DNA of 64,000 nt, taken from IMG/VR virus record IMGVR_UViG_3300031134_000001, positions 192,001-256,000 of that record. The stretch is one strand, 5' to 3'. The notes below the pieces were generated by a model. That model saw nothing but the letters and a program-made list of their open reading frames with translations. It was not told where the DNA came from and did no database searches. Position numbers and translations under genes: made by a program. The stretch is from a virus. Lineage: Duplodnaviria > Caudoviricetes. Shown here one piece after another: positions 1 through 64,000 of this stretch. Numbering within the stretch: the stretch's first letter is position 1; each line of letters begins with the position of its first letter.

Positions 1-49
1 CCTGGCCGGCTTCGTCGCCTACGAGTTCTACAAGCAGAACAAGTCGTAA
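1..49 (+). CDS. 3' end of an upstream CDS (partial; ...LAGFVAYEFYKQNKS*)
   Basis: Open frame from base 2 to TAA at 47-49; hydrophobic segment followed by a basic tail. Confidence 0.5.
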   Translation, partial: LAGFVAYEFYKQNKS

Positions 50-59
50 CGGTTTCTCT

Positions 60-137
60 GGGGGTATCGCCAAGTTGGTCTAAGGCAGTGGATTTTGATT
101 CCACGACGCGAAGGTTCGAATCCTTCTGCCCCTTCCA
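60..137 (+). tRNA. tRNA-Gln (UUG)
   Basis: Acceptor GGGGGTA/TGCCCCT, anticodon arm GTGGA-TTTTGAT-TCCAC (TTG at 95-97), T loop TTCGAAT, CCA at 135-137. Confidence 0.93.
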
Positions 138-155
138 GTTTCAAGCAGTAAATGA

Positions 156-232
156 TCACCGATAGCACAGCTGGTAGTTGCACCGGACTGTTAATCCGGA
201 TGTCCCTGGTTCGAGTCCAGGTCGGTGAGCCA
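156..232 (+). tRNA. tRNA-Asn (GUU)
   Basis: Acceptor TCACCGA/TCGGTGA, anticodon arm CCGGA-CTGTTAA-TCCGG (GTT at 190-192), TTCGAGT loop, CCA at 230-232. Confidence 0.96.
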
Positions 233-246
233 TAAAAGTTCTTAGG

Positions 247-323
247 GGTGAGTGTAGCTCAGTTGGTCAGAGTCCTGGGTTGTGATCCCAGTGGTCGTGG
301 GTTCGAGTCCCATCATTCACCCC
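247..323 (+). tRNA. tRNA-His (GUG), G-1 present, CCA not fully encoded
   Basis: G-1 (247) opposite C73 (321), acceptor GTGAGTG/CATTCAC, anticodon arm CTGGG-TTGTGAT-CCCAG; the 3' end reads C-C-T instead of CCA. Confidence 0.93.
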
Positions 324-352
324 TAAGCGCTTTTGCGTTGTATCGTTTCATC

Positions 353-457
353 GGGTTTAGTACTGCTGCACCGCGGGTCGCCATGTCCGCACAGTACGAG
401 CGCAGCCTCGTAAAGTATTCAGATTGACTTTAAGGTCTCTTTACTGAACCCACCCCA
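353..457 (+). ncRNA. candidate structured RNA between tRNA-His and tRNA-Thr
   Basis: 10-bp closing helix GGGTTTAGTA/TACTGAACCC, three internal hairpins, possible GCTGC/GCAGC pseudoknot; no T-loop consensus. Confidence 0.5.
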
Positions 458-460
458 TTC

Positions 461-536
<76 letters not shown>

Positions 537-550
537 AAAAGAAAGTGGCC

Positions 551-796
551 ATGCTTAAATCCATTACGACCTTTACCAAAAGTTCCATCGCTTCGCTTAA
601 CTCAGCCCAGCTTAAAGCTTGTAACGATTTAGGCAGGGCAATTACAGGTGTGTGGAAAGTAAACGGCGATATTCGGGTAGTCCAGGTGGACAACAAAGAT
701 TACCCGATGTATTACTGGAACGAAGACAAGTGGGTTAGTTTTACGCCCCTTGCTTTGACACCAACAGATTCCATAAAACGTACTGATGAGTCGTGA
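551..796 (+). CDS. hypothetical protein (81 aa)
   Basis: ATG at 551 right after tRNA-Thr; the ORF-track start at 476 lies inside the tRNA. Confidence 0.65.
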   Translation: MLKSITTFTKSSIASLNSAQLKACNDLGRAITGVWKVNGDIRVVQVDNKDYPMYYWNEDKWVSFTPLALTPTDSIKRTDES

Positions 797-869
797 AAGT
801 CGACGCCTACTTCGGTAGGTAAGGTTGCAAATCCTTCGAAACGCTCTTAGAGCGTCTACGATATCGGGA
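771..869 (+). ncRNA. type I hammerhead ribozyme with expanded stem II region; predicted cleavage after C856
   Basis: Core CTGATGA (783-789), G790, C837, GAAA (838-841), stem III ACGCTC/GAGCGT, GTC triplet (854-856), stem I CGTA/TACG (779-782/857-860). Confidence 0.8.
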
Positions 870-1195
870 CTTAACAGTGGCATCTCGTTTCTCTGTCGCC
901 TCCCCTTTAAGGGCGGGTTTGATGGGGTTTAGCTTTAACCGATGATAAGGTTAATGAAACTGTACGACTATCGTTGTTTGCTCTAGCCTCCTATCAAGAG
1001 ACTTTAGTAAATGGGTTAGTAAGTTGTATGCAATCTGTCGGGTTTAACGTTAGCCAAAAGCAGCGGAGATCTCGGCTAAAATGCATGCAGCGCGTAGGAG
1101 ATCGATTGGTTGTGGCCACGGTCAGTCGGTGGTTCTACGTTAGTTGTGTGGGAACGAGCAGAAGAGTCGCGGCGTAGAGAACCGCTGCTTTTTTG
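857..1195 (+). ncRNA. candidate large structured ncRNA (copy A)
   Basis: No credible ORF; helices ACAGT/ACTGT and AAAAGCAGCGG/CCGCTGCTTTT followed by a U-tract; long-range 865-872/1164-1171 pairing. Confidence 0.55.
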
Positions 1196-1239
1196 CTTGG
1201 TTCCTTTTTTATGCTGTCAAATTTTTAAGGGAATACAAA

Positions 1240-1956
1240 ATGTGGCAATTACTCCTGCGTCTGTTTGGTGGCGGCAAATCAAAACAACAAGAGCCAGTCG
1301 ACACCCGGACCTTGGGTGAAATGGGTATCGTCAAAGCTAACAACATTACCGTAAACGGTAGTGAAGGTAGCGGCCTTAGTATCGGACATGGCAGCGTTAC
1401 TATTGGAAAGCTGAAAATCAAAGCTGCGGGTGAACTGGACTTCTGGATGGAAGGTGATGTCGTTTTTGTGAAAGCTAACAATCCCATTATCGAGAATCCG
1501 GACAATGTCAAGGTGCAAATCATCTCACCGCCACCCAAAGAGATTCAACATCTTAGTCCGCGTTCTATGTCGCGGCAGTCAGTTCGTCCGCCTAAGAAGT
1601 TTGACCCAACCACGACCGAACGTGCTATCAAACGTTTCGACGCGATCAACCGTAGTCGCCCTGACTCGCCGCGGTTATATCCTTACCCGGCGAATACAGG
1701 CAACGCCAATCGCCATGCTGTCATCGACGATTCGATCTACTACACGCCATCCCGTCCAATCACGGGTTACAACGCAGATACTGAGCCGCAGCGGTATAGC
1801 TGTGTCAATCCGTCGCCAGCGCCCGCAGTACCTTACAACCCGCCCTGCCCTGCGCCATCGTACAACAATCCGTCGCCGTCGTATTACAGCGATCCATCCC
1901 CGTCGTGGGATAGCGGTGGCTCTTCGGGTGGTTCCGACGGTGGCGGGTGCGACTGA
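1240..1956 (+). CDS. hypothetical protein with amphipathic N-terminus and Pro/Ser/Gly-rich tail
   Basis: AAGGGA RBS before ATG 1240; ends PSPSWDSGGSSGGSDGGGCD. Confidence 0.75.
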   Translation: MWQLLLRLFGGGKSKQQEPVDTRTLGEMGIVKANNITVNGSEGSGLSIGHGSVTIGKLKIKAAGELDFWMEGDVVFVKANNPIIENPDNVKVQIISPPPKEIQHLSPRSMSRQSVRPPKKFDPTTTERAIKRFDAINRSRPDSPRLYPYPANTGNANRHAVIDDSIYYTPSRPITGYNADTEPQRYSCVNPSPAPAVPYNPPCPAPSYNNPSPSYYSDPSPSWDSGGSSGGSDGGGCD

Positions 1957-1958
1957 CC

Positions 1959-2243
1959 ATGTCAATCTATCCCAAAGATTGGCCACGACCTGACCATGTC
2001 CCGGACCATGCTACTCTCAGTAGCACTGAAGGTACACCGATGTGGGTGTGGCAAGGTGGTCCAGCGCGCCCTGAGCGATCAATCATTTCGGCGTATACTT
2101 TAAATTTTCTCGAACGAAGCCAGCCTAAGCGTGTTAAGTACACATCTGCTCGCGTTCTGCCACCTTTGAGTAAAATTGGATTGGCTGTGCTACTACTATG
2201 CAGAGGTAAGCATGAGAGCGCTGATGGTATAGACATCCATTAG
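1959..2243 (+). CDS. hypothetical protein
   Basis: ORF directly following the previous stop. Confidence 0.55.
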   Translation: MSIYPKDWPRPDHVPDHATLSSTEGTPMWVWQGGPARPERSIISAYTLNFLERSQPKRVKYTSARVLPPLSKIGLAVLLLCRGKHESADGIDIH

Positions 2244-2255
2244 GAAAGAAATACC

Positions 2256-2384
2256 ATGACAATGTACTTAGGGATTTGGATGGCGTTGATGGGTTGGACG
2301 GTAACGGTGGTTGATGGTTTACCAGTCTGGTCTCACGCTAGCGGATTGGTGATGTACAATCAAGGCCAAGATAAATCGCTGTGA
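2256..2384 (+). CDS. small hypothetical protein (42 aa)
   Basis: AGGAAAG RBS, ATG 2256 to TGA 2384; below the ORF-track cutoff. Confidence 0.4.
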   Translation: MTMYLGIWMALMGWTVTVVDGLPVWSHASGLVMYNQGQDKSL

Positions 2385-2409
2385 CGTAAACGGATAAAGG
2401 AAAAGAATC

Positions 2410-2745
2410 ATGACGAAGAAAGATTACCAGTATTTTGAAAAGTGTCGTACGGACTTTGTGGATATCTCCATCGACATTCTTTCCAAATGCGGTCGGCATG
2501 AGTTCTTTTATGCGGTGCTCGAAGCAGACGTAAAGAACGGCTCAGGTCGTCAACGCATCACCGCAGGCTTTGTTGAAGAGTTCATCTCTTACTTCAAAAC
2601 CCATGCAATCGATCTTGAATACGTTGCGCAGTTCAAGATGTTCAAAATGACGCTTGACTTGAAGAAGTGTAATTTGGATGTGCATCGGTTCAAAGCTGTG
2701 ACCGAAGCCCTGAAGAACTTCTCGCAACCGGCGGTACCAGCGTAA
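2410..2745 (+). CDS. hypothetical protein
   Basis: AAGGAAAAG RBS, clean ORF. Confidence 0.75.
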   Translation: MTKKDYQYFEKCRTDFVDISIDILSKCGRHEFFYAVLEADVKNGSGRQRITAGFVEEFISYFKTHAIDLEYVAQFKMFKMTLDLKKCNLDVHRFKAVTEALKNFSQPAVPA

Positions 2746-2752
2746 GAATTTC

Positions 2753-2837
2753 CCCCGGATGATGAAATTGGTAGACATGACGTTCTTAAACAGCGTTGCC
2801 GCGAGGCGTACCGGTTCGAGCCCGGTTCCGGGGACCA
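2753..2837 (+). tRNA. tRNA-Leu (UAA)
   Basis: Acceptor CCCCGGA/TCCGGGG, anticodon loop CTTAAAC (TAA at 2787-2789), long variable arm GCC-GCGA-GGC, A73 then CCA. Confidence 0.94.
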
Positions 2838-2846
2838 AACACAAAA

Positions 2847-2881
2847 GCATAGCCAGAGGTAACGCCTCTGGTTTTATGCCG
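2847..2881 (+). terminator. hairpin terminator flanked by GCATA and TATGCCG
   Basis: CCAGAGG-TAACG-CCTCTGG then TTTTATGCCG. Confidence 0.75.
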
Positions 2882-2954
2882 TTAATTACTGAGAGTAGTT
2901 ACTCTCGCACTATTTTCAAATAGTCCACACCCTTTAATAGGGAGAAGGTGTATC

Positions 2955-3485
2955 ATGTACTGCATCATCGCCAACGTCAAAGAAGACAAAGCATTTCGTA
3001 ACGGTGCCAAGGTGTATCTCCTCAACGGCAGGCAAAGCTCTAACAGTGTTGAAGTTCATGGCATTAGCAAAGGCGGTCGGAAGATTAACAAGTACATCCC
3101 GTACAAACGCTTGGAGAACTTCCGCGCTGCATGGGTGCCTGACCATCTGAACTACGAGAAAACCAAAGTATGGTGGGGGGTGGGATGCTGGTGGGAACTC
3201 AAGGAAGACGCGCAAGACGCGGCGAATAAGCTGGCGATGATCTGGGCGGGCATTCGTTACTTTAGTGAAAACGAAGGGCGCTTGATGCAAGATGGTGCGC
3301 CAACCAGTGAAGCACATAACCGCGCTCGCGGAGAACGGCTGGCTAGTCACTATAGCTGTAACTGCATTCCTATGGAATTCATGAAAGTTGGCCACACCAC
3401 CCATCAACGTTTTACACCTTCTGAATTGAAATTGAACAATGTCCAAATATCTCCGCCAACCACCCCAAGCCCTAAGCCCGATTGA
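2955..3485 (+). CDS. hypothetical phage protein
   Basis: GGGAGAAGG RBS, 176 aa ORF. Confidence 0.75.
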   Translation: MYCIIANVKEDKAFRNGAKVYLLNGRQSSNSVEVHGISKGGRKINKYIPYKRLENFRAAWVPDHLNYEKTKVWWGVGCWWELKEDAQDAANKLAMIWAGIRYFSENEGRLMQDGAPTSEAHNRARGERLASHYSCNCIPMEFMKVGHTTHQRFTPSELKLNNVQISPPTTPSPKPD

Positions 3486-3969
3486 ACTTGATCTGACCAA
3501 AAAGGTTTTCAGAGAAAACTACGATTTGGTTGGCGAAACAGTCGACCGGTTCATCGATGAGATCGCCAAATTAGCGTATGCGAACGGTGTGGAAGATACG
3601 CGCAAAAACATCACTGACCACACACCCGACTTTTTCCCAGACTTGCCACCACCGGCGATGTTGTATTCGTTGTTTCCCAATGCCCCCCGTTACTATGAGT
3701 CGGGACAAATGCACCTTCATGCAGATGCCGCGGTTCAGTGCTACGAGAAAACACGAGCGCCTAAGGACCCAGCTGACGGTGACGCGGTGGCTTGGGCGGT
3801 GTGGAATATCCGAGAAGACAAACCCAAGTTCATCTCGACCAACAAAGGCTATATCAAAACGTTCATGGGTACTGTTGTCAAAGCCCATGAACCATACGAG
3901 TTCCGTGCATTGACGGTCGAACAACTCATCGCTTTGGTACGGCTACACAACAAAGTTACTTCGCTATAA
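3439..3969 (+). CDS. hypothetical protein
   Basis: 176 aa ORF overlapping the previous gene end. Confidence 0.7.
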   Translation: MSKYLRQPPQALSPIELDLTKKVFRENYDLVGETVDRFIDEIAKLAYANGVEDTRKNITDHTPDFFPDLPPPAMLYSLFPNAPRYYESGQMHLHADAAVQCYEKTRAPKDPADGDAVAWAVWNIREDKPKFISTNKGYIKTFMGTVVKAHEPYEFRALTVEQLIALVRLHNKVTSL

Positions 3970-3978
3970 AGGATCATC

Positions 3979-4245
3979 ATGTTCGCATGGATTGGCAATC
4001 TTTTCTCACGGCCACCCAAACAAGTCCAAGTTGTCAAAGCAGGCGGTGTAGGTATACAAGCTGGGCGCTCGGCAAACAACGCGGTGGTGGCTAACTGGGA
4101 TTATCCAGAAGACCAGCATGCTCCAGAACCACAGGACGCGCCTAGTGGTCGTAACTGGATCGACCGACATCCGTATCGCTCTGACAATCGTAAAGCGCCT
4201 ACGGCGGCGTGTGGCCATCCCTGCGACACTTGCAAAGATAAGTAA
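3979..4245 (+). CDS. hypothetical protein
   Basis: AAGGA RBS; amphipathic N-terminus MFAWIGNLFSR; C-terminal CGHPCDTC. Confidence 0.7.
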   Translation: MFAWIGNLFSRPPKQVQVVKAGGVGIQAGRSANNAVVANWDYPEDQHAPEPQDAPSGRNWIDRHPYRSDNRKAPTAACGHPCDTCKDK

Positions 4246-4337
4246 TGGCGTGCACTTGTAAGTGTAGTCATTGCCAACAGATGGGCAATGTGCCAAACCC
4301 GAAACCCAAACCCGTTAAGCCGCCTAAGGCGAAATAA
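4245..4337 (+). CDS. Cys/Pro/Lys-rich micropeptide (30 aa)
   Basis: TAATG coupling with the upstream gene; MACTCKCSHCQQMGNVPNPKPKPVKPPKAK; ends just before the terminator. Confidence 0.45.
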   Translation: MACTCKCSHCQQMGNVPNPKPKPVKPPKAK

Positions 4338-4338
4338 A

Positions 4339-4360
4339 TAGAGGAGCTACGGCTCCTCTG
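4339..4360 (+). terminator. hairpin terminator
   Basis: AGAGGAGC-TACG-GCTCCTCT followed by GTTATGTTG. Confidence 0.7.
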
Positions 4361-4503
4361 TTATGTTGTCTGTTTTTCATGAATGATGTTTCCGTAGTAC
4401 ATTTTATGTCGAAACTTACGTGGTTTCATTTTGACAGACAACTGTATAGCGAGGACACTATCGTGACGTTCAATGTAACAGCCTTAAACGCGGAGCGTGA
4501 ATA

Positions 4504-4770
4504 ATGAATCCTCATTTTCACATGAAGCCAGAAATGTCGTCCTTGCGGGTGTATTCTGCCCCCAACGGCTACGAAGAACGCCGTCCGTATGACGGCATCA
4601 TCATGGTAAACCACTTAACTGACACCGTCGTTTATCTGCACGGCGCAATCGGTAAGGTTGATCGTGGCACGTACACCATGGCTTTGAAACTGCTGCGCGA
4701 TAGCGGCGTGAAGAAAGTCATGTACGAACGTCGCGGTGAAATGAAGACCATGCATTTGGCAGAGCTGTAA
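4504..4770 (+). CDS. hypothetical protein
   Basis: 88 aa ORF with GGAG upstream. Confidence 0.7.
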   Translation: MNPHFHMKPEMSSLRVYSAPNGYEERRPYDGIIMVNHLTDTVVYLHGAIGKVDRGTYTMALKLLRDSGVKKVMYERRGEMKTMHLAEL

Positions 4771-4844
4771 TGGCAAGACACTATTTACTTAAGAGGACGG
4801 GCTTAGGCTCGCCCTCTTGCTATGCCGTCTTAATTTTTCACGAC

Positions 4845-4852
4845 TATATCAC
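4845..4852 (+). promoter_or_regulatory. putative early (virion RNAP) promoter TATATCAC
   Basis: Matches the phiKZ early consensus TATATTAC at 7 of 8 positions; T-rich/CACG context shared with the other copies. Confidence 0.65.
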
Positions 4853-4889
4853 TAACAAGTACATGCTAATAACTAACAAGGAAACTGAC

Positions 4890-5366
4890 ATGCTTGCGTT
4901 AGAAACAAAGGGATTAATTACACAAGCTGATTTTGTCATTCTCGATAGTGTCGACGAAATGATTGCCTTGTATGATTTACTCGAATTGACCAATCCTGAA
5001 AGATCTTTTCGAGGAACCATCGACGGCTTAATCTCATCGATTATTGAAATGTGTTTTTTTAAACGGTGCGCCCAAGAGGAACTCGACACCTATTTAGAAA
5101 CAAACTACTTTGTACACAAGCTACCCAATGCCGTTATCGCCAAGCAATGGAACGTTGTTATTGTTCATGCTAGCAATGGGGCTGAAGTGGTAGATCGTCG
5201 TAAGAATCGACGTAATCCAAAAGAGATCATCGAAACGCTAGCGCGAAACATCTGGTATCAGTTGTCCACTTACCAGCTGTACGATCCACACGGCACGCTG
5301 ATGTTTGAATACGATCCGACGTCGCCAGACGGATCGATAGAAATCAGGCTGCGTCGTTTACGCTAA
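4890..5366 (+). CDS. hypothetical protein, LY-x-x-x-G paralog family
   Basis: Likely start 4890 (AAC-rich leader plus AAGGA); the ORF-track start 4770 runs through a terminator and promoter. Confidence 0.7.
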   Translation: MLALETKGLITQADFVILDSVDEMIALYDLLELTNPERSFRGTIDGLISSIIEMCFFKRCAQEELDTYLETNYFVHKLPNAVIAKQWNVVIVHASNGAEVVDRRKNRRNPKEIIETLARNIWYQLSTYQLYDPHGTLMFEYDPTSPDGSIEIRLRRLR

Positions 5367-5441
5367 CGACATTAACTTCAAGCAATTTTTCGGTAATCTT
5401 TGATCTGCAACCCCTATCGAATGTGAGAAAAGGATTCAAGG

Positions 5442-5864
5442 ATGTCAATGCTCTACACCCGCACCATTATTACCACCAATGGTTGGATTGAAAAACTACG
5501 CGCTTTGCTACCGCACGTGACGGATAACGTCGACGAAGCCTTTCGTGGTTTGGTCAATGCGGTGGTGGAGTCTGTGCGTTATCGTGACAAGGCAATGCGT
5601 GAGATCGTTGTCATGTCACAAGCGTTAGAACGTAACCTCGATTACGGCGTAACTGTCAAGAAGGAACTTGTCGCCACCATCAAAGAGCTGGCCAAAGAAG
5701 TGTACTTCCAAGTGGAGAGCTACAATCTCTACAACGAAAGCGGTATTCTCATGTACACGTATTTCTGGCATCCCGATACGGGCTTTGATGACATTATTTT
5801 GCACCCTATCATTTCTTTGACATACAACCCAACGGTTCCCTGCTATGAGCCCAGGACCTACTAG
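5442..5864 (+). CDS. hypothetical protein, LY-x-x-x-G paralog family
   Basis: ESYNLYNESGILMYTY motif. Confidence 0.75.
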   Translation: MSMLYTRTIITTNGWIEKLRALLPHVTDNVDEAFRGLVNAVVESVRYRDKAMREIVVMSQALERNLDYGVTVKKELVATIKELAKEVYFQVESYNLYNESGILMYTYFWHPDTGFDDIILHPIISLTYNPTVPCYEPRTY

Positions 5865-6390
5865 ATCCCCACACCGGGTGTTCATCATCGACTTAAGGCA
5901 ACAGCTCATCGGGTTTCAAGAAATCGTTTCAGACTACTGTGACGACTTTGACTTGGTCAATGAACTAAGTCTACTGACGGTGACGATGAATTTGCTCCAC
6001 GTGCGTGACGCTGTGGGTGAAGCTATCGAAGCCATGGAAATTCACGTCAATAGCTTTTGTCGTTATGAGCACAACGTCTTTAACACCATGCGCCTGCGTT
6101 CGGTCATTGCCGCTTACATGCATGAGATGCACGACATCTTTGTGCAAGCTGGCTTGTACGAACACGGCTGTTATTTAGGGTACACCTTCGGTGGTTGGAT
6201 TGCGCCTTTCGAAGCGCGTATTGTGCCCTATACCCACATGGACGAATACCCGCACGCCCGTAACACGATTGTGCAGTGCGAACCCCTGTCGAATAACCCA
6301 CTTGACAGGTTTCCTGAAGTGCGTGACCCTGACACCATTCGCATCCGCTTTAATGCGTTACTGCGCGGCGAAGAAACAATCCCCTACTAA
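5845..6390 (+). CDS. hypothetical protein, LY-x-x-x-G paralog family
   Basis: QAGLYEHGCYLGYTF motif. Confidence 0.7.
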   Translation: MSPGPTRSPHRVFIIDLRQQLIGFQEIVSDYCDDFDLVNELSLLTVTMNLLHVRDAVGEAIEAMEIHVNSFCRYEHNVFNTMRLRSVIAAYMHEMHDIFVQAGLYEHGCYLGYTFGGWIAPFEARIVPYTHMDEYPHARNTIVQCEPLSNNPLDRFPEVRDPDTIRIRFNALLRGEETIPY

Positions 6391-6460
6391 AAACCCATAC
6401 GGCGTTTTTATCCAGCACTACTATACACAGCCAAACCACGGCAACTAATGAGAGGTTATC

Positions 6461-6829
6461 ATGACTACATCTTCCGTAAGCAAAGCTCCAATGCCCGTTC
6501 GTGTGCGACCGACGCACCGCACATGGCAATCGGTAAACGGGAAAGTGGTGACTGCTGAAAAAGTAGAAGCCCCCGCACCAACACTGACCAGCGTTGACTG
6601 GGAAGCACACGTCGTTGACACGGCTACCGACACCGATGTTGCGCATTACCCTACCGTTACCGGCACAGTCAATGTACCAGAAGGTGCCGATCCAAGCAGC
6701 GACATCGAAGCGGAATACATCGTGCGGTGCAAGTACGCTGACGGCGATAAACTCGACGTTGATAAGCTGATTAAAAACGTCCAAGCAGGGATCTGGGAAA
6801 TCCACCACAAAGTACCAGAGCCGGCATAA
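6461..6829 (+). CDS. hypothetical protein
   Basis: GAGAGG RBS, 122 aa. Confidence 0.75.
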   Translation: MTTSSVSKAPMPVRVRPTHRTWQSVNGKVVTAEKVEAPAPTLTSVDWEAHVVDTATDTDVAHYPTVTGTVNVPEGADPSSDIEAEYIVRCKYADGDKLDVDKLIKNVQAGIWEIHHKVPEPA

Positions 6830-6871
6830 TGCCACCGCCCACCTGACTTCGGTTGGGTGGGTCGTATGCCG
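6822..6871 (+). terminator. CGGCATA-hairpin-TATGCCG element
   Basis: CCCACCTGAC-TTCG-GTTGGGTGGG flanked by exact inverted CGGCATA/TATGCCG. Confidence 0.8.
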
Positions 6872-6935
6872 ACATTCTTTTTTTACAGAGGGTAACCATC
6901 ATGTTGACAGATACGCCCCTAGAACTTTTAAGGGC

Positions 6936-6943
6936 TATATCAC
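6936..6943 (+). promoter_or_regulatory. putative early promoter TATATCAC
   Basis: TATATCAC-TAGGGTG upstream of the 7007 ORF. Confidence 0.65.
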
Positions 6944-7006
6944 TAGGGTGATACCTTTCTGAGTGTCAACCTATAATTTTGTCTATAACTAACAACAAAG
7001 ATTTCT

Positions 7007-7609
7007 ATGTCAACCAAACTGAAAGCCAAAAAGATCGTTGCTACGGTAGCGAATGCTCACGCACCGAAGTCGCAATCGCGACGCGTTTTCGGCGACTTTC
7101 TGAAACACGATGCGTTTGTCATTACGTCTAGCCGCATGTCGCTGGATGCCACGATGCGTATCGCCAACGGCAAAGGCAACTTCAAAGATTGGGACACCAT
7201 TACCAATCGCCTGTATGCTGGCTCGTTCATGTATCACCACTACTTCAAACCGAACCAAGACATTGTCGACGTGGTAAACCGCGCCGTCGATTCGGTCAAG
7301 CTCATCATGGTTCGTACGCTCTGCATCGGCGCTGACGGCTTTGGCATGCGGCCGAAAGAACTGGAGTACGTCCTTGAAGCGCTGGAACTGTTTGACACCA
7401 TGACGCGCTCCATGACATCCCAGGAAGTCATGCTGTCATACCACAACGCCGGTAACTATTTGGACGAAGTGCTCAAGGTCAACCAAGAAGCCATCGACAA
7501 GTTTCACAAACAAGAAAGCTTTTACAATTCACAACGGATGTTGCTAGACCTGGCTCTGGAACATCAGCAATACGTCGTCCCTCTCGGTTCTTGCCCTTGG
7601 GCTAGTTAA
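7007..7609 (+). CDS. hypothetical protein
   Basis: 200 aa ORF with AAC-rich leader. Confidence 0.8.
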   Translation: MSTKLKAKKIVATVANAHAPKSQSRRVFGDFLKHDAFVITSSRMSLDATMRIANGKGNFKDWDTITNRLYAGSFMYHHYFKPNQDIVDVVNRAVDSVKLIMVRTLCIGADGFGMRPKELEYVLEALELFDTMTRSMTSQEVMLSYHNAGNYLDEVLKVNQEAIDKFHKQESFYNSQRMLLDLALEHQQYVVPLGSCPWAS

Positions 7610-7620
7610 AAGGAAAAAGC

Positions 7621-7962
7621 ATGTGCGTAGTTTCCCATCAAGTCACGATGTCTCTTTGGCCCCAATGTACGGAGACGACCAACGAACTGCTCAAGCCTGA
7701 GTTAGTTACGTATCTCGTACAACCGCCAGTGTGGACCCAAGGAGACGATGTATCGTTAGAGATGTGGCTGGAACACCAAACCAAAATGAAGTTCTTGGTG
7801 GACCTGCGTAAGCGTGCTCAGTCAACACCCGAGTTGCACCACTTGTTAATCGGTGACCGCTTTACGATCCGCGGCACGATGCACGGATGGCTGGCACCTG
7901 TTGACGCCAAAGGTAATCGCCGTCAAAAGACGTATGTACCTCCCGATATAAAAGACGCATAA
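7621..7962 (+). CDS. hypothetical protein
   Basis: AAGGAAAAAG RBS. Confidence 0.7.
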   Translation: MCVVSHQVTMSLWPQCTETTNELLKPELVTYLVQPPVWTQGDDVSLEMWLEHQTKMKFLVDLRKRAQSTPELHHLLIGDRFTIRGTMHGWLAPVDAKGNRRQKTYVPPDIKDA

Positions 7963-8001
7963 CCCCCTCCCCTATCCTACTGGGATAGGGGGCGTATGCC
8001 G
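7957..8001 (+). terminator. GCATA-hairpin-TATGCCG element
   Basis: CCCCTATCC/GGATAGGGG stem with flanking motifs. Confidence 0.75.
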
Positions 8002-8068
8002 TTTGATAGAAAAGAATCGCCTGCTTCTAAGTTATAGCCACAATAACCAACAACATAAAGGAACAGCC

Positions 8069-8434
8069 ATGCTCACCATCTCCAAATCCCACAGCTTGCT
8101 CGCAGCAGAAGCTGTGGTCGCTATCTTTACCATTCTTAACAATGACGGCTCCGACATCGAAGAGGATGTTGATATCGAAATACAGGCAGCTACTGTTGGA
8201 CAGCGTTCGGCGCTTATGCTTGTCGATGAGACGGCAGGTAAAGTGGCGTGGATTTTACTTAATCGCTCTTCCGAAGGAATCCGGCTTCTGTTCGGTGAAC
8301 GTGAGAAGCGTAGTTATGATTTCGAAAATCATCACATTCCAAACGATTTTACTGAAGAATGTGATCTGAGGGACAACAGCTATTACGAAGCAGCCCAACG
8401 ACTCTACACCTTCTTTACTATCGCTAAGGATTAA
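8069..8434 (+). CDS. hypothetical protein
   Basis: Start at 8069 after TAACCAACAACATAAAGGA leader. Confidence 0.75.
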   Translation: MLTISKSHSLLAAEAVVAIFTILNNDGSDIEEDVDIEIQAATVGQRSALMLVDETAGKVAWILLNRSSEGIRLLFGEREKRSYDFENHHIPNDFTEECDLRDNSYYEAAQRLYTFFTIAKD

Positions 8435-8438
8435 CATC

Positions 8439-9578
8439 ATGTCGAAGGATGACAACGTCACACCCATCAATAAATCGGTCGCTGAAAGTCTCGCTCTGGG
8501 AGATGATCCTACCGATCCGCTTAACTACGGGTTGGAGCATCTGGCTAACTGGATTCCCAATGCGCACTGGCGTTTTGGCATGACCCCGCAGGAGTTCAAC
8601 CTGATGTTTTCCATCGACGCGGATCGACTGCCTACTCCGCTCGAATTCAGAGACTATCTTCTCCACGGCAAACCAGAAAAGAAAGATGGCGGTTACATCG
8701 ACATCCGTCAATTCTCCAGCAACCCGTTCGTGAGCGGCCCAGCAGGTGACGATGCAGCGCACAACGTCTGGTTCGACGCTACTTCGCCAAAGATATCCAA
8801 CCTGCGTCGGCCTGTTGATAAACCAAAAGAAGGTATCTTCCGCAAGCACGTATCCGCTAAGCCAAATAATTTCACCTTTGAAGAGCAAGGTTTCTCCTTC
8901 AAAGGCGTTATCGATTCCATCATCAATAACCCAGACGCCCGGCTGAATATCCTCGTTACGGGTGACGTGGATCAAAAGCCCACGTACGAGCAAATGCGTG
9001 AATACATCCTGGCCAAGGACAAGAGTCTGGATGTGTTGAATGATATCAACGTCGAATCGTGGATTCCGAAAGTTATCTGGATGGACCCTGAGACAAAGAT
9101 GCCGCTCGACGCATTACGCGATATGGACCAATACTTAAACTCCCATATTGCCCCTCCAACGCTGCGGGACACTTCGCCTTGGGTGTCCACAGTAAAGTCT
9201 CATCTGCGGGCCGCCATCGATCCATCCCACATTGTGCACAACACGATGCCGATGCCGCCTAGGGCAGACATGCGCTTGCCGTATCCAATAATTCGTTTTA
9301 GTGAAGCTGAACGAAAGATGATCGATAACGCAAAGGAAATATTCAAAAACCTGTTCGAACCTCCCTCTGGGTATTTCGGTCCAAAACATTTCGATCTTTG
9401 TATCGGTCGTCAAGAACAGCGGCGTGCTAAAACTACCCAGAAGTTGAAGCAAGCTGGTTATGTGCCCAAAGCAGCAACAGGTCCCAAGAAGCGCGGAGAT
9501 CGCAACGCTGTGCAGTTCGTACGTGATGTTAAACCCCATCCCTTGCTCAGGGGAATAATCAAGAAAACGGAGAGCTAG
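8439..9578 (+). CDS. hypothetical protein (379 aa)
   Basis: Long ORF with AAGGA RBS. Confidence 0.8.
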   Translation: MSKDDNVTPINKSVAESLALGDDPTDPLNYGLEHLANWIPNAHWRFGMTPQEFNLMFSIDADRLPTPLEFRDYLLHGKPEKKDGGYIDIRQFSSNPFVSGPAGDDAAHNVWFDATSPKISNLRRPVDKPKEGIFRKHVSAKPNNFTFEEQGFSFKGVIDSIINNPDARLNILVTGDVDQKPTYEQMREYILAKDKSLDVLNDINVESWIPKVIWMDPETKMPLDALRDMDQYLNSHIAPPTLRDTSPWVSTVKSHLRAAIDPSHIVHNTMPMPPRADMRLPYPIIRFSEAERKMIDNAKEIFKNLFEPPSGYFGPKHFDLCIGRQEQRRAKTTQKLKQAGYVPKAATGPKKRGDRNAVQFVRDVKPHPLLRGIIKKTES

Positions 9579-9579
9579 C

Positions 9580-9870
9580 ATGACTGCCAATAAATCGTCA
9601 ACGCTGTTTTTCGCTTACGAAGGTCCTTCGCCTTCGGTTATCGGCATCCTTCGTCAGATGAACAAAGCGGTAACCGGCGACCCTGATCGTGAGCCTACCA
9701 AAGAAGAATTGGCGCAGTTCCAAGCAAATCAACCGCGCTGTGTGGATTATATCACCAAGCTTCCCCGCGAGCCGATGACACCAGCAGAAATGGCTAACGC
9801 CAAAAAGCTGTTTGAATCCATGCGTAACTTCACAAACAACAACAAGGAAGACCAACATGAACCAAAATAA
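9580..9870 (+). CDS. hypothetical protein
   Basis: Abuts the previous gene; GGAG RBS. Confidence 0.7.
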   Translation: MTANKSSTLFFAYEGPSPSVIGILRQMNKAVTGDPDREPTKEELAQFQANQPRCVDYITKLPREPMTPAEMANAKKLFESMRNFTNNNKEDQHEPK

Positions 9871-10324
9871 CCAAGACGGCAGTCGTGGCGTCGTAATCGC
9901 CATTGAACAACTGACAGGCGAGGAGCCGATCGATGACAACCGCGCAGAGATGATCTTCGATCAAGGGCTGTCGATCAGTCACCAATCCACCATGCTGCTA
10001 AACGATACGTACAACATCGCACTGATTACCGGCATCGCTTGTGGCTCGTACGCTGAGTTGAACGAATTGTCAGAAAGTCGTAATAGCTCGTTCATTAAAA
10101 TCAACAACGAATGGCAGGAGCATAGTGGTAGTCACCGCAACCTAACTCGCGCGGAATCGATCGCCAAAACACTGCGCGCCATCGGCGGTGGTGAAGGTCT
10201 GAATTTCCCGATCACCTACAGCGAATACCAAAAACTGGTGGAACGTGTCCAAGAAGGCGATCTGCTTCTGGCCATCGCAGTGGTCGCCTCGATCGATGCT
10301 AAGGTAGCGAAAGTGAAAGGTTAA
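9857..10324 (+). CDS. hypothetical protein
   Basis: AAGGAAG RBS before ATG 9857. Confidence 0.75.
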   Translation: MNQNNQDGSRGVVIAIEQLTGEEPIDDNRAEMIFDQGLSISHQSTMLLNDTYNIALITGIACGSYAELNELSESRNSSFIKINNEWQEHSGSHRNLTRAESIAKTLRAIGGGEGLNFPITYSEYQKLVERVQEGDLLLAIAVVASIDAKVAKVKG

Positions 10325-10328
10325 AGTC

Positions 10329-10685
10329 ATGGATCAGAAAAAGATCGAGTACAAGGATGTTGGTGAACCCTTGATCGTCATCGACAGTATGGCCGACCTC
10401 GTGGATCGTCAACAGGCTAAGCTGGCCAAACTTCACGTGGGTGATATTCCAGGAAAGGTGTCCCTGATAAGCAGCCGACGCAATGGAAAGGATGGTCAGC
10501 GAATCACCATGAACGCGGCCATCGCTACCATTCTGGCTAATAAGTTCGGTGCTACCGCCCCTGCCATCAATGCAAATTACGAGCAGAGATTTGCGGGTGA
10601 CACCCACGGTAAGCCGAGTAAGCCGGCGGCGCCTAAAGAACAAGCCAGCCTGCTAGCGCGTGCGCTGATGCAGCGTCTTAAATAA
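10329..10685 (+). CDS. hypothetical protein
   Basis: Contiguous operon ORF. Confidence 0.7.
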   Translation: MDQKKIEYKDVGEPLIVIDSMADLVDRQQAKLAKLHVGDIPGKVSLISSRRNGKDGQRITMNAAIATILANKFGATAPAINANYEQRFAGDTHGKPSKPAAPKEQASLLARALMQRLK

Positions 10686-10695
10686 GGAACATTCC

Positions 10696-11052
10696 ATGAT
10701 TATCAAACAATCGAATTATGCGATCGTGAGCGGTCCTCGCCCCGATATTCCAGAAGAAGTAACAAAGCTTCAGAAAAAAGGTTGGATTGCTGTCGGCGGT
10801 GTTCACGTAACCATCGACGGCGTCGGCGCCGCGCAAGCCATGGTAATGCCAGCGCCAGAAAAGAAAGTGACCGACTATGTGTTAGCTTCTGAAGATAGCA
10901 CTGACGGTTTGGAAAAATCTGTCAACGCCATGCTTCATCAAGGTTGGTCGTTGCATGGCGGACCTGCCACGTCGACTCATGAACGACAGATGCACGGTAT
11001 GAAAATTCAATTTACCCGATATACTCAGGCGATGGTAAAGTACGATGCTTAA
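10696..11052 (+). CDS. tandem DUF1737-like domain protein
   Basis: Two repeats of Y..V.......V......GW...GG.......QAM(V). Confidence 0.7.
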   Translation: MIIKQSNYAIVSGPRPDIPEEVTKLQKKGWIAVGGVHVTIDGVGAAQAMVMPAPEKKVTDYVLASEDSTDGLEKSVNAMLHQGWSLHGGPATSTHERQMHGMKIQFTRYTQAMVKYDA

Positions 11053-11404
11053 CCTGAGCAAAGAGGAGTTGATTTACTTAGGCCAACTTACCATGGCCGC
11101 TAAGGGTGAACTGGCTACATCGATCACTGCGAAGATTAACGATGAGTTAACGCGCATCGAATCGATGGTGGGTAAGGATACCGTGATGGTGTCGTTGGTT
11201 TTCAAGATGAGCGAACAGATACTGGCTATAAAGTTCTATCGCGCTCTGACTGGCTTTGCTCTCAAAGAATCGCACGACTACGTTCGTAGCTGCATGCCTG
11301 GGGCTGTTACAGTAAAGATTTTGCGCAGTGAGTTAGAACATGCTCAAAAGCTTGCTGAACAATTTCCTGCAATTACGATGTTAGTTTCTGGTTATAGTTC
11401 TTAA
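11045..11404 (+). CDS. protein with ribosomal L7/L12 C-terminal-domain-like motif
   Basis: QILAIKFYRALTGFALKESHDYVRS resembles the bL12 CTD motif KI.xIK.VR..TG.GLKEAK..VE. Confidence 0.6.
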   Translation: MLNLSKEELIYLGQLTMAAKGELATSITAKINDELTRIESMVGKDTVMVSLVFKMSEQILAIKFYRALTGFALKESHDYVRSCMPGAVTVKILRSELEHAQKLAEQFPAITMLVSGYSS

Positions 11405-11419
11405 ATGAAGGAGTAGTAG

Positions 11420-11734
11420 ATGGCAAAGAAAGATGTGTACCCAGGCGCTCGGTGCCGTATCATCGGCTCGGCCGTAGGTCCTAAAGGGACGTCGGTGGGT
11501 CGTGTGTGTATTGCGCGCGGTCCTGCTAAATCCCTGACGGGAGAACCGCACACGCTGTGGGGTCGGTTCTGGGAATGTGAATCGGCTGATGGTAAACCGT
11601 TCGATATCAAATACGGTGATGGACGTATCGATCGCCGTATGGTGGCGGCATTTGCCGAGGATTGGCTCGAAGTCATCGAAGACGATGAAGACCTGCCGAA
11701 AGCGAAAGCCAAAGAACACGAGCTGGTTGACTGA
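11420..11734 (+). CDS. hypothetical phage protein
   Basis: AAGGAG RBS, 104 aa. Confidence 0.75.
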   Translation: MAKKDVYPGARCRIIGSAVGPKGTSVGRVCIARGPAKSLTGEPHTLWGRFWECESADGKPFDIKYGDGRIDRRMVAAFAEDWLEVIEDDEDLPKAKAKEHELVD

Positions 11735-11901
11735 TGACAACGTATAAACTTTTGGATGGCGCCACCAGTAAGCAGCTTGAGGTGAAAGTAAATATTCAGC
11801 TCAAGTTGGGCTGGAAGCTTCATGGTGGTACGTTTACGAACAACGGCTCCTTTTACCAAGCCATGATCGTCGCGCACCGTAAGACCGAAAAGGTCAACTA
11901 A
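11734..11901 (+). CDS. DUF1737-like small protein (55 aa)
   Basis: TGATG overlap; MTTYKLLDG...LGWKLHGGTFTNNGSFYQAMI; not in the ORF track. Confidence 0.7.
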   Translation: MTTYKLLDGATSKQLEVKVNIQLKLGWKLHGGTFTNNGSFYQAMIVAHRKTEKVN

Positions 11902-11914
11902 GAAAGGAATTATC

Positions 11915-12424
11915 GTGAACCAACCAATTGAACGCGGCAGCGCCGAATGGCATCGCCGAGTGCAGATGCTACTGCAAAAGCAAGTGGGTCTGATCAAAGA
12001 ACATGGCTATACGGTGCAGGGCGTATTTCCTAGCGACGAGGATACGCTGAAAGGTGATGGCAGCGACTCCTTCTTCTACACCATCGGTCTGTTCCAGAAG
12101 CGCTGGCCAGAGCTGCTGGTCTTGGGCGCACTGCACGGCGGTTCAGCTGCCGGTATCATCAAAGACGTCTACGACTTCTGGATGAAGAATGGTGACGCTT
12201 CGATCGGGGACATCCCAGCAGACGTGCCTGGCGGTAAGCTGCGCTTGAATCTAGTCCAACGCGGTGTCGGTCAGCAATTCACCGTCGGAGTTCGCACCTT
12301 CAAGCGCGACGAGATATACGAAGTGGTCCAGGTGCTCTGGCCCGATAACAAAGGTTGCCTGCCCGATGAGTCCGGTTATTCGACCGAAGCAGCACTCAAG
12401 CAAAAGATCTTGGAAAAGATTTAA
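11915..12424 (+). CDS. DUF4262-like protein
   Basis: HGYTVQGVF...FFYTIGL...PELLVLG and terminal QVLWPD.G.LP motifs. Confidence 0.65.
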   Translation: MNQPIERGSAEWHRRVQMLLQKQVGLIKEHGYTVQGVFPSDEDTLKGDGSDSFFYTIGLFQKRWPELLVLGALHGGSAAGIIKDVYDFWMKNGDASIGDIPADVPGGKLRLNLVQRGVGQQFTVGVRTFKRDEIYEVVQVLWPDNKGCLPDESGYSTEAALKQKILEKI

Positions 12425-12498
12425 TATCAAGGGCGTGACACCACCCCCCACGATCGTCAAATCCACACCCGTGGTCAACAACCGGAGTAATTGAACCC

Positions 12499-12729
12499 AT
12501 GGCGGGCATCATTCTTTTCGCAATCTGGCTTTTGATAGGCTGGATGTTTATATTTGCTCGAAGGGGACACACAGCAACACAAATCGCTCACGTCCGCCGA
12601 CAGGGGTTTCCACTATTTACAGCCATAGCCACGCTGTGCGTATTAACACTCTGGCCAATTGCCCCGGCAGTCCTGCGTGGACTGATCTGGGCACTGAATA
12701 AACTTCTCGACACTGAAGTCGACAAGTAA
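12499..12729 (+). CDS. small membrane protein
   Basis: Two hydrophobic segments. Confidence 0.6.
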   Translation: MAGIILFAIWLLIGWMFIFARRGHTATQIAHVRRQGFPLFTAIATLCVLTLWPIAPAVLRGLIWALNKLLDTEVDK

Positions 12730-12761
12730 CCTACAACTAACAACACAAAAGGAAAAGCACC

Positions 12762-13574
12762 ATGAAACAAATCTCGATCGTTACCGAACCAACCAAACCG
12801 CAATACGGCGCTTGGGGTTCTATCGCTCTGCGCCCACACAAGAAAAATATCGAACACCTGGACGATCTGCCGCTGGCGTATGTCATGCTGGCTAACTTCA
12901 ACACCGCCCAAAACATCATCCAACCACTCGATGTTGAGCTGCATGCCGCGGCCTTCGAAGAACTGAACTGGGATGTTGTCGCCCTGCAGATCGGTGAGGC
13001 CATCCAAAAGCTGGTATCGGAAAACACGCCTGAGGACACCGTCTACGAAATCCGCGCACCACACGGCTCCACCAACGGCTGTTCGCAAACCATGCTGACC
13101 AACGAAGCCCGACTCGAAGCCATCGGCAAAAACGTCATCATTCAATACCGCAATCGCCACTCTGGCTTCTATCAAGCCGTCAACAATGAGCCGTTGATGC
13201 ATTCCGGCATTAGCACTCATGGCAATATCATCAACATGCATCTGGCTGTCGGCGCAGGCATTACCTTCCAGACCTACAACGAGAAGGAGCAAGTCCGCGC
13301 TATCGAAAACGCAGTGGGTGGTTTCTACGGCACTTGCCGCCTCGACGGCGTGCTGAAGCATTTCTCGCTGACGCAGGAAATGCAGTATGGTTCGGCCGCG
13401 ATTCCCCTGAACGAATACGTCTTCAGCGACAACTTTTTGGTGCCGCTGATTAAGAATGCAGTGGGCGCAGCCTTCCCATTCCTGGACGCGCTGCACAACC
13501 CGCTCACAAAAATCTCGATCAGCTCGCGCGGCGACACCATGACCGATTGCGCTCTGCGCGGTCGTTCGTTCTAA
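12762..13574 (+). CDS. hypothetical protein, possibly related to the C-terminal half of the adjacent gp68-like protein
   Basis: 270 aa; AAC-rich leader; weak motif echo FSDNFLVPLI vs FANALTSPII. Confidence 0.75.
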   Translation: MKQISIVTEPTKPQYGAWGSIALRPHKKNIEHLDDLPLAYVMLANFNTAQNIIQPLDVELHAAAFEELNWDVVALQIGEAIQKLVSENTPEDTVYEIRAPHGSTNGCSQTMLTNEARLEAIGKNVIIQYRNRHSGFYQAVNNEPLMHSGISTHGNIINMHLAVGAGITFQTYNEKEQVRAIENAVGGFYGTCRLDGVLKHFSLTQEMQYGSAAIPLNEYVFSDNFLVPLIKNAVGAAFPFLDALHNPLTKISISSRGDTMTDCALRGRSF

Positions 13575-13579
13575 ACTCG

Positions 13580-13610
13580 CAGGAGGGGATCGCAAACCCC
13601 TCCTTTTTTC
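13580..13610 (+). terminator. rho-independent terminator
   Basis: GGAGGGG/CCCCTCC stem then T-tract. Confidence 0.7.
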
Positions 13611-13633
13611 TATCATCTTACCAGGATACTAAA

Positions 13634-15046
13634 ATGAACATTTCGCTCAAGATCACCAGCTTGCATTTCTCGAACATGGGAGCGCAGCAACAGCCGCACC
13701 ACCGCAGTTACTTGGCGGACTTTACCAATTCGACCAAAAAGAAAATCAAAGCGCTTGACGGTCAAGCCATGCGTCAAGCAGTGCGTCGCCTGTCCGCCGA
13801 CCATCCCGACAACGAAGAATACTTGCTCCACCCATTCGCTACCAACGTCGTGGGCTTTTCCGTACACAGCAAAGTCGTTCCTTTCCCCATGGGCAAACGT
13901 AATGGCTGGGAAGATGGTGTGGCAAGTTTTGTACTCCACGTTTCGGTGATGAATGGCGCTATGCCTAAGAAATACATCATCGCCGGTTACACCGATCGTC
14001 CTATCCCGGAAGACGGCGCAGCCTTTGATCCTGACATGCTGCTGATGATCAACTCGATCTTTGAAATTATCGAAGCACGTGGGTTCGGCGCCATCGTGCG
14101 TAACGCCAGTCATGTTCTGTCAAATCCGCAATACCACGGCCCGTATGGCGATGCAGATTCACCGAACAGTAATCCTCATCGCATGCGACCGCAAGAAGTC
14201 TTTGGCCGGATGGAAATCAACAGCATGCCTGAATTGATGAATGGTCAAAGCGTGTATGATACGCGTAGTGCACACACCTCTACAGCAATGCTCAGTAACT
14301 ACGGTTATAGCAATCCAGCGCACTGGCTAAGCACCATCGTTAACGCATCAGCCAAGCATCACATCCGCGAACTTCAAACGCCACATGAGTATCTTCAGAC
14401 GTCGACAGGGATCACGGCGCTCGCAAGTTCGGTGCGTGAACAAAGCGCACATGCAAATGTGTTCTTGGCGGCGCTGAAAAAAATCATCGGTCACGGCGCA
14501 CCTTCACCAATCTTTCAACTGAAAGACTTGGCGCCTATCGATACTGATTATCTCGATGTCTGCAATGTCGTTGAAGGATCGCGTCACCACATCGACATGG
14601 GCTTTGAAAGCTGGGGCGCTTTCGATTTGATGTCGTTGGCAGCGCACCACATCAACCAAGTCGTGCCAACGATTCTGGCTAAGCATGGTTTGCGCTCGAT
14701 TGCGTTTAACGCTTTCCTGGAAGCTGGAGCAGTCCAACAAGACGGCATCACCATCAGTAACGTTGGTGCTCTCGTTGGCGACACTGGTATGTCGCCGCAA
14801 ATGAACGTGGTGGAAGACCTGCGCTTGCAAGTGTTTGATGTTGTGGAAAAGATGTTGGGTGGTGACTATCGTTTTGCTGGTAAATTCGATCTGTTTGGCA
14901 CCAGTAAGTTCATGCTCGAACACCGCGGTGAGACGAAGCACTACGGCTTCCCAACGTTTGCCAATGCGTTGACGTCGCCTATCATTGCCGATCAGCTGGT
15001 TCTCGAACACATGGCTGCGGGTATTGAAGAAGCGCTGGTCTCGTGA
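13634..15046 (+). CDS. phiKZ gp68-like non-virion RNA polymerase specificity subunit (putative)
   Basis: Motifs NGW...F.L.V, IAGYTD, DPDM...INS, RMRP.EVF, PTFANALTSP recalled from gp68 homologs. Confidence 0.55.
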   Translation: MNISLKITSLHFSNMGAQQQPHHRSYLADFTNSTKKKIKALDGQAMRQAVRRLSADHPDNEEYLLHPFATNVVGFSVHSKVVPFPMGKRNGWEDGVASFVLHVSVMNGAMPKKYIIAGYTDRPIPEDGAAFDPDMLLMINSIFEIIEARGFGAIVRNASHVLSNPQYHGPYGDADSPNSNPHRMRPQEVFGRMEINSMPELMNGQSVYDTRSAHTSTAMLSNYGYSNPAHWLSTIVNASAKHHIRELQTPHEYLQTSTGITALASSVREQSAHANVFLAALKKIIGHGAPSPIFQLKDLAPIDTDYLDVCNVVEGSRHHIDMGFESWGAFDLMSLAAHHINQVVPTILAKHGLRSIAFNAFLEAGAVQQDGITISNVGALVGDTGMSPQMNVVEDLRLQVFDVVEKMLGGDYRFAGKFDLFGTSKFMLEHRGETKHYGFPTFANALTSPIIADQLVLEHMAAGIEEALVS

Positions 15047-15054
15047 TCATTTAA

Positions 15055-15098
15055 CGGCATAAGACAGAGAGCCTTCGGGCTCTCTTCTTTTTCTATGC
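15055..15098 (+). terminator. CGGCATA-hairpin-TATGC element
   Basis: AGAGAGCC-TTCG-GGCTCTCT plus T-tract. Confidence 0.8.
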
Positions 15099-15117
15099 TT
15101 TCTTTTTTTGTTTCCTT

Positions 15118-15381
15118 ATGCCGCCTGATGTAGAACTCAAAGAATTGTTAAAACGCGTTCGCGCCTGGCACACAGTCAGGATGCGAAGATACAAGAACGA
15201 CTTACCGGACGACGTCTACTACGCCGCTTACTTACCCAGCTTACAATTATACCAACGCGCTAAGCAGAGTTACTACCTTAGCGATTTACGAGAACTGCGC
15301 ATTATTGCAAGATCCGTCAATTACCACATTGAACCGTGGTCAGTGACGGCGTGGTACGCGTTAAACACTAAGAAGGTGTGA
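15118..15381 (+). CDS. hypothetical protein
   Basis: 87 aa ORF, weak RBS. Confidence 0.55.
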   Translation: MPPDVELKELLKRVRAWHTVRMRRYKNDLPDDVYYAAYLPSLQLYQRAKQSYYLSDLRELRIIARSVNYHIEPWSVTAWYALNTKKV

Positions 15382-15395
15382 ATTTATTTCACGCC

Positions 15396-15403
15396 TATAT
15401 CAC
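15396..15403 (+). promoter_or_regulatory. putative early promoter TATATCAC
   Basis: TTTCACGCC-TATATCAC-TTAGGTG. Confidence 0.65.
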
Positions 15404-15484
15404 TTAGGTGTTGTAGAGAGAAAACAACAACAGTTCTTTTCGTTATTTGACTTACTTACAAAAATCAACTACAGGAGTTAGATC

Positions 15485-16240
15485 ATGGCGGTGGCAGGAG
15501 CACATTACAAGAAGTTCAATGAAGACGAGTGGGACATTATCGAAGAACGCTTTCCGCCAAGCGTTTCGCATTACAAGCAGATTTTCGAAGAAGACCATCG
15601 CAAGCACTACAAGATCCGCGTAACGGAAAACGGCATCAAAGTCGATCGCGTCGTTATTATCAGTGACGTTGATTTCGACGACATGATTCACGTTACGATG
15701 GAAGAAGCGACGGTACATCCAGATTCGGACGATACCCATTTCGTCATGCACCGTGAAAAGTTTAAGATTCACGCTAACGTGCTGGATGAAGTTGAATTTC
15801 GCTTCAAGTATATCAGGTACTTCCTGATGCAAACGATCAACCCTAAAACCGTCCCACCGTTTGATCTGATCATTAAAGCTGAAAAGATTACGAAGGACTG
15901 GTTGGGTCGCAGCTCCACTAAAGTGGTGCTGTTTTTGGACAAAGGTGATGTCGGCGATCAATGGTGTTACAAGATCACGTCAGTGAGTTATCCTGACAAA
16001 ATCATCGTATCGCACCTCGACCCCGCTACGGCCGACGGCCCTCTGTACTCCAAGCTCGTGAACGTGTGGCATGATGGCCTACGTCAAGGACGACTGCAAG
16101 GCGTCGTAGAAGTGGGGGAAAAGATGGCGATGAATACCTTTCGTGAAGCGTTCACCGCCGGCCAAATCCTCCAAGGAGAAATCCCCGATTCCGTGCGCGA
16201 GTTCTTGCGAAACGGTTTTATTGACCAGCTGAAAAAATAA
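15485..16240 (+). CDS. hypothetical protein
   Basis: AGGAG RBS, 251 aa. Confidence 0.8.
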   Translation: MAVAGAHYKKFNEDEWDIIEERFPPSVSHYKQIFEEDHRKHYKIRVTENGIKVDRVVIISDVDFDDMIHVTMEEATVHPDSDDTHFVMHREKFKIHANVLDEVEFRFKYIRYFLMQTINPKTVPPFDLIIKAEKITKDWLGRSSTKVVLFLDKGDVGDQWCYKITSVSYPDKIIVSHLDPATADGPLYSKLVNVWHDGLRQGRLQGVVEVGEKMAMNTFREAFTAGQILQGEIPDSVREFLRNGFIDQLKK

Positions 16241-16248
16241 GGTACACC

Positions 16249-16986
16249 ATGGAAATTCGTAGACACGCTGGCAGTCTGGATGACTCGATAGCAACTGCCA
16301 AAGAGATCCCGAACACAATGGCCGCGATTCGCGCGTACGCTCTTGAGCAAGCGAAGTATCTCTCCTATACGGAAGAAGAACTGGCTTCGTTTGCTGTGGA
16401 ACCGCATAGCGGCCCTGATGAGCGCATTGGTTGGGATGCCACGTTCATCATCACGTACGTGAGTCACAACACCGGTAGCCGTGGTGTGTTTGGATTTTGC
16501 GATCAAGCGCCAGAGGAAGGCATTTACGCCAAACTTCTCAACCTCAATGGACCGACCCGCGGTGGCAACTTCTACCCGGCAGCGTTGATGGCAGAAGCGG
16601 TCAAGAAGTTCAATGCTAAGAACCGCGGAGAATTCTTCGGCGAGACGCGTACTCCCGATATATCGATCGAAGGTCTTGGGTTAGCACCTGATACTCCCTA
16701 TAAAGATCGCGCCGACGCGCAAATAAGGCGGGTCGCGATGGTGGCTGGTGATGAGATGGCTCTTCAAGGCACGAACTTGCGCATTGAAGACGGGTTCGTT
16801 GTCGCCACTGTTAAACCAGCAGGCGTGGCAGCTAACGTCGTGGAAATGTTACAAAATGCCGGTAAGGTACATTTCGCCATGCGCGCGTTTGTCAGCTACG
16901 AGTTTCAATTGCCGATGGACCAAGGCCCGCGGGTGGTGGATCGGTGCGACATCGTAACCTTCGATCTGTGTGATAAACCCCTGTAA
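16249..16986 (+). CDS. small phage domain fused to a degenerate T4 gp21-like (S77) prohead protease domain
   Basis: TRGGNFYP...FFGETRTP...FAMRA lines up with N.NGR.YP...LGEL.HP...SSRG but lacks the His and Ser. Confidence 0.5.
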   Translation: MEIRRHAGSLDDSIATAKEIPNTMAAIRAYALEQAKYLSYTEEELASFAVEPHSGPDERIGWDATFIITYVSHNTGSRGVFGFCDQAPEEGIYAKLLNLNGPTRGGNFYPAALMAEAVKKFNAKNRGEFFGETRTPDISIEGLGLAPDTPYKDRADAQIRRVAMVAGDEMALQGTNLRIEDGFVVATVKPAGVAANVVEMLQNAGKVHFAMRAFVSYEFQLPMDQGPRVVDRCDIVTFDLCDKPL

Positions 16987-17007
16987 CTGTAAGAAAGAAC
17001 CAACAAC

Positions 17008-17946
17008 ATGAATGAAGCTGCTATCCTTTCCGACCGCCAGATCCGTGAACTGTGCGAGAAACCTGTCGGCACCCTGCGTTACACCGATTCCCGCCATGGT
17101 CCGGTTACTGAAGAACGTCGGGTACAAGTCTACGCTGATCAACTCGTTAACGGGTATCGCCAACACTTTGATGCTTACGCGGAAAAGCACGGCGGTAAAC
17201 AGATCCACGGTACACGCATTACGCTGCATGACGTTCACAGCGACGTCTATCAAGAGCACTATCGCGACTTCCAACCAATGATCGAACCGTTTTCTCCGCA
17301 CCAAGTTCGCGAGAACGAGCGCAACGCTACGGACGAAGAAGTGTATGTGATTCAACGCATGCTCAATGAAGAAGGTGTCGGCAATAAAGTTGACATCATC
17401 GCGGAACTGCAAAAGAAATGGCCTAGCATCCGGTCATTCCGGCTAGACATCATGCTGGGCTACCAGATCCTGGAAAAGATCGTCAGCTACGGTTTGACCT
17501 CGTTCGGTTACGATGTGCGCTGCGGTCGTGAATTCAAGATCTTCACCAACATCAATTCCACGCTGATCGATCCGAAGAACTTCGACGACAAGAACTTCGT
17601 GGACTTCGTCGGCGACGTTTGCATTATCCCGCCCAATTCGTTCGTGCTGGCCCGGACCATGGAACGCTTTGATCTGCCCCGCGACATCGTCGCTGACTGC
17701 GTGGGTAAGTCCACTTACGCCCGGTGCGGCATCTCCATCATGGTCACGCCACTCGAACCTGAGTGGGACGGCTACCTGACGCTGGAGTTCGCCAACACGA
17801 CCCCGCTGCCAGCCAAGCTGTATGCTGGTGAAGGTTGTGGTCAGATCCGCTTCTTCCGCGGCAGCGAAGGCTGCGAGACGTCGTACCGTGACCGTGGTGG
17901 CAAGTACCTCGGTCAAACCGATCAACCTGTCACACCGAAGATGTAA
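17008..17946 (+). CDS. dcd: dCTP deaminase with two N-terminal insertions
   Basis: [55 protein letters not shown] motifs. Confidence 0.93.
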
Positions 17947-17947
17947 C

Positions 17948-18382
17948 ATGAGCCAAGAAATCAACGGTCCTCATCTTGAGACGAATGGTTTTTACTTTCT
18001 TCTCAAGAAAGCAGCTTGCGCTACCTCGCTCAGAAACGCTTTGAGCAGTCACGCTTCTGGCGAGCCCCTCCATCCGAGTTATCTGCATTCGTGGCTCGCT
18101 GTCCTGCAAACCTTCAGTCTCTTCCGGCGGCATCAGATCGTCTTCGAAAAGGAAATCTTGTTTGAGCCAATCGTCATTACCGACGGTAAGCTCGAACCAG
18201 TGCTTGATGCCAAGCTGTGCGGCGTTCTGGTGATCTCTCCGTCGGAAGACTACGAGGGCGGTGAATACAACGGCGCCAAGGTCGAACAAGGCGGCGCTGT
18301 GTTCTATCGCCCTGAAGACTACCAAGACTTCGCACCGGTCACGGAAGGCGAATGCAAGGCGTACTACTTCGCACTTAAATAG
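17948..18382 (+). CDS. degenerate 2OG-Fe(II) oxygenase-like (PKHD-type) protein
   Basis: LVISPSEDYEGGE and PVTEGE motifs; no HxD...H triad visible. Confidence 0.45.
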   Translation: MSQEINGPHLETNGFYFLLKKAACATSLRNALSSHASGEPLHPSYLHSWLAVLQTFSLFRRHQIVFEKEILFEPIVITDGKLEPVLDAKLCGVLVISPSEDYEGGEYNGAKVEQGGAVFYRPEDYQDFAPVTEGECKAYYFALK

Positions 18383-18393
18383 CAGTTCAGCCG

Positions 18394-18416
18394 AGGGCTC
18401 GCAACCCTCGGCTTCT
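18394..18416 (+). terminator. hairpin terminator
   Basis: GCCGAGGG/CCCTCGGC stem. Confidence 0.65.
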
Positions 18417-18436
18417 TACCAGGGAAAGGATGCAAC

Positions 18437-18814
18437 ATGCTTGAACCAGTTTGGAAACGCACTAAAGGCTATAACTTGCTGGACCCGTACCAAAGCATCC
18501 AAACCATCGAAGACGGTAACCTGACAATGGCTGCGTTGCGGTCATTGTTTCCAGATGGCCAAGCCAACGCCATGAACCTGGCGATGTTCTCGACCGGTGG
18601 TACGTTTGGCACGTTTGCCACGATCGAGGACGTGGAAGCAGAAATCAAACAAAATGGCTTTACGTTTGATGGCTTGACGTTCGTGGTGGTGCAACCACGG
18701 GTTTTGTGCTTGCGTTACGGCAGAGCTTATCCGGAGAACGACGACGACTTCGCGTTCTTAAAGAAGCTGCGAACAACCTCGAACGAAGTGTTCGGCAAGA
18801 TCGGTCAGCCGTGA
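18437..18814 (+). CDS. hypothetical phage protein
   Basis: AAGGA RBS, 125 aa. Confidence 0.75.
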   Translation: MLEPVWKRTKGYNLLDPYQSIQTIEDGNLTMAALRSLFPDGQANAMNLAMFSTGGTFGTFATIEDVEAEIKQNGFTFDGLTFVVVQPRVLCLRYGRAYPENDDDFAFLKKLRTTSNEVFGKIGQP

Positions 18815-18815
18815 T

Positions 18816-19175
18816 ATGGGCTTCTTAGATGAGCTAAGTCAGCGTTTGTATAACGCCACTAAACGCCAATACCTCGAAATGAGATACGGTGCACCTTGGC
18901 CATATCCAGACGCAGCTGGAGTGGGTCTGCATATCACCAACATCCAACTTGATGCGCAACGTTTTGTAGATGCAATTCGTGGAGCCGGCTGCCCTACGAA
19001 CATGGCAATCGAACTCGCCGGTAATCTTGCTTTGAACGGGGAAATCAAAACCACCATATCGCAGCAAGTCGATCTGTTATCTGCGATCGACGACATAAAG
19101 AAAAGTGGCGCAGCTGTGCAAGTTATTGCGCCTGCCCAGAAATACATAAACGGTTTACATCATGAGTCCGTATAA
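18816..19175 (+). CDS. hypothetical protein
   Basis: Contiguous ORF. Confidence 0.7.
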   Translation: MGFLDELSQRLYNATKRQYLEMRYGAPWPYPDAAGVGLHITNIQLDAQRFVDAIRGAGCPTNMAIELAGNLALNGEIKTTISQQVDLLSAIDDIKKSGAAVQVIAPAQKYINGLHHESV

Positions 19176-19347
19176 CAATCCGCCTCCGACGGGTATTTCC
19201 AACGAAGGTTACATGGGTTTTTCACTGAAACAATTGGCTGCGCTGTCTCAGCCGGCTAAACCTTGGTGGAAAGATATCTTCACCATCAGCGAATTGATTG
19301 TCATTGGCTTTTCGATCATCAAGGGTTTGATTGTTTACTATAACTAA
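19162..19347 (+). CDS. small membrane protein
   Basis: C-terminal hydrophobic segment. Confidence 0.55.
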   Translation: MSPYNNPPPTGISNEGYMGFSLKQLAALSQPAKPWWKDIFTISELIVIGFSIIKGLIVYYN

Positions 19348-19364
19348 CAACATCGGAGGTCGCT

Positions 19365-20141
19365 GTGAAAATCACTATCCTACCGCCACAAGAAGCGCCC
19401 AAGCAACTCACTGCCCAACATCGCTCTAAGTCATTAGGGGAACATTTCGAAGCGTTCATGAGCGTGAACAACATCCGTGGGTTCATGGATGAGTTGTGCG
19501 TTGAAGAACCGATCGTGGAAGAAGTCGCTGCGATGTGGTTGATTGTTGTCTGGGAAGTACAGTACCAGCGACAAGTCGAAGCAATGCGTTTGTATGCCGA
19601 GCAACAATGGCTGCTGGAACGTAAAGCTACGCAAGAGAAGAAGATGGCTGAGCGGGCAGCAAAGCGCGCGCTCGATACGCCTGTGTTGAAAACCGCGCAA
19701 GTAGCGCAGTCGATGGTGCGTGGGACTGTAGCAGAAGCGGACTCTCAACTCTTCAAAACACCACTGCAGCAATACGACGAAGCTGTCAAACAAGCGCGGG
19801 CTAGTGGTAAGATGTTTGACATCGCATCACCTAAGCCACTCCGTGACGCCGAGTATCGCGCCCGCTTGAATGAACTTTTGGCGGACAGTGAGATACTGAT
19901 CTCCGAAGCAGAGATGAGTGATCGCATGAAGACCTCACCGCTGCGCAAACATATCGTGGCTAGCCGAGATTTTTACTCGATGCGCGCCGTCACGCCAGAG
20001 CAAGCTAAAGCGATTGCCCAAGCTTATCAGGAATCTTTGGCGCCTGTTTTCGTATCGACATTTGACATTCAAGAATTTCTGATGTCTTCACCAAAGTCGG
20101 AACCTACAGGCGCGTACCGCATCAACCCGTACTTAAAATAA
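19365..20141 (+). CDS. hypothetical protein
   Basis: GGAGG RBS with GTG start, 258 aa. Confidence 0.8.
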   Translation: MKITILPPQEAPKQLTAQHRSKSLGEHFEAFMSVNNIRGFMDELCVEEPIVEEVAAMWLIVVWEVQYQRQVEAMRLYAEQQWLLERKATQEKKMAERAAKRALDTPVLKTAQVAQSMVRGTVAEADSQLFKTPLQQYDEAVKQARASGKMFDIASPKPLRDAEYRARLNELLADSEILISEAEMSDRMKTSPLRKHIVASRDFYSMRAVTPEQAKAIAQAYQESLAPVFVSTFDIQEFLMSSPKSEPTGAYRINPYLK

Positions 20142-20163
20142 CCAACAACTAAAAGGATCGCTC

Positions 20164-20598
20164 ATGAAGGAAAACTTTGATCCACACCAAGTGGTGATCT
20201 CCCGTGAGTATTTCAACACGCTCATTACCATGGCCGGTATTAACGACGTACCTGCTGGGCGCAAGAACCATCCCAACCAAACGATCATTGGACGCATCCT
20301 CTGGCATGCGCGTAAGTTCAATCGCGCGCTTCACAATGAGCGGCAGGTGGATGTCGAAAAGGATCTGCTGATTAAACGGCATCAAAGACACAAGCGGACT
20401 CAGCTGATAAAAGAGTACGGCAACGGCACTAAGCAGGTCTTTGTTATGGATGGCGAGAACGATTGGCCAACTGTCATCTGTGGCGAAAGCCGCAAAAGTA
20501 AAATGCATATCCGCTGCATGGTGATCCGTGCTCACACATGTAACTTTGAAGCGGTTCATGTCGACAGCATTATCCGCATACCACGCGCATTTAAATAA
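20164..20598 (+). CDS. hypothetical protein
   Basis: Flanked by 19-nt identical leader repeats. Confidence 0.75.
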   Translation: MKENFDPHQVVISREYFNTLITMAGINDVPAGRKNHPNQTIIGRILWHARKFNRALHNERQVDVEKDLLIKRHQRHKRTQLIKEYGNGTKQVFVMDGENDWPTVICGESRKSKMHIRCMVIRAHTCNFEAVHVDSIIRIPRAFK

Positions 20599-20621
20599 CC
20601 AACAACTAAAAAGGAATCATC

Positions 20622-21857
20622 ATGCAGTTCTATATCGTCGGCGGCTATGTCCGCGATAAGGTTTTGGGCAGAATACCTAAAGACCGTGATCTCGTGGTCG
20701 TGGGAGCTACCGAGGCTGATATGCTGGAGTTTGGCTGTCGGCCGGTTGGTAAAGACTTTCCTAGCTTCATCGGTCCAGATGGCGATGAAATTTCCATGGC
20801 GCGCCGTTCCCGTAATGGCGGGGTCGCTGACTTCGGTCCTGAAGTTACCCTCGAAGAAGATCTGGGTAAGCGAGATCTGACCATCAACGCCATGGCCATG
20901 GGCGAAGCCTACGAGGGTGATGCGTCGCTGATCGATCCGTATTTCGGCCACGACGACCTGCTTAACAAAGTGCTGCGTATGGTCAGCGAAGAAGCGTTTC
21001 GTGAAGACCCTATCCGAGTGCTGCGTGTTGCGCGGTTCGCTGCCCGCCTTCCGGACTTCCGGATCGACACCGACACCATGCATGTCATGAAGTCGCTCGT
21101 GATGGAAGGCAAACTCGACAACCTCGTGCCGGAACGGGTGTGGAAAGAACTGCACCGCGGCCTGATGGAAACCCAGCCCTCCAGGATGCTCAAGACGCTG
21201 CGTTTTTGCGGTGCACTCAAAGCCATCCTGCCGGAAGTCGATGCGCTCTACGGGGTCCCACAACCTGCCCAATGGCATCCTGAAGTGGATACGGGCATTC
21301 ATATCGAACAAGTGCTCGACTACGCGGCCAGCCAAGACTTTGCGCTGCCGGTGCGTGTGGCTGCGTTGCTGCATGACGTCGGTAAAGCATTAACACCGGC
21401 TGACACGTGGCCTGCTCACCATGGTCATGAAGGACTGGGCGAGCGCACTGCGCTGGCTGTGTGTGAGCGTCTGCGCGTGCCGGACTCTATCGCCCGTGTG
21501 GTGGCAATGACGACCCGTGAGCACGGTAACGTGCATGCAGCACTGAAGCTGCGGCCTGTGTCTGTGACGCGGTTGCTGCGTAAGTGCGACGCATTCCGTA
21601 ATCCCGATCGTTTTCAATACATGCTGCAAGCCTGCATGTGCGACGCACGTGGTCGTAAGTCCGACACCGTGAGCTTTGAAAACGTTGAGTATCCACAAGC
21701 CATGCGCTTGAGCGGTGCTCTGTGGGCAGCCCGGCAAGTCAAAGGCCATGACATCGCTGCCAAGTTCAAAGATCGTCCTGAAGAGATCGCAGTTCACATC
21801 CACGCTGAACGCGCCCGCGCTATCCGTCGCTTCGAAAAACAACACCCCGTCAATTAA
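20622..21857 (+). CDS. cca: class II tRNA nucleotidyltransferase with HD domain (Cca-like; possibly CC-adding)
   Basis: GGYVRD..LG...KDRD, EEDLGKRDLTINA, EDPIRVLRVARF, HPEVDTG, LLHDVGK motifs. Confidence 0.93.
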   Translation: MQFYIVGGYVRDKVLGRIPKDRDLVVVGATEADMLEFGCRPVGKDFPSFIGPDGDEISMARRSRNGGVADFGPEVTLEEDLGKRDLTINAMAMGEAYEGDASLIDPYFGHDDLLNKVLRMVSEEAFREDPIRVLRVARFAARLPDFRIDTDTMHVMKSLVMEGKLDNLVPERVWKELHRGLMETQPSRMLKTLRFCGALKAILPEVDALYGVPQPAQWHPEVDTGIHIEQVLDYAASQDFALPVRVAALLHDVGKALTPADTWPAHHGHEGLGERTALAVCERLRVPDSIARVVAMTTREHGNVHAALKLRPVSVTRLLRKCDAFRNPDRFQYMLQACMCDARGRKSDTVSFENVEYPQAMRLSGALWAARQVKGHDIAAKFKDRPEEIAVHIHAERARAIRRFEKQHPVN

Positions 21858-21867
21858 GGAGTAATAC

Positions 21868-23037
21868 ATGGGCGGCAACGCACTGATGTTTGCGCACACT
21901 GAGCGCAAGAACAAAGAGCAGTACACTGAAATCACCCGCACCGTGATCGACAAGTTGTGCGAACTGTTCCCGGCAACCGAGATGGCAGCGATCAAATCGA
22001 TCGAAGGTAAAGAGACCTTTGGCGACTGCGACATTTTGTTGGTCGATAAGAACCTGCCGGCAAACTGGATCTACCAAGTCCAGCAAGCATTCCATACCAA
22101 GGAAATGCTGATCAACCGACTGGGTGGTGGACCGCTTCGCTTCATTGACCCTAACATCGCGTTGGAGGTGGAGCACGTCGCCCTGCACGACGGTAGCCAC
22201 TACGATGTGCCGCAGTCAGCTATCCCGTCTTCGACAGTGTCGTTTGCGTTCGAGGATTTCCAGATCGATCTGATGATCACCCAACCAGAAGACTTCGAGA
22301 TCGCCCAAATCTACTACGCTTACAACGACCTCGGTAACCTCATGGGGCGCATCGCTGATGCCATGGGGTTCAAGTTCGGCTGGAGCGGCCTGTGGAAGAA
22401 CCTCGATGAAGGTAGCGAGACATACGCGAAGTTGTGCGTCTCGCGCGACCCTCGCCCCATCTTCGAGTTGTTGGGATACGATTACGATCGCTATTTGGTC
22501 GGATTCGAATCGTTCGAGAACATGTACGAATACGCTGCTTCGTCGCAGTGGTTTCACAGTGCGCTTTACCAGTTTGAAAACCGCAATCACAAAGACCGCG
22601 TGCGTGATGAGAAGCGCGCATCGTACCGCGGTTTCGTGGCGTGGCTGGAAGGCAAACCATGGCTGAACAAACACACATGGACCCGGTACGAGCTGGGCAC
22701 CAATCCACCGGCTCGGGTGCGGGAAAAGGAGGCACATCTGCGCCGGGCTTTGAGCCGGCATACGAGTTTCCGCCTGAGTGTCGATATCGAAAAGCGGCGG
22801 TACGTGGCAGTCAAAGGCGCCAAGAAGATCTGGAACGGTGAGATCATTTCCAAACTCACTGGGTTTACGGGTATGGAGTTGGGCGACTTCATGCGTCACT
22901 GCAAAGAAACGACGTATTGGGAAGGGGAGTTTGTTTCGTTTGAAGAACTTCTGTACGTACGTCGTCATGCGATCAATGTCCCTGCCATGGTTCGTGACCG
23001 CCTGCAGCATTTCAAACGGAAAGTCGATGACGCGTAA
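21868..23037 (+). CDS. Pol-beta superfamily nucleotidyltransferase-like protein
   Basis: KETFGDCDILL (G-D-x-D) and FQIDLMI (third Asp) motifs. Confidence 0.65.
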   Translation: MGGNALMFAHTERKNKEQYTEITRTVIDKLCELFPATEMAAIKSIEGKETFGDCDILLVDKNLPANWIYQVQQAFHTKEMLINRLGGGPLRFIDPNIALEVEHVALHDGSHYDVPQSAIPSSTVSFAFEDFQIDLMITQPEDFEIAQIYYAYNDLGNLMGRIADAMGFKFGWSGLWKNLDEGSETYAKLCVSRDPRPIFELLGYDYDRYLVGFESFENMYEYAASSQWFHSALYQFENRNHKDRVRDEKRASYRGFVAWLEGKPWLNKHTWTRYELGTNPPARVREKEAHLRRALSRHTSFRLSVDIEKRRYVAVKGAKKIWNGEIISKLTGFTGMELGDFMRHCKETTYWEGEFVSFEELLYVRRHAINVPAMVRDRLQHFKRKVDDA

Positions 23038-23395
23038 GATGGTGCATCTTGCAATTACCCGGCAGCTAAGTCGCTGGTCGATTGACTACATGCAGCCGTA
23101 TCAGTTGCTAACGCATTACTTGATGGCGTCGTACGCGTATTACATTCTAGCGGAAAGCGTATGGGTGGATGACGACTACGACTTTTTGTGTAGTCGGTTA
23201 TTAGAAGAGTTTGATAACTTCGAACACCGGCACAAACACTTAACTGGCGTCGATGCGTTGGGAGCCGGTACCGCATACCACCTAAAGTCGGAAGATTATC
23301 CACCTCAAATCCGTCATGGCTTTCCGACGTACATACGCAACATGAATGACGGCACCATCGAAAGCGACCTCTTAAAACAAGGTCGTTATAAATAA
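23027..23395 (+). CDS. stand-alone NAD-dependent DNA ligase domain-Ia-like protein
   Basis: YAYY......VDDDYDFL resembles LigA Ia YY.......D..YD.L; the start overlaps the NTase stop. Confidence 0.5.
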   Translation: MTRKMVHLAITRQLSRWSIDYMQPYQLLTHYLMASYAYYILAESVWVDDDYDFLCSRLLEEFDNFEHRHKHLTGVDALGAGTAYHLKSEDYPPQIRHGFPTYIRNMNDGTIESDLLKQGRYK

Positions 23396-23489
23396 ACATC
23401 GGGAACTACGATCGTTTGACAGATGCGCTTCCCTATGGCAACTGTTCGCGACGTAGTTAACCGCACAAAACTAATAAAGGAAAACAAGC

Positions 23490-25169
23490 ATGTCCGAAGT
23501 CATGTCCCTCGAAGCGGCGCGCGCGCCGTACGACCCAAACCTGTTCCACCGCATCGCCCAGCGTGCACAGAACAACTACAGCGCTCACGTCGCTACCAAC
23601 AAACCGATGTTCCGCGTCGAGCTGCCTAAAGGCGCGTTGTTCACGACCTACCTCGACAACCTGCCGATCGAATACCGCCAGCAGATGAACTGCTCGTGCT
23701 GCCGCAGCTTCCTGAACCGCATGGGTAACCTGGTCACGATCTCGACCGACGAAGCCAGCTTCGGCAAACTGGAATCGGTGTTCTGGCGCGAACGGGACAT
23801 CCCAGAAGAATGGAGCGTTGATCCAGTCTTCAACGACACCATGCAAGCCATGCGTGACCTGGTCGAATCGTCGACCATCGGTTACCATTTCCTGTCCTCG
23901 CTCGAAACTCTGGGCATTCCGGAAAAGGGCGGTTTCGAGCACTTCGCTGTCAAAAACGAACAAGTGTTCGAGAACAAGCTGTTTGAAGCCCACGAAGTCG
24001 TCGCCACCGAATACCAGTCCTTCGGCGCCCTGTCCAAGTTCATCGGCGTGACGGTCAAGCAAGAACTCATCGACCAGATCCTGGTTTACTTCAAGCACGA
24101 CAAGCGCTTGAAGGACATGGACAAATGGATCGGCCATCTCGAATGGCTGGCGCAGTTCAAGACGAAGCTCACGGCGCTGCCGCAGAAACAACGTCGGGCT
24201 TACACGTGGCTGCAAGTGGCCACCCAAAGCCCTGGTCGCGTGGACCTCAAGAACAGCCCGCTGGGCAAGTTCATGAAGAACATCATCAACGGCGTGGAGT
24301 ACGAAGCGGCTACCCGCATGTTCCTGTCGATGATCGGCGAGAAGTACATGAAAGCGACCGTGGCACCGAAGGAAGGCAACATCAAGCGCGCCGAGACCGT
24401 CGTTGAAAAGCTGGGTCTGGCATCGGCAATGAACCGCCGGCCGCTGATGCATTCGGAAGTGCGCGGCAAGATCTGGACGCCGCCAGTTGCCGAAGCAAAA
24501 GAAGCAGAGCACAAACCAGTGTTCGGTCATCTCAAGCCACGGGAAGAAAAGAAACCACCTGCGCCTGCTCTGCCGGAAATCACCTACGGCTCGATCACGC
24601 TCAAGCGCTTCTTGGAAGAAGTGTTGCCGGAAGCCGTCGAGATCTACTTCGACTACAGCCACAACTACTACGGTCAACACTACCCGATCGTCGGCTTTAA
24701 CACCAGCGTGGATGCTGATGCGAAGCCAATCCTGACGTGGGATAAGGAAGACAACCGCAACCCAGTGTCGGGCTACCTCTACCATGGGGGCAGCACGGCA
24801 TCACACTGGGCGCTGCCTCGTGATGGCAAGGTGCGCGTGACGGCCATCACGGTCGGTGTGCCGGACTGGAGCAAAGAAGTGTCGCTCGCTGACATGGCCG
24901 ATACGAGTTCGGTGATCTTCATCCTCGAATCGGGCCGCGATACCCGCGTCACTGACACGCCGATGTTTGCCGAGTCGTTCCTGCCAGAACTGCACGGTGT
25001 GCGTTCGGTGCTCGACGCGCATTTCCGCAGCCAACCCATGGCAGCGCTGCCAGAAGGTGAAAATCCAGTGGTCGGCATTACCGCTACTACCAAAGGCGAG
25101 GCGCTGGTCACGCTCAAGGTCGTCAAGAAAGACGCGGTCGTTCGCTACGTGATCGATCGTTCGCACTAA
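23490..25169 (+). CDS. large hypothetical phage protein (559 aa) with CxCC motif
   Basis: AAGGA RBS; NCSCCRSFL; strong codon bias. Confidence 0.85.
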   Translation: MSEVMSLEAARAPYDPNLFHRIAQRAQNNYSAHVATNKPMFRVELPKGALFTTYLDNLPIEYRQQMNCSCCRSFLNRMGNLVTISTDEASFGKLESVFWRERDIPEEWSVDPVFNDTMQAMRDLVESSTIGYHFLSSLETLGIPEKGGFEHFAVKNEQVFENKLFEAHEVVATEYQSFGALSKFIGVTVKQELIDQILVYFKHDKRLKDMDKWIGHLEWLAQFKTKLTALPQKQRRAYTWLQVATQSPGRVDLKNSPLGKFMKNIINGVEYEAATRMFLSMIGEKYMKATVAPKEGNIKRAETVVEKLGLASAMNRRPLMHSEVRGKIWTPPVAEAKEAEHKPVFGHLKPREEKKPPAPALPEITYGSITLKRFLEEVLPEAVEIYFDYSHNYYGQHYPIVGFNTSVDADAKPILTWDKEDNRNPVSGYLYHGGSTASHWALPRDGKVRVTAITVGVPDWSKEVSLADMADTSSVIFILESGRDTRVTDTPMFAESFLPELHGVRSVLDAHFRSQPMAALPEGENPVVGITATTKGEALVTLKVVKKDAVVRYVIDRSH

Positions 25170-25183
25170 GTCGTATCCAATAA

Positions 25184-25217
25184 AGCGGGAGGGCTTCGGC
25201 TCTCCTGCTTTATGCCG
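25184..25217 (+). terminator. hairpin-TATGCCG element
   Basis: GCGGGAG-GGC-TTCG-GCT-CTCCTGC then TTTATGCCG. Confidence 0.75.
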
Positions 25218-25291
25218 TCGATATTTTGCGATTGACGGTGCAACATGTATGGACGTACCTTGATTGTTCGTTAACCCTCACTTTTAGAACC

Positions 25292-26191
25292 ATGGAAAAG
25301 TACAAATATAGAATTGCGCTCTCGTTCGGTTGCTTGGAGATCTGTGACTTTCCAAGCGTAGCAACTGCATTCGAACAATACCCTTCAGGTCGGTTGGTCA
25401 TCGACGATCTGCATGGGAATGAGTTGATTTACTATCGCCTGAAAATCAGTGCGGCGGTACGCAATCGTAACAGTAAACTGCTTAGCTTTGAAGATTATAA
25501 GGCCGAGCTCTACGATGAAGTCCACAAGTATCTGAACGAAGTCTACGGCCGTAAGGTATCGGTCTATGGCATGGCAACCATGTATCGCTATCTGAACTGG
25601 CTGCTAGCGCCTGATGGACGCCACATGCGCCAACGCCCAGGTTCACGGATCGAACCGATCAACAGTTCGCAAGGCGGGTACCAGATCTTTATCGAGTTCC
25701 CCAACCTCGTGTTCTTCCACATGCATGACCGCGTGGTGTGCAGTCATCCTACCGACCCTAGCGCACCACCAACCACGTACTACAGCCGGCGTTACCAGGA
25801 ACTCTCTACGAGTGATGTGAACGCAGACACTGTAGCGCACGCTTATCCGCGGGATGGTTTCTTTGGTGTCATGCCATTTGATGGCAACAACTACTTCTTC
25901 TCGTTACAGATGGCTGACGTACCGCGCTGGAATACCATCGCCCGGCCAGATGAAACGGGCGGCGTGTGGAACAAAGACCGGCTGCTGAGTAATAGCTTAA
26001 GTCAAGCAGACATTGGCATTATTCTGCACCGAGAGATTCTCAAACGGTTCTCGTTCTTCCGCCACGGTACGCTGGGAAAACCGTCAGACATCCAAGTGCT
26101 GTTTAACCTGACCGATCGCTTGAATGAAAAGCCGGCCGAATACCCCAACATCAAGATGATTAAACCATCTGCGACCAATAACCAACAATAA
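25292..26191 (+). CDS. hypothetical protein
   Basis: Long ORF, likely start MEKYKY. Confidence 0.75.
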   Translation: MEKYKYRIALSFGCLEICDFPSVATAFEQYPSGRLVIDDLHGNELIYYRLKISAAVRNRNSKLLSFEDYKAELYDEVHKYLNEVYGRKVSVYGMATMYRYLNWLLAPDGRHMRQRPGSRIEPINSSQGGYQIFIEFPNLVFFHMHDRVVCSHPTDPSAPPTTYYSRRYQELSTSDVNADTVAHAYPRDGFFGVMPFDGNNYFFSLQMADVPRWNTIARPDETGGVWNKDRLLSNSLSQADIGIILHREILKRFSFFRHGTLGKPSDIQVLFNLTDRLNEKPAEYPNIKMIKPSATNNQQ

Positions 26192-26201
26192 GGCCACTAC
26201 C

Positions 26202-26969
26202 ATGACCAACATCGTCGACTTTGCCAAGTTCCAAAAAGCTAAGAAACAAAAGACAGAAGAACAAAACGAAGACAACTCAGTACTCGCCATCCTGAATGAT
26301 CGCATGGCATTTTTGCTTAATGATGGCAAATCGATTCAGGAGTTTGAAGGCGGCCGCCCTGGAAAAATCGACCCGGTTACCAGGGTTGAAGCGTTGTTGA
26401 TTTCGCAGATTTACTATCTGGAAACCGCACTGCGCGATTTCGTAGCGCACCACGCGCCACATCGGTTGCTGGACGACTACCTGACGTATCCGTATATCGA
26501 ATGGAATGAATTGGCCACCACGCAAACCTCAACATTCCAAGCATGGCACGAGAAGTTTGTAGAAGAGCCGGGCGTTTCTATGGCGCGTGAAGCGCATGTG
26601 TTGATCAAAGACATTCGCGCCATGGCAGCCATGCTCGGCTTTACTGACAAGATCGGTTTCATCTCTGGCGAGCCTGGCGATATGGGTAAGCTGATCTGCT
26701 CGCCGACCTCGCCGTTTGTGTTTCGCATTAACGGCGTAGCGGATATTGCCGACAGCTCGCTGTGTGTTACCTTCAAATTGAAAGATGGTTGCACCGATCC
26801 AGCTGGTTTGGTAAGCGGTGAAATCTTCATCCCACAGTTCTGGGTCAAACAAGAGCGTGTCACGTTCATGGCGTTGTTGTTTACCGCGCCATCGAGCTTT
26901 GAGTTCTTGCAGCAAGCCGAGTCGCTGATCCAGGCTGCCAAAGCTGGTCACGTTCGCGTTGAAAAGTAA
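26202..26969 (+). CDS. hypothetical protein
   Basis: AAC-rich leader, 255 aa. Confidence 0.8.
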   Translation: MTNIVDFAKFQKAKKQKTEEQNEDNSVLAILNDRMAFLLNDGKSIQEFEGGRPGKIDPVTRVEALLISQIYYLETALRDFVAHHAPHRLLDDYLTYPYIEWNELATTQTSTFQAWHEKFVEEPGVSMAREAHVLIKDIRAMAAMLGFTDKIGFISGEPGDMGKLICSPTSPFVFRINGVADIADSSLCVTFKLKDGCTDPAGLVSGEIFIPQFWVKQERVTFMALLFTAPSSFEFLQQAESLIQAAKAGHVRVEK

Positions 26970-26996
26970 TACCAGTAGTCTCCATTAGAGAGAAGA

Positions 26997-27037
26997 AGGT
27001 TAGGTGGTTAACGTATGTAGCTTCATCCACCTAACCT
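26997..27037 (+). repeat. 11-bp perfect inverted repeat AGGTTAGGTGG/CCACCTAACCT
   Basis: Directly visible; 19-nt loop containing TATG. Confidence 0.8.
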
Positions 27038-27063
27038 AACAATTCACGTCCATCCCCCCAACC

Positions 27064-27441
27064 ATGCTCAAACAAAGACATGTCCTGCAAGGCCCGCCGT
27101 TCTTCACATCGCCGGTGTTTGTTAACAAGATCGTTGAACGCGCTCGTAGCGTCGCCGATGAATCCCACGTCATCAGCGTGCAGTCGGACAACACGTCCCG
27201 CACGTTCGTTCATGTGACTGCGCAGTGGGTAGCTCCCGGTAGCCGTAAAGTCGAAAAGCGCATCATCATCGATCGGGAACTGACCGAGAAAGGCCATGTG
27301 CGCATGACCTACATGGCCAAGCTGTTTGATCCGAACGCCAAGATCGTGGACTACGACTTGTGTAACGACGCGCAGTACAACCAAGCCGGACGCGACATCG
27401 TGCATTACCTGCGTATGGGCATCTTGCCAGGAGCAGTTTAA
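27064..27441 (+). CDS. hypothetical protein
   Basis: 125 aa ORF. Confidence 0.7.
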   Translation: MLKQRHVLQGPPFFTSPVFVNKIVERARSVADESHVISVQSDNTSRTFVHVTAQWVAPGSRKVEKRIIIDRELTEKGHVRMTYMAKLFDPNAKIVDYDLCNDAQYNQAGRDIVHYLRMGILPGAV

Positions 27442-27449
27442 AATAGCGA

Positions 27450-27498
27450 GCATATCACCGCCCTCCAGAGCTTCGGCTCTGGGGGTAGGTAGTATGCT
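27450..27498 (+). terminator. GCATA-hairpin-TATGC element
   Basis: CCAGAGC-TTCG-GCTCTGG stem. Confidence 0.75.
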
Positions 27499-27532
27499 TT
27501 CTTTTTTTGCCTAGTGTAAATATTTTCGGGTA

Positions 27533-27540
27533 TATATTAC
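27533..27540 (+). promoter_or_regulatory. putative early promoter TATATTAC
   Basis: Exact phiKZ early consensus followed by TCAGATG. Confidence 0.7.
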
Positions 27541-27613
27541 TCAGATGTGATATCTATCGAGATAGTTATCTTCGATCGAATAATTAACAATTAATAACAT
27601 AAAAGGTTGCCAC

Positions 27614-28501
27614 ATGCTAGTTTCTCACATGATCGCTCGTAGTGAAAAAGGTTTGAAATTACAAGACATAAGCCAATTGGGTCGCAAGCCCTACCAGCCC
27701 TTGGCGTTTGAAGTGCGTCTGCAAATCATGCAAGCTTCTAAATTTGTAGTACCTACGGAACTAATCAATCTCATGGTGCCGTACATACTTGCTAAAGAAG
27801 ATAAATACTGGAGTGACGAAACCCAGCCTGACTGGGAAAATGCTATCGCTCGATACCGAGAATTCTCTAAGTTGCCGTTTGATTCAGTGTTCTTAGAGAA
27901 CATGGGTGGCGGATATCTAGTATCACGTCACCCAAACGCTGAGAATGCATGGATTGTGCGAACGGTATACAACGTGGATGGCGTAGGTGCGCAGTTGTCA
28001 CCAGTGCGTTTTGCGGTATACCTGAACGACGTAACAGAAGACAACTTTACTCGCACTGAAATACTGGGTGATAAATGGGTAGGAAGTGTAAACGCCACCC
28101 CACCCAAAGATGCAGAGTTATCCAAACGTATTCGCCAAATTACGATTTGGAATATTGCCGAAACGTTGTTGTTTTTGAATGTGCGCAATACAGTCACGCA
28201 TTTCTATCGTCCTGGCAAAAACGAGTTAAAAGACATCGTTAAGCCGTTGCACCGCTTTTATGATTACCGCGTCATTGACATTTACCGGGAACGAATTAAG
28301 TACCAACGTCTGGACGAAATCGTTGAGTTTGCACAAGACAACGATCGTGCAAATAAAGGTAAAGCGCATCGAGCGCACATGGTGCGCGGTCACTTTAAGA
28401 CCAAAGGCGGTAAACTGTACTGGTGGAACGCATTTATGCGTAACCGCCGCAACATTACCACCAGCGGCGTTGTCGAAAAAGATTATAAACTTCATACCTA
28501 A
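27614..28501 (+). CDS. hypothetical protein with C-terminal HxVRGHF motif
   Basis: AHMVRGHFKTKGGKLYWWNAF; visibly more AT-rich than neighbours. Confidence 0.8.
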   Translation: MLVSHMIARSEKGLKLQDISQLGRKPYQPLAFEVRLQIMQASKFVVPTELINLMVPYILAKEDKYWSDETQPDWENAIARYREFSKLPFDSVFLENMGGGYLVSRHPNAENAWIVRTVYNVDGVGAQLSPVRFAVYLNDVTEDNFTRTEILGDKWVGSVNATPPKDAELSKRIRQITIWNIAETLLFLNVRNTVTHFYRPGKNELKDIVKPLHRFYDYRVIDIYRERIKYQRLDEIVEFAQDNDRANKGKAHRAHMVRGHFKTKGGKLYWWNAFMRNRRNITTSGVVEKDYKLHT

Positions 28502-28517
28502 CCTAAAGGACTTTACT

Positions 28518-28925
28518 ATGATTTCCGCAAGCGAAGTATACAAAATGTACGAAGACGCAGAAATGAACGACACCCAGACGTACAGCGTCGAACCAGTTGC
28601 AGAACTGCGCGATGAGCGTGAGGATTTGCACGCTGAAATCGCCAACATCAATGCTGGCATCGAAACCACCGACGACGGCGACCAGATCGCCGCGCTGCGT
28701 CAAGAAAAGATCGGCTTGGTCGGTACACTGGAAGACATGGACCGCGTGTTGGACATGGCTGGTCAGAACCACAAGGGCTATCTGGTACTCAAGCGCGTGG
28801 CGTCGGAAGAATGGCATACCCGCATCCCGATGCTCTACATGAGCGACGACACTGATGCGTCCATGGCGGTTGCTGTGCTCAATACCCACGCCATCATCGA
28901 ATCGTTGCCCAAGGAGTCATCGTGA
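28518..28925 (+). CDS. hypothetical protein
   Basis: AAAGGA RBS before ATG 28518. Confidence 0.75.
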   Translation: MISASEVYKMYEDAEMNDTQTYSVEPVAELRDEREDLHAEIANINAGIETTDDGDQIAALRQEKIGLVGTLEDMDRVLDMAGQNHKGYLVLKRVASEEWHTRIPMLYMSDDTDASMAVAVLNTHAIIESLPKESS

Positions 28926-29260
28926 ACTTCGACACCCCAACCATCAAGTACAGCACCGACAACGGCGCGACCTATACCCCGGCGCCAGACGGTGTGCGAG
29001 TTGTGTACGAAAACTTCGACACCATGATCGAAGGTCAAGAACAGAAAGTCTTGATCGAGATCGCTCATCGCCCTGACGGCGTGACGACTGAAGTGTTCGG
29101 CACGGAAGTGCAGCTGTACGACACGCACATCGTGACAGCCACTACCGATCTGGATCAAATCGTGATCGACGCCATCCTCATCGGCAACGAGAACGACGAA
29201 GATGAAGGTGACGACGAACCGGTGGTTGAAAACCTCGACGACGACGATCCACCCACTTAA
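28922..29260 (+). CDS. hypothetical acidic protein (paralog of 29684..29962)
   Basis: IKYSTDNGATY...GVRVVYEN. Confidence 0.7.
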   Translation: MNFDTPTIKYSTDNGATYTPAPDGVRVVYENFDTMIEGQEQKVLIEIAHRPDGVTTEVFGTEVQLYDTHIVTATTDLDQIVIDAILIGNENDEDEGDDEPVVENLDDDDPPT

Positions 29261-29301
29261 AAAAGCAGTAACCCGACAATTAACAACTAAAAGGATCACC
29301 C

Positions 29302-29673
29302 ATGCTCTCGAATAACAAACGCAACATCGTTGTGTATTACTTCACAGACTCCACCCGCAGCGCTGTGATCGCCAACACCACCCGCTGGTATAAGTACGCC
29401 CGCAGTGCCAAAGCCACAGCGCACGACGCCATGGACTTGAATCTGTACGGGGCAGGTGTGGCCGTGGTGTACGACGACGAGAACGGCCGAGATTTGTACA
29501 TCTTTACCCGCGACGTCGAAGGTCGTGTTGTGACTGCTCACACGGCCGAAGCCATGAAGCAAAAGAACCTGGGCACCACGCGCGATCCGTTTGGCGACTT
29601 CACCAAGAAGCTGTCCAAGACGGCTGCATCGCGCCGCACGAAAGAGTTCCAAGGACTTCCACGTCGTCACTAA
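29302..29673 (+). CDS. hypothetical protein
   Basis: TAACAACTAAAAGGA leader. Confidence 0.75.
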   Translation: MLSNNKRNIVVYYFTDSTRSAVIANTTRWYKYARSAKATAHDAMDLNLYGAGVAVVYDDENGRDLYIFTRDVEGRVVTAHTAEAMKQKNLGTTRDPFGDFTKKLSKTAASRRTKEFQGLPRRH

Positions 29674-29683
29674 AAGGAATGAC

Positions 29684-29962
29684 ATGAATTGCGATCAAAT
29701 CAAAATCAGTTTGGATGGAGGTCAGACTTTTCAAGATGTCGACTCTGAAAATGGTGTTATCGTCAAGTACGAAAACACGATAGTAACAACCATGTTAGAT
29801 GGTAGTCCAACGCAATATGGCGATGTTACCACCACTTTTACCAAGTCGGACGTTATTCAACAAATCCACTATCGGCATGAAGAAGATCCCGTCGTGGAGT
29901 TTGGGCGGACTGTGTGGGAGTACATGAGAAAAATTCGATTTGAATGGGCTGGAAGAAAATAA
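29684..29962 (+). CDS. hypothetical protein (paralog of 28922..29260)
   Basis: IKISLDGGQTF...GVIVKYEN. Confidence 0.7.
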   Translation: MNCDQIKISLDGGQTFQDVDSENGVIVKYENTIVTTMLDGSPTQYGDVTTTFTKSDVIQQIHYRHEEDPVVEFGRTVWEYMRKIRFEWAGRK

Positions 29963-29963
29963 C

Positions 29964-30341
29964 ATGAAACTTTGGAAATGGTTGGTTCGGCAGTTTTGCA
30001 CAATCGAGATCGCTGGCTTAAAAGCCGTACCCAATATCGAAACAGCCATGCTGCAAGATTACGACGCGGGTATTTGCGGTAACTACATTGAAACAAACAT
30101 GTATACCAACGTTGTCAAGTGTGGGCAACGTCAAGTCATGGCGATTCGTGTCAAAGATCCGGCGATGTTGAGAGATATGGGCGAGCGTGATAAAGAGCGG
30201 ATCGAGAAGGAATTGCGCAGCTTAAATTTCGTCTGGTCGGGTGACTTGTATATTTTCCCCAAGCGTCCTGGTGGCGCTAGTCTTGACTGGCGGATTGATA
30301 ACACCATCAAAGACCAACTGGGTTCGTACTACCTCCAGTAA
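29964..30341 (+). CDS. hypothetical protein
   Basis: Contiguous ORF. Confidence 0.7.
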   Translation: MKLWKWLVRQFCTIEIAGLKAVPNIETAMLQDYDAGICGNYIETNMYTNVVKCGQRQVMAIRVKDPAMLRDMGERDKERIEKELRSLNFVWSGDLYIFPKRPGGASLDWRIDNTIKDQLGSYYLQ

Positions 30342-30348
30342 GTTTATG

Positions 30349-30373
30349 CAAGGGGATTGACCATCCCCTTTTT
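30349..30373 (+). terminator. rho-independent terminator
   Basis: AAGGGGAT/ATCCCCTT plus T-tract. Confidence 0.7.
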
Positions 30374-30407
30374 TTGTACCTATAATTAACAACTAAAAGG
30401 AATTCAT

Positions 30408-30800
30408 ATGGCCAACGCAATCGCAGTTATTATCCCGCCATGGGTGGCTAAGATCAAAAGCACCCTGGTTGAGTCGGACACCACGGTCTACCAGTTCTTC
30501 CCAGGACTGATGCAGTGGCGTAACGTCGACTACATGGAGCGCATCATGCTCATCTACGGCGCGACGCCGGGTGTGCGTTTCCAGATCAAAACGCTGTTTG
30601 ACAACATGCGTGAAGAGGCGCAGTGCGAAGAGGACCCTCATTGTTTGATAGCCCGCATCGACTTGTCGACCCAATTTCCGAAATGCCTGTATTTGATGTT
30701 CAGGCTGGACAGGAACGATGCACCGCTTATGGGTAGCTATATGCTGCACGTAAACGACGAAGGGCTGATCGAACGCGTGACTCGAATGACGATGTGTTGA
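30408..30800 (+). CDS. hypothetical protein
   Basis: TAACAACTAAAAGGA leader. Confidence 0.75.
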   Translation: MANAIAVIIPPWVAKIKSTLVESDTTVYQFFPGLMQWRNVDYMERIMLIYGATPGVRFQIKTLFDNMREEAQCEEDPHCLIARIDLSTQFPKCLYLMFRLDRNDAPLMGSYMLHVNDEGLIERVTRMTMC

Positions 30801-30835
30801 GTCGCATGATCCCTTTGTACTGAGACCTTTCATCC

Positions 30836-31273
30836 ATGAACGTAATTACCCAAGACTACAACAACACCACCGACTTTGATTTCGTGCGCCAAGTCTTTGA
30901 CGCTCTGGATAAGATCCCAACGAAGAACAAAGTGGTGTTCCCGTTACCGAATCGTTGTTCCGCATTCGCAGACATCGACTGCCGGTTGTTCTACGACGAC
31001 TATAAGCCACACGGTGAGTTCAAGTTCCATCTGCGCTCTGAAGGCTTGGAGATGGCCCACAGCATCGTCATCAGTACGACGGTGACCGATGGTTCGCTCA
31101 AGCTGCAGATGGTGGTCAAACCCAACGGCAAACTACGTCGTGCTGGTGCTCGTAGTCTGGTGCGCATCATCCCCAACGTAAAACTGTTGGCCGATGCAAT
31201 CTGCGCTAATTACATTCCTGGATCAAACGGTCGCAAGATCGTTGTTGTACCTGCTGTAAAACAATTCGCATAG
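30836..31273 (+). CDS. hypothetical protein
   Basis: 145 aa ORF. Confidence 0.7.
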   Translation: MNVITQDYNNTTDFDFVRQVFDALDKIPTKNKVVFPLPNRCSAFADIDCRLFYDDYKPHGEFKFHLRSEGLEMAHSIVISTTVTDGSLKLQMVVKPNGKLRRAGARSLVRIIPNVKLLADAICANYIPGSNGRKIVVVPAVKQFA

Positions 31274-31311
31274 CGTCCCTAGCCCTCCATTACGGGGGGC
31301 TAGGTATGCCG
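31268..31311 (+). terminator. GCATA-hairpin-TATGCCG element
   Basis: CCTAGCCCTCC/GGGGGGCTAGG stem. Confidence 0.75.
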
Positions 31312-31343
31312 TCTTAGTTCTAACCACCAAAAGGAAAAGCATC

Positions 31344-31655
31344 ATGAGTCTCAAAACCATAAAAATTCCAACCAGCGATGCTGCAGCTCCGCGCGTATCC
31401 GGCAGCAACGGCAAGCGTCCAAGAATGATCGACGTGTTCAACAAGATTCTTATCGAGAAAGGAATCGACGACATGAAGTTGAGCGAGCTTATTCTCGCAC
31501 ACATCAAGAAGGAAGATCCAGAAGACACGGAAGCAATTCAAATGCGCAGTGCTGAACACTGGCTGAACCACCTGAAAGATAACAACCTTTCGTGGGTAAA
31601 ATTCTGCAAAGGTCTGGAAATGATCGGTGTGGATGAGCTGGTATTGTCGGTCTAA
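31344..31655 (+). CDS. hypothetical protein
   Basis: AAGGA RBS, 103 aa. Confidence 0.75.
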   Translation: MSLKTIKIPTSDAAAPRVSGSNGKRPRMIDVFNKILIEKGIDDMKLSELILAHIKKEDPEDTEAIQMRSAEHWLNHLKDNNLSWVKFCKGLEMIGVDELVLSV

Positions 31656-31725
31656 ATGTTGCAGAGGTTAAACAATATTCCGTTGCCAAATAGTACAGTG
31701 CACGTTAACCTCAAGGAGAATTATC

Positions 31726-32445
31726 ATGGCAAAAAAGAAAGCTACTACCGCAGTCCAAGAGCCAATCAAATCGCAGATGGGTGACATCATTGCCATCTGT
31801 TTGACGCCTAAGAAAGAAACCAACGAAGAAAGTGAAACGGGGACCAATGTCGCCGTGGCGCGCATCGGGGAAGTGCTCCGAGCGACCAACGCCTACGAGA
31901 CGATCGATGTCATCAATATCAAAGACGTTGACCTGAACGCGCCACTCATCTACGCCGAGAAAGATGGCGACAAAGAAATGCAGGAGTACGTCAGCACCGG
32001 CGAAGGCAAAGTCACCATGGCGTTGGTAATGAACCAATACAAGCGTGATCGCGATCGTGGCGACATCGAAGAGAAGGACCGCTTCATCGCCATGGGTGAA
32101 GAAGCCATCAAGACCGAAGATGAAGCGCGCCGTAAGCATCTGCGCGAAGCCATCCTGGAGGCGAACAACGCTGCTGACAAGCGCCGTGCTGAAGCGGTGC
32201 TGCATGCGTTCGACGTGGCCAACCGCTGGTCGACTGCGCCAGAACTCACGCCACGTGAACGGGTCCATGGCGCTACGCGCGAACTGTACCACCACTACGG
32301 CCCAACCCAAGCCCGTGATGAGCATGGTCGCTTTGTCCATGTGGAAGCGGGGCCTGAGTACGACGCCCACTACGAAGCGCACTTCGCGGAAGACATCAAG
32401 TTCCGCTCGATCCGCGCTGCCAAAGATTTGTTCGGAGGTAAATAA
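31726..32445 (+). CDS. DLF-tail array protein 1
   Basis: Ends KFRSIRAAKDLFGGK. Confidence 0.85.
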   Translation: MAKKKATTAVQEPIKSQMGDIIAICLTPKKETNEESETGTNVAVARIGEVLRATNAYETIDVINIKDVDLNAPLIYAEKDGDKEMQEYVSTGEGKVTMALVMNQYKRDRDRGDIEEKDRFIAMGEEAIKTEDEARRKHLREAILEANNAADKRRAEAVLHAFDVANRWSTAPELTPRERVHGATRELYHHYGPTQARDEHGRFVHVEAGPEYDAHYEAHFAEDIKFRSIRAAKDLFGGK

Positions 32446-33131
32446 TGGCTGAGGAAAAAGACATCGATCCACCAGTCGGCACCGTCGTTACCATCATGGG
32501 GATGCCGATCGGTAAATCCCCAGAAAGCGTGATGCGCGCCATCAACGATATCTCGGAAGCAGCACTGGGCCACTTCACCAAAGTCGAGGTAGCTCACCTT
32601 CCCAATGTTCCTCTTTTTACCGCTGAGGTTGTCAAAAATAACCCTGACGAACTTGACAACGAATACCTGGCTACGCCGGTAGGTCGTGCGGCTTCCACTG
32701 TGTTTGCTGGCAGTATGCGAACTCTGGATGACCTTGAAGACAAAAAGGAAGAAGCTCGCTTGGCCACGATGTCGCCAGAAGAAATCGAAGCGGAAGAGGA
32801 GCGACTCGATGCATGGGCTAAGAACTTGAAAGAAGAAGCTCGCGCCAACACGCTGAAAGAAATCCGGCAAGGGGTTATTGAATCCTACGAAATCGCTGAG
32901 AAGTGGGCGATCACGCCTAACGTCACAGCGCGTGAAGTGGCCCACGGCGTGGCGCATGACATGCATGCCCATTTGGCTTACGATTATGGCAAGCCGGGCG
33001 AGTACCGTCCAGAGCGGACTTACCCAACGCCATCCCAAAATTACCAGTCGTACTACACGGAACAGCTGGCTGATGAAATCAAGGCGCGTTCTATCCGTGC
33101 AGCGAAAGACCTTTTTGGAGAAGGCCGATGA
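32445..33131 (+). CDS. DLF-tail array protein 2
   Basis: Ends KARSIRAAKDLFGEGR. Confidence 0.85.
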   Translation: MAEEKDIDPPVGTVVTIMGMPIGKSPESVMRAINDISEAALGHFTKVEVAHLPNVPLFTAEVVKNNPDELDNEYLATPVGRAASTVFAGSMRTLDDLEDKKEEARLATMSPEEIEAEEERLDAWAKNLKEEARANTLKEIRQGVIESYEIAEKWAITPNVTAREVAHGVAHDMHAHLAYDYGKPGEYRPERTYPTPSQNYQSYYTEQLADEIKARSIRAAKDLFGEGR

Positions 33132-33805
33132 GTAAAGAAGAACCTAACCGCGATTGGAATGCGGAACATCGCGAAATCAATGAAAAAGGGCATCAAGATC
33201 TCGCGCGTCTTTATATCAAGGACGCGAACAAGCGTAAGGACGATATGTTCTTCGATGGTCAACCCATCGATTCGCCTAACCGCTTGGCAGCTCGCGCGAT
33301 CATCGCGCTGGTGGGGGATCGCACGAATGCGGATTTTCTTGATCTGCATCAGCATGGCCGTAGCGAAATAACTAACATCGCTGTCGAGATCATCGGACAA
33401 GTCAACGCTCAGCAAGTGGCTGACTCCATTTACGAAAGGGTCCAAGTCGTGGATGCGCCTAAAGATAAACCCAACCCAACGCCAAGCAAGTTGGACCAAG
33501 CCATGGAAAACATGCAGTACACGTTTTCTGAACTGTCAATGGCGCGGCGCGATGATGAATTGCGCGAAGTCATGACCGCCGCAGTTAACTGGGGCAATCG
33601 CGATGACCTGTCGCCGATGGAGCGTTGTCAAGGGTTGGCACATGAGCTCTATAGCGAGTGGGGTACCGATACCGTGATGACCGCCGACGGCACTACGGTA
33701 CCCACCAGCCCTGGGCTTAACTACGCTCGCATGTACGAGCATGGCTTTGCCGAAGAAATCAAGGCGCGCTCGATGCGGGCTGCTAAGGATTTGTTCGGCT
33801 CGTAA
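33128..33805 (+). CDS. DLF-tail array protein 3
   Basis: Ends KARSMRAAKDLFGS. Confidence 0.85.
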   Translation: MSKEEPNRDWNAEHREINEKGHQDLARLYIKDANKRKDDMFFDGQPIDSPNRLAARAIIALVGDRTNADFLDLHQHGRSEITNIAVEIIGQVNAQQVADSIYERVQVVDAPKDKPNPTPSKLDQAMENMQYTFSELSMARRDDELREVMTAAVNWGNRDDLSPMERCQGLAHELYSEWGTDTVMTADGTTVPTSPGLNYARMYEHGFAEEIKARSMRAAKDLFGS

Positions 33806-33814
33806 AGGAGAATC

Positions 33815-34990
33815 ATGGCAAACAACTACCAGGACATAGTTGGTCAAATTTATCTTGAAAAGATGACCCCCGTTATCGCAGCTCTTTTCAAGACCTACAA
33901 CCTTAACCCTCACTCTAACTATCCAGGCAATGGCGCCTACGGCATCTGGTGTGGCGAATTGGTCGGCAACGACTATCCGACGTGGGATAGCTTTGCAGAG
34001 TCGCTGAGAGAACTCTGTCAGCAACTTAACATTGTCGTTGATGATGGAAACATCGAAGAAGAAAACGAGTTTTACGCTTACTTACTGAAACTCCTCTTTA
34101 CCTTCTTTGGCGCTATCGATAAAGAAGATGCGAAAGCATATATCGAAATAGCGAGAACGTGCGATTCATACGACTTCGTCGAACTGCGTTATCTGTTTAA
34201 CATCGCCCAACTCATGAACGACGGACATGGCTTAAAGCGCTATGAAGTTGACAGCGCGTTTTACTGCTCCAAACCGCGTCACCAAGAGTTTGGTGGTTAT
34301 GGCGAATACCACAGCCACCATGTCCATTCATTTGAAGGTTCAATCCAGGCTTGTTTGTTTGGCGCCGCTTTAGAAGAAGATTTGCTGGCTAAGCGCTACG
34401 ACGCCGCTGCAGCGCGTATCGTCGACAAAACCGCACGCTCACTCAACTGCATCACCAACCCAGAAGACCGTCAGAAAGTTCAAAGTCTGGTCGTGAAGGA
34501 AATGAATACCCTACACACGCCCATTCCGCAAGGTCAACCCGCCAGCAACGAACCTACTATCAACCCCTACGACATCGACGCAATCATCGACGCGCCTGTG
34601 GTACAAATGACACATAGTGAGCAGCGCTCGGAAATCGCGGGTGCTATTTACAACATCGCGCGGGAGTGGGCGGATAAGCCGGCACACTTCGATCCATACG
34701 AACGGGTGCATGGCGCGCTCTGCAGCTTCATCAGTCTGCTCGAAGACGGTAATGGTGAAACTGTACCACCCATGCAGTTGTATCCGATTCCTGCAAGCCA
34801 CAAAAGTTACGACACCTCGGTTTTCCGAGAAGGTCCAGAATGGCAAGTCGGGCAATGGCGCTTTAATCAGCCTATCCCGATGTACGAAACAAATAACCCA
34901 CAACACAGTTTGTTGAACGAATTCATCACCACTGCGGAGACTCTGGAACGTCGACGAATCGAAGCGGCTAAGAAAATGTTCGGCACCTAG
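33815..34990 (+). CDS. DLF-tail array protein 4
   Basis: Ends ERRRIEAAKKMFGT; N-terminal half resembles an ICE-type hypothetical domain (recollection). Confidence 0.85.
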   Translation: MANNYQDIVGQIYLEKMTPVIAALFKTYNLNPHSNYPGNGAYGIWCGELVGNDYPTWDSFAESLRELCQQLNIVVDDGNIEEENEFYAYLLKLLFTFFGAIDKEDAKAYIEIARTCDSYDFVELRYLFNIAQLMNDGHGLKRYEVDSAFYCSKPRHQEFGGYGEYHSHHVHSFEGSIQACLFGAALEEDLLAKRYDAAAARIVDKTARSLNCITNPEDRQKVQSLVVKEMNTLHTPIPQGQPASNEPTINPYDIDAIIDAPVVQMTHSEQRSEIAGAIYNIAREWADKPAHFDPYERVHGALCSFISLLEDGNGETVPPMQLYPIPASHKSYDTSVFREGPEWQVGQWRFNQPIPMYETNNPQHSLLNEFITTAETLERRRIEAAKKMFGT

Positions 34991-35002
34991 AAAGGCAACA
35001 CC

Positions 35003-35389
35003 ATGGACCACGACAAGATGCAACACCGTCGTTTCTTTACAGATGCAGCGTATCGCGCAGTGACTGAAGCGACGGCCGATAGCTTTGTAAAGGCAATGCA
35101 AGACTATAGCGCGCTGCCCGTCAACGAAGAGGACTACGCTGGGGATAAAGCCAAAGATTACTTCCCTGCGGTTGATGCCGCAGACATCGCGGCTGGAGCT
35201 ATTCTTTCTGAATTGTCTCATCGTCTCGACTTCCATTACGAAGTCGACCACCATGGTAACCACGACATGAATGACATGGTGGCGTCGATTATTCGCAAGA
35301 GCATGGCGCCTGCTACCGTAGAGCCGCCTGAGGCCACGTTTGAATCGATCGACATTCGTGCGCTGCTCGACGATACTAACAAGTCGTAG
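35003..35389 (+). CDS. array protein 5 (N-terminal module only, no tail)
   Basis: Aligns with the N-terminal half of 35403..36191 (RRFFTD/RRYFTD; AADIAAGAILSEL/QADLAAEAVLSQL). Confidence 0.8.
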   Translation: MDHDKMQHRRFFTDAAYRAVTEATADSFVKAMQDYSALPVNEEDYAGDKAKDYFPAVDAADIAAGAILSELSHRLDFHYEVDHHGNHDMNDMVASIIRKSMAPATVEPPEATFESIDIRALLDDTNKS

Positions 35390-35402
35390 AAGGGAAATCC
35401 AA

Positions 35403-36191
35403 ATGGAAGATAAGAAACAATCGCGGCGGTACTTTACTGACAAAAACTATCGTCATCAAATCCAAGAAGCCGCTTACGCCGATGTAGAGCGTTCTAAAAT
35501 CTTCATGGGGGAAGATCTCGATAAAGGCACCGAACATTACCATCCCATCGTTGACCAAGCTGACTTAGCGGCCGAAGCGGTCCTCAGTCAGCTGAGTGAT
35601 CGCAGTGGTATTCAACTTGATTTCGACCCTGAAACGAATCACGAAATCGCTGACACTCTGGCAGAAATCATTCGCCACAGCATGGCTGCCCAAGTCTACG
35701 AGCGTCCTCCGCTGGACTACACGCCGTTCGTTTACCACGATGAAAAGTGGCCGTTCTTCGACGACAACGAAATTCGCTCCGAAGGCGGGACGTACACACC
35801 CCACGAAGTGCGTCAGCAGCTGTTTAACCGCATGATCGACAAAGCGATGACGTGCGGTCAAGAGGAAGGCAACTACACGCCAACTGAACGCTGCATGCGG
35901 ACGGTGCACGGCGTCATCGGTTTGATCGATGGCAAAGGTGGTAATCGTTCGGATGGTAAAGGTCTGCCGGTCATGCAACTGATGATCTGCCCAAGCCCCG
36001 AGTATTCGGAAGAACGTGCCCGTAAAGGGCTGCCGTTGTATGACAACAGCGTACCGCTTGACTGCGGATTGCCCGCACCTGACTATGAGACCGGGCTGAC
36101 ACGGGCATTCGAAGACCACTACACCAGTCGGTTTGAAACGTCCATTCGCGCCCGGCAACTGCGCGCAGCGAAGGATCTCTTTGGGAGCTAA
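35403..36191 (+). CDS. DLF-tail array protein 6
   Basis: Ends RARQLRAAKDLFGS. Confidence 0.85.
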   Translation: MEDKKQSRRYFTDKNYRHQIQEAAYADVERSKIFMGEDLDKGTEHYHPIVDQADLAAEAVLSQLSDRSGIQLDFDPETNHEIADTLAEIIRHSMAAQVYERPPLDYTPFVYHDEKWPFFDDNEIRSEGGTYTPHEVRQQLFNRMIDKAMTCGQEEGNYTPTERCMRTVHGVIGLIDGKGGNRSDGKGLPVMQLMICPSPEYSEERARKGLPLYDNSVPLDCGLPAPDYETGLTRAFEDHYTSRFETSIRARQLRAAKDLFGS

Positions 36192-36192
36192 C

Positions 36193-36621
36193 ATGGACAC
36201 AAGCATGATGGAGCGTGTCACTCAATTTCACGCACGCGTCGAAGCGCTGTCTGCTTTGTTTGATTGGGACGTGTTGGGCGATCTAGCTGCCGAATACATC
36301 GAGTACGTCGGTAAGATGGAAAGCATGACGGTGGATGAAGCGATCGCTGAACTCACGCGGTGGGCTGTTAAGAAGCAGGAAAAGCGGCGCTCGATAGAAC
36401 AGCGACGCTATTTCAAAATGGCGCAGCATGTAGCAGCGCAGCACCTTACTCTACCAGAAGCCTGTCACTTCATGGCCAAGCATTTCTACGTCATGCACCA
36501 TCAAGTCAAAGGAGCGCCTGAAATCATTTCGCAAGAATACAATGCGTTGTACGATCGTACGTATTCTGACGCCATCAACGCCCGCCAGGCGCGTGCTGCA
36601 AAAGATCTTTTCGGGGGGTAA
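36193..36621 (+). CDS. DLF-tail array protein 7
   Basis: Ends NARQARAAKDLFGG. Confidence 0.85.
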   Translation: MDTSMMERVTQFHARVEALSALFDWDVLGDLAAEYIEYVGKMESMTVDEAIAELTRWAVKKQEKRRSIEQRRYFKMAQHVAAQHLTLPEACHFMAKHFYVMHHQVKGAPEIISQEYNALYDRTYSDAINARQARAAKDLFGG

Positions 36622-36624
36622 GTA

Positions 36625-37404
36625 ATGTTTCAATACGAACAACCTGCGCAATTAAGCGGCGTTAGCCGAATCGTGTCGGACTCGGATTATGGTAACGAAT
36701 GCGTAATGCGTGTGGAGCATGGCGCCGAAGTACGTTTCCCACCTTACCCAATCTCTTGCGGCTACGTGCGTGTGGTAAAGAACGGCAATGAGATCGGCTA
36801 CTGGGATGCACAAGAATGGATGGAGGCGCCGGAAGAAGTCATGGGTGCGATCATGGGCGCTGCGATGAGTGGTGATCATGCTGCACATACAGCAACTCTA
36901 TCTGAAGAAGTCGCTGGCGAAATCAAAGAAGGTTTGGCTGCACACGGCATGGTGGATGCCCAGCCATTGGCCAAACTGCGTCCTTACGAACAGATCCAAA
37001 CTCTGGCCGATGTGACGCATCAGGTGGCTGCGCATTGGGCGTACCGTGACGATCCTGATCTCGGTGTGGAAGAACGTGTCATGGGCGCAGTACACGGCGT
37101 GCTGGACGTACTGCAAAACGGCTTGATCGAACGGTTACCAGCATTTCAACTCGTACCCATCGATCCTGAAACGGACGAAGGTTGCGTGCAATGGGTGAAC
37201 CGTAATCAGAAAGATGTCGTGGCGGCAGATTGGAACTATGGCGTTCCCTTCGATTTGTCAGTACGTGCTACACCTGAGATGGGTCCTGCTGGTGCGCTTC
37301 TGGGAAAGAGCCCGCCCTCATCGCTCACTTACCGTTTCGAAGAGCACTACGAAAACATGCGTAGCCGGTTCCGTACGTCGGCGGAGGATCTTTTCGGAGG
37401 CTAG
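36625..37404 (+). CDS. DLF-tail array protein 8
   Basis: Ends RSRFRTSAEDLFGG. Confidence 0.85.
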   Translation: MFQYEQPAQLSGVSRIVSDSDYGNECVMRVEHGAEVRFPPYPISCGYVRVVKNGNEIGYWDAQEWMEAPEEVMGAIMGAAMSGDHAAHTATLSEEVAGEIKEGLAAHGMVDAQPLAKLRPYEQIQTLADVTHQVAAHWAYRDDPDLGVEERVMGAVHGVLDVLQNGLIERLPAFQLVPIDPETDEGCVQWVNRNQKDVVAADWNYGVPFDLSVRATPEMGPAGALLGKSPPSSLTYRFEEHYENMRSRFRTSAEDLFGG

Positions 37405-37965
37405 ATGTCGAAGGAAGACAGTGAGGTGTTGGGTTGGTACGCTCAGCACGTCATGACAAACAACCCAGAGTTCTTTGGCACTCCCGAGAGCTGGGACCCT
37501 AAATTAAGAAGGGGGGCTGATATGGCCAAGAAATCGTTGAGTATTAACGATGTCGGCAACGTGTACGAAATGCCGGCACTTACCAAGGAGGAAATGCTTA
37601 CCATCATCGCACAACGAGCTTATAACAGGGCGTTATTGTCGTGGGGTGAGGGCGTAACTAACGCGCGCTTGACGATCAACGATCGGGTGCTGGGGGCTGT
37701 ATACTCAACATTCGAATTGCTTCAAGAGGGCAGAGAAGGGCTGATGCCGCCAATGGAGCTGGTGCCGCATGTTAGTGAAGACATAGTGGTTCATATAGAG
37801 CGCGAAGGGCATGAAGTTGCCTGTTGCTGGCCAGAAGACCCAGTTCTCTTGGCACCAGACACGCGCGACGCCACCAGCATGACTGCGGTGTTCTCTACCG
37901 TTTACGATCGCTATAAAGACCGCTTGGCTGCGTCTGCTAGAGATCTTTTCCAAACTTACGAATAG
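37405..37965 (+). CDS. DLF-tail array protein 9
   Basis: Ends DRLAASARDLFQTYE. Confidence 0.85.
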   Translation: MSKEDSEVLGWYAQHVMTNNPEFFGTPESWDPKLRRGADMAKKSLSINDVGNVYEMPALTKEEMLTIIAQRAYNRALLSWGEGVTNARLTINDRVLGAVYSTFELLQEGREGLMPPMELVPHVSEDIVVHIEREGHEVACCWPEDPVLLAPDTRDATSMTAVFSTVYDRYKDRLAASARDLFQTYE

Positions 37966-37973
37966 GCGTTACT

Positions 37974-38843
37974 ATGCCACGTGATGAAGGGTTCTATAAC
38001 CCATCCCAACATTTCAGCCCAGCGATCCAGTATCAGCTCAACCAAGAGCAGATCAAAGAACTGATCGAAAGCACAGCCATCGCTGCAGCGCAAAAGGTAC
38101 TGCAAGCAAACGGCTACGGCAACCCTTACGAACAACCAGCAGTCGACCCGAACGCACCGCGCGCCTACACCAGGGAAGAAGTCACCGAGCAGATCCTTGA
38201 AGGCGTTGTAAGGAATGTGCGGTACTGGCAAAAGCAGCCTAACTGTGGCACGATGGAACACCGAGTCGAGGGCGTGGCGTTTTCCATTCTCTCCATGTTG
38301 GACGGCTCGACCCTGGATTTGCCAGCCTTCAATCTCTCGCCTGATCCGGCGGAAGACGACATGAACTACCATATCGAAGAAGGAGAAAATTACTACGATC
38401 CCGATACGGTGATCTCTACGTCGCTCCATGAACTGTTTCATCCAACGATGAAGCGGTTGTACCCAGATACGAAGCATCCAGAAGGCTACAGCGAACTCTC
38501 GCCAGAGGAAATGCGCGAACAGTTTACTGGCATGATATCGCGCATGGTGGATGTGGCTGGGACTTCTTCGGCCGACAAACTCGAAGCGTGTGAACGTCTG
38601 GGGCGCGATGTGTTGCTGGTACTGGACGGTAAGTACTCGCCGTACATGCCAGGCTTCATGTTGTTTGCGGCGCCCACCCAGGACTTCAATGCCCGAGAAA
38701 TCAAAGAAGGGCGTAAAGCCTGGGGCAATCATATCCCCCTGAACCGTCAGGAACCCACGTACGGCATGACCGATTCCTTGGTGGACGCGTACGACACCAT
38801 CCGCGGGCGTAGCGCTAGAGCTGCGCGTGACATGTTTAAATAA
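37974..38843 (+). CDS. DLF-tail array protein 10 (two core modules)
   Basis: Ends GRSARAARDMFK. Confidence 0.85.
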   Translation: MPRDEGFYNPSQHFSPAIQYQLNQEQIKELIESTAIAAAQKVLQANGYGNPYEQPAVDPNAPRAYTREEVTEQILEGVVRNVRYWQKQPNCGTMEHRVEGVAFSILSMLDGSTLDLPAFNLSPDPAEDDMNYHIEEGENYYDPDTVISTSLHELFHPTMKRLYPDTKHPEGYSELSPEEMREQFTGMISRMVDVAGTSSADKLEACERLGRDVLLVLDGKYSPYMPGFMLFAAPTQDFNAREIKEGRKAWGNHIPLNRQEPTYGMTDSLVDAYDTIRGRSARAARDMFK

Positions 38844-38857
38844 GAAAGGTATTTCGC

Positions 38858-39262
38858 ATGACTACTACTCCATCTGCTATTCTCCTGCCGATCAACGTGG
38901 ACGAAGACGCCATGTCGGCCAGTCCCTACCAGGGCGAACGTATCGCCTCGACCATCACCGAAGCCATTCAGTACGGCTTGGGCATCATGGATCTGCGTCA
39001 AAACGAGATCTACGAAAAGAGCCCGGCGGATGTCAAGGCCGCATGGGAAAGCCACACAGACGACTACGTCGGCAAGATGCGGGCACAAACCTTCCCAGGC
39101 GCGACGACCGAGGAGACGGAGCTCTTGCAAAAGATCACCGACATCCTGAACCTGCAACGCCGGCGTGAGCGTGAAGAATCGCATCTTAGTCACGATTCGA
39201 TCATCTTGCTGTGGCTGCAAATTAGCAGTGCAGCGCGTCAGTATCTGAAACCAAAAGCATAA
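38858..39262 (+). CDS. hypothetical protein
   Basis: AAGG RBS; last gene before the terminator. Confidence 0.75.
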   Translation: MTTTPSAILLPINVDEDAMSASPYQGERIASTITEAIQYGLGIMDLRQNEIYEKSPADVKAAWESHTDDYVGKMRAQTFPGATTEETELLQKITDILNLQRRREREESHLSHDSIILLWLQISSAARQYLKPKA

Positions 39263-39298
39263 CGCCCCCCAGCCCTTAACGGGGCTGGAGTTATGCCG
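39257..39298 (+). terminator. GCATA-hairpin-TATGCCG element
   Basis: CCAGCCC/GGGCTGG stem. Confidence 0.75.
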
Positions 39299-39354
39299 CT
39301 ATTGTTTTTTGATCCGGCAAACGTATTAGATAGACACAACCACACCTACCCACC

Positions 39355-39933
39355 ATGTCCATTGCCATCTATCGCCATTTGAAACTGTCAGTCGCTGTCC
39401 CGATCCACCGTGAACCCAACGTTGTACAGCTGTCACGCCGCAAGGTACATGATTTTTGTCTGGACCAAGATGCTGAAGGCGGTTGGGTAGGGTCGATTGA
39501 ATTTAGTACCATAGCACGCCGCTTGGCTCGACTTAACGTCTACAAACAACTGTGGCAAATCAAAAACGGTCAGCTGTTGATCACCCACCGCACTTACTGC
39601 AACGGCTCTTTGCGTTCGGTTACGACACCGGCTTTAATCGCACCAGCCTTAACCACGGTCTGGACATTAAACAACGACGTGGCCTCGATCAGCAAACAGT
39701 TCGCTGAGGAACAAATCACCAGTCGTGTTGCAATCGAGCGTTATCTGCATGACCATACGCCGAATCCATTTGACTTTAAGATTATCGTCATGGACTTTGA
39801 TCCTAACAAACAACTCATGGGTCGACCTTATTACACCACGTACTTGGTTCGCACTCGCGATAAAGTTGAAAGGATGGCGACCTTTGACCACAGTGAGGAT
39901 TCTAACGCATGGGCAAAACTATTTCTAACGTAG
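39355..39933 (+). CDS. hypothetical protein
   Basis: 192 aa ORF. Confidence 0.7.
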   Translation: MSIAIYRHLKLSVAVPIHREPNVVQLSRRKVHDFCLDQDAEGGWVGSIEFSTIARRLARLNVYKQLWQIKNGQLLITHRTYCNGSLRSVTTPALIAPALTTVWTLNNDVASISKQFAEEQITSRVAIERYLHDHTPNPFDFKIIVMDFDPNKQLMGRPYYTTYLVRTRDKVERMATFDHSEDSNAWAKLFLT

Positions 39934-40331
39934 TTGAAAACTTGCTGGTCATGGATATTGGCGACATTCTCGATGACTTGCAAAAAGAGTTACAACGCAT
40001 CGGCATTCGCTCTGTGTGTGAAGATTGGCACAAAGGTCCCATTGAATCGTTCCTCTACGAGATCTTCACCGAGGTTGGGTACTTGCCCGATGGCGAACGC
40101 CGAGTAGCGTATAACGTCACTGACGTGTTAGATACGAGCGGCCAGTACTTTGATCGCGGCGACATGTGCTCATACGAACGCATTCAGTGGATGATCACCG
40201 TCCAGCGCTTAATCAACCGGTTCGTGGAATACCGTTTGTACGGCAAAGACCACGTGCACGTCTACGACTTCTTCGCTTACGAGAACAACACGCTTTACTT
40301 ACAACATCACGCAGACAATCATGGCGACTAA
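39909..40331 (+). CDS. hypothetical protein, LY-x-x-x-G paralog family
   Basis: VEYRLYGKDHVHVYDF. Confidence 0.75.
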   Translation: MGKTISNVVENLLVMDIGDILDDLQKELQRIGIRSVCEDWHKGPIESFLYEIFTEVGYLPDGERRVAYNVTDVLDTSGQYFDRGDMCSYERIQWMITVQRLINRFVEYRLYGKDHVHVYDFFAYENNTLYLQHHADNHGD

Positions 40332-40770
40332 CCAACAACAATACACCATCGACATTTACGAAGCCGTGGAGCGCTTTAACGGTTACCATCAAGCGTATGC
40401 TAACCTCGCAGTACCGGCGGCGCTACACCGCGAATACATCGACATGCTCATCGAGCAAATGATCGCGCACTTTGAAGTCGAGCGCACCGCAGTGCAGATG
40501 TTTGTCGGTCACTACACCCAGCTCATCACCGACCACTCCATCTCCCCACGCTTCAAATACCATCCGCTGAACTTCCTGCGGCAGATGGATAACGAGGGCT
40601 ACCGCAACTATATCTACTGCCTGTACGGTTTTGCTGAAGACATGTTCAAGATCTTCCAGGCGCATCAGTTCTACAATAGCCGCGGTATTTTGCTCGCTAG
40701 CTTTCAGCATATCAACGGGAACAATCTGTATCTCGTTGTCAGACCGGAGGTACCTGATGTCTTCCATTAA
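40321..40770 (+). CDS. hypothetical protein, LY-x-x-x-G paralog family
   Basis: QAHQFYNSRGILLASF. Confidence 0.8.
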   Translation: MATNQQQYTIDIYEAVERFNGYHQAYANLAVPAALHREYIDMLIEQMIAHFEVERTAVQMFVGHYTQLITDHSISPRFKYHPLNFLRQMDNEGYRNYIYCLYGFAEDMFKIFQAHQFYNSRGILLASFQHINGNNLYLVVRPEVPDVFH

Positions 40771-41257
40771 CGACAAAACTAGCTTTGCACCAGAGCCTCT
40801 GTATCCAGGAGATTACTACCTGGTCGATTGCGCCGAACCTATCAGTCGCTTCATGCAAACGCCGTACAACGTACGCATGCACATGGCGTCTGATTCAGAA
40901 GAGATGACTGAGTACGACATGGTTGATGTGGAGCTCACTGAACTGGTGGATGCTCTGGTGATGCGTAACCCAGTGGACCATCTGGACAACCACGCGGACC
41001 AGCTGTTAGAAGAAGGTACGAACGTTCTGCGTGAAGAAGCCATCATGCAAGGCATTCACAAAGAAGGTCAGGTCTATACCAACACACCAGTACAAACCCA
41101 ACACGCTGATGCTGTACTACAGCTCGGGTTTGATTTGTCACGACTCTTAAAGCAGTACGGGTTCTATCATGCAACGGGAATGTTGGCAGTAAAGTACCAT
41201 CAGTTACTGCCCAATGGATTGGTCGTATTTAGAAAAGAACCCACGCCGTATTACTAA
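40757..41257 (+). CDS. hypothetical protein, LY-x-x-x-G paralog family
   Basis: GGAGG RBS; KQYGFYHATGMLAVKY. Confidence 0.8.
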   Translation: MSSINDKTSFAPEPLYPGDYYLVDCAEPISRFMQTPYNVRMHMASDSEEMTEYDMVDVELTELVDALVMRNPVDHLDNHADQLLEEGTNVLREEAIMQGIHKEGQVYTNTPVQTQHADAVLQLGFDLSRLLKQYGFYHATGMLAVKYHQLLPNGLVVFRKEPTPYY

Positions 41258-41289
41258 ATACCACCATCTTATGTAAACAATGTTCCCCT

Positions 41290-41640
41290 AGCGTGACTTA
41301 CCGTGTAGCGTTAAGGTTAAAATGTGTCACCAGGCCCCAGCAGAGCCAACTTCGGGATAAACTCACTCAGTCGAATGAGGTTGGGGCGAAACAGGTGGTA
41401 AACGGTACGGGCCTTCTTCACAGAGCCAAGCTGTCATTAGGAATTTTCGGTCGAGCGCTGACGCGCGATTATTCGAGTGTGCAACGGCAACCCAGATTGG
41501 ATGATAGTCCTTCGTACTGCGAAGTCACGTTATCTAGTAAGGGTTGTCGGTGCGTAGGTTTCATGTGCCTACAAACTTCTTCGCGGCGCAGGTGCCGGGG
41601 TAGAGTTTTGCGACATGATGCTGTTTTCCTAAGTTTTTCT
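41290..41640 (+). ncRNA. candidate large structured ncRNA (copy B)
   Basis: Intergenic ~480 nt; helices GCCCCAGC/GTTGGGGC and CGGCAACCC/GGGTTGTCG; 8-bp long-range CGTGACTT/AAGTCACG pairing. Confidence 0.55.
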
Positions 41641-41643
41641 TTA

Positions 41644-41681
41644 GCACAGGAGCCTTCGGGTTCCTGTGTCTTTTTATGCCG
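41644..41681 (+). terminator. hairpin-TATGCCG element
   Basis: CACAGGAGCC-TTCG-GGTTCCTGTG then TCTTTTTATGCCG. Confidence 0.8.
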
Positions 41682-41743
41682 TCAATTCTTTTTTTGGTTA
41701 ATTCTTATGAGTCAACCCCTCGATAACCCTTACAGAGAACACC

Positions 41744-43186
41744 ATGCGAAAGTTTTCCTACGCAGCGCCTGTCGTAAAACTTCAACTGTCAGCTGAAGAA
41801 GAAGCCATTCAAATTGACGAAAGCAATCAGTCGGCACATGAGCTCGAACAAACCAGTGCAGACATCGACCGTCTCGGCGATATCGTCGTTACCGTCAACG
41901 AAGTGCAAACTGTCGTTAGTAATACACCAGAGATTCAACCGATCGATGCAGCGCTTACTGGCGCCGTTGGTGAAATGGCTGTAGCTGGCACCGATATCGC
42001 ACCTGACGATATCATCGAAGAGATGCTTCCCAGTGAAAATGTGAGCACTGAAAGCTTTGTGGCTGCTGCCAAAGAAAAGCTCGCCGCAATGTGGAAAGCC
42101 ATCAAAGAGTTCTTCGCTAAGATGTGGAAGCATGTCAAAGATTTCTTTGGCGTCGGTAAAAAGAAAGCCGAGAAGCTCGAAGAAAAGCAAAAGAAAACGG
42201 ACGAAAGCTACGCTCATTTGAAAGGCTTAGGCATTCATAACGAAAATGACTACAATGCCTTTGTGCGTGAAGTCGAAAAAGCAATAGACGCAGACGCTAA
42301 AAAAGCGGACAAGATTCCCACGTTCCATTTCTACAATCAAAATTCGAAGTTGTGTTTGGGCGATTCCACAAAACCACTTCCACCCCGCCAGTTGGTCGTT
42401 GAGTTGCAACATCTGCTCAAAGAAGGCGAACACATGTACAAGTCGTTTTGCGATGGCGTACTAAAGTTGCTCGACTACCTCGCCAACACTGTCGAACAAT
42501 GTTTGAAAGACCCAGAGCGCGCGGGTGATACGTATAAAGACATGCGTGAAGGCTATCAAAAGATTGCCGATAAGCTGTTCCTTGATCTGAAATTCCATAA
42601 CGGCACCACGCCTGGTCCGTTGCTGGGTGACCTTCATTTGGCAGTAATGAGTTATACACCGGGTGAAGAAAGAGGCACCATGTGGTCGCCGCGTATTCAC
42701 CTACCATTTACGATGGGAGGCGGCGCCGATGAAATTCAAGAACCGGTAATGTTATCGGATGGCGTCAAGTTAAGCGAGAATGTCCATGCCTGGATCAGGT
42801 TGACTAAAGGATTCTTCGGTCAAGAAATGGTCGAGAAGATCCAGCAGAAAAGCCAAAAGGTCGAAAGCCTTATCGAGCAGCTCATTAAGCATCGGCCAAC
42901 CGACGCCGAACTGCGTGGGGAGCACGTAGGCAAAGATGAAGACCCAATCGTCAAATATGCCGCAGGCGTGAGTAAGTTTGGGATCGATATAGCAATCGAG
43001 CGGCTGGCTTATGAATCTAAAGAGTTGGTCACTATGGGTGTGACGGCCGCTGTGAAACTGCCACAACGGATTCATCAGATCTTTGAAGTGGCAGCTGATT
43101 ACGCTGAAGCGTCGTCGATGTATCTGTTGAAGCACGGTATCGTTGGTGACGCTGCTGAAGCTGATTTTCAAAACAAATTGAAATAA
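41744..43186 (+). CDS. inner head protein, phiKZ gp93/95/97-like paralog family
   Basis: Acidic propeptide ending VSTES (S-x-E protease site) followed by the helix AAMWKAIKEFFAKMWKHVKDFF. Confidence 0.7.
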   Translation: MRKFSYAAPVVKLQLSAEEEAIQIDESNQSAHELEQTSADIDRLGDIVVTVNEVQTVVSNTPEIQPIDAALTGAVGEMAVAGTDIAPDDIIEEMLPSENVSTESFVAAAKEKLAAMWKAIKEFFAKMWKHVKDFFGVGKKKAEKLEEKQKKTDESYAHLKGLGIHNENDYNAFVREVEKAIDADAKKADKIPTFHFYNQNSKLCLGDSTKPLPPRQLVVELQHLLKEGEHMYKSFCDGVLKLLDYLANTVEQCLKDPERAGDTYKDMREGYQKIADKLFLDLKFHNGTTPGPLLGDLHLAVMSYTPGEERGTMWSPRIHLPFTMGGGADEIQEPVMLSDGVKLSENVHAWIRLTKGFFGQEMVEKIQQKSQKVESLIEQLIKHRPTDAELRGEHVGKDEDPIVKYAAGVSKFGIDIAIERLAYESKELVTMGVTAAVKLPQRIHQIFEVAADYAEASSMYLLKHGIVGDAAEADFQNKLK

Positions 43187-43188
43187 CA

Positions 43189-43231
43189 GCATAACTCCCT
43201 CTACCCCAACGGGTAGAGGGAGGCTATGACG
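43189..43231. terminator. bidirectional terminator between convergent genes
   Basis: CTCCCTCTACCC/GGGTAGAGGGAG flanked by GCATA and TATGACG. Confidence 0.8.
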
Positions 43232-43232
43232 T

Positions 43233-43589
43233 CTATTTCTTTTTTGCCCATTTCGGCAAAGGTACGGTCTTACCAGCTAACCCGTGTGGGCTATCGGAAC
43301 AGAAGTCGATCTTCCCATCCCGGATAAAGTAATGGCATCGGGTGTAATGTACCGGACGAATCTCTTCGTAGGCATTACGCGGCTCACTACTTTGAATACG
43401 CATGGACGGATTGAACGTGGGTTCGAGGTAGTTGTAATTAAACGTCCACAAGTTCCCTGCATCTCCCGTCACGTATTGGTGAGGTTCCTCACAAGCAGGA
43501 CACCAGTGATAGTAATACCATCGCCGATCGTCCACATTAAAGAAGCGGCGCAGGTAAGGACCGGCCTGCTCCATTTCATCGTAACGCAT
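43233..43589 (-). CDS. DUF6527-like Cys/His metal-binding protein
   Basis: CPACEEPH...WTFN...PTFNPS...CHYFIRDGKI.FCSD..H.LAGKTV.LP. Confidence 0.6.
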   Translation of the reverse strand: MRYDEMEQAGPYLRRFFNVDDRRWYYYHWCPACEEPHQYVTGDAGNLWTFNYNYLEPTFNPSMRIQSSEPRNAYEEIRPVHYTRCHYFIRDGKIDFCSDSPHGLAGKTVPLPKWAKKK

Positions 43590-43595
43590 TTCTTT

Positions 43596-44084
43596 TCACC
43601 ATTGCAAATAAACTGGTTGACTTTCTAGGCCCAGACTCAGTTTCTCTTTCAAGTACCAATGCCCAGGCTCGTTGTTCCATGATGGCTTAGGACGACCACG
43701 CACAAAGCCCAAACTCGTAAAGAGGTTAATGGACTTGGTGTTGGCGTCTTCAATCCACGATAGACACGGCGTGTGGTTGGCGAAGAAGGTTTTAAGGACC
43801 GACTTCATGATACCGCGCCCCTCATACTGCGGTAGCAGAAACAAGGTACCGGCACGCCAATACTCTTTCCCATACAGCTTACGCTGGACAGGTGTATGAA
43901 ACCCCACAGGCATGTCATGCGGGCCATACAGAATCACCACACACCGCGGTTTCTTTGGGATGACTTCCGTTTCATCACCCCCCAAGAACTTGCTCTTTTC
44001 AGCTGCGCGTAACACAGCTTGAAAGCACAAGGCTTGCTTGGGGGAGAGTTGGTCTAAGTCTAACGTTTTAACGACGTCTACCAT
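43596..44084 (-). CDS. GNAT-family acetyltransferase
   Basis: LLPQYEGRGIMK acetyl-CoA motif and NTKSINLFTSLGF. Confidence 0.8.
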   Translation of the reverse strand: MVDVVKTLDLDQLSPKQALCFQAVLRAAEKSKFLGGDETEVIPKKPRCVVILYGPHDMPVGFHTPVQRKLYGKEYWRAGTLFLLPQYEGRGIMKSVLKTFFANHTPCLSWIEDANTKSINLFTSLGFVRGRPKPSWNNEPGHWYLKEKLSLGLESQPVYLQW

Positions 44085-44087
44085 ACA

Positions 44088-46160
44088 TCACCACATCGTC
44101 AAAATGGGCATTGTCGCTGCTGGATAAAAGTTCTCAGGCTCAGCACATACCTCATACAACACGCCGTCTTCGTCAACATCCTCAGGGGCGTTACCAGCCA
44201 CCAGTTCCAGATTCGATTCCAATGCGAGTTCTGTCACCACCGGCAGACCCAAGATCTGCTCAACCTGCTTACGGCTCCACTCCATGATGTCGTCCGAGCG
44301 GGAAGACAGGTTCGGTTCGCCATCGGTGTCGAGCACGGTACTGTAGAAGCACACAGGGCCGTCTTGACCCACACGATCGATCCGGGCTTCTGTCTGATCG
44401 AGTTCGCCTGAACGGAATGGCCGATTCATCATTACTGCGGTCGAGGCCATGATGAGTGGCACGGCTGTGGACAACGACTGGAACGTGGCGATCAAAGGGT
44501 TAACGTCCGGATCACGCTCGAACTGTTTGACGATGTTGGCCAAGTCATGGTTGGTCGCCCCATAGACCCGCAGAGGCTTGTAGCCTTTGGCGACCAGATC
44601 GTTGTAGACGCGATCGACCACTTCGATGTAGCTGGTAAAGATGATGGACTTCTTGCGAGCGCTGTCGATGATTGGTTCGAAGTCGGTGTGGGTGGCCAAG
44701 TCCAGATTACACTGCATACGACGCTTGCCCAGAATACGGCCGAGTGCTTCGCCTTGGACCTTGAGCTTGTAATACTTCACCACCGACTTGGCGTTACGGA
44801 ATTCTTCCTTGAGCGGCTGCTTGAGAATCGCCCCGATTTCTTTCTCGTAACGGTTGCAGAACTTCGACTCTTCCTTCATCGATTCCGGATCGTACTGGGT
44901 ACGGATCATTTGCACATAACGCTGGTACGTCTCGTAGCGCTGCATCTCCTTGGGATTATGCTCGATGTGTTTGACCCAGTCCCGCAGACCCCGCTCGTAC
45001 ATCGACTCGTACTGCTTGAAGTTGATGCGGTAGTATTCCATCCGTTCGTCCACGAATTCACGCATCTCTTTCGAGACAGCTTCTAACGTGTACTGTTTGC
45101 CGGTTGGTGTTTTGACCTTGAGCTCGATCCGTTCGACATCGGACTTCATGACCGTGGCTTTGGCGACCTTGTGGATCAAGAACCCTAACCGGTTGGCCAG
45201 AATGTCCAAGCCCTTGGAGCTACTCTTACCGAAGATGGCGATGAAACGTTCTTCAGCGTTCTTGTCAAAGAACGGGTCGATCGTTTTAAGGAGCGGCACA
45301 ACTTCTTTGCCGATGGCCTTGATCGGGGTGCCAGACATCCACAGAACGTGCAAGGCGCGCATGACTTTACACAGTTCGACAAAGAGCTGCGTGCGCAGGC
45401 TGTCGATTTCGTTCATGTTGTGGCATTCGTCCAAGATCACCATGGGTTTGCGCCCTTGGAACTTACGGAAGAACTCCACCGCCCGGTCGAGCTGCTCGTA
45501 GTGGAACACATAGAACCGCTTACCCATCACGAGTTCTTCACCCGAGGACGACACCCAGTAATCGACTGGCTCTTTAAAGAGTGTGTCCAAAGTAGCAGCC
45601 CACACTCGGTCCAGTGCATTCTTCGGCGAGATGATCACCGTGACGTCAGCGCCTAAACATGCGGACAGTGCCAAGCTGTTGATGGTCTTACCCGTACCAG
45701 GGTCAGCTGCCAACATGTAGCCGTTCAGATTGAACTGCGGCACCTTCTCGTTGTAGACTTCCAAGAACTCACGCTGGGTTGCAAACAGCTTGATCTTGAG
45801 TTGGTTTAGTTGCTCGAAGTCAAGGATGTCTGGGAAACGCTCTGTGGTGCGTTTAAACCACGTTTCCCGGCGTAATTCCTCGATGGTCTTACGGATGGCG
45901 CGATAATTGAATGCGTGCCCCCTAGGCGTTTCTAGGGCTTTCTCCAAAGTGTAGATCACTTCAGGCAAAAAGAACTTGTGAAAGACCACGTAACTACTCG
46001 TGACCTTGCTAAACATGTTCAGGCCAATTTTTGACGTGCGCCAGATACGGGCCAAGTCATTGATGTACTGGTAGGTAGGCAAGCCATCGATGCGAACGAA
46101 GTTACCTTCTTCACTCACGTGGATGCTGCCAATCATTTTGCGTAAATTACTAATCAACAT
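44088..46160 (-). CDS. SF2 (SNF2/DEAD-like) helicase, phiKZ gp203-like
   Basis: ADPGTGKT, ILDECH, MSGTP, QTEARIDRVGQ; likely start MLISNLRKMIG. Confidence 0.85.
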   Translation of the reverse strand: MLISNLRKMIGSIHVSEEGNFVRIDGLPTYQYINDLARIWRTSKIGLNMFSKVTSSYVVFHKFFLPEVIYTLEKALETPRGHAFNYRAIRKTIEELRRETWFKRTTERFPDILDFEQLNQLKIKLFATQREFLEVYNEKVPQFNLNGYMLAADPGTGKTINSLALSACLGADVTVIISPKNALDRVWAATLDTLFKEPVDYWVSSSGEELVMGKRFYVFHYEQLDRAVEFFRKFQGRKPMVILDECHNMNEIDSLRTQLFVELCKVMRALHVLWMSGTPIKAIGKEVVPLLKTIDPFFDKNAEERFIAIFGKSSSKGLDILANRLGFLIHKVAKATVMKSDVERIELKVKTPTGKQYTLEAVSKEMREFVDERMEYYRINFKQYESMYERGLRDWVKHIEHNPKEMQRYETYQRYVQMIRTQYDPESMKEESKFCNRYEKEIGAILKQPLKEEFRNAKSVVKYYKLKVQGEALGRILGKRRMQCNLDLATHTDFEPIIDSARKKSIIFTSYIEVVDRVYNDLVAKGYKPLRVYGATNHDLANIVKQFERDPDVNPLIATFQSLSTAVPLIMASTAVMMNRPFRSGELDQTEARIDRVGQDGPVCFYSTVLDTDGEPNLSSRSDDIMEWSRKQVEQILGLPVVTELALESNLELVAGNAPEDVDEDGVLYEVCAEPENFYPAATMPILTMW

Positions 46161-46261
46161 GTCACTTCCGCCATAAGAGGTTTTGTTAGAATGATCGGAG
46201 TGACACATTACTGCCCACTCGCTAGCCACAGAATAGGCGAGCGCTGGGACGAACAAAGAGA

Positions 46262-46306
46262 CGGCATAATGCACGAGGAGCCAGCCACACGGCTAGCTCC
46301 TCTTTT
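46262..46306 (-). terminator. hairpin followed (on the minus strand) by TATGCCG
   Basis: GAGGAGCCAGCC/GGCTAGCTCCTC; CGGCATA at 46262-46268. Confidence 0.7.
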
Positions 46307-46310
46307 CCTA

Positions 46311-47873
46311 CTACATCCCGCCGTCAAAATCCCACATATTGGTTTCGCGTGGTGATCCAATTGGGCCTGCGCCCGGTTTACGCAACATCGTATCAGGACC
46401 ATCCAGATCGTCCAGGAGGTTACCGATTTCATGTAGTGGCCAAGCGCCGTAGTGATCGATACGTGGCGTCTGACGGGTCTTACGGTGCTTCCCACGTTGA
46501 ATGGTCAGGTACGGCTTGCCGTTGACGAACTCAATGTGTTGGAACAGTTCCAGGTCGACTTCTTGGTCCAGACGCTGCGAGCCATCGTAGTAGCCTTTGC
46601 CTGGCAGAATCTTGACGAAGTTGTTCTGACCGTCACGGTAGAGCTTCTTCGCATCCGACGACAACTGATGCGGGGTGATGAACAGAATGTGACGCGGCGC
46701 GCAGAAGTTACGCAGCCGGCGGAACATGTCACGGATATCCGAACCAGCGGTGGTGTGGATACAGCCGGTGGTAGGCAACATCGCCAAGTAGTCGATGAAC
46801 AACGCCACCACTTCAAAGCCTTCAGATTCCAACTGCAAGACTTTGTTCTGCACGTCCAGGTACGTCCACTCCGAGGGATTGACCCGCAGCATGCGGATCT
46901 TGAAACCCGTGGCGGTCATGCGCGGAATGAAGTAGTCGGTCAGCTCTTCGTTCGACAGCGAAGGAATGTCCGGCAACGTCTTAACCGCATCGTGCTTGTG
47001 CTCGTTGGTGTAGAACTGTTCGTACAAGAACTGGAAGTTTTCCCGCAGACTGTCTTCCAGCGAGATACGCAGCAGCACTGGCTTCTTGGTCGGGTCACGC
47101 AAGACTGGTGTGTTGTGCACAGCGATCTGGCGGAACTGGGTTAAGTTCGTACCGGTCTTGAAGTTGTGCGGCAACGCAGCAGGACCAATGACCGCTTCGC
47201 CACGGCGATAACCACCGTCGAGCATACGGTTCATGCCTTGCAGACCCAAACGCAGGATCGTGCCACCTTCCTCGTTCTCTTTGACTGACTGGAAGATATC
47301 GCGCACTTCTTCCGGCTTACTAAAGTCCACCTCGTTGACCACTGCCGGATCTTTCTCCAGTGTGTTGGTCGTGTAGGGTTGGAGCTTCTCCATCGTTTCC
47401 ATGACGTACGTCGGCATGGATTGGATCTTGTTCTTGTTGAACTTGATCTTACTGAATGCTTCGACGATGATCTTCTCGACTTCTTTGCCGCGGAAGTAAT
47501 TACGGATTTGGTTGCGCAGATTGAGGATCGTGCGTTTCAGCGCATTGTCTGACAGTTCTGGCAGGATGCCGCCTTGCATGGCTTCGAAGGTGATATCGTC
47601 GTCACCGCAATTCATCTTCAAACGTTGCAGCAATTCGTTTGGTTCATACTGCAAGTCATACGGCTGGCATGCCATGTAGTACGCGGTCTCTTTCAGACCA
47701 GCGAGCACTTCGGCAGAGCGGTCACGGATATCACGTCCTAAGGATATGTCAGAGACCTTCGCTTCTTCAACGACCTTCAGTACATCTTCGGCGGCATTAT
47801 TGGTATGACCTACTTGTTGACTTTCCCGGAACAAAAGGGTAATCGAATTGACCAACAGTAATTTGATGTCCAT
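46311..47873 (-). CDS. dnaB: DnaB-like replicative helicase, phiKZ gp118-like
   Basis: GGYRRGE...ALPHNFKTG, ISLED, FIDYLAML, FITPHQLS, LDQEVDLE motifs. Confidence 0.85.
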   Translation of the reverse strand: MDIKLLLVNSITLLFRESQQVGHTNNAAEDVLKVVEEAKVSDISLGRDIRDRSAEVLAGLKETAYYMACQPYDLQYEPNELLQRLKMNCGDDDITFEAMQGGILPELSDNALKRTILNLRNQIRNYFRGKEVEKIIVEAFSKIKFNKNKIQSMPTYVMETMEKLQPYTTNTLEKDPAVVNEVDFSKPEEVRDIFQSVKENEEGGTILRLGLQGMNRMLDGGYRRGEAVIGPAALPHNFKTGTNLTQFRQIAVHNTPVLRDPTKKPVLLRISLEDSLRENFQFLYEQFYTNEHKHDAVKTLPDIPSLSNEELTDYFIPRMTATGFKIRMLRVNPSEWTYLDVQNKVLQLESEGFEVVALFIDYLAMLPTTGCIHTTAGSDIRDMFRRLRNFCAPRHILFITPHQLSSDAKKLYRDGQNNFVKILPGKGYYDGSQRLDQEVDLELFQHIEFVNGKPYLTIQRGKHRKTRQTPRIDHYGAWPLHEIGNLLDDLDGPDTMLRKPGAGPIGSPRETNMWDFDGGM

Positions 47874-48004
47874 GATGATGTTTTCTAGTTTAGTTAACGC
47901 ATTGTGCGTTTAGTAGTTATTCTTCTATGAGCTGAGTGCCTTTAGTTCTTCATACTAAAGGACGAGTCCATTTTTTTAAATCTGGGTTTCCCAAGGAGTT
48001 TTCA

Positions 48005-48634
48005 ATGGTGGAACAAAAGAAAGACGTCGTCTACGTTCCGTACTGGATTGCCAGTGCGCTGGAACGTAATAACCTGCCGTTGTCTGCGATTCTGGACTAC
48101 CGTCAGATGGCACGTTTCTTGAGTGCACAAGAACAAGGCAACGCCCTGCTGTTCGATGGCTTTAATCCGTTTAAGCCAAAAGTGGCTGGCGAACAACACA
48201 CACCTACTTACGGTATGACTGGTGTCGGTGAAGGGACAAACATCACGGAATGTCCTTTTGCATCCCCACTGTATGAAGCGTGGCGTAAATGCGTGTCGAA
48301 TTCATCCGACGCAAATGATAACAAGCTGTTCAAAAATCTCGATACCATGAATTCACTTTCGTGGAATCAAATGGCTGAACAGGAAGTGGCGATGCGGTTC
48401 CAACCAGCCAACGCTGGCCGGCTGCCGCATGATCACCCCTTTATTACATATGACGTGGAGCGTGAGTTCTTCATTGTCGTTGTGTATCCAGCATTCTTTG
48501 AGAGTGCAAAGTATTCGGACAATGTCGTCAGTCTCTGCAAAGAGGTTCTGACAAAAGCATTGTATGTGTACAATACACCCGCATCGGGGTGCAAGTCGCC
48601 CTACTTCCGGAAGTACCTCGAATCGTTGGCCTAA
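48005..48634 (+). CDS. conserved protein upstream of the capsid gene (phiKZ gp119-like position)
   Basis: Synteny between DnaB and MCP; likely start MVEQKK. Confidence 0.65.
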   Translation: MVEQKKDVVYVPYWIASALERNNLPLSAILDYRQMARFLSAQEQGNALLFDGFNPFKPKVAGEQHTPTYGMTGVGEGTNITECPFASPLYEAWRKCVSNSSDANDNKLFKNLDTMNSLSWNQMAEQEVAMRFQPANAGRLPHDHPFITYDVEREFFIVVVYPAFFESAKYSDNVVSLCKEVLTKALYVYNTPASGCKSPYFRKYLESLA

Positions 48635-48737
48635 TTATTCTCTGACTTTCTCAGTAAATAATTACTAATAGTTTGAGCTGAATAAGCCCCAAGCAAATTC
48701 CTATTCCATTACTCCTGCTAAAGGACTGGTTACAACC

Positions 48738-50933
48738 ATGAAAAGCATCATCTTTAACAACGCTGCGGACGCCCGTGGCCTGAGCGGTTTCCTGACCAAA
48801 GCACTCGACCACGTCGACACCTTCGCTCATTCGAGCGCCGGCAAGACCGTGAGCAAAGGCCTGCTGTCGATCGAATCGATCGCTGGTAACGTGCACGAAG
48901 TCAACACCCTGAAAACCGCCGCCAGCGAACTGCTGAACCACATCGAAACGTTCGCTGCCGAATCGTTCGGCTTGAACGACAAAAACGGCAAGCTGCAACA
49001 CGACTACAACAAAAACCAGCTGCAAGCTGCGACGATCGCCGCCATGCTGGGTCACGACCTGGGCGCTGCTGTCAAGGCACCAACCAAGCCAACGTTCTCG
49101 ACCGAAGGCATCGCTGTCTGCGAAGTCGGCGACCGTACCCCGTTCGAACGCCGCGCTGCGAACGAAGCATACGACGAACAATCGACCTCGACCTCGGTCG
49201 CGTTCTCGATCGCCTACAACCTCGAATGCGCACGTCAATCGGAACTGGCTGAAACGCTCTTCCCGACCGTCGTGATCCCGCCAAACGAGTCCGGCCTGTT
49301 CATGTCGATCGACCTGGCCCTGCTGCAAGACGATGCGAACCGCCAGATCAGCGGCGCCATCACGAACTTCCACCGCTACAACGTCATCCGTGCCCAGACC
49401 TACCCGGAACTGCTGCACAACGACGCATCGGACCTGGTCCCAGTGCTGCGCGACGAAAGCGTCCAGAACTTCGTGTCGGATGCTCTGGTTCAGCCGGTCA
49501 CCCGCAAAATGCACAACGGTGAAGAAATCACCACCAACGCCCTGAAAATCGGCGCCAAGTTCGACCTGCTGGCCCTGTCGCACACCGACTCGATGGTTGC
49601 CAAAGGTATGGCCAACCAGACCGACTCGATCGACACCGGCGTGTTCCTGGAAACCATCCTGATCGCGCTGAAATCGGCCGACGGCACCAAGACCGAAGTC
49701 ATCCGCTTCAACGTCAAAGAACTGCCATACGCCAGCTACTACCCAGCGAGCCAGGGCGACTACCGCGACCAACAACTGTCGTTCGACAACAGCGATCTGC
49801 TGGTCTCGGAAAAGACCGTCACGGCCGACGGCGGCGTCTCGACCCTGCTGGAACCAATCCGCACTGGCAAGTACGAAGTGCGCATCTCGGTGTCGCTGGC
49901 TGGTCGTCTGAACCTGCAATTCGGTAACGGTTCGGTCTACGGTCCTGCACCGGAAGTCGCAACCCTGTCGAAGAACGCACAACAAGTGTCGATCACCGGC
50001 GGCGCCGGCAAAACCATCGCCGACATCTTCAAGGGCGCCGAGATCATCGGTTACACCCTGGCAGCCAAGCGTTCGAACCTGAACCGTCGTCTGCGTGGCC
50101 AGACCATGGACACCAACACCAAGAAGCAGTTCTACCCACTGAACCTTCTGGCACCGGTCACCATCGTTCGTCCACACAGCGCCGGCGACGTCAACGACGC
50201 ACGCGACCTGTCGTTCCTGATCTTCACCACGAAGACCCGTTCGTCGATCGACGCCATCGAAGTTCTGCAATCGCACTGCGCGACCATGAAGTCGATGCAA
50301 GGCCAATACCACCGTCCTGGTGAAACGGTCGAAACCTTCGGCCTGGCCCGTTGGTTGCTGGACCCGTACTACGGCTACGACAAGTACGTCGCCCCACAAG
50401 TCGTCGACTCGCTGAAGTCGTCGGAGCGTAACGCGGACATCCGTGCTTCGCTGACCAACATGGTCCAGGATCACGTGTTCAAGATGTGGCAACTGTCGAG
50501 CTACGGCCCGGCATCGGCATCGCAAAACGGTGGCGTCGGTCAGATCCCGACCGTCATCATTGCCTGCGATCCACGCATCGAGCAATACCTGAACATCCAG
50601 GGCGACCTGCGTCTGCTGGGCGACAAGTTCCCAGTCAAGGTCGTGTCGGACACGAACATCAAGCTGCGTGGCAAGATGTACATCACGTTCGGCAACATGG
50701 AAACCGCTGCGCAAGGCATCCCGAATGTCCTGCACTTCGGCACCACCATGTATCGTCCGGAAATGACGATCATCCTGCCAGTGTCGCGCGATGGCCAGAC
50801 CTCGAAAGAAGTCACCGTGTCGCCGGCGTTCCGCCACTTCGTCAACCTGCCACTGATCGTCGAGATCGACGTGGAAGGCATCGAAGATGTCGTCAACGCC
50901 AAAGTGCCTGTCGTTCTGAAGGAACTGCCGTAA
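48738..50933 (+). CDS. major capsid protein, phiKZ gp120-like
   Basis: 731 aa; EAYDE...AFSIAYN, ETLFPTVVIPP, IACDPRIEQYL, PAFRHFVNLP; extreme codon bias; S/A-x-E sites in the N-terminus. Confidence 0.9.
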   Translation: MKSIIFNNAADARGLSGFLTKALDHVDTFAHSSAGKTVSKGLLSIESIAGNVHEVNTLKTAASELLNHIETFAAESFGLNDKNGKLQHDYNKNQLQAATIAAMLGHDLGAAVKAPTKPTFSTEGIAVCEVGDRTPFERRAANEAYDEQSTSTSVAFSIAYNLECARQSELAETLFPTVVIPPNESGLFMSIDLALLQDDANRQISGAITNFHRYNVIRAQTYPELLHNDASDLVPVLRDESVQNFVSDALVQPVTRKMHNGEEITTNALKIGAKFDLLALSHTDSMVAKGMANQTDSIDTGVFLETILIALKSADGTKTEVIRFNVKELPYASYYPASQGDYRDQQLSFDNSDLLVSEKTVTADGGVSTLLEPIRTGKYEVRISVSLAGRLNLQFGNGSVYGPAPEVATLSKNAQQVSITGGAGKTIADIFKGAEIIGYTLAAKRSNLNRRLRGQTMDTNTKKQFYPLNLLAPVTIVRPHSAGDVNDARDLSFLIFTTKTRSSIDAIEVLQSHCATMKSMQGQYHRPGETVETFGLARWLLDPYYGYDKYVAPQVVDSLKSSERNADIRASLTNMVQDHVFKMWQLSSYGPASASQNGGVGQIPTVIIACDPRIEQYLNIQGDLRLLGDKFPVKVVSDTNIKLRGKMYITFGNMETAAQGIPNVLHFGTTMYRPEMTIILPVSRDGQTSKEVTVSPAFRHFVNLPLIVEIDVEGIEDVVNAKVPVVLKELP

Positions 50934-50943
50934 GCATCACATG

Positions 50944-50992
50944 AGGTTGGGTGGAAGATTGTTAGTCTAATGATTAACCCTTCCACCTAGCC
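50944..50992 (+). repeat. hairpin AGGTTGGGTGGAAG/CTTCCACCTAGCC after the capsid gene
   Basis: About 13-bp stem whose arms nearly match the 26997-27037 inverted repeat. Confidence 0.65.
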
Positions 50993-51020
50993 CATGGCTG
51001 TAAGTTGTCCTTCAGCACAA

Positions 51021-51073
51021 GCATTGGGGCTACCTCCTCCTACCTTCGGGTAGGGGGAGGCTGTTCTATGCCG
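51021..51073 (+). terminator. GCAT-hairpin-TATGCCG element
   Basis: CCTCCTCCTACC-TTCG-GGTAGGGGGAGG. Confidence 0.8.
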
Positions 51074-51133
51074 CCAAAAAATACTCGGGATGGTAATACG
51101 GTGAGCAATTACCTTAACCACTGGAGATTAAAG

Positions 51134-51355
51134 ATGATCCGAATCACCGCAGAAGGCAACAACGCAGAAGGCAAAACCATGGTCCTGGTTGCGATCGCAG
51201 AAGCTTTGAAGGCCAAAGGTTTTACCGACGTACAGTTCATTAATCCCGAACAATCTGAACACACGCGTCAAGACATCCTCAATGCTCTGGGCGATAACCA
51301 ACGCGTATTGAATACCAAGATCGAGTTGCATGAAAAGTTCGGCACCATCGAGTAA
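51134..51355 (+). CDS. small protein with Walker A-like motif (73 aa)
   Basis: IRITAEGNNAEGKT; GGAG RBS. Confidence 0.6.
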   Translation: MIRITAEGNNAEGKTMVLVAIAEALKAKGFTDVQFINPEQSEHTRQDILNALGDNQRVLNTKIELHEKFGTIE

Positions 51356-51408
51356 TAGAGACCGAGGGGCTTAGCCCCTCGTTTATGATGTCTATTTTTT
51401 TTCACGAC

Positions 51409-51416
51409 TATATCAC
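51409..51416 (+). promoter_or_regulatory. putative early promoter TATATCAC
   Basis: TTTTTCACGAC-TATATCAC-TAGAATG, upstream of the operon containing an nvRNAP subunit. Confidence 0.7.
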
Positions 51417-51487
51417 TAGAATGTTCAGTAGTGAGCCCATCCTTAATGGACCGGCTCGTAACAATCCACTAGAAGAGAGTAGTCGCT

Positions 51488-52654
51488 ATGAAACAAGAAG
51501 ATATCGTCACGTTCTACGGAAAGATTCGCATTTCCAATGTTAAGCCAAATGACACGCAATCTGGTGGATTGTCGCATTTCCATATCAACACCAAGTACAT
51601 TAACAATACCCGCAAAGTTATCCGTGCTAAGCTGCGCTCGAACATGGAGATGTCGGTCCCAGCCGTGGCAGTGCGTACCCAGTACTCGCATGACGAAACG
51701 TTCCTCGTGCGTAAAGAGTTGGTGGTAAGCCAAGTCGCTATCGAATCCATGCGCAATTACTTTGCCAACTTACCTGAAGTGTATGGTGAGTTGGAAATGT
51801 TCCGCGCGGCTTACCTGCAAGTGTATGAAAACGTTTTCACCTTTGGCCATACACGTGAACTACGCTGTATCGTCGAGTATCTGTTTACTGAAACTGATCT
51901 GACCAACAACGGCGGGATGTTCTACCATGATGGGTTGGACACCATGTTCAAGTTCGGTGATGAGCCATACCCGTGCGACCATCCACATAGTCCACAAGGT
52001 CGTGAAAGCGCCATCAAGGAAACAGTAGAAGATTTACAGAAGCAACACGGCTTCGTCTTTTGGGTAGAAATTATTGACAACCTAGGAAAGTATGGAGAAC
52101 GTTTCGTGTCAATCTGCAATCAGATTTACAAGATCGTGCCCAAACGTGATAAAAATAGACCGGATGGTTTGTATATTGTATCTAGTAATCCGTCCAATGG
52201 TCGAGTCAGCACCAGCGAGATCCAAGTGCGTACTTACCCACTGGACAACATCGACAAAGAGCTGGGCATCTACGCCACGTATGAGTTGGCTAAAACCCAT
52301 GGCGACGTCGCAGGTGAACGTAAGAAAGAACTGCAAGATCGTGACCATCAGTACGCCAAAGAAAAACAAGAGTGGAGTCGAGAGAAGTTGCACTTTGAAC
52401 GTGAAGCTGATGAGCGGGATCGTCACATCCGTGACCTAGAACAAGACCGTGCATTGCATGCTCAGCTCATGAAAGACTTACGTGATCGTCAAGAGCACTT
52501 GACCAAAATGCAAAAGCTACAAATGGATGACAACTACGAACAACGTTCAGCAGAACGCAAGGACGCTTCGGAGTTCATCAAGTTTCTACCCAGTATCTTA
52601 GCGGCCGTGGGTACCGTGATCATGATTTGGAAATCCTTTAAGTCTGGCTCTTAA
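51488..52654 (+). CDS. conserved protein with coiled coil and C-terminal membrane anchor (phiKZ gp122-like position)
   Basis: Charged coiled coil then FLPSILAAVGTVIMIW; directly upstream of RNAP beta. Confidence 0.75.
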   Translation: MKQEDIVTFYGKIRISNVKPNDTQSGGLSHFHINTKYINNTRKVIRAKLRSNMEMSVPAVAVRTQYSHDETFLVRKELVVSQVAIESMRNYFANLPEVYGELEMFRAAYLQVYENVFTFGHTRELRCIVEYLFTETDLTNNGGMFYHDGLDTMFKFGDEPYPCDHPHSPQGRESAIKETVEDLQKQHGFVFWVEIIDNLGKYGERFVSICNQIYKIVPKRDKNRPDGLYIVSSNPSNGRVSTSEIQVRTYPLDNIDKELGIYATYELAKTHGDVAGERKKELQDRDHQYAKEKQEWSREKLHFEREADERDRHIRDLEQDRALHAQLMKDLRDRQEHLTKMQKLQMDDNYEQRSAERKDASEFIKFLPSILAAVGTVIMIWKSFKSGS

Positions 52655-52689
52655 AGGATCGTGTGTTAACACAAAAAGGAGAGTAGTAC

Positions 52690-54384
52690 ATGGACCCAGC
52701 ATTGCGGGCGTTTATTCGATCAGACATGCCACCGTTTAACAAGAAGGTGGTCGATGGCTTTGCGGTCAGCGAGATCCCTAAGTCTGAGAACTTCATCAAC
52801 ATGTTGTTCAACTCGATTAAGGACACCTACCCGCCAGGGTTGAAGTTCCGCGGTGGTAAGCGTTGTAACCCGATGGAAGAGTTTCGGGAAGCCACCAAGA
52901 AGCACAACCAGAAGTCGGCTAAAAACAGCCAGCGTTCACAATTCGACATCGCTAAGTCGTTTGTGTACATGATGAAATACACGCACGAGTGGACGCCACC
53001 AGGTTCTACCGTCACCACTGAACTCAAACCACGGTATCTGTATCTGCCATGGGTTGAAGACGGCGGCTTCATCCGGATCAGTGATTCGCTGTACACCATT
53101 TCGCCGGTGCTGGCTGACCGCGTGATCTCGGTGATGCGTAAAACGATCTTCGTGCGATTGATCAAAACGCGCTTTAACATCAACCGTATCAGTCAGCACT
53201 TCCGGATCGATGACATCGAAACGTTTGCGCACGTGGTATGGTCGAAGATCCACCAGAAGAAAGTGGTGCGGGACAAGAACGATCCTGAAAACGTGATCGC
53301 CGAATCGACACTCGCGCATTACCTGTTCTGCAAATACGGCGTGATCGAAACGTTCCGTCTGTTTGCTGGCGCCGACGTGGTGGTGGGTGATGCTGAAAAC
53401 ATCACCACTGAAAAGTATCCACAGGACGAATGGCACATCGCGCGTACATCGCGTGCTGAGCATAACGGCCACCCTAGCGGGCGGCGTGGTGAAGGGTATC
53501 GTCCTACCAAGATCCGCATTGCGCTGCGTCGCGGTTCGGACACCACGATGGTGCACAACCTGATCGGGGCGTTTTACTATCTGGCTGACCGTTTCCCAGA
53601 TCGTATCTCGCACTTGCAGAACTACGTGGTGCGTCCTGACGCTGAAAAGCTCAACCACGAAAAGCGGATGTGGATCTTGATCCTGGGTCACTTGGTGGCA
53701 CCTGGTTCGGGTGAAGGCAAAGTGATGAAGGAGATGGAATCGCACATGCGTTCGCTGGACGAATACATCGACCCGATCGTTAAGAACCAACTGAGCAACA
53801 TCGGGTACGACGTCGATAACGTTTACCAACTGTTCGCACGGATGATTCAAGACTTCGATCCACTGCTCTTGGCCAATCGCAGTAAGCTGTCGTCGATGTA
53901 CGACAAGGAACTGAACATCCTGCAATTCGTGTTGTTCGAAATCAGTAAGTCGATCATGGAGCTGGGCTTTCAAATGCTCAAGCTGTGTGAAGAAACCAAT
54001 CTCACGGCTGAGAAGTTCAACCATGTGTTTGGTAACAAGATTCGTACTGGTGCGATCTTCCACATCTACAAGTCCTCGGGCGCTGTGTCGGCCAACAGCT
54101 ATCCGGGCGATAACAAGGTGTTCAAGATCACGACCTTGCTCGTGCCGCAGCAACACACGAACAAAGGTGGGCGTAAGAAGGGTGGTCTGCAACTGCGCGA
54201 TCCAATCAACCAGCTGCACATCTCCGTGGTGGAAGTCGGTGGTTATGCCAACTTACCCAAGTCGCAACCGTCGGGTCACTTCCGCATCAATCCATTCGTG
54301 GCTTTGACGTTGGACAACGTGATTCAACGTCACGAAGACTTCATCGAGATCTACGACGACGCTCAGCGTAAGATCGAACTGTAA
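52690..54384 (+). CDS. non-virion RNA polymerase beta subunit N-terminal part, phiKZ gp123-like
   Basis: MPPFN..V..G, YLYLPWV, ISPVLAD, TLAHYLFCKYG, DEYID, LYDKEL, PGDN, INPF motifs. Confidence 0.85.
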   Translation: MDPALRAFIRSDMPPFNKKVVDGFAVSEIPKSENFINMLFNSIKDTYPPGLKFRGGKRCNPMEEFREATKKHNQKSAKNSQRSQFDIAKSFVYMMKYTHEWTPPGSTVTTELKPRYLYLPWVEDGGFIRISDSLYTISPVLADRVISVMRKTIFVRLIKTRFNINRISQHFRIDDIETFAHVVWSKIHQKKVVRDKNDPENVIAESTLAHYLFCKYGVIETFRLFAGADVVVGDAENITTEKYPQDEWHIARTSRAEHNGHPSGRRGEGYRPTKIRIALRRGSDTTMVHNLIGAFYYLADRFPDRISHLQNYVVRPDAEKLNHEKRMWILILGHLVAPGSGEGKVMKEMESHMRSLDEYIDPIVKNQLSNIGYDVDNVYQLFARMIQDFDPLLLANRSKLSSMYDKELNILQFVLFEISKSIMELGFQMLKLCEETNLTAEKFNHVFGNKIRTGAIFHIYKSSGAVSANSYPGDNKVFKITTLLVPQQHTNKGGRKKGGLQLRDPINQLHISVVEVGGYANLPKSQPSGHFRINPFVALTLDNVIQRHEDFIEIYDDAQRKIEL

Positions 54385-54423
54385 CATCCGCAGCTTCACA
54401 ACCAACAACAAAGGAGATGCATC

Positions 54424-54729
54424 GTGGGCAAGAAAGAAGAACCGTCCGGATGGCACGCGCACTTTGAGAGCTTGCCAACTTTTAACCAGGAATTGGCAAT
54501 TGCTGAAAGTAGCAAACCAAAAAAGAAACCGCGCGCGGCGCGTAAAAAGAGCAAGCGGATTACCGTCAAACCCGCAGGGATTGGCGTAGTGCGGGACATG
54601 GATACCAAGTCATTTGGCTATCCGGTCCTGAATAAAATCATGCACCAGCTGAATTCTAGCAGGCAAACCATGGTTGAACCTAAAAATACGCCGCAGGAAC
54701 AGGGCGAAGCAGTAAACAATAAGCAATAA
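54424..54729 (+). CDS. small basic protein
   Basis: AAAGGAG RBS with GTG start; Lys/Arg-rich. Confidence 0.6.
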   Translation: MGKKEEPSGWHAHFESLPTFNQELAIAESSKPKKKPRAARKKSKRITVKPAGIGVVRDMDTKSFGYPVLNKIMHQLNSSRQTMVEPKNTPQEQGEAVNNKQ

Positions 54730-54765
54730 GACCAACAGCATCACTACTAAAAAGGAAACAGCATC

Positions 54766-56682
54766 ATGCAACAAATGTACCCAACCGATCGGCCAATGAC
54801 GCCGCAGGTGCAGATCGATGTCAACCGCCCCCCGGTGAACTTCGATATCCACTGCGCGCCGTGGATCAAGCCGTACCTGCCGTACATCACCGGCGTCATG
54901 ATCGACGTCATCACGCGCAACGCCGCTGGTCCGGTGTCGATGCACTTCTACAACCACATGTCCCACAACAACTGGGCCAACAACGAATTGGGTCAGGAAG
55001 TGGCGAACTGCGCTGACTTCATCTTCCTGAACGCTGGTGGTCAGCAAGATCCGAACCTGATCGGGCGTATCGTGCCAGACTACGTGGAAATGCGCACGAA
55101 GTTCGAAGTGGTGTTGTTCCCGCAGCTGCGCAATTACATCAACCCGCAAGACCTGTACGCATTCGATCAGAACGCACAGATCTTCGGTGGTGAAATCCAA
55201 AAGATCACCAACCTGCGCAACAACATCCAGCCAGGTGCGTCGATGCCGCCACCGCCACGGGGTTACCAGCCACCAGCGCAGTACGCACCACCAGGCTCGC
55301 CAATCCCCGCTCAAGGCTATCAAGCACCAGCAGCCCAAGGTTACCAAGCACCGCGTCCTGCGGCGGCAGGTCGTGACTACGGCACCGGCACAACGCCTGC
55401 GGCAACTCAACCAGTGCATCAACAGCAGCCAGTGCAGCAGTATCAGGCGCCGGTCACGCCACAAGCGCCGGTCGGCAATCCAACGCCACAACCAGCGCAA
55501 GCCACTGCTCCGGCTGGCGAACTCCTGGTCGATGCGGACGACGTCGTCTGGAATCCTCTGCCTGACATGCCGCACCCGATGTTGTACAATCCAGTGCATG
55601 TGAAGATGGCTTACGCTATCTCGCAAGGCAAAAAAACCACCCCGAAGCCTGTCAGGACAAACATGGACCCAATCAACTACGACCGCCACAACATCGCCAC
55701 CCTGTTCGGCCGGCCGCCGGAGAACATGCGCGTCCTCAAAGACAACGGCGAAATCACCAACCAGATCAAGGCTGGTGCGCACGACGCTCTGGAAGAAAGC
55801 CAGAACACGGACGAAACGTTCGAGCGTGTCGAAGAAACGATGGGTCTGCGCAAGATCCTGTCGGCCTTTAGCCTGTCGACTGCGATCATCGATGCACGCA
55901 CTGAAATGCTGGCGCGGATCGATCGCAAGAATCCGCCAATGGTCTTCCAGAGCTACGCGCAGATCTTCAACGTCCTGGTCGGCGACAAGAGCGAATACGA
56001 TCTGATCCACAAGTTCGGCGATTCGAACAGCTACATCGAACTGCGTGAAAAGATCGTCGGCGCCGCCGGCACCGCGTCCCCAGAACTGATCACTGTGGTG
56101 ACGCAGCGTTTGACGCAGCTGATGAACGAGATCCTGACCGATCGTCTGTCGATTCTGCCGCTGTCGCAAGATCCGGTCAACGGCGTCGAAGTGGAAGACT
56201 TCCTGGAAGACATCGCACCACTGCTCGAACTGCTCAAGAAGCGGGGCGACAATGGCGAGCGTCTGTACAAGGCATTTACCCACGACCAGGGCAAGCGCAT
56301 CCGCGCCATGTTCCAAGCGCCGAAGATGAACGAGGAAAGCGGCGTAGCACTGCACGAAGACCTCACCAGCGGCAACCTGACCAAGATCTGGGAAGGTCGT
56401 GAAGATCCACCGCAGTACACGTTCTTCGGACCGAACGTGCGCATCACGCTGCTGAACGTCATCTCGCACGATCTGCAGATTTCGGGCCTGCCGTACGTGG
56501 GCAACGTCATCAGCAAGCAAAACAGCGCGGTGCTGTACAACCTGGCCGAGTCGCTGTTCCAGGTCGACGACGATCATCTGCTGCCGGATCGTCAACTCGT
56601 GGTAACCAAAGATGGTCGCATCCTCGAAATCTTCGAAGGTGCTCTGGTGCCCGGCACGTACTTGCTCAAACTGTTCAAGTAA
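54766..56682 (+). CDS. conserved jumbo-phage protein with Gln/Pro-rich linker
   Basis: 638 aa, strong codon bias; QGYQAP repeats. Confidence 0.85.
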   Translation: MQQMYPTDRPMTPQVQIDVNRPPVNFDIHCAPWIKPYLPYITGVMIDVITRNAAGPVSMHFYNHMSHNNWANNELGQEVANCADFIFLNAGGQQDPNLIGRIVPDYVEMRTKFEVVLFPQLRNYINPQDLYAFDQNAQIFGGEIQKITNLRNNIQPGASMPPPPRGYQPPAQYAPPGSPIPAQGYQAPAAQGYQAPRPAAAGRDYGTGTTPAATQPVHQQQPVQQYQAPVTPQAPVGNPTPQPAQATAPAGELLVDADDVVWNPLPDMPHPMLYNPVHVKMAYAISQGKKTTPKPVRTNMDPINYDRHNIATLFGRPPENMRVLKDNGEITNQIKAGAHDALEESQNTDETFERVEETMGLRKILSAFSLSTAIIDARTEMLARIDRKNPPMVFQSYAQIFNVLVGDKSEYDLIHKFGDSNSYIELREKIVGAAGTASPELITVVTQRLTQLMNEILTDRLSILPLSQDPVNGVEVEDFLEDIAPLLELLKKRGDNGERLYKAFTHDQGKRIRAMFQAPKMNEESGVALHEDLTSGNLTKIWEGREDPPQYTFFGPNVRITLLNVISHDLQISGLPYVGNVISKQNSAVLYNLAESLFQVDDDHLLPDRQLVVTKDGRILEIFEGALVPGTYLLKLFK

Positions 56683-56719
56683 GCCGGCTGCCATAAAAGT
56701 TAAGTAGTGGTCTTTTGTC

Positions 56720-56765
56720 AGGAGGTGGGGTAGACTTCGGTCTATCTCCTTCCTGATTTTTTTTG
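56720..56765 (+). terminator. rho-independent terminator
   Basis: CAGGAGGTGGGGTAGAC-TTCG-GTCTATCTCCTTCCTG plus T-tract. Confidence 0.75.
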
Positions 56766-56791
56766 CCGTCATAACGAAAGTGAGGTAGCTA

Positions 56792-57130
56792 ATGAGCGTT
56801 AGTATCCAAGTACACGTTCACTCCTTGGACGGTGTGACGTATCCTGAAGAAATGCACCGCGTCTCTGAATTCATTCAAGCTGGCGTCGAAGCTGGCGTGG
56901 CTAGAGTCTTTCCCAACGTCATGGCGTTTGACCCACACACGGGTGAGCCGCTGTTTAACGTGCCGTTTGCAGACTCTGCTGCGAGCGACTTAATCAGCCA
57001 CATGCACGTCGTATCTCCCGCGGCTTACACCCAAGTGCTGTTGACCGACTACATCGATCCGGCCGATTACGAAAACACCATGGAGCCAATTCTCTTGGCG
57101 CCATACTTCGGGGACGATGATGACGAATAA
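56792..57130 (+). CDS. hypothetical acidic protein
   Basis: GAGG RBS. Confidence 0.7.
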   Translation: MSVSIQVHVHSLDGVTYPEEMHRVSEFIQAGVEAGVARVFPNVMAFDPHTGEPLFNVPFADSAASDLISHMHVVSPAAYTQVLLTDYIDPADYENTMEPILLAPYFGDDDDE

Positions 57131-57374
57131 GACAGGGCTGTTTGAAGTACGCATCTCTGTATTTAATCTGGGTGACGATTCACAACAAGAGTCAGACGTA
57201 GTCAACGCGATTGCTGCGCAGTTCTTGGAGATGGGGGTGAACAACATCACCGTGATTGCCAACAAAGAACAGGTGGACTACGTGGACAACGAAGTGCATC
57301 CAGCTTCTCCTGCCCATCTGTTTAGTAGCAATCCAGAAGCGCCCATCGACGTACACATCCAAGGTCAAGGTTAA
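57117..57374 (+). CDS. hypothetical protein
   Basis: Overlaps the previous stop. Confidence 0.65.
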   Translation: MMTNKTGLFEVRISVFNLGDDSQQESDVVNAIAAQFLEMGVNNITVIANKEQVDYVDNEVHPASPAHLFSSNPEAPIDVHIQGQG

Positions 57375-57377
57375 AAA

Positions 57378-57761
57378 ATGGCATCCATCATGTTTTGCAT
57401 TGCAGTGCGCTTAGTAGGCGATTCGTCTCCCGGTCAGCCAGCGATCAACGTCGAACCGCTGCCGTCGGTGAACAAAACCTTTCCTTTGGCGATGTTAAAT
57501 CCTCGCACACCAGAGTGGGTATTCCCAGATCCAGACATGGCGCCGACAACGTTTAACCGTCTCGAAGATGCTCAAAAAGCACTCAATAGCATTGCCGGCG
57601 GCATCTCTCGCAACGAAGAGAAGGTTAAACTGTTGGTTCAGCGTATCCACCAATTTATCAAACCTTACGCTGAACGTAATCTCTTTCATCGTGCAGATTT
57701 AGAAATTTTGCATCTCACATCAGAAACAATTGTAGTTAAACCGATCTTTAACAACCTCTGA
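57378..57761 (+). CDS. hypothetical protein
   Basis: 127 aa ORF ending at a convergent terminator. Confidence 0.65.
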   Translation: MASIMFCIAVRLVGDSSPGQPAINVEPLPSVNKTFPLAMLNPRTPEWVFPDPDMAPTTFNRLEDAQKALNSIAGGISRNEEKVKLLVQRIHQFIKPYAERNLFHRADLEILHLTSETIVVKPIFNNL

Positions 57762-57763
57762 CC

Positions 57764-57802
57764 GCATAACCCCTCCCCACCCGCTAAGGGTAGGGAGGGA
57801 GT
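57764..57802. terminator. bidirectional terminator
   Basis: CCCTCCCCACCC/GGGTAGGGAGGG flanked by GCATA. Confidence 0.75.
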
Positions 57803-57824
57803 TATTACGTACTATTTTTTTTGG

Positions 57825-60800
57825 TTAAGTTGTCGAAGGTTTGTCGTTTTTGTCAGCATCAGCTTTCGCTTGGGCTTCCTCTTCCTTTTTCTTCGTCTCC
57901 TCTTCCTCAGCTTTCTTTGCAGCTTCCGCAGCTTCTGCTTCTTCCGCTTCAGTAGCTTCAGCCGCCGATGCTTCTTCTGCTGCCGCTTCTTCAGCTGCTG
58001 CGTCGTCTGCGGCAGGTTCGCCCTCGACTGGTTCAGCGTTTGGATCAACATCATCCGTTACGGTATCGCCTTCAGCTCCGCCTTCGGCGCCACCAACTTC
58101 AGTGCCACCCATGTCGAAAGCAAAGTCACCGCCACCGCCCATATCGAAGCCACCCGCATCACCGCCATCACCCATGCCACTATCGCCACCAGTGCTGGTG
58201 TCGCTGCTATAGCTGTCGGCTGGTTCTGTGACTGTGATGCCTGCTTTCTCCAGATCTTTGGCCGCTTTCTCTTTGGCCTTCTTGTTGGCCGTGATCAGCG
58301 TTGTGAGCAAACCAATGATGGCTTCGTTGTGCACTGCTTGGATTTCAGCGATATCCACTTCGAGTTCGCCTTCCTCGTTCAGCGCCGTCATGGCTGCCAG
58401 CTCAGGCATCAAGCCGTTCTTCATCTGCCAATCACGCAGCATGTAAGACTTCATCTGCGCTGCAGCGATGCGTGTATGGTTGGCCAGTTCATCACCCACA
58501 ATACTTGCATCCATCATGTCGTCCGAGATCCACGCCTTCAAGCATTCTTCCACCAGCTGACTCTGCGTGCTGTAGAGTTCGCCCAAGTTCTTTACTTTGG
58601 TGGTGTCTGGCTCTGGCAGCGTCATCATGAAGCCACCCAGGAAGTCTTCAATCATCTCACGGATGAATTGGACTTTTACCAGCGCATTGGTCTTAAGTTC
58701 TTCTTTGGTCACGACTTCACCACCGAACATCTCGATTTGTTCAGCATCGTCGAACTCTTTCAAGATCTCATCGAATGCGCCGTGAATGACTTCGACCAGC
58801 TCTTCGATTAAGTCAGCGGCGTTAATCGCATGCTTACGCAAGTGCGCCGAGACTTGTGGCGTGAACTCTTGCTGGATGATCATGGCTCGTTTGGACAACA
58901 GCGTCGAGTTGTTCGCCACAGAAGCAGCAAAGTCAGCACCCACAGCCGCGTCAACCATCTCTGGCGTTAACCAGAATGACATCAGGCGACGTTTGCGCAA
59001 GTCTTCCATCAACGTACCATCAGGCGGTTGATAGTTGCTGTTCTTCTCCGTGTAATCCATCTTCATGTTCGGCAGCTTCGGGTGACCCGAGAACGAGAAC
59101 TCGAACATGCTGCGTTGCAGGCCGTCTTTGATGTCCAGTGGGTTGATGGTGCCCAGTGGGAAACCGTTACTGTTCACCCGCTGCATTTCACCGACGACTT
59201 GCTCGATCGCTTTCCATGGGTCCGGCGTGTGTTCATCCAGTTCAATGTCCACGTGCGTGCGACCCACCGCATTACGCAGGGCGCCCATCACTGTACCGAC
59301 CAGCATGTTCGCTTGCATACTGTCGATGATCTTGGTGTTCTCCAACAGCGAGCGGCCAGTGCCGTTCGAGTTGTATTCCAAGGCCATGTACGTCATGTAC
59401 TCCACTGGAATGTAGAGGATCTGTGTGTACTGGTTGGACATCGAGCGGGCCAACATCAAGCTGTAGACTTCTTCGTGACCCGAGATCGCCACGTTCTTAC
59501 CGGCTAAGCCGTTACGCAGTCGTTCGGTCAGATCACGCTGGAGCATATTGCCATAGAGCTGAGCAGCATTGGCGTAATGGTTACCTTGTGCGTAGGCTGT
59601 CGAGTTGTCGCTCATGGCGCTACCAGCACGGGCAATCATCGACGAAGAGAAGCTGTTCGATTGTAAGCTCGCACCCAACTGACGATAGTGGTTCACGCCT
59701 TGACCACGGTTGATCGGATTGCCTTCCGAGTCAAGCAGCACGAAGAAACCGATTTGCTTGTGCGGTTGGTTTGGCACGTGCACTGGAATGACCGACTCCG
59801 ACGGGAAGTGGATCTCCAGTGGCATGCCCACCGAGCGACGCTTTAAGTTACTTTGCGCCTTGACTTCTTTGACCACGACTTGGCTGGTGTGTGGACGACG
59901 GAATGCTTGACCGACGATTTGCGTGGTGCGTAAGCCGAGCGACATGTCCGCGACATTACTTACGCGACGTGCACTCGATTCAGTCGACACCTCGGTCGGT
60001 AGCTTTACGTGACGCGAGATGGATTCGGCTGACAGGGCCGAAGAACGACCCATGATCTTGCTGATCTTTTGCCGACGGATCTTCTCGCTGACCAGCGGCA
60101 TCTTTAACACACCGATATTGTCTGTCACGGTGATGCCGGTATTGAGCGTACGATCGGCCGCATCTTTCGCGTCTGGGAAGCGGAAAGCAACTTCGCTCTT
60201 CCAGTTTTTGTTGGGATTGTGGGTGAGCAAATGCTCCAACGCCAACCCCACACCACCGCCGAAACGAGGACCTTGCGACCGTTCGAACGCTTCTTTCTCG
60301 ATGTCAGTCGGACCCAGCAAACCGAGCGATTGGATCTGCCCGTCTTGCTTTAAGATGCTGGAAATGGATTCCATCGAGATACTGCCGTTGCCGTGAATCA
60401 GATCGTCCACAGCGTTCTCAGGCAGCACCGCCACCGGATAGCAGCCACGGCGGAAGAGGATGTCTTCCAGGATGCCCGGCAAACGCGGCTTTATTTTATA
60501 GACTTCGTCAAAATACTTGCGCACCGAGTTGGTCAGTGTGCCCATTACTTCGTGCGGCATGCGCCAGTGCGATAGGTTCGAGTGGTAGTTAACTTCGATA
60601 CCAACCATGTCTTTGGGCGAGAGAACCACCGACACCAAGATGGACGCTGCCAAGTCGGTTTCTGACAGCAGTTGCCGGATGGTTTCCGAGTCGCTGACGT
60701 TTTGCATACCGTCTTGCGCAACGCCCCGCAGGTTCGCCAAATTAACGCCCGTACCCTGCTCGTTCATCGGGTCAACCGAACGTGCTGCCTGACGCTGGTC

Positions 60801-60926
60801 AAGCGTCAGCTTGCTCATCATCGCAGCAGCTTTCGGATTGGACTTGGTCAAACGGAGAGCCGGTACGCGAGCACCTGAGTTATGCATTTCGAGAGGATTA
60901 AACTGATCCCCGTTTGTAGTAGCCAT
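57825..60926 (-). CDS. portal protein, phiKZ gp129-like, with long acidic C-terminal tail
   Basis: VLSPKD, AVLPEN.VD, PSESVIPVH.P, GFFVLLD..G.P, RTQILYIP, TPEMVD...G.DFA; S-x-E sites. Confidence 0.8.
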   Translation of the reverse strand: MATTNGDQFNPLEMHNSGARVPALRLTKSNPKAAAMMSKLTLDQRQAARSVDPMNEQGTGVNLANLRGVAQDGMQNVSDSETIRQLLSETDLAASILVSVVLSPKDMVGIEVNYHSNLSHWRMPHEVMGTLTNSVRKYFDEVYKIKPRLPGILEDILFRRGCYPVAVLPENAVDDLIHGNGSISMESISSILKQDGQIQSLGLLGPTDIEKEAFERSQGPRFGGGVGLALEHLLTHNPNKNWKSEVAFRFPDAKDAADRTLNTGITVTDNIGVLKMPLVSEKIRRQKISKIMGRSSALSAESISRHVKLPTEVSTESSARRVSNVADMSLGLRTTQIVGQAFRRPHTSQVVVKEVKAQSNLKRRSVGMPLEIHFPSESVIPVHVPNQPHKQIGFFVLLDSEGNPINRGQGVNHYRQLGASLQSNSFSSSMIARAGSAMSDNSTAYAQGNHYANAAQLYGNMLQRDLTERLRNGLAGKNVAISGHEEVYSLMLARSMSNQYTQILYIPVEYMTYMALEYNSNGTGRSLLENTKIIDSMQANMLVGTVMGALRNAVGRTHVDIELDEHTPDPWKAIEQVVGEMQRVNSNGFPLGTINPLDIKDGLQRSMFEFSFSGHPKLPNMKMDYTEKNSNYQPPDGTLMEDLRKRRLMSFWLTPEMVDAAVGADFAASVANNSTLLSKRAMIIQQEFTPQVSAHLRKHAINAADLIEELVEVIHGAFDEILKEFDDAEQIEMFGGEVVTKEELKTNALVKVQFIREMIEDFLGGFMMTLPEPDTTKVKNLGELYSTQSQLVEECLKAWISDDMMDASIVGDELANHTRIAAAQMKSYMLRDWQMKNGLMPELAAMTALNEEGELEVDIAEIQAVHNEAIIGLLTTLITANKKAKEKAAKDLEKAGITVTEPADSYSSDTSTGGDSGMGDGGDAGGFDMGGGGDFAFDMGGTEVGGAEGGAEGDTVTDDVDPNAEPVEGEPAADDAAAEEAAAEEASAAEATEAEEAEAAEAAKKAEEEETKKKEEEAQAKADADKNDKPSTT

Positions 60927-60959
60927 CTTTAACCTCTTTCAGTTCTAATAGGGATAGTC

Positions 60960-63317
60960 GTGAGTTCAAATAACTATCAGATTTATATCAATCAGACTTT
61001 GCAGCTGGTCGAGACGATCGTCATCAAATCGTCCACAACAGCGCGCACTCTTAACGAGTGGGTCGCAGCTGCTATGGCAAGTGGAGGTTATTTCGCCTCG
61101 ATCGACCCTGAACCAACCACATGGAAATATTACCTTAATCTTGCTGGAGAGTACCATAGCATCGACGAAGTGATGACCGTCGTATCCATGGACACTCTGG
61201 AGGAGATCGTTTTCAACAAAGCCAACATGGTGATCCATCGCGCCACAGCGCGAGCTTACCAATACGGCACCAAGCAGTACACCGATCTGGTGGCACGTTT
61301 TCCAAGCCAAGAGCAACTCATCTTGGGCATCTTGTATCCTACCGATATCGACAAAGCAGTCGCGGCCAAAGACGGTGAGATTTTATCTTACCCGCCAGGC
61401 TTGGTAGAAGAAAACGAATACAGCTTGATCAGCAATCTGCAAAAATGGATTTACCATTACAAGCAGCGCTGGCATGTGCCGGGCTTTGACTACACCGACG
61501 AATTGTACACCGCCACCATGTTGGGCAATATGTACTTGCTCCTGGTGCAGGCCGTACTAACGTTTCGTCTGTCTGTGTGCAACACGAACGAAGCACACAG
61601 CTTTCATATTCGGGAGTATTTAGCAAGTCATGGTTTCCTGGACAAGTACTTCGATTCAATGACCAAGAAACAAGCGCTGTACTTCTATCGTAACATCGCC
61701 TACATCGAGCGTCATGCCGGCAAAAATGTTACCTTGGACACATTAATCGAGCATATCATGACCGAGCGTCAGATTCCGCTTGGTGAATACAGCATGAAGC
61801 ACGATGTGACTGACCAGACCGAGACCTTGTATCCTGAAGTCATTTTCCGCAAACGTCAGCTGAACCTGGGCATTATCCTCTCGGACGATAATCGCATCAC
61901 GGTGCCTGAAATGCTGGAGAAGGAAAAGTCTCTGGCCATTGGTAACACGACAGACATCGAAGACGTGTCGGCCAACATCAAAGACTTGATGGAAAACTCT
62001 CCATCAAACGTGGTGGCCACCAAGGTACTTGAGTCGTCGATGATCGATGAGACCAACAGTTCGCCATGGATCTTAAGTGAGGTGCTGTTTAATCATTGGT
62101 TGCTGTTAAGTAGCCAGGGCATCTATACGGCCTACATCAACATCAACAATCCAAAGACGGGTGAGCGCATCCCGTTAACGGCCAAGGAAGCGTTTGTTTT
62201 TGCGCTGTACGTCTTTGCCAAGACCGTGGGTGAAACGTTGGTAACAGTGCCGCCAGCGTATGCTAGCCGGGTGCAGCGTATCCCTACGCCGAGTGTTGAC
62301 GATATCTATTCGATCGTGGACCATAAGCTCATCGGTCGTGAAACAGCAGTTGCCGCGTTGGCTGAACAACCCAAGATCCGGTCATTGATTTCGATCGATG
62401 CGTTCTACAATCTGGGCTCACAGATCAACGACGCCATGCAAATGCAACGCCGCTTGATTGCCCGCCAAGAGCATCACGAAGGTCGGGCGATGGTCCAACA
62501 GATGGTCACGCGGATCTATAGCGACCAGCTGATCGAACTGGAACCAGAAGGTACGCTCTACGACAAGTGGCTCTCTTCACGCAACATTGAAGTGTCATCC
62601 TTCTCGCGGGCTGAGTTTGTGCTTCTGTATAACGACATCGTCTCGCAAGCCACGGGCGCGAGTTTGCATCCGATGCAGTCCATGGCGATCTTGCAAAAAG
62701 ACATGGTGAACATGCTGACGCAGTTGTCGTCGTATGGTATCCAAGTCATTGCGGAAATCAACGACTCGACCATTCGTAAAACAGACTGGCCTGGTGCACG
62801 GTTAGGCACGGTCACGGGATCGATCTCGAACAACCCGAAAAATCCCGATGCGGTCATTGGTCTGGATCGCTTTAGTGCTTCGGTCTCGATGGACGTGATC
62901 GTGGACATGAACCTGCCGGGCGTGGGTCCGACCATCAAGCAGTACGGCACGCACCACGTCGAAGTGGATCTGGCGATGAACGCTGAGTTGGTGGCCAAGC
63001 CCACGACGTTTATGTTTAAGTCGCCGATTGGGAATTTGGGCATCACAAGTCCTGATCCGAAAGACGTTGTGATTCCGCGTGGTTGGGTCTCGTTCATTGG
63101 TATTGAATACTTCTTGTCGTTAACGCCAGAACAGATTGGTGACATCGAAGATCCATACAACCCACCAGGCACCTGGAACCCACCACGTAAAACACCACTC
63201 AATCAAGTGATCGTGATTACGGATCTTAACGGCTTGTACTTAACGGATGGCGACCGGGGCGAACCGCTCTCGCGTAGCATCACTGAGACCAAGTTGGGCA
63301 AAACTTACCCACAGTAA
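60960..63317 (+). CDS. virion structural protein (phiKZ gp128-like, putative baseplate)
   Basis: TWKYYLNLAGEYH, QELILGILYP, HSFHIREYLASHG, QLSSYGIQ motifs; GTG start. Confidence 0.65.
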   Translation: MSSNNYQIYINQTLQLVETIVIKSSTTARTLNEWVAAAMASGGYFASIDPEPTTWKYYLNLAGEYHSIDEVMTVVSMDTLEEIVFNKANMVIHRATARAYQYGTKQYTDLVARFPSQEQLILGILYPTDIDKAVAAKDGEILSYPPGLVEENEYSLISNLQKWIYHYKQRWHVPGFDYTDELYTATMLGNMYLLLVQAVLTFRLSVCNTNEAHSFHIREYLASHGFLDKYFDSMTKKQALYFYRNIAYIERHAGKNVTLDTLIEHIMTERQIPLGEYSMKHDVTDQTETLYPEVIFRKRQLNLGIILSDDNRITVPEMLEKEKSLAIGNTTDIEDVSANIKDLMENSPSNVVATKVLESSMIDETNSSPWILSEVLFNHWLLLSSQGIYTAYININNPKTGERIPLTAKEAFVFALYVFAKTVGETLVTVPPAYASRVQRIPTPSVDDIYSIVDHKLIGRETAVAALAEQPKIRSLISIDAFYNLGSQINDAMQMQRRLIARQEHHEGRAMVQQMVTRIYSDQLIELEPEGTLYDKWLSSRNIEVSSFSRAEFVLLYNDIVSQATGASLHPMQSMAILQKDMVNMLTQLSSYGIQVIAEINDSTIRKTDWPGARLGTVTGSISNNPKNPDAVIGLDRFSASVSMDVIVDMNLPGVGPTIKQYGTHHVEVDLAMNAELVAKPTTFMFKSPIGNLGITSPDPKDVVIPRGWVSFIGIEYFLSLTPEQIGDIEDPYNPPGTWNPPRKTPLNQVIVITDLNGLYLTDGDRGEPLSRSITETKLGKTYPQ

Positions 63318-63379
63318 ACACCATCATCTGGCGATGTACACTTTCTTACCTATTCTTACAATCTTGGAGTAAATATAAA

Positions 63380-64000
63380 ATGGCTGAAAAAACCACCCGT
63401 ACCATTTACGGCATGTACCTGCAAACGTGCGCGCATCTGGGCATTCCTTTCGAAGTGGCCAAGCACACCACACTGAACGAACTGCTGACCATCCAAGCTG
63501 ATCGGGTGCCGGACGAAAACGTTTACCCAACGCTCGGTTACATCAGTCTGGGCAATGGCGGCCTGTCGGCAAGTTTGCTGGCAGACGGTAACCTGGTCAT
63601 GGTGCCCAAGGTTTTCGAACCAACCAGCGCTGCGCCTTACAGCCCACTGCCGCTGATCCTGCGCGCCATTGGCGACGACTTGACTGAAGTGGAGCGTCGC
63701 AAGTACGCGCTGCGCCGGATCGAGAACCGTAACAACGTGAACTACATCGCGTACTACCTGAAGCGGATCGACAAGACCAACCTCAAGGCCGGTATGTTTT
63801 TAACCACGGTAGTAGATGGTGTGAAAAACACGGTGCCGTTTGTGCCAGACTCGTCTGTGCTGCATCCAACACCACCGATCATCAGCAACCCAGGCGTCAT
63901 CACGGCCGACGGCAGTTACGTGAGCGCATCGGCGCCACTGGACGTGATCCTCGATACGCTCGACACGCAAGAGCTGATGAACGTGTTTAACATCATCTAC
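63380..64000 (+). CDS. virion structural protein (phiKZ gp127-like), 3'-partial
   Basis: GGAG RBS; MAEKTTRTIYGMYLQTC...TTLNE...LGNGG; open to the window end. Confidence 0.65.
   Translation, partial: MAEKTTRTIYGMYLQTCAHLGIPFEVAKHTTLNELLTIQADRVPDENVYPTLGYISLGNGGLSASLLADGNLVMVPKVFEPTSAAPYSPLPLILRAIGDDLTEVERRKYALRRIENRNNVNYIAYYLKRIDKTNLKAGMFLTTVVDGVKNTVPFVPDSSVLHPTPPIISNPGVITADGSYVSASAPLDVILDTLDTQELMNVFNIIY

Follow-up and report, generated by a model that had tools for sequence, protein, structure and literature searches.

Large, ornately folded RNAs such as GOLLD (RF01998) and ROOL (RF03087) are carried by phages and prophages, often beside tRNA genes. Other structured phage RNAs are the 174-nt pRNA of phi29, which is tied to the packaging motor, and the stable RNAs species 1 and 2 of T4 (rnaC and rnaD), which are excised from the transcript of the tRNA cluster. 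To our knowledge, few large structured RNAs have solid comparative support, most of the phage ones (GOLLD and ROOL among them) are without known function, and the RNA traffic and RNA-protein machines of nucleus-building jumbo phages are poorly understood. In the nucleus-forming jumbo phage phiKZ, noncoding RNA candidates derived from 5′ untranslated regions (5′UTRs), with premature termination, have been described (Putzeys et al. 2024; PMC10914365), a study that cites Gerovac et al. 2021 for such 5′UTR-derived RNAs of phiKZ.

We analyzed a gap between genes, 41270–41676 (+), in a window of 64,000 nucleotides that corresponds to bases 192001–256000 of an IMG/VR virus record, which is 271 kb long and has direct terminal repeats. 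A preliminary description had proposed that this gap (copy B) and a second one in the same window (copy A) encode two structured RNAs of one family; we refer to the two molecules and their homologs as B-type and A-type RNAs. The B-type RNA resembles the phiKZ 5′UTR RNAs in that a promoter (predicted for the B-type RNA), a structured RNA, a terminator, and a gene follow one another on the same strand in a putatively nucleus-forming jumbo phage, and in being conserved among close relatives and of unknown function. It differs from them in size and elaboration, the phiKZ RNAs being about 90–200 nt long and treated as leaders whereas the B-type RNA has about 400 nt, seven covarying helices, and a pseudoknot, and also in the promoter-like words found behind its terminator and in the lack of a sequence match in the phage collection. 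Like GOLLD and ROOL, it is large, elaborately folded, phage-borne, and of unknown function, and its likely A-type paralog lies in a tRNA cluster; but it is smaller, it is not matched by the covariance models of either family even at an E-value of 10, and it is found in a lineage of lytic jumbo phages with Pseudomonadota-type relatives, whereas GOLLD and ROOL occur in Bacillota or Bacteroidota. With phi29 pRNA and the T4 stable RNAs it has in common that all are phage-encoded, stable (as we predict for the B-type RNA), structured, and active, or presumed active, in trans, and the T4 RNAs are processed from a tRNA cluster transcript, a route also predicted for copy A. We saw no likeness in sequence or structure between these RNAs and the B-type RNA, however, and only the head-gene neighborhood of the latter points toward packaging.

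Genomic Setting and Homologs of the B-Type RNA

The DnaB helicase encoded by this genome shares 43–47% identity with those of Burkholderia phage FLC9 and Ralstonia phage RP12, and near-identical DNA is found in phyllosphere, straw, dairy, food-production, and wastewater metagenomes as well as in two runs of the isolate type. Upstream of the gap lies a gene for a 166-aa protein (40757–41257, +), whose C-terminus is kept in the homologous loci; Pfam and PHROG searches with this protein gave no match, and the ESM Atlas yielded a poor model (pLDDT 0.34) and no usable match. The downstream gene (41744–43186, +) encodes a phiKZ-like internal head protein (Pfam PF12699, 33.1 bits with a cut-off of 27) and is the downstream neighbor of the B-type RNA in all homologs.

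By using a combination of protein, profile, and pattern searches, we identified B-type homologs in five IMG/VR contigs and two metagenome contigs (labeled L003, L004, L005, L007, L019, L021, and L030), each in the corresponding position before the internal head protein gene. A DnaB search gave five IMG/VR contigs (75–86% identity), to which a sixth (59%) was added later. In four of the first five, nhmmer matched the gap at the syntenic place with E-values from 1e-53 to 5e-20, and the fifth locus gave no nhmmer match to the gap. The covariance model R1 detected a B copy in the 322-kb record G006 (E-value 2e-15; DnaB identity 59%), and an exact-pattern scan of metagenome contigs returned L019 and L021, which are 96% alike, together with a duplicate of L007. 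The family was initially described as having two members; at least eight B-type and three A-type sequences are now at hand.

Further pattern scans of IMG/VR led back to the same few contigs and a scan of 185,579 prokaryote genomes found none; searches with the flanking proteins alone gave no relative. In FLC9, no gap precedes the gene for the head protein homolog, and no copy was detectable in FLC9 with the models R1, R2, and R3 or in RP12 with R2 and R3. A possible third copy at genome position 12408–12441 (E-value 0.02–0.09) was taken as a chance match because it lies inside long open reading frames (ORFs). At gathering scores, none of the 4227 models of Rfam 15, a set that includes GOLLD, ROOL, RNase P, tmRNA, 6S, group I/II introns, riboswitches, and self-cleaving ribozymes, matched the B gap in a search of the whole window; positions 41200–41760 gave no match at E-values up to 10, nor did five homologous loci at E-values up to 1. 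Over the Rfam searches at gathering scores and at permissive E-values, matches were limited to tRNAs and a weak hammerhead before copy A. Searching the phage collection by sequence with B and with A returned no match to any record, and our literature searches found no description of the B-type RNA, in keeping with the early suggestion that it might be undescribed. The B-type RNA is a new family within the loosely defined kind of large structured phage RNAs of unknown function, and, to judge from its occurrence in the sequences searched, it is specific to one lineage of uncultivated, putatively nucleus-forming (chimallin/PhuZ-type) jumbo phages.

Helices and Covariation of the B-Type RNA

The predicted RNA, of about 400 nt, spans 41273–41675 (+) between a TATG motif and an intrinsic terminator. 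Its single-sequence fold is unimpressive: a z-score of −3.4 owes much to the terminator, and without this hairpin the score is −1.44, with 10 of 100 shuffled sequences folding as well. The case for an RNA therefore rests on comparison, namely on alignments in which invariant blocks stand between stretches with indels. Helices were drawn from RNAalifold and pair counts, and the covariation statistics were computed on model-based alignments of eight sequences.

The first helix, H1 (41287–41294 with 41308–41316, +), begins a few nucleotides before the opening word CGTGACTTA (41292–41300), found where it had been reported. Also tabulated sequence by sequence, H1 comprises 11 pairs, 4 of which are changed on both sides, with 94.8% of cells paired. 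Its loop holds GACUUACCGUGU and, within it, the 5′ strand of a second helix, H2, UACCGU (41299–41304, +), which pairs with 41402–41407 in all homologs. H2 corresponds to the ACCGT/ACGGT helix (41300–41304 with 41402–41406, followed by ACG) noticed from the window alone, and the pairing is compatible in every homolog; it is nearly invariant within the B type, with wobble changes only (C>U in L007 and A>G in G006). The H1 loop sequence UACCGU and the invariant ACGGUA (41402–41407) can thus form an H-type pseudoknot. The 3′ strand of H2 belongs to the invariant block AAACGGUACG (41400–41409, +), of which AACGGU.CGGG is unchanged in all B-type homologs.

Between the two strands of H2 lies the H3 domain (41326–41399, +), a GUCACC/GGUGGU stem (about 41326–41331 with 41394–41399; 5 pairs, 3 changed on both sides) around an insert that carries a conserved GGUAACUUCGGGAGAAC hairpin, varies in length, and is mostly deleted in L007 and G006. 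The H4 hairpin (41410–41427, +; 41410–41414 with 41423–41427), also with 3 of 5 pairs changed on both sides, sits flush between GUACG and AAGCUGU; the latter opens a conserved single-stranded block, AAGCUGUCA (41428–41436, +), which reads AAGYUGU and is invariant in the B type except at Y. RNAalifold also proposed an alternative ACGGU/GYUGU helix around H4, which we set aside; it is invariant in the B type and mismatched in the A-type RNAs. H5 is a two-tier hairpin (41446–41477, +; UUCGGUCG.GCGC...GCGC.CGA..UCGAG) in which 41446–41453 pair with 41466–41477 and 41455–41458 with 41461–41464, with 85.7–97.5% of cells paired and C-G to U-A changes.

The best supported helix is H6, a long hairpin (41481–41553, +) formed by 41481–41493 and 41541–41553, with 12 pairs, 7 of them changed on both sides, and 92.7% of cells paired. 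Its base is the helix CGGCAACCC/GGGTTGTCG (41485–41493 with 41541–41549) of the preliminary description, which is kept in eight homologs. Its tip (about 41494–41540) is a length-variable insertion, absent or different in other homologs. The inner AGAT/ATCT helix (41494–41497 with 41532–41535) and its 3-bp hairpin do exist in the window, but within this variable tip. So does the element on which the pseudoknot topology attributed to both copies depended: AAGTCACG (41522–41529) is indeed a perfect complement of the first eight nucleotides (41292–41299), but this pairing is Watson–Crick in the window only, consists of three Watson–Crick and five G-U pairs in L019, and is missing from five homologs. 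It fails because the partner sits in a window-specific insertion that most homologs lack, and a pseudoknot between the 5′ end and the 3′ domain is accordingly not a conserved feature by which A and B could match. The last helix, H7 (GUAGG(U)/(G)CCUAC, 41554–41572, +; 41554–41559 with 41567–41572), is seen in the single-sequence fold and has equivalents of different sequence in all homologs, read by eye from the alignment rather than counted by a tool.

Taken by domain, 93.1% of cells are paired in the 5′ core, with a covariation of 0.423 against 0.238 after shuffling, and 91.7% in the 3′ domain, with 0.451 against 0.187; in both, none of 500 shuffles reached the observed value. When the partners were slid by one to three columns in the 3′ domain, pairing fell to 32–46%. 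As there are only seven distinct B sequences, from one lineage, some of this covariation may reflect shared descent, and an all-against-all covariation scan for additional long-range pairs was dominated by noise with this number of sequences. A possible closing helix between AGGAGGGA and a UUUCCUU tail gave duplex energies no better than shuffled tails. We assign the RNA to the + strand because G-U pairs are frequent; the + strand also folds 28 kcal/mol better than the − strand. These comparisons, together with the finding that no ORF is conserved, bear out the proposal that the gap holds a noncoding structured phage RNA: judged by the compensatory changes, 41270–41676 (+) is a genuine, conserved, structured noncoding RNA with seven helices.

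The A-Type RNA and the Shared 5′ Module

Copy A (857–1200, +) has homologs in the 272-kb relative G003 and in G006. It is preceded by a hammerhead ribozyme (771–856, +) with a weak Rfam match (22.2 bits) and a cut predicted after C856, which would leave U857 as the 5′ end of the RNA. This element has the full catalytic core of hammerheads. In G003 both the core and the stems are retained, with compensatory changes that turn stem I from CGUA/UACG into GGUA/UACC and stem III from CGCUC/GAGCG into CAUCUC/GAGAUG. The element departs from the standard form by a large insert in stem II and a score under the Rfam cut-off. An Rfam search found no ribozyme upstream of B, and the A-type copy of G006 is likewise without a hammerhead. 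The latter copy was recognized with R3, a covariance model built from copy A and its G003 homolog (A′), as a weak full-length match (15.7 bits, E-value 0.05 over 437 kb) flanked by two tRNA genes of the same orientation. Besides its B copy, every complete genome of the lineage has an A-type RNA, located in the tRNA cluster.

Whether the two types are related was the central claim of the preliminary description, which gave them the same architecture. For the whole molecule this is unsupported. Neither blastn-short nor nhmmer joins A to B. With filters off, R1, a model of B, does not place A among the matches of the window at E-values up to 10 and scores the A and A′ stretches at −5 to 0.4 bits; an HMM of B gives no match on A at E-values up to 1000, R2, a second covariance model of B, gives none, and R3 finds none on B, so that models of either type miss the other. 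A weight-matrix chain of the B blocks does not rank A among the top sites of the genome. The structure conservation index of A and B, calculated on sequence alignments (MAFFT) and not on Sankoff-type ones, is 0.11 for the 5′ domains and 0.10 at full length, compared with 0.13–0.17 ± 0.06 for shuffled partners and 0.40 for A with its true homolog. Because the joint alignment is no better than with shuffled partners, the outcome that the preliminary description itself had named as refuting, the claim of a whole-molecule family fails.

What the two types do have in common is a short 5′ module, present in the same order and structural context in three A-type and seven B-type RNAs from three genomes. 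It begins with a covarying hairpin of 5–6 bp whose 13–16-nt loop reads (A)CU(Y)A(A)C-N-GUG, continues 56–101 nt further on with RAAC-N′-GURYG, in which N′ is complementary to N, and ends with a covarying helix that starts flush after the GURYG word and stops flush before AAGYUGU. The N/N′ pair, which is the middle pair of H2, is C-G in all seven B-type and A-U in all three A-type RNAs. In copy A, the module consists of H1 (865–869 with 883–887), ACAGU (874–878), AAACUGUACG (957–966), H4 (967–970 with 1017–1020), and AAGUUGU (1021–1027), the last being the form of the AAGYUGU block in all three A-type RNAs. The distance of the module from the predicted 5′ end is 8 nt in A, counted from the ribozyme cut, and 14 nt in B, counted from the predicted start.

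The observations against a common origin are of some weight, and the A-type and B-type RNAs might be unrelated, their 5′ words being alike through convergence or by chance and B standing as a separate family. The failure of covariance models, HMMs, blastn-short, nhmmer, and the weight-matrix chain to connect them is what such a reading would predict, as is a joint index (0.11) close to that of shuffled partners (0.13 ± 0.06). Yet module order and context are kept in 10 RNAs of three genomes while N/N′ switches from A-U to C-G, and in both types the module stands 8–14 nt from the predicted 5′ end. Moreover, within 1.73 Mb (both strands of three complete genomes) the first two module words occur at a spacing of 50–140 nt at the five A/B loci only, when about 0.02–0.08 chance co-occurrences are expected from the counts of the single words, a significance that is approximate as the motif was defined with both RNAs in view. 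Structure alone is unspecific for the module, since a structure-only descriptor matched seven unrelated sites in the same 1.73 Mb. We regard independent origins as unlikely, though not strongly so, and common descent of the 5′ module as likely rather than certain, because the motif was defined after seeing both RNAs. The module suggests a common “handle” joined to different effector bodies in A and B.

Transcription Signals and Possible Functions

The TATG near which the gap had been said to start is present at 41270–41273 (+), and a TATG stands 14–16 nt before H1 in all seven distinct homologs, with flanks that are not conserved. The non-virion RNA polymerase of phiKZ uses TATG as its late promoter motif and starts transcription at the G (PMC4666361). 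By transfer from this distant phage, the TATG of the B-type RNA is probably a late promoter, with a predicted start at G41273. At the other end, the reported UUCG terminator is present as a strong one, with an 11-bp stem and a UUCG loop (hairpin 41644–41669, then CTTTTT; 41644–41675, +). It is found in all homologs with changed stem sequences, and its G+C-rich hairpin and U-tract agree with rho-independent termination. It is followed by TATGCCGTCAA (41675–41685, +), conserved after the terminator in the homologs and predicted to be a separate late promoter of the downstream gene, and, 30 nt beyond, by TTATGA. The word of TATGCCGTCAA, in the form TATGCYGTC(A), recurs behind hairpins at no fewer than six sites in this genome, one of them after copy A, and we infer that hairpin and word together are a terminator-plus-promoter cassette. 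Because we read the head gene as having its own promoter, we regard the B-type RNA as a separate transcription unit and not as a leader.

A hint of expression comes from a wastewater run labeled RNA-Seq/cDNA, in which four contigs cover 41310–41490 only and none the flanking genes; three of the four are at least 99% identical, with a depth of 15–45, and one contig is bordered by adapter letters. Another run from this study has coverage at 41270–41310 and 41432–41582. The runs so labeled are flagged as possibly DNA, and the contigs show neither ends nor strand, so that this coverage is suggestive only.

On balance, we consider it somewhat probable that the B-type RNA is a stand-alone, separately transcribed, stable, and trans-acting late RNA of about 400 nt. 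Late in infection, the non-virion RNA polymerase would initiate at the conserved TATG, on its G; the intrinsic terminator would release the RNA, and the internal head protein gene would have TATGCCGTCAA as a promoter of its own. We predict the RNA to be stable and trans-acting, most likely a scaffold or decoy that binds protein. This role is a guess by exclusion, no protein partner or target having turned up; the recognition surface of the RNA would be the invariant single-stranded blocks together with the pseudoknotted 5′ module. This reading is favored by the conserved start and stop signals that the RNA has of its own, by its large size and invariant unpaired blocks, by a paralog with the same module in a quite different context, and by the presence of the RNA core, and not the neighboring late gene, in an RNA-labeled run.

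The main rival, in our view improbable, is a cis-acting leader or attenuator, in which B would be a long 5′UTR of the head gene tuned by conditional read-through of the terminator. It agrees with the constant position of the RNA, which in every homolog immediately precedes the same gene and shares its strand. For this mode of action phiKZ offers a precedent in its short, prematurely terminated 5′UTR RNAs, with 17 candidates, some of them confirmed by Northern blot (PMC10914365). Against it stand the conserved TATG words between terminator and head gene, and a length of 400 nt and seven helices that far exceeds known attenuators. Terminator stems vary among homologs, and an unsystematic look revealed no conserved alternative pairing with the 5′ strand of the terminator. 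A leader of the head gene also sits poorly with coverage of the RNA core and not of that gene in the RNA-Seq-labeled run, and with an A-type RNA that has the same 5′ module in a tRNA cluster and not before a head gene.

We give still less credence to an antisense regulator that would repress translation by pairing its tail with Shine–Dalgarno or start regions. The tail does hold a pyrimidine-rich, anti-Shine–Dalgarno-like motif, AUGCUGUUUUCCUAAG (41618–41633, +), of which UUUCCUUAG (AUGCUGUUUUCCU in the window) is kept in six of seven homologs, and 41618–41630 are perfectly complementary over 12–13 nt to AGGAAAACAGCAT(G) at four real gene starts of this genome. But AGGAAAACAGCAT is absent from G003 and G006, where the homologous genes keep the generic UAAGGAAAC only, and we estimate the chance that any 12-mer matches some start region at about 0.09. 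The tail may, besides, pair with the internal AGGAGGGA block instead, a duplex that is again no better than with shuffled tails.

We dismiss as very improbable that the gap is protein-coding or a DNA-level element such as an origin or packaging site, since covariation with G-U pairs argues for an RNA of one strand. An open frame of 167 codons does exist, as a GTG ORF (41293–41796, +), and a 15-codon minus-strand ORF lies behind a good ribosome-binding site. The former, whose translation would have spoken against an RNA, has a codon log-odds score of −38.5 relative to the long genes of the same genome, no PHROG match, and no equivalent in the homologs; no ORF is kept in any frame across the B-type homologs, and their indels are not multiples of three. 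The segment 41270–41676 (+) is noncoding and the 167-aa ORF is no gene.

To return to the trans-acting RNA that we favor, the shared module allows a broader idea, which we put forward tentatively and with low confidence: A and B may belong to a modular set of stable RNAs in which a pseudoknotted 5′ handle recruits one protein, or forms one tertiary fold, and is joined to different bodies. The A body would be released from a tRNA transcript by the hammerhead, and B would be made from a late promoter beside head genes. Finding the same 5′ module in a second RNA of each genome makes the handle a concrete and testable proposal, and the covariance models R1, R2, and R3 can be used for collecting more members. 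The B-type family adds a pseudoknotted RNA of about 400 nt, seven of whose helices are supported, to jumbo phages that putatively build a nucleus-like compartment. If the modular view is true, the two paralogs of each genome would define a phage ribonucleoprotein, or a catalytic RNA, of a new class.

Hairpin and probable promoter cassette, and sequence words around the B RNA

A G+C-rich hairpin immediately followed by the word TATGCYGTC(A) forms a recurrent cassette in the genome, with sites at 61801(+), 193210(+), 233675(+), 235193(-), 22970(-) and 10062(-) of the whole 271-kb record, those inside the window falling at 1210, 41675 and 43193(-). At the plus-strand sites checked, a gene is found 30-75 nt beyond the cassette, which is probably a terminator joined to a strong late promoter; its word suggests a promoter consensus longer than the bare TATG of the jumbo phage phiKZ. 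Directly downstream of the phiKZ-like internal head protein gene (window 41744-43186), and on the opposite strand, lie genes for a DUF6527 protein and a weakly GNAT acetyltransferase-like protein (window 43233-44084, minus strand).

The tail of the B RNA, the structured non-coding RNA upstream of the head protein gene (window 41273-41675, plus strand), is at 41618-41630 the exact antisense, across 12-13 nt, of AAGGAAAACAGCATG, an identical word present at the start of four genes of the same genome (9612(+), 46277(+), 177694(+) and 861(-) in genome coordinates; 142, 168, 459 and 222 aa). This word is missing from the relatives G003 (272 kb) and G006 (322 kb).

Other gene-free gaps and matches in public runs

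With a rough codon-based caller, many gaps of 300-1500 nt without a plausible gene were seen across the whole genome, for example at 46794-47381, 76310-77111 and 190043-191590 in genome coordinates and at 1957-2409, 3970-4503, 15047-15484 and 23038-23489 in the window; none of the gene-free gaps in this size range resembles the A or B RNA by nhmmer. Comparison of window 41000-42200 with public sequencing runs showed DNA 85-99% identical over the B RNA and its upstream gene in two of isolate type, which carry the codes organism A and organism B; there may therefore be a host-phage pair that can be cultivated.

Surroundings of copy A and a candidate in a third genome

Copy A, the A-type RNA (window 857-1200, plus strand), lies within a tRNA cluster (Gln, Asn, His and Thr at window 60-536; Leu further on, at 2753-2837), whose G003 counterpart has two additional weak tRNA-like matches (~31.5 bits) adjoining tRNA-Gln. 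Upstream, a hammerhead ribozyme (window 771-856), whose stem II carries a large insert of three hairpins, overlaps an ORF at its end. With 22 bits for the Rfam model the ribozyme falls below the Rfam cut-off, and it is supported by compensatory changes in stems I and III relative to the G003 copy, whose cut-site triplet is GUA instead of GUC.

In G006, an A-type candidate between tRNA-Ser and tRNA-Met (stretch L045, 16285-16735, minus strand) contains CCUAACAGUGG, AAACUGUAUG, a GCUGU/ACAGC helix and AAGUUGUA, and its locus lacks the hammerhead. With this candidate, the A family would reach a third genome.
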